Below are positions 1-64,000 of a stretch of 64,000 nucleotides of DNA, one piece after another; within the stretch, counting starts at the first letter, position 1; each line of letters begins with the position of its first letter. The stretch comes from Lepidodermella squamata. Its lineage: Eukaryota; Animalia; Gastrotricha. The notes below the pieces were generated by a model that ran no database searches, was not told where the DNA came from, and saw only the letters and a program-made list of their open reading frames with translations. A program made the position numbers and the translations under genes. Location of the stretch: contig JBLDXI010000038.1 of the NCBI GenBank assembly GCA_047495785.1, forward strand, positions 186,001-250,000. Reading direction: 5' to 3'.

Positions 1-3000
1 TGTTCAGCAACTACCCGCTGTCAAGGCCGGCCAGCCATACAAACCACTCACGTTCTTCTTAGACAGCTTGAACGCGTTCGAGCATTGGCTCAGGTGCCAC
101 AATGGCGAGCCAGCTTTTGCCCTCCAATTGCCGATTTTGCTACAAGTCATGTTGGTGCAGGCTCATCGCGAACGCGCCCTTCAATTGTTGTGTGAATTTG
201 TTGACCTTGGCACATGGGCCGTGTGCCAAGCAATCACCGTCGGCCTGTTGCCATACATCCACCGGTTGGTGACTAACAACGAAGTAACACTAGCTGATCG
301 ACTCGTTTTTGTATGGGCGAAAATTGTTTCCATCGACAAGTCATCTCAAATGGAGCTTATCAAATGCCAAACTTTCAAGTATTTTGGAGCGGTACGTTTT
401 ATTAGTTTTAAGATGGATTCATTTTATCGATTTTTTTCTGTAAATAGCTGCTCAGTCCCGATGTTGCTGTTTCTGGCCTTCCATCGGCGCCTTCAACTCG
501 CGCTCTTGCCGCCTTTGTCCTAACTGCCGTCATGGTTCGATTCGCCAAGTTGCAATGCGAACTCAGCACTTCAAACCAGTCTCCGGGACCCAATGGGGAT
601 AGCGCAGCTGAAAATGCGCCGCCTGCTGCCGCTGCTGCAGCGTCATCGTCAACCGGCCATTCTTCAACGGCGAAGGCTGATACTCGGGGCTTGCTGACCA
701 ACACCATGCTACAAGCCGCTGAACAAGGTTTTGTCTGTTTCGAACAAGACGCTGATTTGAGGCAGTGGTTATGCCTCTGCCTATCAGCCTTGTGGCAGTC
801 TGATGACGAGGCGAAAGAGGCGGGCAGACGGCGCTTCCTATGTGACACTATGCTGATGGGCCACAATCCGACGAAACATCGACCGGCTGTTCGAGCAGCT
901 TTGGTCCGGGCCCTAGCCGCGTATCTATCCCCCTCAGCAGCGACGACTCCAATGGCGAGGACGGCGCTAGATTCAATGCGCCAGCTTGCTATTTCGATGA
1001 ATAAATTCCTGGGCGATTCAAGCCCATTGGTGCGGCTTGAATTGGTAGCGTCGCTTGCTTCAGTCGCTCAGCAATTCGAGTTTTTCGTAAAATCGAAAGA
1101 ACAGTCCGACCAGCCTGGTGGCATGGCGAAACGAGGCTCGACTGTCAATTTGCTGTCATCGGCTTCTCATAGCAACCTGCAGAACTTGGCAACGTCTCCG
1201 CCACAACGTTCAAGCCTGCTACCAGGTATGATGACTCAACAAAGCCAACCGGGCGGGGCGGTGTCGCATTTTGATGCGTTTTGCGCAACAATGATGCGTT
1301 ACATCTCTTTCCTGGCGAGTGATCCACACCCTGAGGTGCATACAGCCGCGAATCATCTGCTGAAAATCATCGAAATGAAGCAAAGCGACCCGCAGGTTAG
1401 CTACATTTTGTGTACAAAATTATTCCTATCTCGATTTATTCAGGCCATGGTACAAGCTCGTACGCTGCGATACCAGTTTGCGAGGCGCGACTCGAATTCT
1501 CTGGCTGATGACCAGCAAGAACCGCCCGGGGGTGGTGGTCTGGTTATGAGCCCGCCAGAACAGCGGACGACAATAGGCCAGTTGGCTACCGACACGAACC
1601 GCCCGCTGTTCGAAACAGGTCTGCTCGACCAGGCGTTCTCGCAGATTCAGCAACCCCTCATGTCGAATAAGACCGACGAGCAAATGTTGGCGGCTGCCGA
1701 AATAAATCAGAGGCGGAGGCGTAATTTTTCGTCTTTCGGCGGCGGCGAGTTGACATTTCGCAGTGGTGTATCTGTCGTTCAGCAGTACACGGCCAATGTG
1801 AGTCGGTATACGCGAGACCAGCTGATTTCGCATATAGCGCTGCATCCTAATTTGGACCTGATGATCGCTGCAACTGCGGAATCGGTTATTCTGATCGATC
1901 TTCTGAATTCGAATGTCGTATCATCGATAAATTTGATCACGTCAGCTCAGAAGGCGCAGTTCAGGGCCGGGGCCCCGTCGGCCTCTCCGGTTGTGCATAC
2001 GCAGTTTATCAACGCTGATCTCGTTGATGACCTGTTAATGACCGTATCTGGCGACGGTTGCTTGCGAATTTTCGATAAGTATCGATCAGAAGACGACACG
2101 CAGCTGCTGACTACGTGCAATTTACTGGCCGACCAATTCATCTCGAATATTCAGAACGTGGGCGGTGCTTCGCCTGGCATTTTCGGCGTGGGTATTGGTT
2201 TGGGCGCCCAGCCCATCTCCGGCTCGTCGATGGGTGCTTCGAGGCGCCTTTTGACGTCAGCAGCCTGGGACCAGAATGCCGGCGTGTTGTACGTGGCCGG
2301 TGATCTTCAGTTCATCCGCATGTGGTCGGCTGAGGTGGAAAACTGTGTGCAGGACATTCCTATCGGGCTGCCTTTCACCCAAATGTTGACAACATGCGTG
2401 TGCCATTCGTCGTCAGTTTTCTCAGCTTCGTCGACCCCAACCGATATGCTTGTTGCCGGCTTCTCGTCCGGTCAAGTTCGCGCCTATTCGACGACTGGCT
2501 CTAGTGGCTCGAGTGGCAGTATTCTGCTTGGCAGCCATAAAGACTCTGTCATCGGTATTAGATGGCAGCCTAAATCTTCAAATGTCATTATTAGCGCAGA
2601 GTATGAAATTTATTTAGTTTCATATTGATTGCTTAAAATATTTGAAAATTTTTAGTACGCGAGGATTTGTGCGATTTTGGGACATCAGACACCCCAATTC
2701 TGTGCTGAACGAATTCAACTCGGTTCCTGACGCCGCTGTTTTCGACGTCCATCCCGAGGCGAATCTATGCTTATGGTAAGTTGATTCTGAAATTTGACGG
2801 TTTGCATGCATTTTTTAAGGTGGATTTGTTTATTTCAGTTCTTAATCTTTTTTAAATTGAGCATATTCTTTTCTTTTAGTTCATCTCGCCACCAAAGTGG
2901 CAGTTTGTACGTGCACCCGCTGAGTTATCCCAGTCAAATGGCTCAAGTTAGAATGTCGGTGGCTGCCGCCGATCTGCCCTCGCCTCAGATCAGCAAGGAC

Positions 3001-3129
3001 CTGCTGGCACCGGTGATGAGTGCCACCGCCACATTCCATCAAAACAAGCCGTTGTTCGCAACGGCAACTGCTGACCGCCGCCTGTGTCTCTACCGAGTAG
3101 AGCCTCGCGCTACACCCGCCTTGGCTTGA
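1..3129 (+). CDS. RPTOR: Regulatory-associated protein of mTOR (Raptor), 5' part outside window; multi-exon
   Basis: LQLPILLQVMLVQAHRERALQLLCEFVDLGTWAV...VGLLPY matches the Raptor signature ([33 protein letters not shown]); HEAT-like D.SPLVRLEL and DPHPEV segments; C-terminal WD40 repeats (GDGCLRIF, AWDQ, IRMW, VRFWDIR). GT-AG introns at 392-447, 1396-1443, 2601-2656; splicing in 2776-2879 less certain. Confidence 0.92.
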
Positions 3130-3309
3130 TAGTCTTTTGTAACTCCTGCCGCGAAACCAAAAAAACATTACATATATGAATACTAATAGTGACAATATAT
3201 GAAAACAAAATCAATAATTTTTGATGATTATTCTGTATAAATATGTATACTATTAAATGTGCATTGATTGATGGATGAAACCTGCAATACTTGTAAATTT
3301 GCGCCAGAC

Positions 3310-4380
3310 GATTATGAAATGTTGAAACAATTTCCGGACGTTGAATATGCGGTGCTGTCGACGATTCGGTGATCAATTACTATTGAATGCGATTCGTTTA
3401 GCCTTTGTTTTTTTGAGCAAGTTACGCCCGAGTTTCTCCGTATAACGTTTGATAAAAATGCCAAGTAAAATTAAACAAAATGATGCCCCGTCACATAAAG
3501 GTGTAACAGCTTTTTCGAAAATATATTTTCGTGGAAATCTCGGCAGGAAGTTCAATTTCCTAATTACATACCATGTACCAAGCCACCGAGTTTCACCCAA
3601 TGACCAGATTTGTTAGATTTCGGAGCTCCTGTTCATAACATCGATTGACCTCATCGTTTCATGACTCGCGACTGGTGCCATCGGATTCTCCATCAAATTT
3701 CGCGCATTCCTATAGGCTGAAATCTGAAAACTGAATTCCGCGTTCCAGAGGCATGAACTCTTTAAGGGAAAAATTTAGAAAAATGTATGTCCCAAAATTC
3801 TAAATTATCATTATAAATCGATGAATCGACCAGTGAGTCCAAGAATAACACGTGGCCTGATAACAAGGACAAATGAATTTGGAAAAATTGAGTGGGTTCG
3901 GTGACCTTTCTCCAAGAATCGAGCCATCAATCGCATTACCAGTGATTGGGTGTTGCTATTAGCAACTTCAGCTTCAGGTCTCGGAGCACCCTGATACACC
4001 TCAAAGTTGTAGCAACAGCCTGATGCATCGCACAGCTCGAAAATGTTGATGCAAAAGGGGTGACTTTTGGATTTGATGTATTGCCTGAACGACAGCCGAC
4101 CTCGAAAATTCATCATAGATTCGTCGATAACCATGCATTTTGGCAGATTTCCTTGACAGTGGAAGTTCATCTGAAGCCGATCAAGTGTCGGTCAAATTTC
4201 GGCTAAATTATCGGTGGCTAACTGATGCTGAGCAGAATTGGGGTTTGCGAAGCAAATCGCAGTGCACAAAAGCTGGAACCTGTTCCGGCTCATCCGATTC
4301 CTTGAACCTCGGCTCCAGGACCAATAAGTAGAAAGATTGGCAACTTTTCCGTGCTCATGAGTAGCCTTATTCCAAACCAA
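3310..4380 (-). mobile_element. Decayed piggyBac (PGBD4-like) transposase fragment
   Basis: Fragments MSRNRFQLL and IDESMMNFRGRLSFRQYIKSKSHPFCINIFELCDASGCCYNFEVYQG...LVMRLM..FLEKGH are typical of DDE_Tnp_1_7 transposases; broken by stops and frameshifts; no intact TIR/TTAA pair found, so boundaries are approximate. Confidence 0.85.
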
Positions 4381-5899
4381 AGCCTAATCTCCCATGCATT
4401 AGTTGGACGCCAACTTCTACGACCTGTTTTATTTTTATTTTTATGATTTCAACGTAAATACTTGGTATTAAAATGACAAGAAGGCGAAATTAAATTTCTG
4501 TTTCTGGGCAGATGGCATAACTAATAAACCGAATTAGGATATCTTTGCCAGCTAATACTTCGTAAGAAGTCTATACTGACTACTTATCAATCAAAAAAGT
4601 ATACTCACGGCTGCCTCGAGGGGCAAATGCGAATTGTTGATTGGGGACGTATAGGTTAGTCCAAGTCGCTATCCATTTGAAAATGACCTGGGCTCCAATC
4701 ATTCTCCTGAAGAGAAAGTATGCATCATTCGACCGAGTTTCCTCAGGTGCAGATTTCCTCGAATAGGCTCGGCTAGGCTCGTCCAATTCTCGCCAGATTA
4801 CCTATAGGATCGTCCATCAAACAAGAGTAAAACTTGAAAGGTTGTGCTACTACAGCTCTACGAAACTCCTGTTGTAGGTTCAGAATTTCAATGCGAATTC
4901 GAAAATGAAATAAAACCTATGTAATGTATTGTGATGAGAAATGATATAAGAAGTAAGCTTAATAGATGAGACTCTATTACAGTACTAAGGTTGAACTGTA
5001 AACGGGCCGATTTCTTAGAAATTTCACAATTTCGCGTTAGCCTCGAAGATGGGTAAAAGAAGGCCTCAACGCGCAGCTCCACGCTTGAATGTTGTTCCTG
5101 ATGGCAAAAGCATCAGCTACAAGGACTTCAAATCTGAAACTTATAGGTTCACTCGCATCGGATTTGTCAGCGCAAAGAAGTATCCCCAAACGAAACCCGA
5201 GCAGAAACGAAACCCGAATTCATTCTCAATCGCGAATTCAAGGAAACGTGCAACAACTACGAAGGCTGGTTTTTCGTATACAATTTCACGGATAAAACCT
5301 TCCATTTTTCAAGTAAATGTCTCGAAAACCCCCTCAAAGCGACTTCATGATCATGGCAAGTCGTATCCTGATTTTTTCAGGCTTTATTGGGCACCCCGAG
5401 ACACTACCGCTAAAGTGTTATGGGATCTATTGTTAGATTTTCTCAGTCTGAGTGGATGCGCTAGGCTACTCTCATGGCTGTTCTGAGATCTTCAGGCTTA
5501 ACTTATTTGAGATTTATTCCGGTATCCACAACCGAACCGACATCTTTTTATCTTTTTAAAAGTCTAACTTCATTTTACTCATTTTTTCATTTAAAATTAG
5601 AAAAACACGCTCACTGCACCTCACAGGTTAATATGATATATGCTGGTTTCGAGGCCGATTCGAAACCTGATTATATGAACGGCGGTGAAGGTTCTAGGTC
5701 GTGGTTACTTCGGCTGGGAAGTGCATTAGCTTTGAAAAATTATTAATGAACTTATAATTTTATGTTAAAATAAATAAAAAGCCGAAAATAATTCAGCAGA
5801 TGAATTTTGCTCGAGAGCGAATGATGAAAGAGACAACATTAAGATCGCTCCCAATTCGGAAGCGTCGTTAGAAACGACTCGGTTTAACGAAACCAGCGA

Positions 5900-8450
5900 A
5901 ATCAGGATTACTATTGCAAGTCCTGAAAATAGCTCAACTCGATGCCAAAGCTCGATTACTGCGTCTTGCTGCTATGGAACCTGGAAACTGAGCTATAACG
6001 TCTCCTCTTTTCCGAGGCATGAGGCCACGGTCATTTTTGACTTCTGTTAAGCAAATCTAACCGACCTGAAAGGCCTAAGGTAGGTTACTTAATAGGCAGC
6101 GGGCAGCGCAGCGGCACTCGACACTCATTCGATCTGCAACATTTTACCAGCAGCAAACCTGAGAGGTGTTCTTTCAATGAATTGACAAGACCTCATCGAG
6201 ATATCTCGACATATCAATCACCCGATGTAAGTTCCTATTTCCGTCAAGATATTGACGATCTATTTCCTCCGATCTTTAGATCCACCTTTTCAACTACAAT
6301 GCTACGCTAAGCTTGACGTTAAGCGGCGAGTGATAGACTGGATATGGCCATGAGACGTAGCTACGTCTCATGGATATGGCGAACCATGCGAGTTTTCACT
6401 TTCTATTATTTGTTAATCGTCTCGTACCTTTTGACCGGATTGTTAATTGAGGCCAATAAAACGTTCAGAACGCTTTTTGTTTCGTTTTTGTTCATTTCAC
6501 CTGTAAACATGTCTCAGGCTAGCCTATCGTGAATGCAGTTTTACAACCATGCGAGTCTCGCCATGTCTAATTAATATGCGGGAAGAGCAGTACAAGAAGT
6601 ATGGCTACTTCACAAATATGGGCATCTAGTTTGAGGTTTCCCCACCGGTCTCTTTCATTCCTTTTAGGTCGTTCGACTCATCGACTCCTTCCATAGGTTA
6701 GGTTTGCCCGGTGGTATCGGTTTCTTGTCGTCAAAGGTCATTGTTACAAAGATTCTAAGCCTCTAATTTCCAGAATTTTTTTTATTAGAAAAATCCGTTC
6801 ACATGTTGTTAAATGCCACCCCGAGGGCACCGAGCATATATAATGATAGTTAGTATCGCGGTTAGGAAACGGTAGGATAGCACTAGAGTTATTATTATTA
6901 TTATTTCCATCATTTATCATTAATTAGTATTATTTGGTTATTATTTTGTAAGAGTTTCGAGACGTGGCCTATTTTTAAGGTTCCTCTTATTTGTGATCAA
7001 TCGTTTCGGATCGGCTTGAAATTCTGCTTGATCCAACATGTTGAAAATAACGCGTTATTAAGATTTTTGACGCGTTAATGAACGTTTCGCTGGTATCAAT
7101 CTGACCCATTTCTAATGCAAAAGGCACACAAAGCAGACTAGCTTTCAAGCCTTGACTGTTAATTCTTGCTCCGTATTTGTATATTTTCCTGTTACCTTCT
7201 GCAATTGGCTTCTTATGACGTTTCGGGTTTTTTCATCTCTAGTCGTATTATTTTATGTTTTGTTGATAATTATGATTGATATGACTTTGTTCGCTAGATA
7301 CAAGTGTTACTGCAATTTTCCCAATTACGCGAGGAATCGGCCAAACGTCGACAAATATTAACAATAAAATGAAAATAAAGCCTTTAATCAAGTCTTTTGC
7401 CTGGATTTTTTACACCAAAATTTATTGCATGAAAGGCAACATTCAAGCATTATTTTCCATCTCTATACAGGGGATTTGTAAAAATAATATAATTACATAA
7501 CGCGTTATAATTTTATGACGCGTATAAGAGCACTACGCAAAAAAGTCCGGTCCACCGTATGTTCATTTTTCGTAGTGAATCTATGGTGAAGTTTTGTAGA
7601 AGACAATGCCAATTTCTTTGAGATCCGATATATTTCAAGAACATGAAAACACTTCATCGTGGAACCAGGGTTTATTTTTTGCATACGATGACGTTCGAAT
7701 CCCAAATCAGTGACCGGACCAGTGTAGATCACTGCTCTCGACGTAGTATAGACGTATCAGTATAGAAAAATAGAGTGAGATTTTTTCTAGCAGGCCTCGC
7801 AGTTGACAGCCGCTGGAAAATCCCAATCCTTATATGACTTGTCAGAAAAGGTTTATGTCCCTCGGCAATCAATGTTATAGTACCCATCACAAGTCTTTCC
7901 GATTAGCCCAGAAGTGCAGCTTCAAATATAGACCTGACCCCCTTCCTTACGAATTTCGGTTTATTTCTAAGCCTGTCCACATTTTCCGATATATTGTCAT
8001 GTAGGTAAAGCTTAAGGTAAAGCTTCTAATAGCGCTATTGGTTTAAAACAGTTTGTTGGTACCTAATTTTGATTGGAAGCGGTCTTAAGGGGAATCCTTG
8101 CTTGGGACTTGGGAAAAGGATAGGAATATCTCGTAAGTAAATCTAGAGGTGTTTTATGTGTTACATGGTCCAATTCTGAAATATATGGCAAAACGCGTAC
8201 TTGACAGCTTATGACCAAGTGTCCTCAAAAAAGCTTTCGCTCAGCTTTACGGGGATCCTGACTTTGAGCCTATTCGATGGTCAACTTCAAGTGTAAGGAA
8301 GGAACCTGCTTACTAATTTACCATAATTTTAATGATTTGAAGAATCGTGCGGTGTAGGGATAACTTTTACTCATTTACCACCCTCGAGAACTTCGTATTT
8401 GCTTAAAACCTAAGAATATTCCAATAGAAAGACTAAATTTTCTACCGGGA
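5900..8450 (+). mobile_element. Possible highly decayed Ty3/gypsy LTR-retrotransposon pol remnants
   Basis: Faint motifs in the expected order: DIDDLF (~6248, RT start), KYGYFTNMGI*FEV (~6595, resembles TAFxTxxGxYEF), AQLYGDP and YHP (~8240-8385, integrase-like). No open frame; weak. Confidence 0.25.
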
Positions 8451-9633
8451 TTACTTTCGTGGCACCTCCTAGCTCGCACTTCTCAATATATAGGACTAGG
8501 ATCGGAATTCTCCTGAGCTAAAAATTAGAAATTTTAGCAGCAACACACTCAGTTTTACCCATGCAACTAGTTGGAACTTGGTAAACAACGGTAAGGCATT
8601 ATTATATGATATTTAGATATCAGGCGTTTTGTCGATGTCCTCAATCGCTTATTAATCCAATAAAGTTATACCTAGGGTCTTAGAGCTAGTTAAAAAATAA
8701 GCTGGGACTTGCTTTTACGGTTCATCAGCTATCACTAAAACGCATTATAAATTTGTAACGCGTTATTTTACCTGTATATAGGCAGTTTTCTCTTTGTTTT
8801 CTCAGGAAGAGGTTTAACATTGGAGCAGAGTAGGGTCATTTATGATTTGGAATATGGGAAAGGTTATAACGCATACTACTGCTGATACGTTTCTGGAGCA
8901 GCTCAGAATTCAACATTATTGGCATTGGGAAGCGTGTTGCCTTCAAGGATACATTCAAAGCCGTTCCACGCTTCCCAACGTTGGAGAGCGTAGAGCGGCT
9001 TTGAATGTATTCTACGGTAGGCATGGGAGCACAATTCAGAAGGCAATAGAGAGGCGGCAAAATTATGCTAGGCAGATATCAGACCTCAGACGCATCTAAG
9101 GACCAAGGTATCGACATAGACGGATATGTGGTCTAATTATGTTGCTTTTAAAAGCTTCCATCTGTGTGTCTAAGATGAATGGCATTCGGCATATTTGCGT
9201 AAACTTTTCGCGCTGAAATATCTTGAAAACGGCAGCAGGGCTATTTTTAGCAAAAGACGGCGTTTGTAGCACACACGCACCATGTGCCTGGTGAATCATT
9301 CAACGCATGCTGCTGCGCCGGTTATTAATGCACGCGTTCTCGCCCCAAATCAGTTTTTTCCTGCATCCTCTTTTAGTTATAAGCAAAATATTTAATTCTA
9401 CGACCCGCAAAACCCGGATTTCGTTAATTATCCAGCCGGCTAGGTATACAAGTTGGAAAATTCTAATTGTATACCCATTTTATTATGCTATCTTACTTTC
9501 CAAGAATTTAAAGGAGTTGAGTGCATCACGGACATTCCTTTTTCGCGCCATGCGAATTTTCATCGAAATGATTTTTTTAGCACAATGGCCGTGGTTTAAC
9601 TTAATAATTTTTCCAATCGAATGCTCACATCTC

Positions 9634-11368
9634 ATGGCAACTTCTGAATCTCATCGGCTACTTTCGCGCGAACTAAAAAGGTTTGAACCCCAATTGAGGT
9701 TTTTAAATTTCCTATTAAAATGATTTCCTGCGCTCAGGCTTACCGACGTGTTTGAAGACAGCGGCATTAACGTCTTACCCGATGAAGACAATTTTTTCGT
9801 ATGGAAGCTGTGGTTCCAAGGCCCTGAAGGGACGGCATTTGAAAAAGGCACGTTCCACCTTGAGCTACGCTTTCCCGATAATTACCCACAAAAGCCGCCG
9901 GCTATCAAATTCCTTAATAGGATATTTCATCCGAATGGTACGTCTTGACTCTGATTTCCTCTGAATTATACAGATTACGGTTTCCTTCATTATAGTCCAT
10001 TTGGATGGATCCCTTTGTCTGGATATCCTAAGCAGTAACTGGTCGCCATGCTGCGACGTGTCGCTAATTGTCTGTTCAATCCGCGACTTTCTCGAGAATC
10101 CTAATCCTTACTCTCCAGCCAATGCAAACGCCGCGCTTCTATTCAGCCACGACCCGGATGCGTATCATGACCGTGTTCGGCGCCTTATCGACGCCCAGGG
10201 CGACAGCAACGCTGAGATGGCAATCCTAAATGAACCGATCAGCTCCGTCGAACTTCAGATGAAAGATGTCCGAATAAGCCGCGAAGCAGTTGCCAGAGTT
10301 CGACTTTCCCAAGATTTCGATCAGTACGGTTTTAGATTGAGGTGTTTTTATATTTAAAAACTAATTCGTGATAGGTTGAAACGGACAGTCGATCAACTAG
10401 ATGGTATTTCAGACCTGAATATGACAACATCTGATCTAAAACTGAGTGGAAAATTACTCGGCCGACAGCCATTCTACATACAATTTTCAAACACATATCC
10501 CCATGGCGTGGCCAGGGCTAATTTCGAAGACTGCCCACCTCATCCTAATAGTAAGGATTCTCAGGTTTTACCTTGTATTCATTTCTCCACAAATTGAAGT
10601 CTTCAAAGGGAAAATAATTTGTGTTCCATTACAGTTTCGCCCGACGGAATCCTATCGCTTAATCAGCAATCTTTCCGAAACTGGACCAGCAATCGTCGCG
10701 GAACAGGGCGACTTGGGTCTCTTCTCGCCAGCATTTTAGCCATTTTTGCCTCACCTAGTTCGGAGGCCGTAATTGTCAACCCTGCCGCAGCTCATCTTGC
10801 TGGAATATCGCATAAGTCCTGCCTTTCTCGTGAAGCTCAATTGCGGCTAGAAGACGAGCTAGCCGAGTAAGTTCCTTATAAATCTTGAATTTCAATTGTA
10901 TATAAGCGTTTTTGAACTTTTTGGTTACTGCGGGCGATTTGCAGGGTGCTCGTATTTGTCCTTTTTGGTGTCTTCTTCCAACTTGGGTCTCTAAAGTTGT
11001 TTTCAATTTAAACAGACTTAACTCGGCTTCGCCGTTCGGAATTAGCGCTGGGCCCACTGAACAAGATAACCTTTGGACCGTTGTAGTAGTTGGACCGGAG
11101 GCGTCGCCTCGCGAAGGCATAGTCTACAATCTCGAAATGGAATTCTCACCACGATACCCTTCGGAAGTTCCAACTCTTCGGTTCGTTGAACCTCGCTTAT
11201 TGCACCAACAAGGCAAGTTTCAAGTCAAATCATTGGCGTCTTTGACAGCAATATTATCATCTAATTTCAGTTGATCAACTCAGTGGTGTCGTGAAGCTTG
11301 ACTTTGAGTGGACTGAGCACACGCGAATCAGTAGCTTATTACTGGCTGTGCAAATGCTGATGCTGTAA
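9634..11368 (+). CDS. Triple-UBC-domain protein A (Rad6/UBE2A-like E2 + two catalytically dead UEV-like domains), ~425 aa
   Basis: Exons 9634-9680, 9738-9937, 9996-10323, 10375-10550, 10635-10866, 11016-11212, 11271-11368 join into one 1278-nt open frame. D1 [23 protein letters not shown]...PNPYSPAN; D2 PPHPNISPDGILSLN; D3 GPEASPREG...YPSEVP...LLHQQVDQLSGVVKLDF. Confidence 0.85.
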
Positions 11369-11785
11369 TGTATTAAGTTGTGAACTATATTATCATTGTT
11401 GATCTTCCCTTGTTCGATCTCACGCCATTTTGTTTGTTACGGCGTGCATTTTTTAAAACCTTTCAAGCGACTTTGCGTTTCATGCAATAAAAAATTTCCT
11501 TGGTAATATAATTTGGCATATGTTATGAATATCGCAATTGGGCGGAATATGAGCGTGAAGCTGCGTGTTGGTCAACGGTATCTTATCTTCGTTTATTTAG
11601 CGTAATCTTACTGATACCCCTCAAAGCTGGGAAATCAGCCGCTGTGCATATTTGGCACGCAACTCTGCCCTCCTACGTTTTCTTGGCCAGCGGTAGTCAC
11701 GAATTCGTGACCACCACTCCTCGGTACATATACAAAACAGCCCACATTTTCCGTTTCAGGTCATTGCATTCCTCCAAACTCAATT

Positions 11786-13275
11786 ATGACGCGTCGACTA
11801 CTAGACGAGCTCAAGAAGTTCGTTTTATCAATTTTTAATCTTCGAAACTTGAATTTCAGGATTATTTCAGATTCCATGACCATCCTGTCGATTGGGCCAG
11901 TGTGGAGCAGGACCCTATCGATTTGAGAAGATGGCTGTGTTCAATCCAAGGACCTGTTGGTACAGCTTTTGAAGGAGGAAATTTCAGTCTTCAGTTGCAA
12001 TTCTCAGAAGAATATCCCGCAAAAGCTCCTTCCGCATCTTTCCTCACTGAGATTTTTCATCCAAACGGTAAGGAAAGTCCTTTAAGCTGTAGCCTGGAAG
12101 ATTTAATTTATTTATCCTAGTTGGAAATGATGGTAAGGTTTGCATCGATATTTTACGCGACGCCTGGAACCCTCGTTTCGATGTTCCGATCCTTCTTATG
12201 GCTATAAGGCAATTTCTCTGCTACCCCAGCCTTAAATCGCCTGTAAATAAAACGGCCTCCGATCTCTATATCAACGATGTCGACGATTTCGAAAATAGGG
12301 TGAAGACTATTATTCGAGAAACCTCTCGCTGTAAGAGCCAGAAAAAGCCAGCTGGCGTCACTGCTTATCATTTATCGCCGATCAGTTCTTGGAACCCTGT
12401 CGAAATTGGGAGGTGTTGTTTGGAACGTGATTTCGAAAGGTAACCTGGTGGTTATACAACAGTGTAGTTTACCTAATTAACAAAATTAGGCTTGGCCAAG
12501 ATTTGGATAGCTTCAGAAACTTGGAAGTCGACCTAAAGCGAATGACTATTTCAGGATCAATTACTGGTCCGAGAAACAGCCCATTGTTCAATCTGACGTA
12601 TGACTTCACGATCGAATTCGAAGGCAGCTATCCGAACTGTTCGACCTGGGTTAAATTTCACACTCATATTTATCATCCGAATTGTGAGAACTTAGCATTT
12701 TTCAATTTCAAGTAATTTTTATCTAATTTCGCAGTCACGGATGATGGCCGGATAGACCAGCGATTATTCTCATCAAAGCCAACATGCGGATCAAATCGAC
12801 TGGAGATCATTCTGTCGACCATGCAATCCCTGATGTGCAACCCGAATCCTAATTTTATCGTAAACTCCGAAGCATTGAGCATTTTCCATCGACCAGCCAA
12901 CGTACAACCGATCTTGTCGAATTTCGCCAAAGCGAGACTTCGAAATGAGTATAAACGCCTAAATAATGGCGTTCTGAAGCCTGTGGAGTCAAGCGATTTC
13001 ACCCTCTGGAAAGCTTCGATCGAAGACGAATTGTCGAAAAATACCTCAGAATTTAGCATCGAAATTCCGGAAGACTATCCTTTCCGGTGCCCTAGCGTGA
13101 AATTAGTTTCTTCCAAATTGTCCGAAGCCTGTGAAAGTAAGTTTTCCTATTCCGTCGATTTAATTTTTACGTTATAATTATTCATAAAGTTGGAAAGCGA
13201 TTGGCGAAATTGGAGCAAATGTGGAAGCCGACCAATGATTTGATCGATTTGGTGAAATGGCTGCAATTTAGCTGA
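11786..13275 (+). CDS. Triple-UBC-domain protein B (paralog of A), ~409 aa
   Basis: Exons 11786-11817, 11871-12067, 12121-12439, 12490-12683, 12735-13136, 13190-13275 join into one 1230-nt open frame. D1 GPVGTAFEGG...[23 protein letters not shown]; D2 GPRNSP...IYHPNFTDDGRIDQRLF; D3 RLRNEYKRL...IPEDYPFRCPSVKL...WKP. Confidence 0.85.
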
Positions 13276-14666
13276 CATGAACGATTGTGGTTTTTTTGTA
13301 TTTAGCATATTCAATATTTATCCAGCTGTTAAATGATTAATGCACGAGGAAGGCAGACGAGGATTCAAATGGATAACACAATAAAATTTTAATTGTAAAA
13401 ACATATGTCAGACATATGTGTGTGTACGATGAATTTTCACATAGCTACTGCGTTCAGCTGAGGATCTGTAATTAAATATTTCGACGGTTTTTAGTAGGAA
13501 TAAAACCACCCATCCAGTTTCAGTAATGATGATGATGCGGATAAAATATTTACCAGCTGGAAAAATACCGGAAAGACGGCGCCATTGATCAAGGTTCGCA
13601 GCGATCTACGGCAAGGTGATTTTTTGTTTCCTAATGATGTGAAGCAGAAAATAGGTCACTTGATGCTTGTTAGACCTTATATAATTCAGGCAAATTGTTA
13701 TGATATCACAATTTAGTAATAGCAGGTGGACTAATAACGTCGCGTCCTATTACTTAATACAGCAATCTCATTATTAGTATTACTTTTCAATACTAATAAT
13801 AAATGGTAGTTGAGGTCATTGAGTAGCGCGCAAGAAGTGTAAAAAATGCGCGTGCTTGCGCATTGCGTGTGCGTCAACAATACGGACATAGGAGACGACA
13901 CACATGGCCAGGCTAGCACAATGTCGATAATACATGCCAGCAAATTATTGGATCCGCTTTTTATTATAATACAGTCCTAGCAGGAGGCACACATACGCGA
14001 CACACACGGCATTGTGCCCATTAAGTGCTGTGTGTAATAATATAATCGGAAAAGGGCGCTTTATTACCGTCGCGTCTTTTTTTACTATATAACGAGCGCC
14101 TTTCCGGCGCCACGACAACTCTCTAACCGAACCGTACTAGACGCAGCGACTTTTCATCGAAATCGCTAACCGCGATTATCATATTCCTCGCGTTCAAAAT
14201 CGCGCCTCAAAATTGGTCGCCGCCAGCAATCGCGCGCGTGTCTAAGAAATTTTCGATTTCATTACACAGACACCAGCACGCTAAATTACTTATTATCTGA
14301 CTGCACACTTGTCGCAACATCATCGTCATTGCTCGCCCAATTTATATAGCTACATCACAATTTTGTTGTTATTTATATTGCTATTATTGTCATCATCATC
14401 ATCATCGTCGTCAGTAGCTTCGTTGTTATTTGACTGTCGCGTATAGTACTGACATTTTTCATGTCGATAATTTTGTTTATTCCCCCATATTATATATATA
14501 GAGCGTATTCAGGCAATCGCTCCGTTATGTCCTATTACGATGATTTTCAGCTAACAAGAGCATATATAGTGATGCTGGTGGGCAAAAACACAAAATCGCA
14601 AGAAAAAATTCACCTCTTATTTTATCTGCCCTAGAATTTGTATTTAATTTTATTGGGACAAAACCA

Positions 14667-17600
14667 ATGGAAAGTAACCGCAGCCAGAGCACGGAGCAAT
14701 TACTGCGAGAATTCGACCAATATGCTGAGAAATACAACGTCAGGCGGCTTTTGAAAAATTGCATCATCGAACTAGGCCGCCATAAGCCTGAAGATCCTGT
14801 TTCTTTCCTGATCGATCACTTCACGCGGGTTTCTATGAAGCAAATGGTAAGTCTTAAGTATATTATTAGCCGCGGAAGTTTTTACTTTTTTGATTGTTAA
14901 ATGCGTGCGGCGAGAAATTATTTTTAACGAGTTTTTTTCGGTTCCTGGCTTGAATAATGTTAGACTTTGCCTAAAATCCAGGCCGTCCCTGCCGATAGCA
15001 GGCAAATCAGCGATGATGACACGGTCGCGGTATGAACCACGCCGGTGTATTAATCCTTGTCTGACTTTTAATTTTAACATATTTTCTGACAATATCTGTG
15101 TAGAATGCGAATGCCATCGTCTCGTTTATTTCTTCTCATCCTTGTCGTGATGCATTTTTAGAGGACTGTATACTGCTACGTATATCATCTAAAGCTACTA
15201 AAAGCCATCCCTTTGATTTGTCCAGTTTTTCCTCGGAGAAAATTTTCGGTAAAGCGCTAACTGTCGACAAAATTCGATTTGAAAAATCGTTGTCATGTCT
15301 TTCGCCGTTGTTATTTTTCATTTATTTATAAGCTTGACGCCCGCGAGCGCACGAAAATACTCTGTCCTTTCCTAAGCGATGTGTGACATTGATTGATCTC
15401 GAAAGATTGCGCCAATATGCTCACTTTTCTGCCGGCATAGTCAATTTTCAATCTTCAAGCCAGTTTCACATTCATCTGCATATAGCCGTTGTTGGGTTGA
15501 TATTCTGTTACCCTGCGTGACTTTTCTCTTCTTGGTGAGTCCAAGAACGAACTAGCTGTCAGACCCCGCATGCCGGCTTTTTTGAGCTACTTTCAAGATA
15601 CCTGAACCTCAGCCAACTCAACCCAACCTTATGAAGTTTTAGCGCAGTGTTTGTGGGTCTGATTTTTTTTGAATACAACTAGGCTGGTATGCGAAACATT
15701 TACGCTATTAGTTTTGATAACTAATAATAGTTAGAATTGTGGTAGGTGCATCTAATACCTACGCTAGTGCTATGAAAGTAGACTCTTTACATCATAGCAG
15801 GATTTAACCTTCTATTACGCCATTTGTTGTGAAAAAAGCATTGTACATCGGTACAACAGCAAAACAAAGTGGCTATATGTGCCTATACTATTTCGCACCT
15901 TGCTACAAATAGAAAATTACCGACTATAAAATTACAATATATGAGTTCCATTGAATAAATAATTGAACCCAATGATTAACGAAATACTCATTCCTTATCA
16001 ATCTGGCATCGTTATAATATTTATATTTTATTGTATCATGTATTAAAAATCTTATTAATAAAACCATCTGGCAACTCCAGTAAGCCGAAATTCCGATCGG
16101 CAAAACTCAAAGGTAAACTTTTATTCTACTATCGATTTCAATTTAATTTCAAGCCTGAGTGTAAAATTTTAAGGGTTTTCTATAGGCGTATGCATTTTAA
16201 TATAGCAGCCTTTCCTGCTGATGAGTCTGAGTTGTAAGAACTTGGCACAATATGCTAGCACGCAAATAGCGCGTGAAAATGAGGGAATCCATCATAATAT
16301 CGACAATCACAGTTCGGCGATTGCCTGCGTTGCTAGGGGCAACGGCGTGCATCAACACTGCGCCAATGTCTTCTTCATAATTTATTATTTCATCGGACGC
16401 GATTGATGTTCGATCGGTCGACTAATGGAAACTCGAAGCGGGCGTGATGTTTTAGAAAGGCCATTACCTTTACCCTCTGTAAAATAGGTAATATACTACT
16501 GTGATGATGGTAGACTAAATCTTGTAGTACGTCGCTTTTATATGAACTTGCGACAGCGCGAAAGTAATCCCAGGCAACAGCGCCACCTGGGCAACGCGCA
16601 TTGTATACTCTTGGACTTCCGTGTTTTTCCAGCATTGATATTATGAAAGCCGGCAAAAAAGTAGTAATTGGCAGCCATTTCCTAGCCCTTTGTTTACAAC
16701 TTCTCGACAACATATGCGCAGCATATTTTCTTTAATTATAACTTTCTTCGCAGAAACTTTGTTTCCTGAACTTTTTTATTCTCTACATTTTACAAAATCA
16801 CGGTGATGGAGTCATTCCAAGGCAGTGTGTTTGGTGTAGCGAACCGAGTCATATTTTTTTGCATATCTTTTTAGGTAAAATTTGGCGCTAACGGGTGCTT
16901 CGATTTGGTACTCATCTCAAGTACTTGCAAGCGTTCAATTTTTGTTCGCGAAGAAGCTAATGACCCGCTATCAAGTTATGCGCATTTAACTCACCGCAGC
17001 ATTTTTTTTTCTGCCTGGTTTCGGTATTCAATTTAGGCGTTTCGTTACCCGCAAGAAGTGATATAGCGCCAAAAAACTTGGGTGTATTACGCATCTCTTT
17101 TCCATTTGCAACATCGTCTTTATCATTTCATCCCATTTTGATAATCTAATGTAACGGCCGCTCGGCCGTTGGGACTGTAGTTTGCTGGCTTTTATTGAAA
17201 AAACAATATATCAGCGATTCGGGCCCAAAAGAGATCTCTTCAGAAAACAAACATAATAGTAATAGGTTATTATTAAAGGGCTAAAACTATTTCGCATCGT
17301 AAACACGATTTAGCTACAAATCATCAGCGCTGCCATGATATGGATTCATATATGTATATATATAAATCGCCTACCATCATTGTTCTTCACCAGGCAGTTC
17401 TTTTTAGTATCGACGCATTCATAGTCTTCCGAGCCGCCGGCAATATGTTGTATAGGGCGCATCGACCATCGATGATCGGCGCCGCGCGTGTACTAGAAAT
17501 GGCTTATTAGGTTATTCCTTAACTATAAATTGATATGAAGAGAGAGGAAAGGAGAGAGAAAGAGCCTATGAGGCAGAGAAAAAACCCGCGCGATCCGCGG

Positions 17601-20228
17601 AAACGCCGTCATGCGCCGAGCATTGTAATATTATTCTACGCTGGCGATATATATTGGATCCGCCGCGTCTTCGCTGCTTTCCTCGCCCGTTTTACTCATG
17701 GGTGTACAGATAAATGCATTGACGCCGCTGAAGATGATAAAAGCAAGTACTGCGCGCGTTGTGGTGCCGTTGTAGATTTTATTGTATTACTACACTTCTC
17801 CACTACCGAGAGTATTACCGAGTCTAAAGCTGCGCAGTCAGCAGCCGTCTGTTTTGTGGCCCCGACGCAGCCAAGCGCGGGAAAGAAAAAAATAGATAGA
17901 TATAAGCAAAAGCGAAACTCTCATAGTTCGCCGATGTTTCCTAATAGGCCATTGCGTATAATAATACAACATGAGATACGTCATATATATGTAGCAAAAG
18001 ATGCATGGCGTATATATTTATACACTAGTAGAAATATGTTGCCGCGCACAAATTATTTGTATCTTTTAGATTTTTTTATCGCTCGCCTTTTTTTCTCAGC
18101 TGCGAAATTTCAGGCTATGATGATGACACGCACGCTAGAGCACTTCTAAGTTAGGATACCTTAAGATTTATTATAGCTCGCGTTTTTATCTCTGCGAAAA
18201 AGGGTAGCACCGCGAAACACCGGCATATCATGTGGATACTTGGAATGACTCCATCCTTTTTATGTCCCGATTTTATCTACCCGACTTTTATAGGTACACA
18301 TTCGTACACTGAAATCAGCCAGCCGGCCTTGGAGATGTCGGCTAGAGAGCCGGCGATAATTACCAAAAATTAGGCCTTCGTTGATCGGAGAGAAATAATC
18401 AAACGATCTGCTGATGTGCTGTGGCTGCTGAGCACATTAATCATATAGCATTCGTTGTTTTTATTGTAATCACGCCTAATCATGGGGGCGAATTCGACCA
18501 AGCGAATGAGGCCGTGTTGGAAAAAGGTGCTACTCTTTCGTGCAGTAATATATCGTGTTTTATTTTTATTTCGATTAATAAATTGCCTCTTCTAAACAAA
18601 GAGGTGTCGCCTCAAGTGGGCACTATAGATTTTGCTCTCGCTTCGGCCAGGCGCGCGCTCGATTTTTCGCCGCTGTAGCATTCGAAAAAAACCCTTTTTT
18701 AATCAGTCCCATGCATAGACTTGACTTAAAAGCTATGTTTGCGTAAAAAAATCAGATTAGGCCGCAATCAAGCCAGCGCGTAGCTGCTATGAAAAATCAT
18801 TAAATTTGACTGCCTATTTTTAACATCACCTGTTTTTATATCAATTCAAGAACCAGCAAGTCGGTTCATCCGAACAAGTTACAACAAAAGACATGTCTGC
18901 GCACAACAAGCACAGTGATGACGAAGATGATGGCGAGCCCGAACCTCCTCCGCAGCGGCCTGTTACCGGCGGCCGAAAACGCCGCGAGGCTTTCGCCAAC
19001 CCGGTAAAATATTCACCTTTAACCTCTGATGATCCATATTTAAGATGAATTTTTCTCTATCAGACAATTGACCCTGAGGAAGCGGCGAATTACGTGAAGA
19101 AAGTTGTCGAGAAAGACCCGAAGTTGCGAGTTGAAATCGAAAAGGCCGTTTCCAAGAATTTACTCTTCCAACATCTCGATTCCCATGAGAAGAACGACGT
19201 TATCGACGCCATGTTCCCAATGGAGTTCAAGGTTTGCTAAATTCATCATGCCCCAAATGAGTTTTTTATGTTTTCTTTGTTCCTAAGGCTGGCGATAATA
19301 TCATCACACAAGGCGACGAGGGTGACAATTTTTACGTCAGCTATCTTGGCGAGGCACGTTTTCTTTGTAATAATATGCATTCCACAGACCGCAAAAATTC
19401 GATGAGCGGAGAAATATAGGACAAATGCAGGAATTTTTTAGCTAATTATAGCGTTGACATGGCTAACAAATTGAAGTTGGATAGCTTGAGGCTATTAGAA
19501 GTGCGCAAGCGTTTTTCTAGGACAGCGATGTGTGAAATTGTCTTGTAATAATTTTTTGTCGAATTATAGGTTGAAGTTTTCGTCAATAACAATCGCATCT
19601 GCGCGCTTCCCGAGGGCACCGGTTTCGGTGAACTGGCCATCATCTACAACAAACCTCGTGCTGCCACTATTAAAGCCAAATCCGATGTTGTCAAAGTGTG
19701 GGCCCTCGATCGCGACACCTATACGTGAGCATTTTGATAACAGTTAAATCCTGACCAAAATGCTTCTAATCCTACAGGCGAATCTTGATGAGCTCAACGA
19801 TTAAAAAGCGCCAAATGTACGACGACTTCCTGAAGCAAGTCCCGATTCTAGAAACCCTCGACCAATGGGAGCGGCTCACTGTTGCGGACGCGTTGGTGCC
19901 GTGCGAATTTAACAAAGGCGATGCAGTTATCAGGCAAGGCGACCAAGGCGATGATTTTTTCATCATCGTCGAGGGTGAAGCTCGTGTTCTCATTAAGAAG
20001 TCGCCAAATGAAGCTGAGAGCGAGGTGGGTCGCCTGAAGAAGAGCGACTACTTCGGCGAGTTGGCCCTCATTTTCGATAAGCCACGTGCCGCCACCGTCA
20101 TAGCCGACACGCACCTGCGATGCGTGAAACTCGATCGCAGCCGGTTCGAACGTCTTCTCGGTCCGTGCGCTTCTCTGCTGCAGCGCAACCTCGAAAAGTA
20201 CAACCAGTACATCAAGCCAGACAAGTGA
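14667..20228 (+). CDS. PRKAR1: cAMP-dependent protein kinase type I regulatory subunit
   Basis: D/D domain exon 14667-14846 ([21 protein letters not shown]); linker with pseudosubstrate RKRREAF (exon from 18851); two CNB domains with [15 protein letters not shown] and [15 protein letters not shown]; last exon ~19778-20228; ~4 kb first intron. Confidence 0.95.
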
Positions 20229-22259
20229 TGATCGTCCCGCCACTAATCTTTTGTTGCCAATTCACTCAATCAGCCACTTCTCGAGTGCTTTTGGCGCCAT
20301 TTTTCACTTCCCTAGTGCATGCAAACAACATCAAGTCTACAATATTTTAATTGATATGTATATTGTATACCAACAAAAGCTACACTGCGCCGTTATTTAC
20401 CGCGAATCAAGTGTTTTCAGCCCTTCTGTTTTAGTCTTTTCAGCATTTTTGCCTCTCAGTAGCGATTTCAGTGTCAGAACTTTCTTGAACCTGATGATGA
20501 ATGATGAATTGCGTTTTGTGCCATGACCGCCGTGAGCGCAGACGAAAGCTATGTGAGTATATAAGAAATAGGTAACTATTATTATTACTGACGTAATATC
20601 GCTGAATTCTTATAATAATGAAAAAAAATCGTTTTGTTTTTACAACGCGATTCTGATGATGACGATGATGCTAAAACTTTCTATCTCTCTTGGTCTCTCT
20701 AAAATCTTCAAGTGTTTTATTGCGATAATTCAGTTTTATCATCGGCGTGGTATCGTAAAGTCGCTTCACGATATGTTCTTGAAAAAAACCATGTATCGTC
20801 TCTTTCTCGTCATCGCTGCGTTTTTGGCCGAAGCGTTTCAGTGCCGCATTGATAATTCAATTTTGATCGAATGATAATTATTGAAAATTGTAATTATTCT
20901 ATACTATCCTCATAGCGCTCGCCAATGTTTACTGTTTCTTCGCAACTGTAGGGCTGAGAATCGTGCGCCTTTTAACGAGATGAAATGGATTATTTTTGCT
21001 GCCTTTTTATGGTCGATGATGTGTGATGGTGGTCGCGGCCGATGACGTGGTTGAAACAGCCAACAGCTGCCCGAAATTCTACTGAAATAGTCGTTGTTAT
21101 ATCTTTTCAAATTACCATTATCATAAAAATTTGTGCATAAGCGTCTCAAATTATAGGTAATTATAATACATTATACTTACGGTAATTCTATCATGCATTT
21201 ACTACAGTGCATTTTGCATTTGTTGCTGTATAGCTTGTAGAGATAACATGTTGTTGTGGAGAATAAATCATTTCGTGACGAGTGAACGCAGCTTTTCTAG
21301 ATATTACCCACCTACTTACCTGTCAAAAGTAACGACACTTCCAGCAACAGGTGAGGCATAAACCACAGGTGAAGCGTGCCTACACCACAGCAGCTGCATC
21401 GACCTGTCAATTAACCCGCACATTATTTATTATTCTCGTTTTTTTATTGCAACAACGCCGCAAAAATATGCAAACATGACTTGAATATAGGTATCAAGGC
21501 CAGCAACCACCATAATGTTATCATGTAACAAGAAATCGCGTTCATTTATAACCGAAGAAAAAATTCATAATCAAATTCATAAATATTGAGAAGTCGAATT
21601 TCCTTCACTTCGAAAATAGGACAAGAAATAATTGTGCCGGTAGCTTGCGTGTTCCAAGTCACAACACCTTTCAAGAGAGAGGAACAAAACCATACAAACA
21701 ACGATATAAAGCTTGACTGGATTATAAGAGCACGAGTTTCGATTACAGCACAGATCCGCGAAACAGATTTAGGGAAGACCTTAAAATAACGACATCACAT
21801 TACGGAATGTGCGACGTAATGACTTGAAAAAATTGGAGTTTTTACAAAAAGAAACAGCACAACATTGACACCGAAATATTTCAGAGCTGCAATGTCGAAA
21901 ATATTCAACGTTCACAAGAATGAAGCGTATTTTAGAAAATAAATACGGTCTCTCTCTCTCCCGCTCGAAAAATCACCAATAAATAATTTTGACATTTAAT
22001 AATAAATAAAGTTCATTTCTGCGACTATGAAGATCTATCACAAGTAACCAGGAAATTCCCATCGTCGTGTGATCTGGATTTTAAATGCTGATCCCACGCG
22101 AAATACCGTCACCAAAAGAGATCTCTAACGTTGTAGTTATTGTCATTAGTAATAGAAGATGAGGTACGCCTGGTGTCTTCCGGAATTTCTCCTTCGCAGA
22201 ATATTCACCGTGTTAACGCCATAATTATTGATGTAATTGAACAATGTTTCGAAGTTTCG

Positions 22260-25102
22260 TCATAGCTCCCACGAAAATAGATGATGTTTCACTAACAAGT
22301 CGCGGACGCCATTTTTAAAGTCACGATATGCATTGTCACGAGCTGGCAGCTCCCAGTCTCGCGAAAGGTGGAAGCAGAGCCGCGCCAACACGCGCAGGTC
22401 GCACTTGATCTGAATCCACGCCGGCGATCGGATAAAAGACCACGACTCGTAGTACTTCCTCACGACGTCCTGCGCCGTGCACCACGACTCGAGCCACAAA
22501 TGCAGGCACTGTTCGTTCAGGCCGCAGCAAATCAACGACCGCAGCCGCGTATCCATCGGCGCAGCAGCGGCGTCATGGCTGATATTTATTGCAGTGACAT
22601 GCTTCACCAGCAACTCATCTGGCGTTAACACGCGACCATCGTCTTCGAGGCTGAACGTTTGAGCCAGAACAAGTCTGGGAGCAACAGCAGGCGTTTCCGT
22701 CGCGATCGATTTCCCAATCACGTCTTCGATAAACTGCCACGGGTGCGGGTAGCCGACGATCAGCGATTGCTTTTTCATGCCGAAAGTTAGGATTGACCGA
22801 ACAGCCGGGGCTAGTAGCCCGCGAACTATGTCGGCGATCGCCTGGTCGACCGAATCGTCACCCGCCGGGTTGTACGGAGTGCCGCCTCGTTCGTCCAACA
22901 TTCGGACGAATTTCGCCGGAAACCAGCCACGCAAACCGCGCAACTCTCCGATCCAACAGTGCTCATCTCGGAACGATAGTATAGATATAACGTCGTTTTT
23001 TCGAAAACCCAGTTCGTCGTCGTCTTGGCGTTCGAAATCAACGAGTGCTATCGCCCGCCGAATCACCTGTTGCCCATCGCCGTGAGCAGCAGCCAGGAAT
23101 CTCTCCAGGTCTTGAGCGTGACTCTCCGGCGAGTAGTCAACACTCAAATCGACCCCACTTTTATTCAACCGACCTGGCGATACATCTTTTACGCTTGAAT
23201 TCAGAGAGGAAGTCGAGTGACGAAGCATTTGCTGCGGGTAAAAATCATCGGCAGCGTTGTGGGGCGATATCGAAGCTGGCGGTGTTAGCTCTTCGACATG
23301 CTGCTCATCACTGGCTAGGCCTTTCTCGGCGAAATGGCGCGTTACTTGAAGAATAGCTTCTTTCAACGCAACCAAAAGCTCAGTTTGCCTCACGTTTTTT
23401 GCCCGGCTATCTTCCGCGGCCGACAGCGTCGAAATAGGTGCAGGCGATGGCGTGCCGTCCGGTGGTGCTGCGTGTTGTTGCGAGTTGTGCCGCTGAAACG
23501 GGTTAATCGCGGATAGAAAACTTGATGCAGCAGCTCCGGTAGACGATTTGGGAGGCGAGCGGCGGGTGAGCTGTTGGCGGGGTAAATTTCCGTGATGCTT
23601 CGAGCTGATTATGATACCCTGGTCGGACATGAGTTCGGCCTGGCACGTCCGTCGTAGAATGTCCACTTTGCCTCTAGACTCATCAGGCAATAGCACTTTC
23701 CCACGAAGCAATAACGCTTGTATAGATAATTTCGTATTTTTAATAAAAAAGTTTCGGGGTAAGTCGGCAAGTCGGCTGAAAATAACAGCAGTATTCGGGG
23801 CGGCTATCAAATCTGGCATAGCTAATTGCAACAAAGCCAGCGTCAGGCGGAAGAGAGCGATAACGCCTTCGTACAGGAACCAGTCCCAAAGTTGCAGGAG
23901 CTGAGCAGGAGGAAGCGCGCCAATAAATATGCACATGTACCACGATAAAGTTATAAGAGACAATTCGACGTCACGCTCTTCCAATAGCTTATCCAGCTCT
24001 GGCAATTTCTCGGCAATCAACTGAAGAAGCGCTCGCTGATCGGCACGAGCCCCGATGAGAGTGCCGGAATAATAAGTAGCTGGAAGGTAATTCTCCAAAA
24101 CAGCGCACATCAACCAAAACGTGTCCTCTTCTTCCAGGAAAAGCAACAACTCAGCACATATCAATCCCATTCCTACAAATAATAGATGCTCAAGTTGCAG
24201 TATTTGAAAGCTGATATTTTTAAGTTAAACAAACCTTGGCAATAGCCGACATCAGGATAATAGTACGCCAAGGCCCGTAAAATTCGACGCAAGCGACCAA
24301 CACCGGGGCTATTGACTGAGCTGAAACACGCATTTCCCGGCAACGTTCTGAGTAAATCCTAAAAATATTCCACTGTACAGAATCGACCGTAATTCAATGA
24401 AAAGAAAATTTACTTTCTCGATTTGTCGGGTGATCAATAGACTATTCGTAGAGCTTGCACGGACGAGCTCTGCATAAGTAACTCCAGCTTCTTCCCGTTT
24501 TACCAATGCTCCAGACAATCTGAGCCAAACTGAAGCTCTCAAAGAGTGGGGAACGCCGCCATTGAGCATTAGTCGATCGAGCCTTGTATTGGGTATTAGT
24601 CGGAAAACTAGTCTATCCCATGTTTGGTCTTCCACATCCTTGTTGTACGTGAACTCTAAATAGGCTATCCACTGCAACCTGTTCCTTGGATCCTCGGTAA
24701 GCGCTGTTTCCGGAGATCTCGTACTTTCACACATAATGGAGCTTTTTCTACCTTCGACTGCAAAATAAAGATGATGAAAAGACCCAGAAACTTGACCTAT
24801 AATTACCATCATTGTTTTCTTTGTTCTCCTCGCTGACGATCAAAAATCCGAATTCGTCATAAAGCTCGCATATCTCAGGTTTCTTGAGATTTGTGATAAT
24901 AGAGAGAACATTTTACTGTAAATCAGACAGAAAAATGGAAAATACAACTTACGTCATGTAAATCACTAGGCAGAATCGACGAAGAAATCGCAGAAAAGGC
25001 TTTTGTGAAACGCTCTATGACGTCTGCATTTTTATCATCGTCACCGCCGACGATATATATTGTATCATCTCTGCCGTAATCCTCATTATCAAATACAGAC
25101 AT
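22260..25102 (-). CDS. SGSM3: Small G protein signaling modulator 3 (TBC/Rab-GAP + SH3 + RUN)
   Basis: [38 protein letters not shown] (TBC); [19 protein letters not shown]...[16 protein letters not shown] (SH3); C-terminal RUN domain ending [11 protein letters not shown]. Start codon at 25102 is tentative. Confidence 0.93.
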
Positions 25103-26034
25103 CTAACAAAATATAATCATATCGGTAAATGTATTGAATCGAGACTCGGCCGGATCACCAACGCAAACACCGACATCGGCTTCGCATTTCGCATTAATAG
25201 TCGATAGTTGAGTTTGAAGCTCCCAATACTTAACCACATCAGTCACATATCCCATATCACATATCAAACAAAGACCGCAAGTAAAAAGTTCTCTATAACT
25301 AGCAAAAAACCTGGATAGTATTCAAAATATCCTGGATAGTATTTACCGAAATTTATACTATCCCTCTATTTCTCTCTAATCTACACTCTTCACACACAAG
25401 CGCACAAATTTCGACGGACTAAACAGCAACTAAAGACGAAAATCGTAAAAAATCTCCTCGTAAAAGGATCTCATCAATTGCCGCCAACCCGCCAAATGGC
25501 TTTTTTAATTGCGACCGTTAATAATATATATTTTCAATTTCTGACAAAATAACAATTTTGTAATATTCTTTAACATTTATTATTTTAAAACTACGGACGC
25601 TGTGTTTTCCCCTTTGGCCCGCGCCATCATCGGTGTTTCTTCTTTTACGTCTTCCTGTCGACTGATGTCGATCGATAATCCCTTTTGAATAATCGGTCGA
25701 TATTGCTCAAGAATTGTGTCCCGCACCGTAAAAAAATAATATTTACTGTTTTTTCTAGCTCTAGAGATGTTCTTCTTAGTATTTGATCGATTACTTATGT
25801 TATACTCAAGCATCAGATTTTGCCAGTTGAGTAAATCTCCGTCATTGAAGGAACTTTCTTTTTGGTAGTTTTCTTGCGGTGTTACCCTTACTGTAGATTT
25901 CTATGCCTTAGCCCCCAAGCTCAAATAGTGTGCACTTTATATTCTCAGCTTTAAGCTTTGGGTGTTGAGTTACGAGAAATTCTGCTGAATTTCTATTAAT
26001 AATATCGTCAAAAAATTGTTATTGAATTCGTAGA

Positions 26035-27180
26035 ATGCCAGGCGTATTCGCCGACGATATTATCCCTCCTCCGCGCGTTCGCGCTGATGGAATGAATATA
26101 TATAAACAGCATCAAGGTACGATTCAGAATGTGATCCTGGAACTTGAGGGAAAGTCTGTTTTTGGAAGCCCGATGAAATCAACTTACAGTAAATTTATAC
26201 TTAAAGCTTTGGCAATATCTTCATTTTTCTTGTTGAGCAGAAAAGCCTAAAGATCACATTTTCGAAAATGTGAAGCGAATGAGACAGATTCAGCAAGCGT
26301 GCAAAGCTCGCGTTGACGAGAGCAGTAACAAAGAACCAGAGCCCGTTAAAGCATTGTGGCGATCTACGAAATACGCAACGGTACCTTCTAAAGTTGGTCT
26401 CTTTTTGGCGACAAATTTTAATGAGGTTCGGATTTTCATGGTTGCATTTTATCAAGTGCTGATATTTTCCCTGTATATTTCCTGTTTAGAACCGGCGACC
26501 AGCTTCAGCCAGACCTGCATCTAAGCAAGGCGAAAGCAAAGCCAAAGGGGACCCGAATTTGAAGTCGCGTGATCAACCTCGCCGACCTAACAGTGCTCGT
26601 CCAGCTATCGAAAACCGTCCCGAAATTGTTCCTCCTCTTGAGAACATTGAAGACGACCTTTCTATCAATGGGCGACGTGTACCTCGAAATTTTATCCGTG
26701 AGAACGCTGTATCAGCCATCCACGTACCTGTTAGGAGAGCTCCAAGCGCTAGTACGCTACAAGAATCACAGCGTCGTCTGGAGGATGATTTCAAGAAGAA
26801 ATATCATCTTGGCGAAGTTCCTGATTACATAGTCGAGAGGAAAAAACAATGGCAAGCCGAGGAGCAGGAGAGAATTCGCAATTTACCCGACCCGGTTCGT
26901 CGGATTCAATTATATTTCATATTTCACGTTAAGTGCTTGTATTATCATTTAGGATCAGCCTCCTGGCCACAGGTTGATGCCAGAAGCCGAACGCAAAGAA
27001 ACACTTCAAAAGCTCCAGCAACGCGAACGAGAGCTCACTTCTCAATTGCTTCGTATGCCTTTGCGAATCGATACCCCGCGCATGGTAAAATACAAAAACG
27101 AAATTGAGATGCAACTGTCTCAAGTTGACGAAGCTATCAGGGTGTTTTCTCGCAATAAAGTATTTGTCAAATGTGAATGA
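26035..27180 (+). CDS. ENKD1: Enkurin domain-containing protein 1
   Basis: ENVKRMRQIQ, PVKALWRSTKY, RNFIREN, LGEVPDYIVERKKQW, PPGHRLMPEAERKETL...IRVFSRNKVFVK; four exons with short GT-AG introns. Confidence 0.9.
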
Positions 27181-27879
27181 TATTTACCTACGCAAAATTT
27201 TACGTATGCATATACTGATCTCACTCTTGTTATCATTTACGTCATGCCAGTTGCCAGTTAGTGCCATTACAACCATGCGATTATTTGTACGAGTTTTCTC
27301 GAAACTTCAAGTTGTCAAAAGTACATCTCGCCACGCCTTTATCGCTAAGCTTGTAAAGTTTTTTGTCGAATCGTTTCATCGAATAGCCGGTCGTTTGTAT
27401 AACTGCTACAAAACTCAAGCTCGTTTTATTGAACTCGTATCGTGCTGGGTGCTTCGAGTTCTTTCGCTGTAAAAATTATTGTCCTCTGTGTATCAAGCGA
27501 AACGGTTGAGTTTCAAGAAAAAGCTCATCAAATTCAAATATCGACCGCGTGTGAAATCTCCCAGAGACTTTACTGGTTTCATTGTTATTTCTTTTATAAG
27601 TATCAATGAGATGTTTACAAGTAACGCAGTAGAAATGTCATCGTGTGCAACACTCGTTCTTATTGGAACATCAAAATAACATCAAAATAATAACGATCTA
27701 GGCATTTGTTTTCTTTGCAAGAGAATCAATAAATTAATCTGATCACCGCGTTGAATCATGCGGCTGCTATATTCTCGGTTAAATGGCAAAGCGGAACTTA
27801 TTATTAGTTGTAATATGACTTATTCATCCGGCGCGCAGTGACAACGATAGGCGAGAGTAACTTGAGGTTGAGGAAATTC

Positions 27880-29492
27880 TTAATGTGAAACTTCGCTACA
27901 TGTAGGTAACGCAAGCGGCGACAAGGTGAAAGAGGATTGAACACCTTGCGTCGACCTTGGCGAGGCAGGGTCACCGGGTGAGTCGGAGAAAGAAGTAGAG
28001 GGTGACGTGGTTTGAACGTGACTACTAGCACTGCCATTTGTAACCTTACGAGGCAGCTCTTCTCCATTATCACCCAAATCATTGAGCCCTGTTTCACTTT
28101 GAGTTCTAGTGAGTCCTAATGCTGAAATTTCGGTCGATATACAAAGAGAGCTGCCATTTTTCTGGCGAAGTTGCGAAGAATCTTTTGCAGTGCCGCCTAT
28201 CGCTGGCGTCGATGTTCCAGGAGATATCTTTGAAACGGATTTTTTTTGGGATGGAATCGACATGGGGCTGATTCTAGGCCGCAGATCTTGGATAAGCCAC
28301 TTTTGCAAAGTGTAATTTCGCACAGTTTTTATAGGCGTACGATTGCTGGGATCTAATTCGAGCAACCCTCTTAGAAGCGTGATAAAAGACGGCGTTAGTC
28401 TCGATAAGCTGTGATGATAAAACGCAAGCGATCCCTCAAGTGATGATGGCTGCCGAAAATCTGATGTCGTTGGCGAGGCAGAAACGTGACCGGGAGTGTT
28501 CGTCGAATTGAGAGCTTCAACGAAATCGCAGAAGATTGAGTCATTTTTTTGAGAGCAAACTTTCCACGACGGAACGCGTTCGACTGTCAGACAAAACAAA
28601 ACCAAGCCATAACCCCAGACATCTTGCGATGCATGAACGGTGTAAAAATCGGATGGCGATAGCTCGACGATTTCAGGCGGCGAAAATGAGTCCGCTCCAC
28701 TAATGCCGGGGTAAGATGCCGATGGCAGGACGCAGACCGAACTGCGTCGGCTGACTGTGGAGGAATTCGATGGAAGCTCAGTTCTGCTCTTCAGAAGCGG
28801 GCTGGTGCTTTGATGAGTCATCATGACGGTTCCATATCGAACCATGCTGCCAGATTTTTTAGTGCGGCTAAAATCGCCCAATTTCACCACACTGAAAGTT
28901 GAATCGACAAGTAGCACGTTTTCAGGTCGAATATCTCCATGCACTAATGATCTCTCGTGGATAAATTGTATTGCAGAAGCCAGCTAGGGAAATACATTTT
29001 TTATATATTATACGATAATTAGGTGATAATTACCTGAATAGCAACAGATTTTAGCTGATGCTCACCAATACGGGTATGATGGTCAGCGAGTTTGGTCGCA
29101 AGATCGCCACCAAGAGCTGGCTCCATCAGGGCGATCATATGGTGATTCGTTCTGAAAGCGTCTGATTGCGTCCGAATGATGTAGGGACACGGCGAGAGGA
29201 AATAAGCAAGAGTTAGCTCAAATTGAAACTGATCCTTCGCCCTTCGAAAATGAACTGAGGAAGGTTGTTGTATACTGATCTCGCTGCTAGGGGATAAATT
29301 ATCTGGAGACTGCTCGAGTCGCACCATTTTAGCGGCGAACATTTCGCCGGTATCACGCTTGCGAACCAGAACAACCTTCGCAAAGCAACCACGCCCTAAT
29401 TCCCGTATGATTTCAAAATGCTTCCTCAAGTCAACGTGAGGTAGGCATTCGACGAAGTCTCTGTTTTGATCGTCTAGGAAAGCTAGGGCCAT
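27880..29492 (-). CDS. Divergent SBK/PKN-associated (NKF1-type) Ser/Thr protein kinase
   Basis: Two exons (intron 28984-29033). LGRGCFAKV, FAAK, FQFELTLAYFLSP, GDL, VHGDIRPENVLL, KLGDFS, SPPE, DVWGYGLVLFCL: the layout of SBK1-family kinases. Confidence 0.8.
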
Positions 29493-31273
29493 CTTTAAAA
29501 TATGTCTAGAATCGAAATGGATGATTATTTATTTGCAAGTATCACGCATAAATAATTAATTAGGATGAGCATATAAGAGATAAGGTTTTATTATGGCTTA
29601 TGGGCAATCTGCACCTTAGATAGTTGGGGAAGGTTATCGCGGTAAAGCTAGGCAGCGGAATCAGTGGTTTATCACGACGTTTGTCAACATTGTCCGAGTT
29701 CGCGCACTAAGAGTACAATCACGATCAACGACCCGACGGCGCCTGACATGCTTTGTCAATAGCATTTTCTATGCTGCCGCGCTCAAAATAGACAAATATC
29801 GACTTTTTGCGGTGATAGTGTGAAAGATTCAATAATTTGCGTATTCTGAAATGATTCAAACTTTAATAATGGCTACGCTAAGAAGAGGGTTTCATGGGCT
29901 TTTCTTCTCCCCCATCGCAGATGCCGTTGAGAGAAGTCGCACTGTAGTAAGAACGCACCCCACGCCACTTATTACTAGTTTTTTGCATCCTTGATATCAA
30001 AAACAAATGACAATGATACAAAAATATGAGCAAGACGCGAGAGCAAACTTCCGATAAAATATATGCCGTATTCCTATTCGTAGCATCCGGTTTTTTAATC
30101 GATCTCATTTACGAATAATATGTAAAACAGGAAGCACTTTTTCTAGGCCCAAAATGTCCATGTACGCGGGACAGGACAATATCTGAATGCAACTGCGTCG
30201 AATCCCCAAAAAGCTAATTTCAATCTAAAAATACCGGTTTAACTACAGGCAGATTTGAGCTCTAGTTAAGTCAGATCTGCGATCAACTTTAATTCGCTTC
30301 AAAATTCCGGGGAGATCACAGGTAAATGCCCAATACAATACTTTTGATGAGTTCGATAAAACCTGGGTAATGTTTAAATGAATGAAGTGGATAGTAGGCC
30401 CACGAGGCGAATTATACCGCTCTTTCGATGACGGGAAAATCAAGCGGGAGAAGGCAACATCATAGGCTGCTTGCTTTTTAAATTTATAGAAAAATCTCAT
30501 GCTCGGAAGCAGTTGTGTTTCATAAGCTAGACTTGATTATTCTGCTTCGGTTAACTCGATAATGCGAATTGCGCACTGACACTGCTTTTGTTTCCGCCTT
30601 TGTATTACATTTATATAAGGCAAGCATATTCGGCAGAGAATTAAATGAACCACGGCTAGACTTGGGCACACAAAAAAGTATTGGTCATTATTCGGTAATG
30701 CCGGTGATGAACGCGCAGGATTAAAAAGCAAGAAAAAAAATCGATTGATATTTTTTGAAAAAATATGAGTGTACTTGAAAAGCGTACATCCTGATATAAT
30801 AGATGCGTCATCATTTTTTCAGCCCAAGGCTTCTCCTGCTCAACCGGAGCGTGAATCAGAAGCGCCTCGCTCGAAATGCGATCAGATCAGACAGCGATGA
30901 ACGTCGTCAGCATTGTCATAGAAATATTGCTAGGGATCGCCCTTTAATTAGCAAAAATTTCTGATTCAACGAACCGGAAGTGCTATAACTGAAGGTGAAA
31001 TTAGTTGAACCCTGGATGCCACTAAAACGCCATTTACATAACAGTGTTTTATTACTCTACACTTACGAACACCTCTCTAATGATTTGTCTTGAACATTAG
31101 ATCAGCGACCGACTACGATTTCAACAGATGAAATAATTGTTTCGGTAAATATCATCTGATTAGGACAAAGCCTCAACATAGCACACGCACATAAAATCAA
31201 CAAAAATTTCACCATTTAACACAGAAAGGAAACTACACGAAATTATGGAAATAGTTTTTCACAGAATGTATCT

Positions 31274-34200
31274 TCAAGCCATCGCTACGTCAGTATTTTC
31301 GACTGTGGCGGCAGTTTTCGACTCTAAAAATTGTAAAAAAAATTAAAATCAAAATATTCCGAAATAAAATCAAATTACTGATAGGCGATGGATCGTCGAC
31401 AGCTTTTCTCTTCGATCCCGCACGTTGGTCGATTGTAGGACTAGGGTTGAATTGACACTGGCGTTCAATGCCAAGAACCTTCCAGATGAGGCCGAAAGCG
31501 ACCAGGCGAAGCGCGTGTTGAGCACTAGCCGTGATGTCTTCGCGTTGTTGTTCATTCAGGGTACGAGCCGCATCGGTTGGGGTGCGCTCGCATGGGTCGT
31601 AGATGCCAGGACCGCCAGGTAGCAGAATGCCAGCGGCGATGCACTCAAAAACTCGGCGCAGTAGTTGAGCCGCGGTTAGCTGCACAGCTGCTGTTGCTGC
31701 GCATTTTTCAATTAACAACTCCAGGGCCTGAAATTTCGATTACTAGGTCAGGCTGAGAAATATCTCAAAAGGAAACAAACCCATTGGGGAAATGGATTCC
31801 ACGTTGGTACTCTTCGGGATAAATCACGAAGGATTCTTAGCGCAACCATCGCTTCTGTGTTTGGTGACAACTTGGCCTGTCATTCAAAATAGTGAAAAAA
31901 ATATTGCAAATAATTGTTAGAGTAGTGATAAAAGCTGTAAAAAATAATGATTTGCTTGATTTTGCCACAGTAGGCAAAGAAATGCGTAACGAAATGCGAT
32001 TACGAATTTCTTCGAAGTTGCATCAGCGGTAGGTGAGTGTCGTTCTTTGAAGGACATTCAGTTCCGTAATTTCAGTTCCAGTAGGAAGGATTTCACGCCA
32101 ATTGCAATGATGTGGCAATGTAAACCAATCAGTGCAATTGGGTTGTTACAACTGAATCAAGCGAAGCGAATGCCACTCTCGCCGTTGAAGGCACGGGCAT
32201 TAGCTTTACCAGTTCAACAACGTCTTCGAAATGTCGCCTTCGTTTTGCATCATCATTAGCGTACACCAAAAAGAACAAACAAGAAATGTTATCATCTTTT
32301 TGGTGCAGACCTGAAAAAATTTCGCATGTCTTAGCTCCGCGAGGGCATCGACTGTGCATTTTCGAGGCAACATGTCAGACGGGTCAGTCGCAGCGTCTAG
32401 AAAAATACACGGATACGGTCAATAAACAACGACAATCACTTGTTTTTAGGCAACAATCAACAACCAACCCAACGCACAGAGCCCCCGAGTTTTAAATAGT
32501 AACGCACCTTTCGGATCGTCACCAATTGCTTGAGAAGTGAAGAAAACACGGCACTCGTATTTTCGTTGTTGAAGGGCCGCCGGTTCGGAAGAAATCGCCT
32601 CGCCATCGTTTTCCGTCTCGTCAGCAGGAATCTTCGCAGTTGTTGAAATCACAAGCATGGCCTGGTCCGGAGCCTCGGTTACATTAAATTCACCCATTTC
32701 CACTTCATTTTGAGCAGGAAGAACCGCTTCCGACTTGGTCGCGGCGGTGAGATTGGCGGGCAAAGTGGCCGCAACTTTAGTCAGCAGTTCGCGCGTCGGC
32801 TTTTCCAGACACATGACCACCAATTCTACGGTGGTATCGCCACGAATAAGAAGGCCCTTGGCAAGTGGTCCACAGCGTTGAACTCCACGTAAATGTCGCA
32901 TTTGCTGAATCTCCTGCTGACTAGGCATCCATCTTTCAGTTTCTCCTTCATCATTCTTGTCAGCTTCCCTCTTTTCACGCTCCTTCTTGACCTCATCCTC
33001 GAGTAATTGATCAGATGCCATCTTCAAGGCACATTCAGAACGCAGTACAAGTCGCTGAATAGCCTGCAACTCAGGTTGCGACGCATACACCACGGAATGC
33101 TTCGTTAGCACATAACGATCATCTTGCTCTGATGTTCCAAAAGAATTCGGTTGCGGGCTGAACAGTGGCTTGAGGTGAGGTACTGGGGGCGCAAAGTACG
33201 GTGCTCTCGGCATGCCCATTTGAGCGTAGTAACGGTTGCCAGGCATAAGAGCCGACTTGGCACCGCCGCGTTTGTTTTTGAAAGAATTAGTTTTCACCTC
33301 TACAACCAAAGTTGGATCTACTTTTTGCTTATAGGCTAGTCGATGGCGGCGACCCTTCAGATGCATTTCCTTTGCGAACAGATCGTTAAACGAGCAGTCA
33401 CAGAGTTTGCACTTGAAACTGACGAGTTTCCCATTATCACCAAGAACGTTTTCGACGTATTCAGCACCGACAGGCGCTACCTCCTTCTCATTCGGCAGAT
33501 AAAGAATTCCTGAAGAGGTTGTTCTTGGCTGTGATAGGGCTTGTTTCAACTCTGGAATTTGTGGACCGGGTTGTCCGTTGCCAGCTTCCGGTTGAACAGG
33601 GCCGATCTCACCCTCGCCGCCGATTGTATGTAATTGCCCGGCAGGTACAAACGCAACTTTTGCTGTTCCGAGAACCGTGTTTCCTTTTCCGACAACTTTA
33701 GGCAGCAGCTTTTTGTCCAAAGTACCTTTTTTCTCAGCTGTGGTCATGTTAGCCTGTGCAGCTTGAGCGGGGGTCACAACTACAGGTTCAGATGATGGAA
33801 CAGCTTTACCCATCTGCTGGTAAACTTTGATCGTCTTCTGATGCTTGGCGCCATTGACATGAGCAACGAAAGCATCCGAGCCAGTGACGGTGATTTCGCA
33901 CACCGCACATTTCAGAAAACTGGCGCGCCCAGTAGCAGGGGCGGCATCATTGCCGGCCTTAGCAGCCGCTTCTTTTTTCTTATGTTTCGACCCAGCCAGG
34001 TGTTCCTGCCATGTTTGAGGGCCAGCGCAAGAAATTTTGCAAGTATCGCAGTAATAAGTCTGAACACGAGGGCCAGCGGACGCTGACCCAGCTGAGCCAC
34101 CTCGCTTTCCCCAGAACGAGCGCCTGTTGGCTGCACCGCCTCTACCAGCTGAATTGTTTCCAAAACCGTATTTGTTGTTATCGGTTTTGATACCCGAGTA

Positions 34201-34739
34201 AGTTGTGGCAGCAGATAAAACGGCAGCATCATATCCTAATACAAGCAAATGACAGAAAATAAATACCAATTCAGGTAGTCAAGACGAACCATTGTTGGAC
34301 GATGAAGGGGCTTGGCCGGCTTGGACAAAATTTGAATATAAACCCTGTATAATGATGGTATAAGATCGTTAGATCTTCCTGATATTTCTCGTGGAATCGT
34401 GTTACCTGCGCTCTTTGAACCGGCTTAACAGCCGATGTCGATGTGACGACCGTGACAGTTTTTATTGGAGCAGCACTGTACATTGTGGTATATTGCTAAT
34501 GGATGACAATGTTGAAGGTTCAAAAGTGTTAATATTGGGCTTGAATTACTTGATTGTACTGGTTTGTCGAAGGGTATGCAACTTGATAAGACTGTGATTG
34601 ATTTGAAGACACATTTTGAGTTGCAGCAGCCGCAGCAGCCATGTAGGACCTATCATTCCGATTAACATCATCCACGGAAAACTGCATCAACTTACGCGAA
34701 TTGGGCATTTTGCGCAGGAAAACCGTAATAAGAACTCAT
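31274..34739 (-). CDS. ZFR: Zinc finger RNA-binding protein (3 C2H2 dsRNA-binding fingers + DZF domain)
   Basis: YCDTCKISCAGPQTWQEHL.GSKHKKKE, CAVCEITVTGSDAFVAHVNGAKHQK, FKCKLCDCSFND..AKEMHLKGRRHRL; DZF segments LAKGLLIRGD, LAELRHAKFFQ, GPGIYDPCE, QQREDITASAQHALRLVAF. Start MSSYYGF at 34739 inferred. Confidence 0.95.
32023..32260 (-). ncRNA. Candidate intronic box C/D snoRNA or scaRNA in a ZFR intron
   Basis: Box C ATGATGA (32256-32250), CTGA boxes (32132-32129 and 32026-32023) and two hairpins, inside a 434-nt intron (31877-32310) where neighbouring introns are far shorter; no target identified. Confidence 0.35.
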
Positions 34740-35309
34740 TTTAGAGTATCTAAAATAAATAAATTAAAATTAGGAGTCGTGAAACAGCATATCGTTAATG
34801 TTGTTGAATATCCCGGATTGAAACTTGTTTGCGCCGGTTTTATGGTGTAAGGTAACAAGTAAAGAATAACTTAAATTAGCCTCATAATATAAAATTCACG
34901 CAAAAAAGCGAGGCTGCGGTTAGCATGAAAATATGAATGTTTATTTATTTCGAACAAAGACATTAGGTAATGGCGAACGCGCTCTCTAGAGCATTTCTTC
35001 CTGCTTATAAAGATTACTTTCAACCGGATTACAATCACTGTCAGTTCACAATCAGAACTAAGAACCCAGATATACAATAATATATGTCGGAGCCACATAT
35101 CACACACACATCACCTTCTACTGCCTGCCCTCATACCTTGGGGACCTAATATCCAAAGGAACAAAGTAATTCCTTATTCCTTGGGCGGAGGAAAAGCCCT
35201 AATGTCGAAGGCAATTAGGCAATCCATAGACAATAGTCGAAATAAACGTGAAACGTAAAGATAGGCGCTTAAAGGAAATTAGTGTATTTTTTAACTGTGG
35301 TCTTATTTC

Positions 35310-36006
35310 CAGTAGCGGCGCCAGGGGGGGGGGGGGGGCGAGGGGGGCGCCGCCCCCCTGACGAGATTTTTCTTGGATTCTCGCCCCCCCCCCTGGAAAT
35401 TTTCAGCTCTCAACCCGAATTTGGAGCATTTTTAGGCTATTCCGGCAAAAAACCTCACAACTCACAAAAATAGCGCCAGCTAAAGCTCGCTTCGCTCGCA
35501 TTAAGGGCAATAGTCTACATTTGCGATCTTATTCTGCAATTCCTAGGGATTTTGTTCAGACTACTTTTTCAAGGATCGCAAACCAATTAAACAGCCAATA
35601 AGGTTGTAAATATTTAGTGTTAAGCACTACAGCTAGGGCGCGCTGTGGGGAATAACCAAGATAGTGGCGGTTTACGACGCCCCGTGCCCGTATGCGGAAG
35701 AAATCCCTGAGAACAAGACTCCTGAAAACTTCAGATTAGGTAAAGTGGGTCGAAATATAAGCATTTCTAAGTTAGTCCCTGAGTACTATTTTCAAAAAAT
35801 AGCGTTAGCTAAAGCTCGCTTCGCTCGCATGGATTTAGATTTTTTGTGTCTTCATTGGTAGCTTTTTAAACTATCTCTTATTTCAACGTTCTGCTACAGT
35901 CTTTCGCACACATACACGCAAAATTACGACATTTTTGCCAGCTTAGTCTATTAAGTGATCGCCCCCAGCTCGCCCCCTTGACCACAGAACCCTGGCGCCG
36001 TCCCTG
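35310..36006. mobile_element. hAT-type non-autonomous element (MITE), 697 bp
   Basis: Imperfect TIRs CAGTAGCGGCGCCAGGG / CCCTGGCGCCGTCCCTG; exact 8-bp TSD CTTATTTC (35302-35309 and 36007-36014); G/C homopolymer runs near the ends. Confidence 0.9.
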
Positions 36007-36062
36007 CTTATTTCTGATTGCTATACCAGAAATTCTGGCAGGGTCGTCACTAGCGACTCCTG

Positions 36063-36065
<3 letters not shown>

Positions 36066-36099
<34 letters not shown>
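36066..36099. repeat. (AG)17 microsatellite
   Basis: Perfect AG dinucleotide run. Confidence 0.98.
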
Positions 36100-36101
<2 letters not shown>

Positions 36102-37313
36102 ATTAGGCGGTAAGCGAAACTGACAGCTTCATTAAAAAATTTCTTTCACGTTGAAGATGAAGCGTTCTAGGTTGCTGAGCTGTGGATCTGAGATCACAGG
36201 CCCCAGGCCCTTTCCGCCTCGAGGCGTTTAGGCATCGCCACGGTGAAACGCCCGGCAAAAGTGGGACGGTCATTTTACATTTTTTCATTCGAATTGCAAA
36301 ATTTAATGTGAAAACTGTCCTAAAATTGGATATCCTTAATTTCAGAGATATAAATATTATTGAACAGAACTGGAACATTAATATGGTACATAATTTGAAA
36401 TTGCGCGGGAAGTTTCAGAGATGTCCAAACTTTTTTCCGTTTTTTTCTCTCTAGCTAGCTTGTTTGCCTTTGGGATGTTATGCGTGTGTCGTGCTTGCTC
36501 TCAAAATCTTCCAAAAACATTGTTACCTTGAACCTTGTTGAAGAGGTAACGCATTTCTTGCCTGTTGATGCTCATTTTTAAGCCAAACGCCAAAAAAACA
36601 GCGGCGTAGTTAAAGGCAAGGGGTTCTTAGGGCAACTCAAATCTTCACCCACCCATTGCCCTTGTTTACCAAACCTCCGCTATTCTAACCTCTAACCTCA
36701 AGAAAAGAACTTCAACTGTACGAATCTAAAACTGCGTCTTTGCTTGCCAAGGGCGGTCAACTCCTGTGTCTGGCACCCGCTATCAGAACATGAGACGCAT
36801 GCGGCATCTGACTACATACTTATATTCTCTAGTATAAGTATTCTCTATATTGCCATTCGTGTCTAACTAGTAGCTTTTTCTATCTTACTGAGCTTTTTCT
36901 TATTGGAAATAACCCCGCAATAAATCTGAATATTCTCAGTGGATCTAAATTCAAATGACGACACTCCATTCTGTGCACCTTGATTCACTAATATATTAGT
37001 TTACTAATATATATAATTGGTGTTATTTACATCACTGGGAAAATTCCGCTACTTATCCTTGATTGAAATGCGAAAAACTGCGATGAATATCAGAGTACTA
37101 ATTATCTTGCGCTTGCAATGACATGAGCGAATTTCAGAACAATCCGGAAAGTAATAAACTCACGATGTACTGTCTATTCGCTTCAGGTCAGTGGATCGCT
37201 CGACCTTCAACCAGTCCATCTTTAATTATTTATTCAGTTGGCAGAATAGCTTAAAATCTGCGTCATTTTTCATTCTCCTGTCTCCCGCAATAACTCACCC
37301 TCATTCATCATTT

Positions 37314-37806
37314 ATGTTGTCTAGCAAACCATCCATGCTTACAAGGGCTGTGAAATTTATTTGCTCTAACAGAGCCTTGTCATCAGCGGCCAAGGAAGAA
37401 ATCAAGTCTATTGAATTCAGCCAGTTGAAGTCATTGCTAAATAATGGCTCGAAAAAGCTAGTAATAATTGACGTAAGAGAGCCCAAGGAGCTCATTAGCG
37501 ATGGAAAGATTCCTCAATCAGTCAATATCCCACGTATGTTTCCTATTCCTGGATTATATTTAATTGTTAAGTGACGCTCCTTCAGTTGGGGAATTGAAAT
37601 CGGCATTTTCGCTGCCGAAGGAACAATTCGCTGAAAAGATGAAGACAGCTAAACCCGAGGACTCCGAAGCAACCCTTGTTTTGCACTGCAAAATGGGCAT
37701 ACGAGCCATGAAAGGTGCCATGATGCTGAAAGAAATGGGCTACAAAAACATCTCTGTGTTTCCTGGGGGATTTAAAGAATGGAACGAAAAGAACCCTCAA
37801 AGCTAA
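37314..37806 (+). CDS. Single-domain rhodanese/sulfurtransferase (TSTD-like), probably mitochondrial
   Basis: IIDVREPKEL..GKIPQSVNIP|LGEL; active-site loop HCKMGIRA; FPGGFKEW; one intron 37534-37586; N-terminus rich in Ser/Lys/Arg, resembling a transit peptide. Confidence 0.9.
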
Positions 37807-37883
37807 TTTTATATTGAAGCAAGGAGACCGCAGGCTTTCATTGAGCTGTGATTTTTTTCATGATTATTAGCGAGTTACATTGA

Positions 37884-38670
37884 ATGAATTGCGACACTGT
37901 TACCTTGGGCAATCATAGCTTCGAGGAAATTTATGAAACGATTGTGCTGCCTGATGGAGAGGACGTGAACGAATGGATAGCTACGACGCGTATGTTTGAT
38001 AGCTTCTTATTTGAATGACAAACCTCAATAACTATTTGTTGCAGTCAGTGATTTATTCAATCAAGTTTCCATGCTATATGGGACCCTGTCCGAATACTGC
38101 ACAGAGAGAAGTTGTCCAATAATGGCTGCTGGTATGGTTCGCGAATATGCATGGGCTGAAAATGGGAGCGATCAACCGCTGTCTTGCCCAGCCCCCAAGT
38201 ACATCGACATGTATGTATCTCAAATCCAGATACTTTTTTTTATCTTTATTATTTTGAAGATTATTTACTTGGATGCAAAACTTGCTTGACGACGAAAGTT
38301 TGTTTCCGTCAAAAGTCGAATCAGCGTTTTCCCCAACTTTCCTGGAGACAGCCCGATCTATGTTTAAGCGTTTGTTCCGAGTTTTCGCTCACATTTATCA
38401 CAATCACGCTGACAACTTGATTAGTTTGGGGCAGCTGAAGCATGTATGTTTGACATATTAATAGTTCCAAGTTTGAAAGTTGTTTTTCAGGCTAACACTT
38501 CTCTGCGCCATTTTGTATTATTCGTGCGTGAGTTTTCACTGGTTGACGAAGAAGAACTGTCCGTCCTCCAGCCTTTTATCAATCGATTATGCGGTCTCCC
38601 CAAGCCTCCAGCTGCCAGTCATGGCGAAATTAGTGTCATGGAACAAAATTCGACAATAGAGAAACCATAA
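37884..38670 (+). CDS. MOB1: MOB kinase activator (MOB1-like), short N-terminus
   Basis: VLPDGEDVNEWIA, FNQVSMLYGTLSEYCTERSCPIMAAG, PAPKYID, LDDESLFPSK, FKRLFRVFAHIYHNH, NTSLRHFVLFVREFSLV; three short introns. Confidence 0.88.
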
Positions 38671-38763
38671 TTTTTGATTTTTTTTTCTATTTATCGCCGT
38701 CTCACATATGATATGAAAAAGCATGTGTATCTCAAATTATTCCCATATCTGAAGCCGCGTTGC

Positions 38764-38809
38764 AATAAAGAAAGCGCCCAGGAATGATTTTCTTCAATGC
38801 TTTTTATAG
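38764..38809 (+). promoter_or_regulatory. Poly(A) signal followed by an unpaired 3' splice-acceptor-like site
   Basis: AATAAA at 38764-38769, then T-rich ...CTTTTTATAG ending at 38809, 3 nt before the LYRM1 ATG (38813). Confidence 0.45.
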
Positions 38810-38812
38810 TAT

Positions 38813-39294
38813 ATGAGCGCGTTAAAACCTCAAGTTTTAAAACTTTATCGACAATCTTTGCGGCTTGCTCGTAATTGGCAGGCTGCGTCTGGGCGTGAAA
38901 AGGATACGGCAGCTGAGCGAAATTACATCGCCGAAGAAGCGAGAAGTCTTTTCCGCAAAAACAAAGACGTGAGTTAATTATTTTCTATATTACGTCGGAC
39001 CCAAGGCTTAATTGACTTGTAAAGTTGGTAAACGAGGACGATATTCGCCGGCACATTCTCGAGGCTGAGAGCAGGATAGCCCTAGGTAATATTTTGCGCA
39101 TTTTATTTGCATTAGTAATGCTATTCTTCCGCCGCTTAGCTCTTCACTACAAAAATCCTTATCCAAGACCTGTTCATTTTCCCCAGTGGGACGCTGTTAA
39201 ATCTGCTTCCAATCTATCAGCCGTTCGAGCCAAGATCAAACGAGCCCAGCCGACTTACGTCTCGTCATATTTCGAAGAAAAATCGTCTAAATGA
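38813..39294 (+). CDS. LYRM1: LYR motif-containing protein 1, 123 aa
   Basis: Exons 38813-38968, 39025-39085, 39140-39294: VLKLYRQSLRLARNWQAASG...YIAEEARSLFRKNK...LHYKNPYPRPVH, matching LYRM1. Confidence 0.92.
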
Positions 39295-40106
39295 CGCTAT
39301 TTTTGCTATGCGAAGTCGCTGTAGTGTGGATTGTTATCTCACTTGTTCTGTACATATATTTTTTACTGACGCAAGATGCAAGGTTGAAGTCACGTTTTAA
39401 CGAAAAATTCAATAACTATCTTCACGTCACTGCTCATCCTGACGATGAGTGTATGTTTTTCGGACCACTGATTAGCAATTTGCTGCGTTGGAAAGCCCAA
39501 TATCGCCTGCTATGTCTTTCTTCTGGAAATTTCTACGGGGTCGGTGATATTCGTCGCTCAGAACTTTTCAACGCAACAACAGAGCTTGGAATCGCCAATG
39601 ACTCAGTTTCGTTGATTGATGACCCTCGTTTGCCAGATTCCATGCGTGAGAGTTGGGCGACAGACGCTATTCTTGAATTCGTTGACGGAAATTGCGACAA
39701 ACTCGCCAAATCTTCGCCGAGGAAAGAATTGACTATGATCACGTTCGATTCAATCGGGATTACTAGACATCCTAATCACACATCTCTTCACCGCGCGTTG
39801 TCTTCGGCTGAGTGCGAAAAACGGCGCTTACTAACTCTGGTTTCGATTCCATTCTTCGTCCAATACACCGGTTCATTGACGTGTTTACCGATACTGACCT
39901 TGGTTTGGCTGTGGAAGAAACTGACGGCTTCCAAAAATGGCAACGCCTGCATCGTGGTTGCCTCGCCGAAGCAATGGCTGCAAACGATTCGCGCTATGCT
40001 ATGTCACAAATCTCAGATTTTCTGGTTCAGAGTGCTTCATCTTATGCTATCTTCCTATTTACTTGTGAATGTAATCGAAGAAGAGAACGTTGAGAATAGC
40101 GAGTAG
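39291..40106 (+). CDS. PIGL: N-acetylglucosaminyl-phosphatidylinositol de-N-acetylase, intronless
   Basis: N-terminal transmembrane anchor, TAHPDDECMFFGP, LCLSSGN, ITFD..GITRHPNH, AMLCHKSQIFWFR. Confidence 0.93.
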   Translation: MTLFLLCEVAVVWIVISLVLYIYFLLTQDARLKSRFNEKFNNYLHVTAHPDDECMFFGPLISNLLRWKAQYRLLCLSSGNFYGVGDIRRSELFNATTELGIANDSVSLIDDPRLPDSMRESWATDAILEFVDGNCDKLAKSSPRKELTMITFDSIGITRHPNHTSLHRALSSAECEKRRLLTLVSIPFFVQYTGSLTCLPILTLVWLWKKLTASKNGNACIVVASPKQWLQTIRAMLCHKSQIFWFRVLHLMLSSYLLVNVIEEENVENSE

Positions 40107-41147
40107 AGAGTTGAACCTATTAGCTGAAAAATAATATTCATATCGGTAAACAAAAATAAAACGTACGTTCAATCGTGTATTATCATTATTTTCGGGTTTG
40201 CGTGCCAGTTGTAGCAATTTTTTCTCACTTCGATGCGTGTTTGTTTCTTGACACCCATCCATCTGTATCTACCTACCAGTGCGCGGGCCGCTGTTCATTA
40301 GAACTAACACGATTAGAACGCCGCGGAACACGTTTTTACGTGATAACCCAATAATCACGTTCATTTTTGAACAGCCACAAGATGAGCTGAGGTGCTGCTA
40401 TACCGGCGAGTAATTGAGAACAAGCGATACGCGTGTCTCTTTCAAATACGTGTAATAATGATAACTCCTGCGGGGCGAATTCGGCAAACATAGCGCCACT
40501 TCGCTGTCGGGAGGCGCGTCTTCTTCCTGATATTTTTCGATTAGCAGTAGGCATTATTAATAATGCTTGATGCTAACTAGGCTCATCGACCACTACCTAC
40601 TAATTCGGCGTGCGGTGTTTTTGTGTTTTTCTTAGCTGGAGATCATTTTGCTGGCTTGTTTTGTTGGCTCACTATTTTACGCTTTCTGCCCACTAGAGAG
40701 AGAAGCGTAGCTTGCACCCACGTTCGCTAACCACAAAACGGCCCTCGCGCTTTTTATGCCCGTTCATCTAGGCGCGGCATCTCGCTGCCAGGTACTGCCG
40801 TGGTGCCAATATTACGCCCGATGACGGATGGTAACCAGCGAAAAAGCAGCTAAAACTACTGCGACTGTACTACCACTCGAACCATTGTATACATAATGCG
40901 CGCTAATAATAACCCGCTAGATGCTGAGTTTGTACAGACAGGCGGGGGCCGGCGCCCGGTTCGATCCCACTAGCATTGATTTTTTCGCTCGCCTTATTGC
41001 CACCACTGTTTAACACTTTGTTTACGTGTGTTGCTCTTTTATGAAAGACTGTACGCAACTTTGACTATTACGATAATATAATAATTCGGTTACATTTCGT
41101 GGCCCACTCGCGCCATAACGTATTGCTTTCCGGACAACAACAGTTTT

Positions 41148-44100
41148 TTATGATACCTTCAATGGTAAACTGCTATCGCGGTAACAATTTACAACAGAAG
41201 CAGCAAGATTGCCAGGTCCCGGCGAGCATCGCAGCCAAAAACGCGATGTACAACACAATGTACGAAGGTGAATCCGTGTATGAAAATGGCGATGAGGAGG
41301 AGCCGCCACCACCACCGAATACAGTTCAACAGTCTGAATTAACGCCGCCCTGCGAGCAAGAAGACGAAGATCCGCGCGGCAAAGAACTCGAAGAACTGCG
41401 CAAGCGAGCAATGGTCAGCCGACGCACCTGGTGCTGGGAAGAGAATGCCAGTGTGATCGATTACGATAACGTAAGCATCAACACGAAAGCAGCCACTTTA
41501 CCGGCAAAGCCCTGTGTGAGTTTTTTGCTCTGGTTCCGCTTGATTTAATTGCACGGGAAGCAAGGTTCTTGTGGGCTGGTGGAGGCAAGATTCTAAAATA
41601 TCGTCTAATCACGTGTATATTGATTGGTCTAATTGGTAATTAGCTCAAAGTTGGTCAATTTGAACCAATTAAAGCTAACTGTAGCTTATTGGTGTCGGTT
41701 TTGGTCAAACTATTTAGCCTATCTAACTTGTAGCTGTTCATGCGGGGATTTCAAGGCAGAAGCGAGCTATTTTTGTAGTTCTAATAAATTCAATTTGCAC
41801 CTCGAAGCCAAGTTGTAATCAGCTTTTCATTGTTTCAGTTGGGATTTCTCTGAAACATTTGGGCACTCAAGTTGACATTTGGGGAATTGAAAATGGTTGA
41901 AATTCACTATCCCAAATTCTGATTTCAGAAACTTCATGAACCTCTTGAGACTGAAAAAGGATTTTTATGTTCTGCTAGATTCCAAGTTCTTTAGTTTAGG
42001 ATCGTGTAGTTTATCTATCAGCGTCTAAATGGCAAAGAACCGCATAGCGGCTCACTGAATATTGATGTTTTTCAATCAACTACTTTCTTTGGCGCAATAG
42101 AGAGATTTTGACAGCATTTTCCCCCGAAAAAATTGTTATTTCCAACTGTCCGAAGCAAAGTAGCTCAAGTTCCTATCTACTGTCACAACCTTGATTTTCT
42201 TTCATATTTTGATTACTCTCAAGTTGATTGTCCCTGAATTTTAGTTGCGAGCGCAGCCACCGCCGAAGCCGATGAGACTGCTCGAGCAAGCGTATTTTGC
42301 TACGCCAACGTCGAGAAGCGCCCGGACCACGAATTCTAGTCGCAGCTCAAGCATTACGCCCCAAAACAGTTTCAACAGTTCGAACTCGCAGCCGAACCAA
42401 AACCACAATGCTCAACACATTTACCAGAACGGAAACGTCGCGGAAGTTCGTCGCCGCGATAACTCAGGCCGGTCGCGGGCCTTGCAGCCGCGGCCTGTCG
42501 TGATTGTTGAGAAACCGAGCTGTAAGCCGGCGTGCCTAGCACCGGACTACGCCGGCCTGGTAATGCCGAAACAAGGCTCGTTCTCATGCACATCGTCGCC
42601 GTGCCCGTTGCGACGAGACGCGCGGCTCGTTTACCAAGAAGTGCTCGACCAGAACGACGACGGTAATGCGCCGCCGCCGCCGAAGCCGCAGTTGAGATCG
42701 GCGCGCAGTCGCAGTTACCACGCGCCGCAAACGCTGGAGCACAGCCCGCTGATCGTGCCGCCGGCTTGGCAAACACAGGCGCGAAACGCGGGCCAGATCA
42801 ACGACGGCATTCGCGAGCCGCCAGTACGGCCGCGAGTCGCTCCAGCGAAGCCGAGCCACCACCAGTCAACAAGCTCTATTTACGACCAGGTTAGTTAGTG
42901 CGCCGCATTATACTCACGTCGTCGGCGCAAAGTCAATTTTCTGCCGACGCTCAAGTGTCACGTTATCGTTATTTTTTCTCTCCACTTTTCCGCATCGCGG
43001 CTAGTGCATGCGTTTTTCTTGCCCTTCCTTCTTTTTTCTGCTGATTAGTTTGATATTGATATAAGGAAGTGTATGTAGCGCGGATAATGCCGCGGGATCG
43101 TAGCCACGCTGCGTTTTGTGTCAAGTTCGATTTTCACTCATCATTATTCTCGTTATTATTTATGAAAGCCGCCGCCGACTGTCGCAGCCGATCATCACCA
43201 CCACCGGCTGGCCTATGACGCTGCGGCCGCTCTGAGCCCGCCCGAATCGTCCTCTGGCTCGGCGTCGTCCTGTCACACTTTCCAAACCGCTACCAAGTCG
43301 ATACCGATTCCGGTTACGAAATTACAGGCTCAGAACGTCCCAATGGCTTTCTCATACCCTGGTAAATATTATGCCATACTTTTCAATATTTCTACGGGTT
43401 AAAGAAATGATTGGAAGCTAAAATGAAAGTTTTTGGGTCAGAATATCCACCAAAACCCTAATTGCAAGCGTCAACCCCATTTTGGTGCGTAATGACGCAG
43501 GTCACTAACCTATTATTAACATTTTCCAAAAAGGTTTCTTGAACCGTAGAGTGTGTGGTTGAGGCATCAAACCTCCCCGTATGTTTTTCTTTTGTGAAGG
43601 TAAACAATAGGAATTTCTAAATATGAGTGCAGTTTTACTCTTACTTTGAATATTATTCAAGGAATTATGCCGATTTGTGTTATTAGGTTCATACGTTCTA
43701 ATGGAACCCCCGGTTGAACGAGAAGTAGCCCCGCCTAAGACTGCGAGTGGCCGACTTCCTTCCTACCCGCAAACGACCGTGACTTTGCTGAAGTCGATGC
43801 GGGAGAAGCGCGACAAAACACCGGATCCGCCGATGCCGAAGAGCTCGAGTGAAGATTTCCGCCAAATCCCAGTTATTACCGAACCACCTGCCGTTGTTGA
43901 GGAGCCGCCGATCCGGCCACAACAGCGGCCACCTTCGTCGCTAATGCAGAGCCGGTCGACCCCGATGCTGGCTAGTCGAGCTCTCGAGGCGATCGAGTCG
44001 GCGGTCAGCGGAACTTACACTAGTGACGGCGCTTTCCGCGTCCCAGTGATCCAAGAGCCTGTAATAGAGCCGCGCCAGCACCGACCCGCTACTCAGGTAC

Positions 44101-47100
44101 AAAGTCATTTATTTACCCAGCTATGTCTAATATCTTCCCCAACAGCAGCAGCAGCCATCGCTAAACAATAACATCAACAACAACAACAACATCAGCTGCC
44201 ATTACAACGGCAGTAGCGATCGATTGACGGCGGCGGCTCATCCTCGTCTCCCATTTCAAGTGCCGCTCGTCATGGCGTCGTCTGCCTATGAAAAAAGTGA
44301 GTCAATTACACATCGCGCGCGGGTAAATATTTTGGTGTGCCATTACAAGCCGCTCTCCAATTTTTCGAACACGCTCTCGCGTTCTCAGAAAATGACTTCG
44401 AATTCATCAATATTTTATAATCTGCGTGTTGGGACTATAAACAAATAAGGCCGCGGTTTTTTCTCATCATTTATTAACATATAATGGGCGTAGAAAAGGC
44501 ACGGTTTTTTCGTATTAATTAGTTGAAATAATGCAGATCTGATGATCTGCTTTACTATCACGTTTTTTTCGCGCGTGCCAGGTGGGGTTTTTTCGTCGTA
44601 TTTTATGGCGCAAGTCCTATACGCAGTGTGTGTGATGGCAATAAAACCTGTTTCTATTTAGCGATAAAGCGCTATTATATCACTCGAGTCACTTTTCCCC
44701 CTTTCTTTCACCAATTCAGTGCATAGCAATCGTATTCATTTAGTCACTGATACTGAAATCCGATAAATTTTATTAGTTCGCACTCTATTGTTCGCTTATT
44801 ATCAGCTTCATTTCCGCGTTGTTTAGCAGTTTGATGAATTAGTTTCCATTTAAGCGAACGAAACAGCCGTGCGTTTTGATAAGTATCACTTTGTCAATTT
44901 TATTGTTACCCTCGCCACCTGTTTTGTGGAATAATTTATGACGCTCTGCGACTTGTCTTTTCCAACATTCATAATTATATTCGTATTCATGTTCATTTAT
45001 TGCCATGCTATGTATATAGGAGACACATCGCCGTTTAACGTCGGTGTGAATAACAATCAAGCCAATAATAACACCTCGTCGTCGTTGTCTTCTTACGGCG
45101 TCACGAACCCGCGGAGCCGGCTTCGCGACCGACTTGCTCAGCTCATTGACGATCTGCATCAGCTCGACTGTAGCAGCAGTACGGCACAGCTGAGTACAAG
45201 TGCCAGCCTATACAGCTCTCTTAACCAACCTCCTTTGGCATATCGCGGATCAAGAACAGTTCCAATCACTTTCCTATCATCATGTAAGACTTTATTTATT
45301 TTTTCAAGTGTCTAGTCTTAACTCTTAACGGTTACATCGTTTTACTCACTCTCGCTTCCGATTTAAGATGGATGTTTATTATTCCAAGACATTCAGTAAT
45401 TGTTGTTGCGGCATCAAAATTGCTCTGGGAGGAATTGCTCTTCTCGCAGAATTCGCACTGAATAATGGATCGCTAATGTACTTTGCTCATGAGCTGGAAC
45501 GATTGTTAAAGCTTCCAACGATTGCTTCCAAGTTAGACAGTTCATGCAAAGTTTCAAAATGAAATTACATGATTCCAATTGATGAAATTGATTGATTTAA
45601 ACGTTGAAAATTTTTGATTTTGTTGAGTTTTCAACGTAATACAGATTGTACCCGTGAAATCCTGGCTATACAGATACAGATGGAATTGTTTTAAGGAACC
45701 CTAACTTTACACACGCTAATGGTTGCAAATTTCTTAGCAATTTCTACAATGAGTGATGACGAGGGATTTACCTGGAAATATTGTGTAGAATGGATGTATG
45801 TAATTCAGATAATGGACGAATCCCTGAAACGCAAAATTTCGTTTCGGGCTTTTGAATTTTCGAAATTTTTGGTTCTGCCAAGATGAAACTCCAGTTTGAA
45901 GTTTGGTCAATATCTAGATATAACCGTTTCCAGAATGTGTTTTAGCGGAACCAAATGTGCTGTAGCGGAACCTAATTTGCATGTTGCGGAACCTAACTTG
46001 AAATATGCGAAATGTCGCTTTTCAAATCTTTTTACGAATTTGAGACAAATTTGATTTTCGAAGTAATCACTATGTCTTGCACAGAATTTTACGCTGAATT
46101 CAATGATTGAAAGGCTTCATAAAAATTCCGAACTTAGGTTCCGCTCATCGTAAATTTGGTAACAGGATGACCCAACCGTTTACCCGATACATGGTAAATC
46201 GCTTGTGTCTGCAGTTTTTCTCGCATTTACAGCCTTGGCCCACCGGGAGTTGTGGTTTGCGAAAATGATCAAAGAGACCGCCGATATAAGGAATAGTCAA
46301 TACAAATGGGTCTCGGCTGTTTAATGCATATCTTGTCAATCCAGCTCTCCCTAAACTCAGATAATCGTGCTCAGAATTGTCTATGTAGTTGTCTATCTAA
46401 TTTTTTGTTTCTTCCTTTATAGCTGTCTCCGCCGATGAGATGCTATCAAACCTGGGGGCTAATTCAACGAACGGATCTGTAACTACTAACGGCATTGGTA
46501 GTGACGGTAGCAGTTCGAATAGCTTCTTCGGCGGCGCGTCACAGCACAACAGCCGCCGTAGTGTTTTCAACGACAATTACATGTAAGTTTAGTCTAAAAA
46601 CGCGTGTTTGTTCTCCGCATTTATCCGGCCTGCGTTTGAGCAGCAGTGCGGCTATTTTTTTTTTCTTATTTTATTGGCAAGTCAAGATGTCGCGCTTAAA
46701 AAAAATTGATCTTTCGTGCCGGTTTATTTGCTCAGGGCTGTATTGCCTCTCGTTTACAATGCGATGACTAGATATTCACTTGAGTGTACGTATCATTCGA
46801 AAAATTGAAATACTTTCTTTTCACCGTCTCGCCTGATAGCACGCATACCTATATACTCATATGCAATTGATTGTGTTAAGTGAATAAGCGCTATCTTATC
46901 CTCATTATCAAATTGTTTTGTGTGACGCTCACTCGTCGAGGTGCTTGACTATGGCGTGCTCGGAGCCTGGCAAGAAGCCCGGTCTTTCGCGGCCCATCTT
47001 GAGGTAAGGCCACGCTGTTTTCTCTCGTCGGCGGGTCGTATTCATCGCCAGGTGCTAGGCCGTAGCTGCGTGTGTGTCTTGTTGTACCTGCCTAGGTACA

Positions 47101-50100
47101 AGTATGCCTACTACATCAATTTTAGTGTTGCACACTTGATTGAAGTAGAGGGTGTCTGCTGCAATCATGGCTTGTTGTGGTGTATGTCCTCGCCTCGTCA
47201 TAATACACTGCTGCATAACTAATTGCGCTGATGCGATTGTTGTTTATTAAGTATACATAGGCATCAGAGAAGGAGGAGTGGCCAAAATAAGCAATAAATC
47301 GGTTGGTGAAAGGCATACTATCGCGCGCGTGATCCCTGCACCGGAAGTCTGGTCTAGTTCATTCGACGTTTGGTCCGTAGTAGCTTATTATTTAGCAACA
47401 AATCAAGGCATGAGAAAGGCTAATCTAGGCGTTGGCGTGCGATATCAATAGCAGATCATAATACCGTTACACCACGCACGTGTTCTGGCATCGAGATGCT
47501 CATCATCATAAAATAATCATAGCACTCGGGCGAAACAGTCTGACTGTTGCTATAGCTCCATTCATAATTGATATAATGCACTGCGATAACAGTATTGTAA
47601 CGATTTCTCGTTTTGCGTGTTCTAGGTCATCGCAGAGCCAGTTCGCCAGCAATCAGCAGCAACAGCAGCCTTTTCGCATATCTTCCCTGGCGGCTCGGGG
47701 TTATCAACTGCCGCCGCCTTTGTTCCAGCGGGAATCATCGATAGGCCGGCCCAATAGCGTTAATAATAACAGCAACAACAACGGCTTCAACAAGGCCAAG
47801 TCCGTCCACTGGGATACCGACATTTGCCAGAAAATAGAAATCGTCGCAGGCGCGGGCGAAGATAGCCACAACAACATTTTGAGCCCGTTGTACAGCCCTC
47901 GCCCGATCGAAGACTACGAACCGGGCCACTCGTCGATACTTGCGGTGGAACAAGCCGCCGCAGCGTGTCGATCTCTCAGCCACAACTCATCCAGCGTAAG
48001 TGTTGTGTCTTGAATTTATTTGTTATACCTAGGTACTTATACCTCAAAACACTCGCGCCTGTTGCGTTTCGTCTTTAATTAATGAGGTTTTTACTCGCAT
48101 AACACGCGCTGCCGCAGAATTTCAATTAAGCAAGGTGTCGCCGCGGGTCGTGTCTTGTACGATGTGGGGGTCATCTTTCTACTTGACTTTGTCACGCGAA
48201 TCGCGCCAGGTCAACATAGGCTCGTTTTATATTGGGACTTGCGAATTCGGCTGCTGAAACTAATCTCATATTCAATTTACGAGGTGCCAAATGCTATCTT
48301 TGCGTTTGCCCTAATTTTTCCTGCATTTCTTCTTAGTTTTGGACATCAGTTTTCTTATTACACGACATTTCTAGCTATAAATTCTTATGAGATGTTGAAT
48401 TTTTTCTTATTGCTTGGCACTTGAATCAAAATATCCTTGCGTTTTGGTTTTGGATAGTAATCATCTACGAATTTTAAGCTCCTATACCTATGGTATCGAA
48501 CTTTTCAGGCTTCCCTCCCTTTCAATACCCGGCAATTCGGGTTTCTTTCGAAGTCGATAATTAACTTAGTTACTGTTCTTTTTCTTTTAACGAAGTGTTC
48601 TTTCGTACATATTTACGTATGAAATTGTAACCTTTCATATATATTTTTATTCATAAAGTTGTGTTTTTCAGCAAAACGGATATTAGGATATGGGGTTAGG
48701 ATTTAGGGTTAGGAGTCAGGGTTAGGGTTAGGGTTAAGGGTTAAGGTTAGGGGTACGTTTAGGCAGTGGCGTAGCCAGGATTTTTTTTTTTGGGGTGGGG
48801 GGGGGGTTAATTTGGTTTTACCCTCGGGAACAAAAAAAATTGGTGCCTAAAAACTACTCACAAAAAGTCGACTCGCGAGCGAAGCGAGCTTTAGCTGACG
48901 CTTTATCCCCCGATCCCCCCCCCCCCCTGTCTACACCCCTGCGTTTAGGTCCATTTTCTAGTTTTTACAAAGCTCGATTTTAGGGCCCCTCCACTTCACC
49001 AAAAACCATTTTCAAGCGGAAAAAATGGCTACGCTTTAGGAACCACGTTTTTGGTTATAAACCGAAAACTGCCATTTCCTTAACGTTTCCAGCCCGGATT
49101 AAATGAAAAAATGATGTATGTAAGATTGCACCCTGCTTCTAATTTTCAACTTTTTTTCACTTGCAAGGGTGGTGTTTGGGCTGCAGCTCGGGAAAATGTT
49201 TTTCAGCATTGACTTATGAAAATATTCTCAATTCGTGTCTCGTCGAAGCAAACAATCTCAGTTTCACTGAAGTAACTGAATTTCTCGATTAGCTTGTGCC
49301 TAATTTCAAACTACGTTACATTGCCCATTGTTTGCGGCGTCCTCCCCTTGTCTTGCTTTCGGTCTGCTCTTTACTTTAGCAGAATTGTCGTTAAGTCCCC
49401 AGCCATGTTTAAGGTATGTGGCAGCTTTTGAGGTGCGTGTCCATATAGCGCTGCGTTAAGGCGGTAGTTTGCGTCAGGTGCAAAAAAGCAGCTCTCTGGC
49501 TAATTGCCGGCGCGCTTTTCCGCCCGCCTGGCGTGGAGAGCACGGTTCAGTCACGGCTTGTAGGACATGACAGGCCCCACTCTTGCTACTACTGGATTTA
49601 TGGCCGCGGCTGGACGGTGCGCGTGTGTCGTCGCGCACTTTTTGCTCGCGCGCTAATTGTCTCTCGCTTTGGCGGCGTTTGTTGATGTTCCGCTTCGAGG
49701 CTATCTTTGTCGCGGCTAGCGTCGTCATTCTCAATGAACAAGATGATGATGGAGTTGATGATGATGGCGGTTGATAACTGTTTTATTACTATCTATATAC
49801 ACTTGGTGCACTTGGGCCGTGGTGTAATTCTGCCGAGTCTTAATAGACTCGACTGTTTAGGCAATATTTGACGACGATGATCGTCTCTTTTACACGCGCT
49901 CGGACGTGTACGAGGGTTGTTGTTGTTGCGCTCTCGGAAAAGCCACTGTGCGTGTCGCTCGGCCATTTTACAACGCGCCAGCACGTTCTGCTGCCTGATA
50001 ACGCCACATCCCGAGACCAAATATTATTATTATATTTACTGTTGTTTATTACTGTTTCTGTACAACGCTCGAGCGCCAACTTGAACGGAGACGAACGGCG

Positions 50101-53100
50101 ACGAAAACGGCTAAAAACGACCATGACGACGTGTTCATTAGCCGCCGCCGCCGCTAGGCTCTATTTACAGAAGATTATTTATGAGCTGTGTTAGGTTAGT
50201 TACACATCGCGTTATGTCGACAGCGATCGCGATATCAAATGCCATCATCACCCGCGCTCGCTTTTTGCACGCGGCCATTAGAGCGCGCAAAAACTAAGCG
50301 AGAGAGAGCGCGCGCGCGGCAATTACGTGTTTATTGTACACATCCGCCCGCTCGGCAATTTGTAGGCACTCGGTCGCTTCACTTTATGTTTTGAGATAAC
50401 AATACGCGCCTATTACTATTGTTATTTACAACTATTACTACTGGCTTGGAGCGGGAGGGCGGGCGGTGGCGGCGGTTATCCTACTACTTTGTAGTTTCTG
50501 GCTAAATACAAGACCGCGAGTTTGCACGCGCGTGCCGAATTCCGTGACAAAAACACGAACGGCAAGTTTCGAGTTTTCCACCGCTGTATACTCGCCCACC
50601 ACAGGCGCGTACCTACAACGCGCGTCGCTGTGTTTTGTTCGACAATTTCAGACAACATCACGAGATAGCATTTAACGCGCCTGTTATTGTTATTGTTTTG
50701 TTATTATTTTACGCCGCTGCCGTTCGTGATATGCCAGCCTGCCTGCGCCTAGTAGTTACTATAATTCGCCACTGCGTGCCGATCTCTCGCCATAATAAGC
50801 TAATAGTCGAGTAATGAGCGTGTTTATTCGGTAATATTTAGCCGCAGAAAGGCAGAAGGGTGCTTGCGGCGCGCTTCTCACACGTTGTTTTTTCAACGTG
50901 CCAACTCTTCGACGTCGTTATGGCTTAAGCTAACTTTGTCACACGCACGCGCTCGAAACGTTGCGAGGCAGTAGAAGTACACATGTTTACGAGCCCCTCA
51001 TCAACGCCATCATGATCCCGCGCCTCGCGATCTTATTACACTATACTATTATTTGTTATTCACAGCCCGTCGTAACAAAAAAAAGCCGCAACTTGGCTCG
51101 CGGGCGCGCCTGGTTGTTTTTGTTTCGACTTGTGAAATTCACCCGGCGGCGATGGCGGGTTGCTCAATCTCGCTAAAATAATCTATAAACACATAAATTA
51201 TAAAGAAACACCATCGCGTTTGATTACATTACTAAACGAAAACGCGTTTCTATCGCTAGGCTTGCGCGCGTAAATTACTCACCCACTCGTTTTCGCCGGT
51301 GGGGGCGATGATCGTCTTATCAACAAAACAATAACTATGGGCCATTTATAGTATTTATTGCCGTCATTATCGTCGTGAAAACAATCGCTGGGCGCCTCTT
51401 CAAAACCCAATTTGCTAAAAACAGCGAGCGCGCTGTGTTTTGTCGAATAAATTGATTGTACCTACCTACTACCTACTACCTATAGACGAGATAGCGGCTC
51501 TGTTAGGTATCTTCGAGAGCGCGCGTTTGTTGTTTGCATCCGCCAGCGGCTATTTTTAGTAGCGCGTACCTTTTAGCGGGAACCAACGCGCAATCATGGC
51601 GATTATTTCTGTTTTTACGAGATGGCCCAATAAACGCAGGCACGGATTTGTTGTTGTCTAAAACAAATCGTCAGTGCTGCTGCTCGTAGTTTGCGGGCAT
51701 CGTTGTTGCTTGTCTAATTGCGGCCGAGTTGTTCATCACTCATCATCATCATCATCATCACCACCGCGGTTCTGCTTCCGATTTTCCAACCTGTGTGAGC
51801 ATCATATTTGCCAAAAACGTGGGCATTATTTTCTGGGCCAAACCGGTGTATTTCAGCGTGCGCTGTACAACAGAAATAATAATAATACCGGTAATCCTTT
51901 AATACTCCTAAATTGCGCACAACTGCCTTAATATTTTTAATGAAACTCGCGCGCGTGGCGCTTCGCAAATATTTCTGAGCTGGCGGTCGGTTTTTCCAGG
52001 ATCGCGCTGCTAATAATACGGTTGTCAAACTTTTCTGCCGCGCAATAATCGCCACAGCACCTTGTTTTTTGTTGTCCGAACGCGTGTTTTTGTGTACATT
52101 GTTCTACTTTACTTGATTCTTGTCGATGTAGGACGTGCGAATATATACTTAACTATATTATATGTGCGACATAAATACCTGTCCGCCAAAAACTTGAGTT
52201 TTTATTGCGTTTTTGTTTGCAATAACAACAGCCGCCGACGACAGCATCGACTGCATCGGCGAAACCCGACGACGCGCCTGTTGTGATTGTTGTCGAAAAA
52301 CAACCGTCTGCTGAACCGGCACTGAGTCAAACGCTCGCCGACGCTCCGTCACCGCCGCCGCCCTTCAAGAGGTAATAAAATATATCAATTTTTCCGGGTT
52401 TTTTTCCCTTTGTTTACTGCCGGTACTTACGGCTCGGTGCATTTATTACTCCTTGGAAGTCCTCGCGATAAGGGGCAACGGGGTGGGAAAAAACGTCGGC
52501 AAAATTTTATTACAACCAGCAGTTGTAGGATTAGATAACGATACACTGAGCTTAAAGTCGTGTTGGGTGAGAAAAACACCGCTTAGTCGTGCTTGAAAAG
52601 TGATTTCTGCTGCCGATGGCCTGGCGTCGCAAGCCAAAACAACAACAACATCAACAACCGAATGGTGTTGTTGCCACGAACGTACCGGCCACTACTCTGT
52701 ACGGAAATTACGAATTGGGACAGTTTTCGATGAGCTGCCAAACTACAGCTCGGCCTTACTTCCCGGTTCCGAGATCTAGGACAACGAGTCAGGTTTCTTC
52801 GGTTATGCCTGACGATGTTTTCGAAAGTGGGGCGTCATCGGCAGCTCGAAGTCGCTGTGATTCAGGCGATCTAACTACAACTCTGAAACCTACCCCATTA
52901 ATGGCTGAAGCTCTTCAGAAGCTAGCCTTAGATTCAAATACTAGGTAATGGGAAACTAAATTAGTTAGGAACGTACTCGGGAGTCAAAAATTGCTCATTT
53001 TTCACTGGAAATGCACTGATTTTGGAATAGTAATTAGCTATTCAGCGCTTCAATTTGTGATGCCCAAATTAGCAGTAGGATTCCCTTGGGATGTAAGGTC

Positions 53101-56100
53101 TAGGAACTTTCATTTAAGCGAAAAGTTCGATAAAAGTGCACCAAAGATTGATGACCGGTGGATTTTTTCATTTAATTAGCAAGTTAGAGTGTGTAATTGC
53201 TAGCCAGGAGTTCGAATGAATCTTTTTAAGCTGACCTTTTTAATTGAGATAGAACATTTTTTACGCTTTTAAGGTCGCTTTTTAGTCTGGCTTGTTAATT
53301 AATGTTTGTTTTTTCTTTCTCCATTAGCAGCCAACCAGGTGAATCTTGTCGGACACCTGTATTCGGCGCCAGTTTCACGAGCAACGGCGGAGTTGTAAAC
53401 GGCAATTCGCGCCACCGCTCGACTTCACCGCAAGCCGCCGCCACTGCCGCCGCTAACCTCCCGCCAGGCCGCGAAGAGTACGTCCGCGTTCAACACGGAG
53501 GCGAAGTGCCCGAATTCGGCTTTCGCCGGCCTCAGTTCACAACTGCGGCACCTGCAGCTTCACCTTCAGGTTTGTCGACGCTTCAACTTTTTATTAGCCA
53601 CGCTAGTCTCGTTTTATATATATCGCAAATGGCAATGATCTCTGAATATCATTTTATTTCAATGGCTGTAATTCAATAATGTCATAATCGTAAAAACGGC
53701 TCGGCGTTGTCGTCGTTGTTAGCCGTGTTTTCTATAATAATGTGTGGCCATGTAATCGTATAAAAATAGCCACAAAACAAATGCGCGAGACTTTTCTGCG
53801 CCTCGTGCTCGTAATCATATAACTCTGATGCGCCGGCTTAAAAGATAGCCAGCCCGGCGTCAGATGTGAGTAGCTGCTGTATAATATCCGTTTTTATAGT
53901 CTCTCGCTCTCGCTCGTTCTAAAAACAGCGTGCTTAATCGCGCATGCAATTTACCTACTTTTTTCGCCTCAAAAGCTGTGAGCGCTTTTAACTTTAGTTT
54001 TTAAGGCCGCACGTGCTACAGCGTGATAAGTTTGCTGAAAAGTGCCTCATGATTAATGGCCCGGCTCTATGACAATGCGCGAGACGACCTCGTTTAAATA
54101 GCCGGCTTTTGTTAGACCAAGGTGTCTGCACCATATATGTATTCGCATTCTTTCGTCGTCGACGACGGTGGCTCTGATGTTGGGCGGGCGGTGTAGTTCT
54201 ACTGCTCAATTAGGGCCCACTTGTGGCACATGAGCAGTGATCGAACACTAGTCACGCAGCACTTTGTTCGATCGCGCGCGAGGGACGACGCGCGTGCCGT
54301 CTCGAATTTTGCGTCAAAAGCGACAGACCTTTGTCGCTGGCGCAAATTTTGTGCATCGCCGAGCGCCACTTTATTAGCAGCAGCAGCAGCAACAGCGACC
54401 AGCAGTTGTAATTCTCAATTTAACGCAACAACGACGGTCGCTATTTGAAATGCAATAAGAAAGCGCCACTCCCCGACAGCGCCTATACTAACAACAACTG
54501 CTGCTAGTCTTGCCCATCACAATTACTTAATTGCTGAAGCTTATGTTTTATGTAAAGCTTGCTTTAGATACTTGTAACACTCAGACTCAATAATTGCTTG
54601 GCTTTTCGTTTTTCATGAGTAGTGTGTATTGTGTGTATGCCCAACAATTTCACCTTTCCCTATTTAAAAAAATCTTGTTTGGGTTTTCACAATTAATTTT
54701 TGTTCTCTGAGACAGATGATGATGGCTTTGAGAGTGTCAATTTTCTCTAAATACTAATCTCTTATTCTTTTTTTGACGTGTCATCTTTTTTTAATTTTTT
54801 GGGATTTTTTCTGATATTTTCCGTGCACTAATTTTCGAAATAGCACCTGGTGTGTGGTGGAGTGCACCTTTAGCACGCGCCCCTTTTTGTTTAACAAATA
54901 ATTTCAATAAACTATCTCCGGTGTTAATCGCCCATCAGCTTTAATTTACTACTACTACTGCTACAGCGGCGGCGTTGAACAAGCAAGAGATATAATTTGT
55001 TTGCCGTGCATTTATACAAGTTTGTTTGTTCCCGCTTCAACAAAATTCGAACCTGCGATGAGTTTTTAGCGCGATTGTTATTGCGAAGGTGTTAGCTTTT
55101 GTTGTTTGAAATGTAAATTAGTCGATGGCACGCGTTGAAGTGAGATCATCATCATCATCACCGCCATCGTAGGTACATACTACCTGAGGCACTTGTTTCA
55201 CTGCTGCGATAGGTGTGCGATACATTACAGTTTGGTCCGCCGTTTTAGTTGGTTTTTTGCCGGCGAAAGATAACACAAGAGACGGCGACTGTGTCAATTG
55301 TTACCATCGAAGCTCATCGTTGGTTTCATAAACTCGCGCTGCCAGAGAGACACACAAGTGTTAGTGTCATAATTCGTTTGTTTATTTGCTGCATTATTGT
55401 CAGAGTTGAACCTAAACACAATAGTTATAGGGGCCTGGGTAGAGAAATAACACCACCGCCACCACCGCTGCTGCTGCTGGCTGTGTCAAGAACCGCGCGC
55501 GAGAAGGCCCTACTTCTACTGTATCAGAACGGGTAAATAACAGCAAACACACCGTACCAACACGACTGGGTTGGTTTTTCACGGGCTCCTATTGTACGCC
55601 ATATTAGAATAAACCGTGACATTATTAGCCGCTATCTTATGATGCTTTTAGCACGTCTAGCCCCGTTCGTCTCGCGCAAACACAGATAGGAAAAATCCGA
55701 CTCGATGATGGTACATTACTGCCCAGCCACCTGATGTTGCGGCTTTGAATTCCATCGTCGTCTTCGGACGCGCTCTGCATAATCTGACACCTTTCGAGAT
55801 TTTTTGTAACGCAAAAAGCTAATTCAGCTCACAAAGGGATAGAGCATTTTTTTTCGACTCCATAAATAATGTATGTATAATTTGGCGTGCTGGCTGTTTA
55901 TTTTGAAAAATGTGTTTCATTTTCATTAGCTCATAAAATATCTACTCCTTGCCAGCGTCTCTATGTAATACAATAATTATTACTACACCTACTCTTTTGC
56001 GGCGCGGCGCCAACTGGCGCTCATTATTTTGCGCCCTTGTGTAGTCATAAAAAAACCCCGGAGTTTTTTTGCCTCACACGCGAGGCCGTGACCTGTTGAA

Positions 56101-59100
56101 CACGAAAAGCGCGCGCGTTATCTTAGGTTATCATCTCTTTTTAACAATGTGCGAGAAAACCACATCACAGAAAATGTTTTGCACTAAAAGCTAATGTTGT
56201 ATCTAGTTTTTTTTGAAAAATCGGTCTAAATACACAGAAAATACCTCGCAATATTTAATCATCTGCCGCGAATAATATTAATAATAAATTATTATTATTA
56301 TCAGCTCTTTTTTCCTTGATGACACGGAGGACTTGTTCATAACAAATTCTTTTTTCTTATTTTTCTAGTTTGGTGAAACTTCTTGAAAAGGATCATATCG
56401 CGAACCTCTGAAAAGCCATCATCATCTTCCGGTTGCGGCGCAATATTACGCTGTATACATATTTAGAAAAATTGTTAACCGCGCTTGCTGTGCCTTAAAA
56501 CTATCGGATATTTGTATCTTAAACGTGTTTACTTCGTCGTCAACAATCGGTCAACAATCGGTCTTCATACTCACCTGCTCATCAGAGATTTATTCCTATA
56601 TAACAATTAAAAAAATGGCGACAGTCGCCCTAATCACCGACGCCTGGCAACGCAGCGATTTGACGTCGAACCATCATTTGTACTACCAGCGATCGGAGAT
56701 GGCAGCAGCAGATCTATCGCGGCGCCGGAATAACCGCTACCTCAAAGAAAAGCATAATAACAGCATGAACAATCGCCGGAAGTTCGAAAACCAATCTCTG
56801 CTTGGCAGATTTAACCGCGAACTGTCTGTCTCGGCCGAGCAGTTATCCCTCGCAAGGCCGGCTGACAGGCAAAATGTGACAGATGACGAGGAGGATGTTG
56901 CGATGGAATGGCCGCCTAGGTCGTGCCACCGGAAGCGCGACATCGAAAAACTTCGAAACCCCCCGCCAGCCGGGTCGTCTCGACTGCAGGCGCTAATCAA
57001 GCGGAACGCTCATATCAGCGACATGGTCGCAAATTTGCGGCGCCGCATTCAGTTGCGGAACGCCATGTCCCTCGGCAATTTGACAATCAGTCTCAATGAC
57101 GAGCATCCATCGAAACGCGTCGACGATGATAACGACGAAGACAACGACCCGCCGTCGCCATCCTCGTTCTCGTCATCTTCGTGCAATAACACGAACAGCG
57201 ATCACTGCGAGGCGTCGTGCGCGTCCAGCAGCGACCCGGACTCGGGGGCGGCCAGCGACCTGTCGTGTGCCGACATCGCCGTGCATCACCACCACCATCA
57301 CCATCATTACTACTACTCGGGCAATAAAACTGAGGTTGTGGTTGAGGAGGATCGGACGGAGGACGGCGTGTTTTTCACCCCGAAGCCGGTACCAACTACT
57401 ACTACGCCGAGTAGTTCGACCCGGCCGCGGCCGGTGTGCTCGTCGGCTGGCTCGGCGGGCCCGTGCATCGACGCCTACTGCCGGGTGCATACGTGCCGCA
57501 TCCTGTCGATCATCGCCCACTGCTCGCAAGTGGCGTCGTTGCGGAAAGACCTCCAGTACCAGTCGACAATATCGCTCGACCGGCCGTCCCTCGTCAGTTC
57601 CGTGCAGAAAGAACTGAGCCGGCAACACCGGCCAATCGCCAGCAGCACCTCGTCCTCGCCCGCTGTTATCAGCAAGGCGAGTAGTCAGTCGATGCTGGCG
57701 ATCAACAGCGGCCAGCAAATGCCGCGCCACCCCTCGTACACAGCCGCGGTGTCCTCGCACCACCGGCGCCATAGTCAGCGGCACCGGGAGCGGAAACTGC
57801 AGCCGGCCATGTCGGTGTCCTCGTCGCTATCAACAACACATCTTCCGTCGATCGCAGCGGCGCCAGTGCAATTGGCGGCTTCGTCCAGCGTTCAACTCGT
57901 CATTGTGCCCGAATTTTCTTTCTTTTGCTGATTCATCATTACATTTGTTACATGTAGCAACGCAAAACACAACGCACACGACGCGCCAACCCAAATTCTC
58001 TGTTTTTCGTTACTGTTTCTCGTTTTCTTCTATCTTCGCGATTTGTCAACTTGAAAACAAGCGAGGCATCTGCTGCTTTCCTGGACGATATTCACTTAAC
58101 ATTTACCTTGGATGAAAATCGAAAAATTTGACTGTTATTTATGTAAAAAAAAAGTTTTTGGTTGCAAAACAAAAGAGAATAGTCTCGTGCTATTTAATTA
58201 CTATGAAATTACAAGGCGTTTTATTATTTATAAAAATCATTGCTACTTCAATGCTGAAATCATGCATAATATCAACTTGAATTTTGTTGCGTTTCTACAG
58301 AAAAAAGTTTATATACTTACTACGAGTGATAGAGCGCAATGTTTACGAAAATCGAATAAAAAGTGAGACAGTTTCTATCAAGAGAAACCGTGGGCTTTTG
58401 AAAAATAGTCAGCGCCGAAGGAAACGGCAAGGTTTCATTAAATATCGATGAGAAGTTACTAGCCGTGAAAATTGGGAAAATAGATTTAATTCCGTCATTA
58501 TTACCGTCAACTGGGGTCACTTTGACGCGCCAAAATGGGGTGACTTTGGCATACCGAAAATCGAAGCTGGTAAGGTGAGTGGGGTACCGTTGGATAGCCT
58601 GGACGAAGGGCACACTTAAAGTGCTATATAATTCCCATTTTGACTAGGCTGCTTTGTAAGCACGCCCGAAGTTTTAATGAAAATATAAATTTTAGAAAAT
58701 TTTCCCGTAACCTTACCTCTTATTATATGTCCAGAAATTGGCTGTATTGATGCGCATTGTACACATCCAGGCTGGCATTTTCTTGGGCTATCCAACAATA
58801 TCCCACTCACGAGGTCTTTACCTTACTTCGATTGTCGGTATGCCGACGTCACCCCATTTTGGTACGTCAAAGTGACCCCACTGAGTAAAATCCCCCCAGT
58901 TGACGGTACATCATCAGCTGTTGAGATATTTTTTTTCTGCTTATAGCTTCGATTGACATTGAAAAGCTTGGAAACTTCAACTTTTTCATTGTCCTTTTTC
59001 TATTTGAATTGCAGCTGTTTTTGGAAGCCGTCCCAACAGCAACGTGTTTTCGAACGGCAACAATAGCCCTGCTTCCCCAGTACCGGCGAGCGCATTTTTC

Positions 59101-60363
59101 CCCGCCTCACCGTCGCCATTCAACCGGCAGAGTCGATTTTCATCATTTCGAGTTCAAAGCACTCGGCCCAACTCAGCGCTTGTAGGCGGGTCTGATCGCG
59201 TCCCTGTTCACAACAACCGATTCTTTTCGACTGTTGTTGGCGATGATATTCCGCCCAGCAGCTACATGCCGCTACCGCCGCCGGACTCGCCGGCTGATAT
59301 CGCGAAACGCAAGGCCTACCTTCAACAGGCCACGCAGGAAATTCGTCGGCGGAAAGCCAGCCAGTCGGTTGCTGACTCGGCGGCTAGACGCCACAATGAC
59401 TTCTTACTACCCGGTCAAAAAACATTGCTGCCTTCTAGGACTCAGTTGGCATCGGTTTCGACACCATCCTCGCCTGTCATGACATCAGGCGGCGGGTCGT
59501 TTGTCGGCCGGTGTTGCAAGGACTTCATGGCAGTCACGCAAAGCGAGTTGACGCTGAAGCACGGCGATATAGTCCAAGTCGTTCGTAGGGTGAATAATCA
59601 CTGGTTGGAGGGCTATGTTCAAACGGATCCCAACTTTCGGCGAGGAGTTTTCCCAGCAACTCACGTCAAGGTAACAGTCTTTTGTAGCTTCATCCATGAT
59701 GTAATACCTTCCGCTTTATTAAAGCCTTTGCCGAGTGAAAAAGCAGACAGCATCCTCGCCGAAGCTAGGTTCACGTTTACTGCTGAAGCGCCTTTCGAAC
59801 TGTCATTCACCAAAGGAGATCTGATCGCCGTACAACGCCGCGTCGACGACAAATGGTACGAAGGTAGGCTTGGCCTGGCGACCGGAATCTTCCCCGCCTC
59901 TTACGTTCGCCTGCTAAGCGACCCGCCGCCTTCATTCTTCGCACCAATCGATTCATCAGCTCGGTCTGTCGCGTCCCCACCACCCGTTTACTCCCCCAAG
60001 CCGGTGCGTGCTACTCAGCCGCTGAACTACGTCGCCCAAAACTCCGGGCAATCGAGCGATGATTTTTCGCGAAGAAACGTGATCGACGATCAGAAGATCG
60101 AGGCGCGGAAGCAGTGGTTTCTAGAGCGAACGGCTGACCCGAGTGTGGCCATCGCCCTCGCTGACCTTGCCTGGGAAAGGTACGAGGCGTTGTACGACTA
60201 CGACCCTCGTGTCGCCGATGAGATTGTCATCCGGCGCGGCGACGTCGTGCAAGTTGTTGACGACGTCGTATCCGCCGACAGCTCGCTGCGTCGAATGGTG
60301 CTCGCTCGTAAAGAAAACGGCGATATCGGTGCTTGCCCGTTGGACTGCCTACGCCGGCTGTGA
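41148..60363 (+). CDS. Large multi-exon Pro/Ser-rich adaptor with three C-terminal SH3 domains (SORBS/CAP/vinexin-like)
   Basis: Terminal exon(s) 59015-60363 encode three SH3 domains (DFMA..QSELTLKHGD..WLEG..GVFPATHV; FTAEAPFELSFTKGD..WYEG..GIFPASYV; YEALYDYDP). GC-rich low-complexity exons with splice sites lie at ~41148, 42246, 43168, 43661, 45022, 46422, 47626 and 53328. No SoHo motif seen, and linkage of the upstream exons is inferred. Confidence 0.6.
45944..46145. repeat. Short repeat element with GCGGAACC(T/A)AA motifs
   Basis: Three direct copies spaced ~21 nt apart (45944-46000) and one inverted copy TTAGGTTCCGC ending ~46144; probably a MITE remnant. Confidence 0.45.
48690..48763 (+). 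repeat. Interstitial degenerate telomeric (TTAGGG)n tract
   Basis: GGGTTAGGATTTAGGGTTAGGAGTCAGGGTTAGGGTTAGGGTTAAGGGTTAAGGTTAGGGG. Confidence 0.85.
48764..48941. mobile_element. hAT-type MITE, 178 bp
   Basis: TIRs CAGTGGCGTAGCCAGG / CCTGTCTACACCCCTG; exact 8-bp TSD CGTTTAGG (48756-48763 and 48942-48949). Confidence 0.9.
56615..57931 (+). CDS. Long low-complexity ORF (Ser-rich, poly-His); alternative exon or nested gene within the SH3-adaptor locus
   Basis: ~440-codon GC-rich open frame starting at AAAATGG in AT-rich surroundings; no recognisable domain. Confidence 0.55.
   Translation: MATVALITDAWQRSDLTSNHHLYYQRSEMAAADLSRRRNNRYLKEKHNNSMNNRRKFENQSLLGRFNRELSVSAEQLSLARPADRQNVTDDEEDVAMEWPPRSCHRKRDIEKLRNPPPAGSSRLQALIKRNAHISDMVANLRRRIQLRNAMSLGNLTISLNDEHPSKRVDDDNDEDNDPPSPSSFSSSSCNNTNSDHCEASCASSSDPDSGAASDLSCADIAVHHHHHHHHYYYSGNKTEVVVEEDRTEDGVFFTPKPVPTTTTPSSSTRPRPVCSSAGSAGPCIDAYCRVHTCRILSIIAHCSQVASLRKDLQYQSTISLDRPSLVSSVQKELSRQHRPIASSTSSSPAVISKASSQSMLAINSGQQMPRHPSYTAAVSSHHRRHSQRHRERKLQPAMSVSSSLSTTHLPSIAAAPVQLAASSSVQLVIVPEFSFFC
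58504..58906. mobile_element. Tc1/mariner-pogo-type MITE, 403 bp
   Basis: TIR CCGTCAACTGGGG / CCCCAGTTGACGG flanked by TA on both sides; the inverted repeat extends inward (TGGGGTCACTTTGACG..CCAAAATGGGGTGAC...GGCATACC). Confidence 0.85.
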
Positions 60364-61020
60364 ACAAAACGTTATCATATATAATTAATTTTAGCTTGCG
60401 AATCTGTTATTCTATTTCAGCTAATCACTTGGATTTATTCTCGCAGTTAATTTCGGCTTATGGCGCGTTTGAGGCTCTTTTGAAACAGCCCATCTTCCTT
60501 TCCAGGTATTATGCTGTAATGAAAAATTTTGTCGTCCCAAGATGTAGATGTCTACTGCGCGGTAGAGCCATCTTGGGAAGCTTTTAGTAAGTGTTTATTT
60601 TTTCTACGCTGAGCTTATTTTTCTGTCTTCTTGTGCAATAAATCACGGTTTTAGCATCGCCGAAATATTGTTTTGATTTTTTTTGCGTAAAATTTTTGCG
60701 AAAATTCAGCTGCATCGAAGACTTCAATTTTCCGAATGGTTACAAATGAGAACAACAAAGTTAGAAAATCCGCCTGACAGATGAATATTAGGCTATTTGA
60801 TTATTCCAATGCAGCACCACACACTTTCCCCCCAATTTTTATAGTCGACTTCATAAATTTTTCATGCTGCCATGTGCCATGTTTATGCCCGATGATCGCC
60901 ATGTCCGATGAAATGTGTGAGTTCCGTCGAATAACAACTAGGGTTCACGTCAATCACGAAATGGCGCAAATACGAGTATGAACCACTTGGTGCAGTAAAC
61001 AGGAGAAAGATTTCAAAGAA

Positions 61021-63582
61021 ATGATGGTATTCAATTCTGCAGTTATGCTCCTGTTTGCTGTTTTCATTCGAAATTTAATCGCTGATAAACCGAAGCACTA
61101 CGACAGGCATGAAACCAGTCATGGAGCGTTATCGCTAAGGACGCATGATTTTTATTCTATTCTCGATGTTGGGGAGAATTTTGCTGACGAAGAGCAACAG
61201 GCGACTGTGAAAGTTGGGCGCTTGTCGAACAAAAGGCCAGTGGGCGTCACGCGGAAATCATCTCCTATTCGAGTTACAGCTTCAACTACCCAAAAGCCAA
61301 CCAAGACAACTTCGAAAACAACACAGCAAAACAATCGGCGATCTACAATGTACACAGTGATGCCGACAAAGGCCGATCTTCCCACGACTTATTCACGCAA
61401 AAAGACTCGTGTCTCGCCTAAAGATAAACAAAGGAGGACAACAACAACACCGACAAGCAGTCCCGAGTCTTTGGAGCCTTGGGCGGGGATAAAGGTTACA
61501 AACTGGAGCAGTGACAGTCATGAAGCACATCGGCCAGCCGAATATGGTTTGATCAATCATTTGATGAAATTTTACGATCGCAGAGTCAGGCCTGTTCGGC
61601 CCTACGTATCGATCATTAACATCACCTTCGGACTAGCCTTAAGCCAAATAATTGATGTCGACGAGAAAAATCAACAAATAACCACAAGCTGTTGGTTAAA
61701 TACGGGCTGGGTCGATTACCAGTTGACGTGGAATCCAAAAGAATGGAACGACTTGGAATACATAAGATTGCCATACAACTCAATATGGTAATTCAACAAC
61801 CCAGCTTCCAGCTCATACTTTAACGGATTCATTCGATTTTAGGCTACCTGATATACTCCTGTACAACAACGCTGATGTTATGGCCTCCTTTTCTGCGATC
61901 AGTACCAACGCTATCATTCATTATTCAGGGAACGTAACTTGGTTGAATACGGTCATCTTCAAAAGGTATGTGGCGTCCTGTGCTGGATTTTATATTGAGC
62001 TCAATTTAAATTTTAAATTTAGCACGTGCTCTATCAACGTCGAATTCGTTAGTATAAATCAAAAGGTAAATCGCTAGAATAACATAAATTTATCCTCGTT
62101 TTCCAGTTTCCTTTCGACGTTCAAAACTGCTCGCTACTTTTCTCAAGTTGGACCTATGATGGGACACAGGTGAAAAAAAACGAAAAAATGCAGAACGAGA
62201 CTTATGATTTGTTCTTCAAACAGGTTGACATTCAAACTCTCGGAACTACAGGGGACTTGTCGAATTACATGGAGAACACAGAATGGAATTTGATAAATAT
62301 GACCCAAGTCAGAGAAATCCGATACTTCAGCTGCTGCCCCAATGATCCGTACCCTTTCGTCACCTATTTCGTGATAATGCATCGACGGCCGTTGTATTAC
62401 ATGTACAACTTGTTCATGCCGTGTTTACTGTATGAGATATTTTTTCGCGTCGTGCCTAGCTGACATGATTTTCAGGATTACACTGGTAGCTCTGCTGGGA
62501 TTCTTGGTTCCTTCGAATTCAGGCGAAAAAGTTTCAATGGGAATAACAACGCTTTTGTAATTTAAAACAAAACACCATACTGGCTTGCTTTTTCACAATT
62601 TGTGTCTTTCAGGTCAATGACCGTGTTTTTGATGGTTCGAGCGTTAAAGTGGTACTTTATTCCCTTGATTAGCTGTATTTATTCCACAAAGGTTGTAGCC
62701 GAAAGTATGCCACCGACAAAGAACCACGTTCCGCTACTTGGTAACGTTTTCGAATGAAATTCCTCATTCGGCCACGCATTATCCATGGTTTGCCTTGACA
62801 TAGGACTCTATTTCGGTTTCAATATTTTGGTGGTCATGTGCACCACCGCTCTAACAGTGTTGACCCTGAATATTCACCATCACGGACAACGAGGAATACG
62901 GTAACGCGGAACTTACTCGTAGTTCAATCCATTTCCCTACTATTTTCATGCCCCTAGAATGCCCACGTTTCTACGATTCATTGTACTGTCTATTCTGTCA
63001 AAACTGGTATTCTACTCTGTGCATCTGCCAGATGGGAAATTGCTTGTGGAGAACGCGGTAATTTGCACACGAATTTGTTCCTGCAGATTGTTCAGATATA
63101 AAATTACATTTTCAGGACAAATCTGTGCCGATTATTTATAAATTGCTATGCAAAGCAACGCCTTCGTCCACTTCGGATCCTTCTGAATCGAATGGTAGCG
63201 ACTCTGCTGCAGAGCAGGATAATACAAACCAAGGCCGCGCCTTACTAAATGATGAAATAGCACAAAAAGTATCAGCTGCTGATTGCTTGCCGGATGGAAG
63301 CAGAGATGCGTTGAACATGTTGCTCATCCGAAACGTCAAACAATTAGTCGAAAGTAATAAGCAACTGAATAGTGACAAAATAACTCGTAAGGCAATCGAG
63401 GCCGAGTGGGAACAGGTTATAAAAAAGCCTTGTGGAAAATTGTATATATTATATTTCTTTTCATTCAGGCGGCCGCAATCATTGATCGGCTGATACTAAC
63501 TGTTTTCTTGGCTATTACGATTGGTGTTTCTGTTTCTATGAGCTTGTTTGATCCCAGCCTCGTTGATTCGTCACACCCATGA
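61021..63582 (+). CDS. Nicotinic acetylcholine receptor alpha-type subunit (alpha9/10-like), 12 exons
   Basis: Signal peptide; RPV, QIIDVDEKNQ, WLPDILLYNNA; Cys-loop CSINVEFFPFDVQNC; SWTYDG; vicinal Cys FSCCPNDPY; RRPLYY; M2 SGEKVSMGITTLLSMTVFLMVVAE; EWEQAAAIIDRL before M4. Confidence 0.95.
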
Positions 63583-64000
63583 GGACTGAGACCGCATCAA
63601 TGATAGTGCATCCTCAAAGAATTAGCGATGAGTGACAAAACACAACCTTGCATTCAAATAATCGTTTTATTTACTTCAATTTCGCTTCAACTGTTGCTCA
63701 TGAATAAATCATTCAGCTAAGAATTTAAAATAAATATTTGTTAACTTCACTGATTTCACATTCTAAGGATTGCTGAATCTCGCCTCGGCATGGGTATCGT
63801 AATTAGTCAAGGTCTCGATCAGCCATCGGTTAGCTCGGCTTTCTCAGAATAGTTTTGCTCGTTAATTTTGGTAACCAGCGGAATGAATGAATGAACCCAT
63901 AAGCCATACAAGGCGCTTGTCATTGTAATCGGCGTATGGAGCGACGTTAGGCTGTTGAGGTTTCCAGGCATATCTTCCTGGTTGCAATTCAAGCATTCGA

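Follow-up and report, generated by a model that had tools for sequence, protein, structure and literature searches.

Two adjoining expressed genes of Lepidodermella squamata each encode an apparently working Rad6-like E2 domain joined to two catalytically inactive copies

The window analyzed here, a 64,000-nucleotide stretch of the Lepidodermella squamata contig JBLDXI010000038.1, holds two adjoining expressed genes, A and B, each of which encodes an apparently working E2 domain and, C-terminal to it, two catalytically dead copies (Table 1). An earlier note on this DNA had proposed that its scattered UBC-like open reading frames splice into two continuous proteins, each with three UBC repeats, and this was borne out by the gene models (425 aa for A and 409 aa for B) together with cDNA contigs; in gene B, the boundary between the first two exons was corrected: exon 1 runs to 11817 and exon 2 begins at 11871. 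The two genes lie in tandem as expressed paralogues, whose proteins share 29% identity and are collinear over the whole length (E = 3e-41).

Table 1. Features of genes A and B, given as positions in the window
Feature	Position	Strand	Description
Gene A CDS	9634..11368	+	7 exons, 425 aa, one frame, three UBC-fold repeats
Gene A exons	9634-9680, 9738-9937, 9996-10323, 10375-10550, 10635-10866, 11016-11212, 11271-11368	+	model rebuilt from sequence
Gene A repeat 1	9634..10198	+	aa 1-150, complete Rad6-like UBC domain
Gene A repeat 1 motifs	9928-9936; 10016-10018	+	HPN codons; catalytic Cys90 codon
Gene A linker	10199..10288	+	joins repeats 1 and 2, about 30 aa; motif PISS, common to gene B (A/B alignment)
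Gene A repeat 2	10289..10819	+	aa 181-312, degenerate UBC fold
Gene A repeat 3	10820..11368	+	aa 313-425, truncated UBC; HQQ replaces HPN, no catalytic Cys, end after helix 2
Gene B CDS	11786..13275	+	6 exons, 409 aa, one frame, three UBC-fold repeats
Gene B exons	11786-11817, 11871-12067, 12121-12439, 12490-12683, 12735-13136, 13190-13275	+	model rebuilt from sequence
Gene B repeat 1	11786..12326	+	aa 1-145, complete Rad6-like UBC, HPN, catalytic Cys84 codon 12141-12143
Gene B repeat 2	12417..12907	+	aa 176-305, HPN kept, Asp255 (12755-12757) in Cys position, without helix 4
Gene B repeat 3	12908..13275	+	aa 306-409, truncated UBC, without HPN or catalytic Cys, end after helix 2

Expression and splicing were assessed on spliced cDNA contigs from one public sequencing run, and 10 of the 11 introns were seen in these contigs: five of the six in gene A (junctions 9937/9996, 10323/10375, 10550/10635, 10866/11016, and 11212/11271) and all five in gene B (11817/11871, 12067/12121, 12439/12490, 12683/12735, and 13136/13190). 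They include the three junctions linking the repeats that the earlier note had singled out for a check by cDNA, namely 10323/10375 and 10866/11016 in gene A and 12439/12490 in gene B. The gene A intron at 11213-11270, which lies within repeat 3, is of the GC-AG type and was likewise confirmed in cDNA. A single 1283-nt contig spans the whole of gene B and carries every one of its junctions, and the gene B mRNA extends at least from 11769 to 13311, while the gene A mRNA ends at about 11473, where the contigs carry a SMART cDNA adapter. The full-length mRNA, with the repeats joined in frame, is thus the form shown by the cDNA contigs.

Toward its 5′ end, gene A has poor contig coverage; its exon 1/2 junction, 9680/9738, was not seen among the cDNA contigs, and positions 9811-9904 are without contig coverage. 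An odd opposite-strand cDNA contig lies at the 5′ end of the same gene, and no inverted repeat was found there to explain it.

E2 enzymes almost always consist of a single UBC domain, and regulatory inactive UBC folds (UEVs) are normally separate proteins. Repeat 1 of A and B had been described as Rad6-like with an HPN motif and a catalytic Cys, and this agrees with the residues kept and with the best structure matches. Both genes have HPN and a Cys eight residues past the Asn (Cys90 in A and Cys84 in B), and both also retain L/I-D after the Cys and the equivalents of W96, S120, N123, and A126. Scored on single exons, repeat 1 matched Pfam UQ_con at 3.4e-19 and 9.4e-14 in A and at 3.8e-16 and 3.1e-11 in B, its Rad6-profile scores were 144 bits (A) and 117 bits (B), and its top matches among the solved structures of the Protein Data Bank were UBE2A/UBE2B/Rad6 (1e-15, versus 1e-9 for UBE2D). 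Judged by these features of its sequence, repeat 1 is a diverged yet catalytically complete E2 domain of the Rad6/UBE2A type.

Canonical Rad6 proteins have one UBC domain, are about 150 aa long, and are very highly conserved across eukaryotes, whereas in A and B a further stretch of about 270 aa, comprising two dead repeats, comes after repeat 1. With three repeats in proteins of this length, and with repeat 1 only about 42% (A) and 33% (B) identical to one plant Rad6-type reference, itself aberrant at its C-terminal end, A and B are derived paralogues and not the orthologue of the housekeeping enzyme.

The two following repeats lack the catalytic Cys. In repeat 2, HPN had been reported as kept, with the Cys replaced by Ser in A and by Asp in B, and the rebuilt models place Ser258 (10655-10657) and Asp255 at that position, the HPN of A lying at 10541-10549; as the residue differs between the paralogues, no common chemistry is implied there. 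In gene A, repeat 2 is furthermore shortened in the beta2-beta3 region and lacks helix 4. Repeat 3, said to have lost both HPN and the Cys and to end early, does so in both genes, with HQQ in place of HPN in A, no HPN in B, and a stop after helix 2.

How far the dead repeats are still recognizable varied among them. At the UQ_con (PF00179) cut-off of 27 bits, again on single exons, repeats 1 and 3 of A and repeats 1, 2, and 3 of B scored above the threshold; repeat 2 of A, when searched alone, had no Pfam match. Atlas feature searches likewise found no usable match for either half of it, and the match of A repeat 2 to the Rad6 profile was weak (4.7 bits), but it aligned to B repeat 2 with a Smith-Waterman z of 15.7, versus about 6 to the repeat 1 domains. 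The other dead repeats were detected more readily: B repeat 2 at 4.1e-9 with UQ_con and 58 bits with the Rad6 profile, A repeat 3 at 8.6e-10 and 45 bits, and B repeat 3 at 9.9e-7 and 22 bits. When all six repeats were placed in one tree, A2 and B2 formed a clade (support, 96/93), which was the only grouping resolved, the repeat 3 branches being too long. At the least, the duplication that gave rise to repeats 1 and 2 is older than the split between genes A and B.

All 11 introns of the two genes occupy two homologous positions, one of phase 2 in helix 1 and the other of phase 1 after HPN, and the recurrence of these positions with each domain indicates that a block of two exons was duplicated in tandem. 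Each recognizable half of repeats 2 and 3 has its top match in UBE2A/B/Rad6, the class I E2s that are also the best matches of repeat 1, and not in Mms2/UEV1. For B repeat 2, the best solved-structure match was UBE2A, and B repeat 3 gave Rad6-type matches, with UEV2 chains absent among the matches listed for the pieces of either repeat; for A repeat 3, UEV2 chains ranked lower than UBE2A (1.5e-5 versus 1.3e-9). The suggestion that the dead repeats are relatives of UEVs did not survive these comparisons, as the best matches of the halves are of the Rad6 type and the periodic introns mark an internal duplication; the term UEV-like therefore holds by analogy only, in the loss of the Cys and of the terminal helices. 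Repeats 2 and 3 are instead Cys-less, progressively truncated copies of each gene's own Rad6-like unit.

Searches of 1.84 billion representative proteins, of contigs from metagenomes and viruses, and of the literature found no orthologues of A or B. The protein search was an exhaustive phmmer run against these representatives, with B exon 5 (the C-terminal half of repeat 2 plus the N-terminal half of repeat 3) as the query; it returned 19 matches (best E = 1e-6), all of them ordinary Rad6-type E2s or spurious repeat proteins, and it would miss relatives as distant as gene A, which is about 22% identical in the exon 5 stretch. A homologue search with A exon 3 among proteins of 60 to 189 aa, a length window outside which full-length kin would fall, yielded nothing, as did scans of metagenome contigs, and the sole match in viral contigs was an ordinary 167-aa E2 of the giant-virus type. 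Full-text searches for proteins with more than one UBC/E2 domain found nothing relevant. The view that no family with this active-dead-dead layout of three UBC folds has been described was thus upheld, within the literature and protein collections searched.

Two predicted plant proteins, KAL4348862.1 from Hibiscus cannabinus and KAF2587800.1 from Brassica cretica, resemble A and B in having more than one Rad6-type UBC segment, but both are singleton gene models whose kinship to A and B is limited to the ordinary Rad6 domain. KAL4348862.1 was rejected as a tandem relative, being a singleton model of 9.6 kb with an intron-like insert that probably merges neighboring genes.

We reasoned that A and B may function as E2s with built-in pseudo-E2 modules that modulate repeat 1 or direct it to its targets, a reading to which we assign a probability of roughly 0.6. 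E1 would charge repeat 1 with ubiquitin at its Cys, repeats 2 and 3 would bind the usual partners of an E2 surface, whether ubiquitin, an E3 helix, or another UBC fold, and this binding would in turn tune or direct repeat 1. The two proteins would then be lineage-specific specialized E2s and not housekeeping Rad6. Binding modules made of Cys-less UBC-type folds are plausible in view of three precedents: Mms2/Uev1, a Cys-less UBC fold without C-terminal helices, is the noncatalytic partner of the active E2 Ubc13 (PMC2171356); the Cys-less E2-like fold of FANCL binds ubiquitin noncovalently (PMC4543658, PMC3173227); and the backside of Rad6 acts as a regulatory surface to which ubiquitin and E3 helices bind (PMC4605308, PMC10018343). 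In this family, an active E2 has duplicated its own domain twice within one gene and inactivated the copies, with both diverged paralogues keeping the layout, and the pair could show how pseudo-enzymes emerge from enzymes and how ubiquitin transfer is affected when a pseudo-E2 is tethered to an E2.

Other roles for the dead repeats were weighed against this reading. One of them might hold the acceptor ubiquitin so that repeat 1 could form chains of a single linkage with no UEV partner of its own kind apart, as a single-chain analogue of Ubc13-Mms2; the pairing of active with dead folds and the missing C-terminal helices are reminiscent of Mms2/Uev1 (PMC2171356), and the backside surface of Rad6 affects its own conjugating activity (PMC4605308), but no Mms2-type acceptor surface can be deduced by homology for repeats derived from Rad6, and these are poorly conserved between A and B, which leaves the proposal doubtful. 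We would give little credence also to a Rad6-derived E2 whose own duplicated, inactivated domains hold acceptor or donor ubiquitin, so that it builds chains by itself without an E3 or works as an E2/E3 hybrid; if true, it would be an independently evolved single-chain equivalent of Ubc13-Mms2, confined to a poorly sampled animal lineage. As decoys or sinks, the proteins would mainly use their multiple Rad6-like surfaces to sequester E1, Rad6-binding E3s (of the Rad18, Bre1, or Ubr1 type), or ubiquitin, damping the canonical Rad6 pathway. One chain does hold three Rad6-derived surfaces, and the Rad6 backside is a known binding site for E3 helices (PMC10018343); a pure decoy would have no need of the catalytic residues, every one of which, among those checked, is retained by repeat 1 in both paralogues, and we consider this role unlikely.

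The dead repeats could also be a functionless tail left by internal duplication and now decaying, with repeat 1 alone of importance. Between A and B, they are 24 to 27% identical with a dN of about 1.0, versus a dN of 0.56 for repeat 1, and so evolve at about double its rate; repeat 3 is a truncated fold, and A repeat 2 is barely recognizable. Against such decay, about 240 codons beyond repeat 1 stay open and all splice sites remain intact in both paralogues, although synonymous sites between the two are saturated; the chance of the dead repeats staying open is about 1e-5 per gene. A and B furthermore agree in where the truncation falls, in the HPN retained by repeat 2, and in the linker motif, and the transcripts described above run through all three repeats. 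Were translation to end at a stop codon just past repeat 1, a normal E2 would still be made, yet the tail is intact, which argues for selection on the dead part, and the earlier inference that selection has kept the active-dead-dead pattern in two strongly diverged paralogues was strengthened accordingly; loss of function in the tail is quite improbable. Finally, each locus might comprise three adjacent E2 genes, joined by wrong models or on a polycistronic precursor RNA, and merged models of tandem E2s do exist in databases, KAL4348862.1 being an example. At this locus, however, ordinary spliced introns join the repeats in one frame with no stop, UTR, or start codon between them, and the exon after each post-HPN intron contains both the last part of one repeat and the first part of the one that follows; such an artefact is extremely unlikely and was rejected on the cDNA splice evidence.

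A and B differ from two known systems with Cys-less folds of this kind. With Mms2/UEV1 they have in common the absence of the Cys from repeats 2 and 3, together with the missing helix 4 in repeat 2 and the end after helix 2 in repeat 3, but Mms2/UEV1 form an old family of their own and act in trans, whereas the dead folds of A and B lie in cis and derive from the adjoining Rad6-like domain. FANCL, with its E2-like fold, double RWD, and RING, is similar in that three folds of the UBC/RWD type stand in tandem in one chain; in FANCL, however, all three are inactive and serve a RING E3, while A and B begin with an intact E2 fold and end with repeat 3, with no RING or other further domain. Pfam RWD scored 13 to 19 bits on A and B, against a cut-off of 22.8, and these scores lay beneath stronger UQ_con matches.

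The window consists of eukaryotic DNA whose introns are short (about 50-150 nt), and on its forward strand, between positions 9634 and 13275, UBC-like open frames were spliced via canonical sites into two neighboring genes, A and B. The two continuous three-UBC proteins (~425 and ~409 aa) proposed in the earlier note were thereby rebuilt with cDNA backing at 425 and 409 aa, the boundary of gene B between the end of exon 1 (11817) and the start of exon 2 (11871) being corrected from the cDNA. Searching with both proteins by tblastn revealed no third copy within the 64-kb window; there was no further ubiquitin-system gene near A and B and no Rfam match in the window.

Genes, UBC repeats and neighboring features of the window (UQ_con values are from a Pfam scan of single exons)
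Feature	Position	Strand	Description
Gene A	9634-9680, 9738-9937, 9996-10323, 10375-10550, 10635-10866, 11016-11212, 11271-11368	+	7 exons, 425 aa
A repeat 1			UQ_con 3.4e-19 and 9.4e-14
A repeat 3			UQ_con 8.6e-10
Gene B	11786-11817, 11871-12067, 12121-12439, 12490-12683, 12735-13136, 13190-13275	+	6 exons, 409 aa
B repeat 1			UQ_con 3.8e-16 and 3.1e-11
B repeat 2			UQ_con 4.1e-9
B repeat 3			UQ_con 9.9e-7
726-aa uninterrupted open frame	448-2625	+	No Pfam match; GC-richer stretch (52%), upstream
piggyBac-type transposase fragment	3814-4191	-	Pfam DDE_Tnp_1_7 4.4e-16; gene-poor stretch upstream of gene A
PKA regulatory-subunit-like gene	14544-14897 (RIIa docking domain), 19770-20225 (cNMP-binding)	+	Downstream neighbor

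Expression was examined in the public run X1, in which 57% of the region's sampled words were present. X1 is cDNA, since its contigs are spliced and one of them terminates at 11473 in a SMART cDNA adapter, and zero coverage of the intergenic stretch 11480-11743 ruled out DNA background as the source of the signal. The X1 contigs carried 10 of the 11 predicted junctions, among them all three that the earlier note had named as linking the repeats (10323/10375, 10866/11016 and 12439/12490). Gene B was covered end to end by a single 1283-nt contig (about 11769 to 13311), while for gene A a 914-nt contig ran from the final 82 nt of exon 3, which encode the linker that follows repeat 1, through repeats 2 and 3 into the 3′ UTR, and a 278-nt contig carried the exon 2-exon 3 junction. 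The last gene A intron (11213-11270), exactly the stretch skipped by the cDNA contig, is of the GC-AG type with a GC donor, the sole canonical-type reading within a 2-nt ambiguity. Full-length mRNAs were the forms seen among the cDNA contigs. RNA data confirm that the triple-UBC architecture is real.

In the 5′ part of gene A, no X1 contig crossed the exon 1/2 junction and none covered 9811-9904. Exon 1, as predicted from the sequence, fits, in that it would supply the Met together with a helix 1 of Rad6-like form, and its donor agrees in position and phase with that of gene B, which the cDNA verified. One cDNA contig from this end (depth about 8) showed opposite-strand joints at 9587/9736 and 9643/9810; no genomic inverted repeat accounts for it, and it is probably a cDNA artefact produced by template switching. 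In the DNA run X2, which may be the assembly from which the window was taken, the whole A/B stretch lies inside one long contig. Contigs of X1 (2015) and X2 (2024) were identical to the window over all compared exons despite different organism labels, meaning either that one species appears under two names or that one label is imprecise.

The motif calls made earlier proved correct by residue check. Repeat 1 of both genes has an intact active site, as HPN is kept, the catalytic Cys lies 8 residues after the Asn (Cys90 in A, Cys84 in B), L/I-D follows it, and the W96, S120, N123 and A126 equivalents are retained. In repeat 2 HPN is kept, the Cys position is taken by Ser258 in A and by Asp255 in B, the S120 equivalent is lost, and, beyond what had been called, the last helix (helix 4) is absent. 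In repeat 3, HPN is replaced by HQQ in A and missing in B; the active-site loop is shortened and has no Cys, and the repeat ends directly after crossover helix 2.

A UQ_con scan, suggested earlier with three hits expected per protein, delivered them for gene B, while for gene A it matched repeats 1 and 3 and left repeat 2 unmatched. The Rad6 profile, built from 14 Rad6-type proteins found by exhaustive search of protein representatives, detected three domains in gene B (117, 58 and 22 bits); in gene A it scored 144 bits for repeat 1, 45 for repeat 3 and a weak 4.7 for repeat 2. A repeat 2 is the most degenerate, and its halves were recognized neither by Pfam nor by the Atlas. It keeps the landmarks YP...HPN...DG, reaches z=15.7 when aligned with B repeat 2 and about 6 with the repeat 1 domains, and groups with B repeat 2 in a tree of repeats (support 96/93).

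All repeats are of Rad6 ancestry. The best solved-structure matches of repeat 1 were UBE2A, UBE2B and Rad6 (1e-15 versus about 1e-9 for UBE2D), and the same family gave the top matches for both halves of B repeat 2, the N-half of B repeat 3 and A repeat 3; among 1.84 billion representatives searched exhaustively, it again ranked first. UEV2/Mms2 chains appeared further down, in the match list of A repeat 3 only. These rankings indicated that the dead domains are Rad6-derived pseudo-E2s outside the UEV family, contrary to their earlier description as UEV-like. Identity of repeat 1 to the Rad6-type reference used was about 42% (A) and 33% (B), and this low value marks A and B as derived paralogues distinct from housekeeping Rad6.

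The introns of A and B (11/11) fall at two homologous positions. A phase-2 intron interrupts the codon that corresponds to the Arg in the helix-1 motif F-K-R-L (A repeats 1, 2 and 3; B repeats 1 and 2), and a phase-1 intron directly follows HPN or its equivalent in 6/6 repeats. This periodicity indicated that the repeated unit is a block of two exons flanked by phase-2 introns; such a block could be duplicated in tandem without a frame break. A and B align collinearly from end to end (29% identity, E=3e-41), and both have the same linker length, a PISS motif, a repeat 2 that has lost helix 4 and a repeat 3 truncated at the same point. Given this collinearity, the common features and the clade of the two second repeats, the repeat 1/repeat 2 duplication is older than the A/B split. 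The placement of repeat 3 in the tree was not resolved, its branches being too long; the whole triplication very probably preceded the A/B gene duplication. The repeat 1-2 linkers (10199-10288 in A, 12327-12416 in B; about 30 aa) are otherwise unrelated, and their P-I-S-S motif could be a phosphorylation or docking site.

The three-repeat form has been retained in two old paralogues. Between A and B, synonymous sites have reached saturation, leaving dN/dS undefined, and dN was 0.56, 0.95 and 1.05 for repeats 1, 2 and 3. Both paralogues have kept about 240 codons and every splice site intact beyond repeat 1, the chance of the tail staying open being about 1e-5 per gene. Because an ordinary E2 would still be made if translation stopped after repeat 1, only selection on the tail itself would keep it open. 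This argues for functional dead repeats under relaxed or diversifying sequence evolution.

We infer that repeat 1 would be a working E2 and that repeats 2 and 3 would serve in cis as pseudo-E2 modules whose binding tunes or targets its activity. There are precedents in Mms2/Uev1, which acts with Ubc13 (PMC2171356), in FANCL, whose ubiquitin-binding E2-like fold is one of three UBC/RWD folds in a chain (PMC4543658, PMC3173227), and in Rad6, which ubiquitin and E3 helices regulate through its backside (PMC4605308, PMC10018343). As binding modules, the dead repeats might hold the acceptor ubiquitin, as in the chain-builder idea of the earlier note, sit on the backside of repeat 1, or bring in E3s or substrates, each being a possibility.

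No A/B orthologue was found among the 1.84 billion representatives, a library that includes annotated eukaryotic proteomes (e.g. plants) and excludes proteins of the studied genome, in a search that would miss relatives as diverged as the two paralogues are from each other. Nor was one found in a word-indexed protein collection, within its limiting length window, in metagenome scans, or in viral scans, where one ordinary single-domain E2 matched. This absence is only moderate evidence for lineage restriction. A full-text literature search found no paper on tandem UBC domains. InterPro lists rare multi-UQ_con architectures, which are not known to have been characterized. By their domain composition, A and B appear to be a new architecture within a known enzyme family, seemingly restricted to a lineage that has been poorly sampled. 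The database proteins that contain two Rad6 pieces are singleton plant models that resemble merged genes. One of these, the Hibiscus cannabinus hypothetical protein KAL4348862.1 (P0001; L002:5001-14579), pairs a partial active Rad6 domain with a second, Rad6-like one in which Phe stands in place of the Cys; this singleton 9.6-kb model is probably a merge of two neighboring genes, one of which may be a Cys-less Rad6 paralogue.

Follow-up and report, generated by a model that had tools for sequence, protein, structure and literature searches.

In the gastrotrich Lepidodermella squamata, the gene for the LYR-motif protein LYRM1 runs directly into the gene for PIGL, and we think it rather likely that the two are expressed from one mature dicistronic mRNA on which PIGL is reached by leaky scanning. 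Both genes lie on the + strand of the window, the 64,000-nucleotide stretch (positions 186,001 to 250,000 of contig JBLDXI010000038.1) in which all coordinates below are given. The LYRM1 stop codon (TGA, 39292–39294) overlaps the PIGL start codon (ATG, 39291–39293), and the genes thus share the tetranucleotide ATGA. A preliminary description of this DNA had reported the overlap, and re-reading the exons and the open reading frame reproduced it to the nucleotide.

LYRM1 consists of three exons on the + strand, at 38813–38968 (156 nt), 39025–39085 (61 nt) and 39140–39294 (155 nt), which sum to 372 nt and are separated by two GT..AG introns (56 and 54 nt). In cDNA both are spliced out, with joints at 38968/39025 and 39085/39140. 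Exon 1 (52 codons, with a donor that is used in cDNA) encodes the LYR motif at residues 11–13 and LFRKNK at residues 46–51. Searched alone against Pfam, it matched PF05347 (Complex1_LYR) at 33.5 bits, above the cut-off of 24.8. Exon 1 drew 226 relatives in an exhaustive profile search, and the best named among them are LYR motif-containing protein 1 from a bat, a whale and a crinoid, at about 56–64% identity. These named relatives also carry an HY.xPYPRP block, which the window encodes in exon 3 as HYKNPYPRP. Searches and counts for LYRM1 were done exon by exon, and its identity rests on the exon-1 search; a word search with the 89-residue read-through of exons 2 and 3 gave no matches. Many gene calls among the relatives continue into an intron straight after RKNK-like residues, a pattern which hints that the intron position is shared. 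The second intron (39086–39139, 54 nt) is in frame and stop-free and holds the sole extra ATG, which lies in the LYRM1 frame; its retention would add 18 residues and place an ATG on the scanning path.

PIGL is an intronless open reading frame of 271 codons (39291–40106, + strand) that matches PF02585 (PIG-L, GlcNAc-PI de-N-acetylase) with 64.3 bits against a cut-off of 28.2. We found 91 relatives, and the named ones are animal and fungal PIGL. Relative to its closest match, P0001, the motifs HPDDE/AHPDDECMFFGP and HPNH (the metal site, HxxH) are invariant. The identities that had been proposed for both genes were thus borne out, by Pfam LYR and PIG-L matches and by exon-1 neighbours named LYRM1. 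The PIGL N-terminus is hydrophobic immediately after the ATG, and the first in-frame ATG after 39291 encodes M55, inside the catalytic HPDDECM, so PIGL must start at 39291. A search of the 121-Mb genome assembly returned one match for PIGL and one for LYRM1 exon 1, and both proteins therefore probably depend on this locus. Looked up as an exact sequence in public assemblies, the PIGL protein had no match. The last exon of the combined unit (39140–40175) is ~1036 nt long; verified exons nearby measure 61–404 nt. With PIGL intronless, no exon junction lies 3′ of the LYRM1 stop, and we infer that the mRNA might be spared junction-dependent decay.

We looked for signals that could separate the two genes. 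Between 38650 and 40250, AATAAA occurs only at 38764 and at 40155, each time ~15 nt before an observed contig end, and a hexamer scan found neither AATAAA nor ATTAAA between 38770 and 40154. The overlap and the missing poly(A) hexamers leave no place for separate 3′ end formation, in line with the earlier reading that there is no room between the genes. The first of the two signals (38764–38769, + strand) serves the upstream MOB/phocein-like gene, whose stop codon lies at 38668–38670 and whose A-tails begin after 38784 in contigs from both cDNA runs, 15 nt past the AATAAA. From that poly(A) site to the LYRM1 ATG there are only 28 nt, and they contain a putative spliced-leader acceptor, a pyrimidine tract plus AG (ctttttatAG, 38799–38809, + strand), whose AG stands 25 nt past the MOB poly(A) site and 3 nt before the LYRM1 ATG. 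The motif TTTATAGTAT before the LYRM1 ATG is kept at the equivalent place in a related genome, described below. The second signal (40155–40160, + strand) precedes position ~40175, where a contig (record 9) ends without an A-tail and where the shared transcript probably terminates.

The RNA evidence comes from two runs, X1 and X3, which are recognizable as cDNA by their SMART adapter tails and removed introns, and it takes the form of assembled contigs, which fuse overlapping transcripts and lose rare forms. One X1 contig (record 3, 1186 nt) aligns to 38853–38968 and 39137–40123 with exon 2 between them; it has joints at both LYRM1 introns and spans LYRM1 exon 1, the ATGA and the sequence past the PIGL stop. 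Within the LYRM1–PIGL unit the X3 run covers just 39462–40175. Contig coverage has a gap at 38785–38852, into which fall any 5′ end and the opening 40 nt of the LYRM1 coding sequence. The proposal of one mRNA for both open reading frames is therefore upheld in part: a spliced contig crosses the junction, but contigs are no proof of one continuous molecule. The X1 run also joins the next gene upstream, which encodes a rhodanese domain, to MOB across a 77-nt spacer. Since that pair is bridged too and its first cistron is rich in ATGs (10), bridging on its own is weak evidence for a dicistronic mRNA. For the same reason we dropped, as strong evidence, the internal control that LYRM1 and PIGL are bridged and MOB and LYRM1 are not.

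The arrangement is conserved. P0001, at 48% identity the nearest PIGL in the protein collection, is encoded on L001 and L002, a pair of nearly identical metagenome scaffolds. Both are collinear with window positions of about 33.2 to 46 kb (~13 kb) and keep the order rhodanese, MOB, LYRM1, PIGL. In L001, LYRM1 occupies 3535–3690 and 3739–3984; its first intron falls at the identical codon, and the second is absent. PIGL is again intronless. The L001 LYRM1 gene ends with TAG (3982–3984), and the PIGL ATG follows at 4001 after a 16-nt spacer. Third codon positions of LYRM1 exon 1 are only 36% identical between the two species, so the genomes are near saturation. Conservation in a related genome thus holds for the adjacency of LYRM1 and PIGL and for the ATG-free first cistron, but the ATGA overlap gives way to a spacer. 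Beyond these scaffolds, LYRM1 was upstream of PIGL at none of the 80 metagenome PIGL loci scanned. A locus from a skin metagenome (L013), which we do not regard as human DNA, entered only a bulk screen for LYRM1 and gave no match. PIGL was absent downstream of LYRM1 at three other LYRM1 loci within the sequence fetched; locus L008 ends too early for a judgement. In contigs L089–L091 there was neither a LYRM1 gene call nor an LYR Pfam match adjoining PIGL. Searching the ESM Atlas with exon 2 of the L001 gene gave no usable match.

Consistent with PIGL being reached by scanning, the first cistron is free of internal start codons. The preliminary description had found no ATG in any frame of the spliced LYRM1 coding sequence between its start and the PIGL ATG, and our exon-by-exon count agrees: the only ATGs in the LYRM1 exons are those at 38813 and 39291, the single further one (39118) lies within intron 2, and the tetramers created at the exon junctions (AC|TT and AG|CT) generate none. 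After the LYRM1 start there are 0 ATGs in 365 nt in the window and 0 in 415 nt in L001. The neighbouring coding sequences (rhodanese, MOB and PIGL) carry 0.020–0.026 ATG per nt in the window (10/440, 24/934 and 16/816); in L001 the counts are 11/408 and 20/789. As the sole null, this neighbour-gene density was rejected, since it overstates the contrast: exon 1 of LYRM1 has few ATGs elsewhere too, only 1–2 in each of three unlinked relatives.

We computed the probability of finding no ATG under several conservative null models, which together gave 0.013–0.05 for the window and 0.004–0.015 for L001. Synonymous resampling with the protein held fixed gave 0.013–0.028 for the window and is uninformative for L001, since that protein has no residue pair able to encode an out-of-frame ATG. 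Residue shuffling combined with codon resampling gave 0.013 for the window and 0.015 for L001, and a first-order Markov model of the exons themselves gave 0.05 and 0.004. Methionine is absent from the exon-1 part in 46% of 137 relatives, which supplies an extra factor on these probabilities for internal methionine. As LYRM1 is intrinsically poor in ATGs, the depletion is moderate in each species, and as the two species share ancestry their P values are not simply multiplied. We read the ATG depletion in LYRM1 as genuine but moderate.

One earlier argument found no support. The LYRM1 start had been described as weak in context, and it does have T at −3 and −1 in both species. However, T at −3 is common to 6 of the 8 starts compared across the two species, the window's own PIGL ATG among them. 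The LYRM1 context is thus not demonstrably weaker than that of its neighbours.

From these observations we propose the following route. The shared mRNA would begin at or just before 38810, probably through spliced-leader addition at the AG at 38808–38809, and would end near 40175, so that single molecules would carry both open reading frames. Part of the scanning 40S subunits would initiate at the LYRM1 ATG and produce the 123-residue LYR-motif protein; others would bypass it and initiate at the PIGL ATG at 39291, which scanning could reach because no other ATG intervenes in any frame for 365 nt. On balance, a dicistron decoded by leaky scanning is the account we favour for the missing 3′ signals, the spliced contig, the kept adjacency and, above all, the ATG-free first cistron.

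The main alternative is that PIGL is made mainly from its own monocistronic mRNA, generated when a spliced leader is trans-spliced to an acceptor within exon 3 of LYRM1. The long LYRM1–PIGL RNA would then serve LYRM1 only or be a precursor, and each pre-mRNA would yield one product, by analogy with nematode SL1-type operons. We regard this as unlikely, though it has points in its favour, and internal leader addition might also coexist with the dicistronic form. Candidate acceptors would be tccttatccaAG (39156–39167, conserved) or the AGs ending at 39186, 39220 and 39277. Acceptor-like AGs with their G at 39167, 39186, 39220 and 39277 indeed score as high as the verified cis acceptors, and contigs bridge rhodanese and MOB as well, hence bridging is compatible with processing.

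The candidate at 39167 is the one that conservation singles out. Across the 45 aligned codons of exon 3, the AG at 39166–39167 is the only one common to both species; those at 39186, 39220 and 39277 are not shared, and the 120 nt that precede the PIGL ATG contain no acceptor-like site common to both species. It falls within the 27-nt block at 39145–39171 that encodes HYKNPYPRP and is identical to L001 3805–3831 at 26 of 27 positions, with third positions of identical codons matching at 8 of 11, which is no more than mildly unusual (P about 0.04, our own estimate). The block contains a pyrimidine-rich stretch that ends in this AG. No peptide of the family is more conserved than HYKNPYPRP, however, and the block's conservation may be ordinary; judged from its sequence, it could be an internal splice acceptor, another RNA element or chance.

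Against internal leader addition, no loose end of the kind a foreign leader would leave was present at 39140–39300 in contigs of either cDNA run, although contigs drop rare forms. The nematode SL1 and a bdelloid leader, which are uninformative about this animal's own leader, were absent from the genome. In both species, LYRM1 also lacks ATGs 5′ of all the candidate acceptors in exon 3, a property for which internal leader addition has no need; the probability of this is 0.07–0.18 for the window and 0.035 for L001, in each case before a factor of ~0.46 for methionine. That two saturated genomes both keep the cistron free of ATGs, including these parts, which a PIGL-only RNA would not contain, favours leaky scanning.

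Termination–reinitiation, in which ribosomes finishing LYRM1 at the TGA would restart at the overlapping PIGL ATG, appears very unlikely. The stop/start overlap ATGA in the window would suit it, as a spacing of few bases favours reinitiation (PMC11291117). The overlap is not conserved, however: the relative has TAG, 16 nt and then ATG. Nor does reinitiation need an ATG-free first cistron, yet one is found in both species. An open reading frame of 123 codons, the length of LYRM1, is long for reinitiation without a dedicated element, and an Rfam search over 38600–40300 had no matches to a known RNA element. Least probable of all, and in our view hardly credible, is that these are two ordinary genes, with a PIGL promoter and transcription start inside LYRM1 and a contig that is an assembly merge or a read-through RNA: contigs do not show single transcripts and the X3 coverage begins only within PIGL, but the arrangement and the ATG-free state are conserved, the adjoining junctions are far too tight for promoters (MOB, for example, is polyadenylated just 28 nt ahead of the LYRM1 ATG), and LYRM1, with no poly(A) signal before 40155, must include PIGL in its mRNA anyway.

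The LYRM1–PIGL dicistron would sit in a tight same-strand run, rhodanese, MOB, LYRM1, PIGL, in which the first two junctions carry a pyrimidine tract plus AG and the third would be left intact. Both the MOB and the LYRM1 ATGs have such a tract and AG 3–13 nt upstream in both species. The junction of MOB with LYRM1 has a poly(A) signal and site before the downstream ATG; at the junction of LYRM1 with PIGL the genes overlap and no poly(A) signal precedes the PIGL ATG. Tentatively, then, one gene run may use two decoding modes, with leader trans-splicing at the first two junctions and leaky scanning at the third, though we hold this with less than even confidence. The rhodanese cistron is ATG-rich (10 in 440 nt), so its junction with MOB probably works differently from that of LYRM1 with PIGL.

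Some details of the upstream genes were recorded alongside. The rhodanese-domain gene (37315–37533 and 37586–37806) ends 77 nt before the MOB ATG at 37884, and one cDNA contig spans both. The spacer contains a short open reading frame (ATG at 37860); its TGA and the MOB ATG overlap as TGAATG. Also in the spacer is a strong pyrimidine tract plus AG ending at 37871. The layout between rhodanese and MOB is likewise present in L001, where the spacer measures 128 nt. Within MOB, the X1 run uses a donor at 38210 (GT..AG, skipping 49 nt), and in an X3 contig 38209 is joined to 38260 with one additional C, which probably represents the X1 intron altered in assembly or alignment.

LYRM1–PIGL appears to be a further instance of a mechanism described before in green algae and flies. 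Leaky-scanning dicistrons have been described in Chlamydomonas, Auxenochlorella and, as stoned/Snapin, in Drosophila; their short first open reading frame is depleted of ATGs in all frames, the spacer is tiny or absent, and some algal pairs have overlapping stop and start codons (PMC11291117). They are conserved over deep divergence, and small mitochondrial assembly factors (PET100, COX factors, SDHAF3) are frequent partners (PMC11291117). LYRM1–PIGL resembles them in its short ATG-free first cistron, minimal spacer, deep conservation and mitochondrial partner. It differs in being another gene pair in another animal lineage, situated inside a run that looks like a spliced-leader operon; leaky scanning is here proposed, and the first start is not demonstrably weak in context.

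Parallels also exist in function. PIGY is a component of GPI-anchor biosynthesis, PYURF is mitochondrial, and the upstream protein of MIEF1 has an LYR motif. PYURF–PIGY and MIURF–MIEF1 are characterised human bicistronic transcripts (PMC13303939), and like LYRM1–PIGL on our reading they pair a small upstream protein with a downstream enzyme on one transcript. The genes are unrelated, with PIGL in place of PIGY and LYRM1 in place of the MIEF1 microprotein, and the origin is independent; these human transcripts are functional parallels of LYRM1–PIGL, not relatives. In our literature search, LYRM1 was paired with PIGL only in gene lists.

Two further kinds of system invite comparison. The window shares with the spliced-leader operons of nematodes and tunicates a tight same-strand run, and the junction of MOB with LYRM1 follows their pattern: a poly(A) signal and site are followed, after 25 nt, by a pyrimidine tract plus AG, with the ATG 3 nt further on. 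The junction of LYRM1 with PIGL departs from it, as there is no intercistronic region, poly(A) signal or ATG-adjacent acceptor, and if the pair were resolved, one of its mRNAs would be lost. The overlapping stop and start codons recall the UAAUG of influenza B M1/BM2 (segment 7) and calicivirus TURBS. Unlike at these viral reinitiation sites, the overlap in LYRM1–PIGL is not conserved in the relative and no upstream rRNA-complementary element was identified; ATG depletion, which LYRM1–PIGL has, is not a feature of the viral systems.

To our knowledge, neither leader trans-splicing nor leaky-scanning dicistrons have been published for Gastrotricha. If one gene run does use two decoding modes, dicistrons decoded by scanning could be a regular, selected part of gene organisation in this phylum. 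On the reading that we favour, LYRM1–PIGL would be a conserved animal dicistron that couples a mitochondrial LYR-motif protein to an essential GPI-anchor enzyme, independently of human PYURF–PIGY. Leaky-scanning dicistrons and spliced-leader operons would then coexist in one transcription unit, which is relevant to the evolution of polycistronic expression in compact animal genomes. There would be a practical consequence as well, since annotation pipelines would otherwise overlook one gene of the pair, fuse the two or cut them short.

PIGL is also found tightly behind differing partners in several compact genomes. In an A-tailed contig of 31% GC from an unrelated organism (L003, Logan ERR6338309, 31–1484), a Rab/Arf-like open reading frame of 231 codons with many ATGs is followed by PIGL 11 nt on. 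In a contig from a different organism (L090), a PEMT gene ends 6 nt before PIGL.
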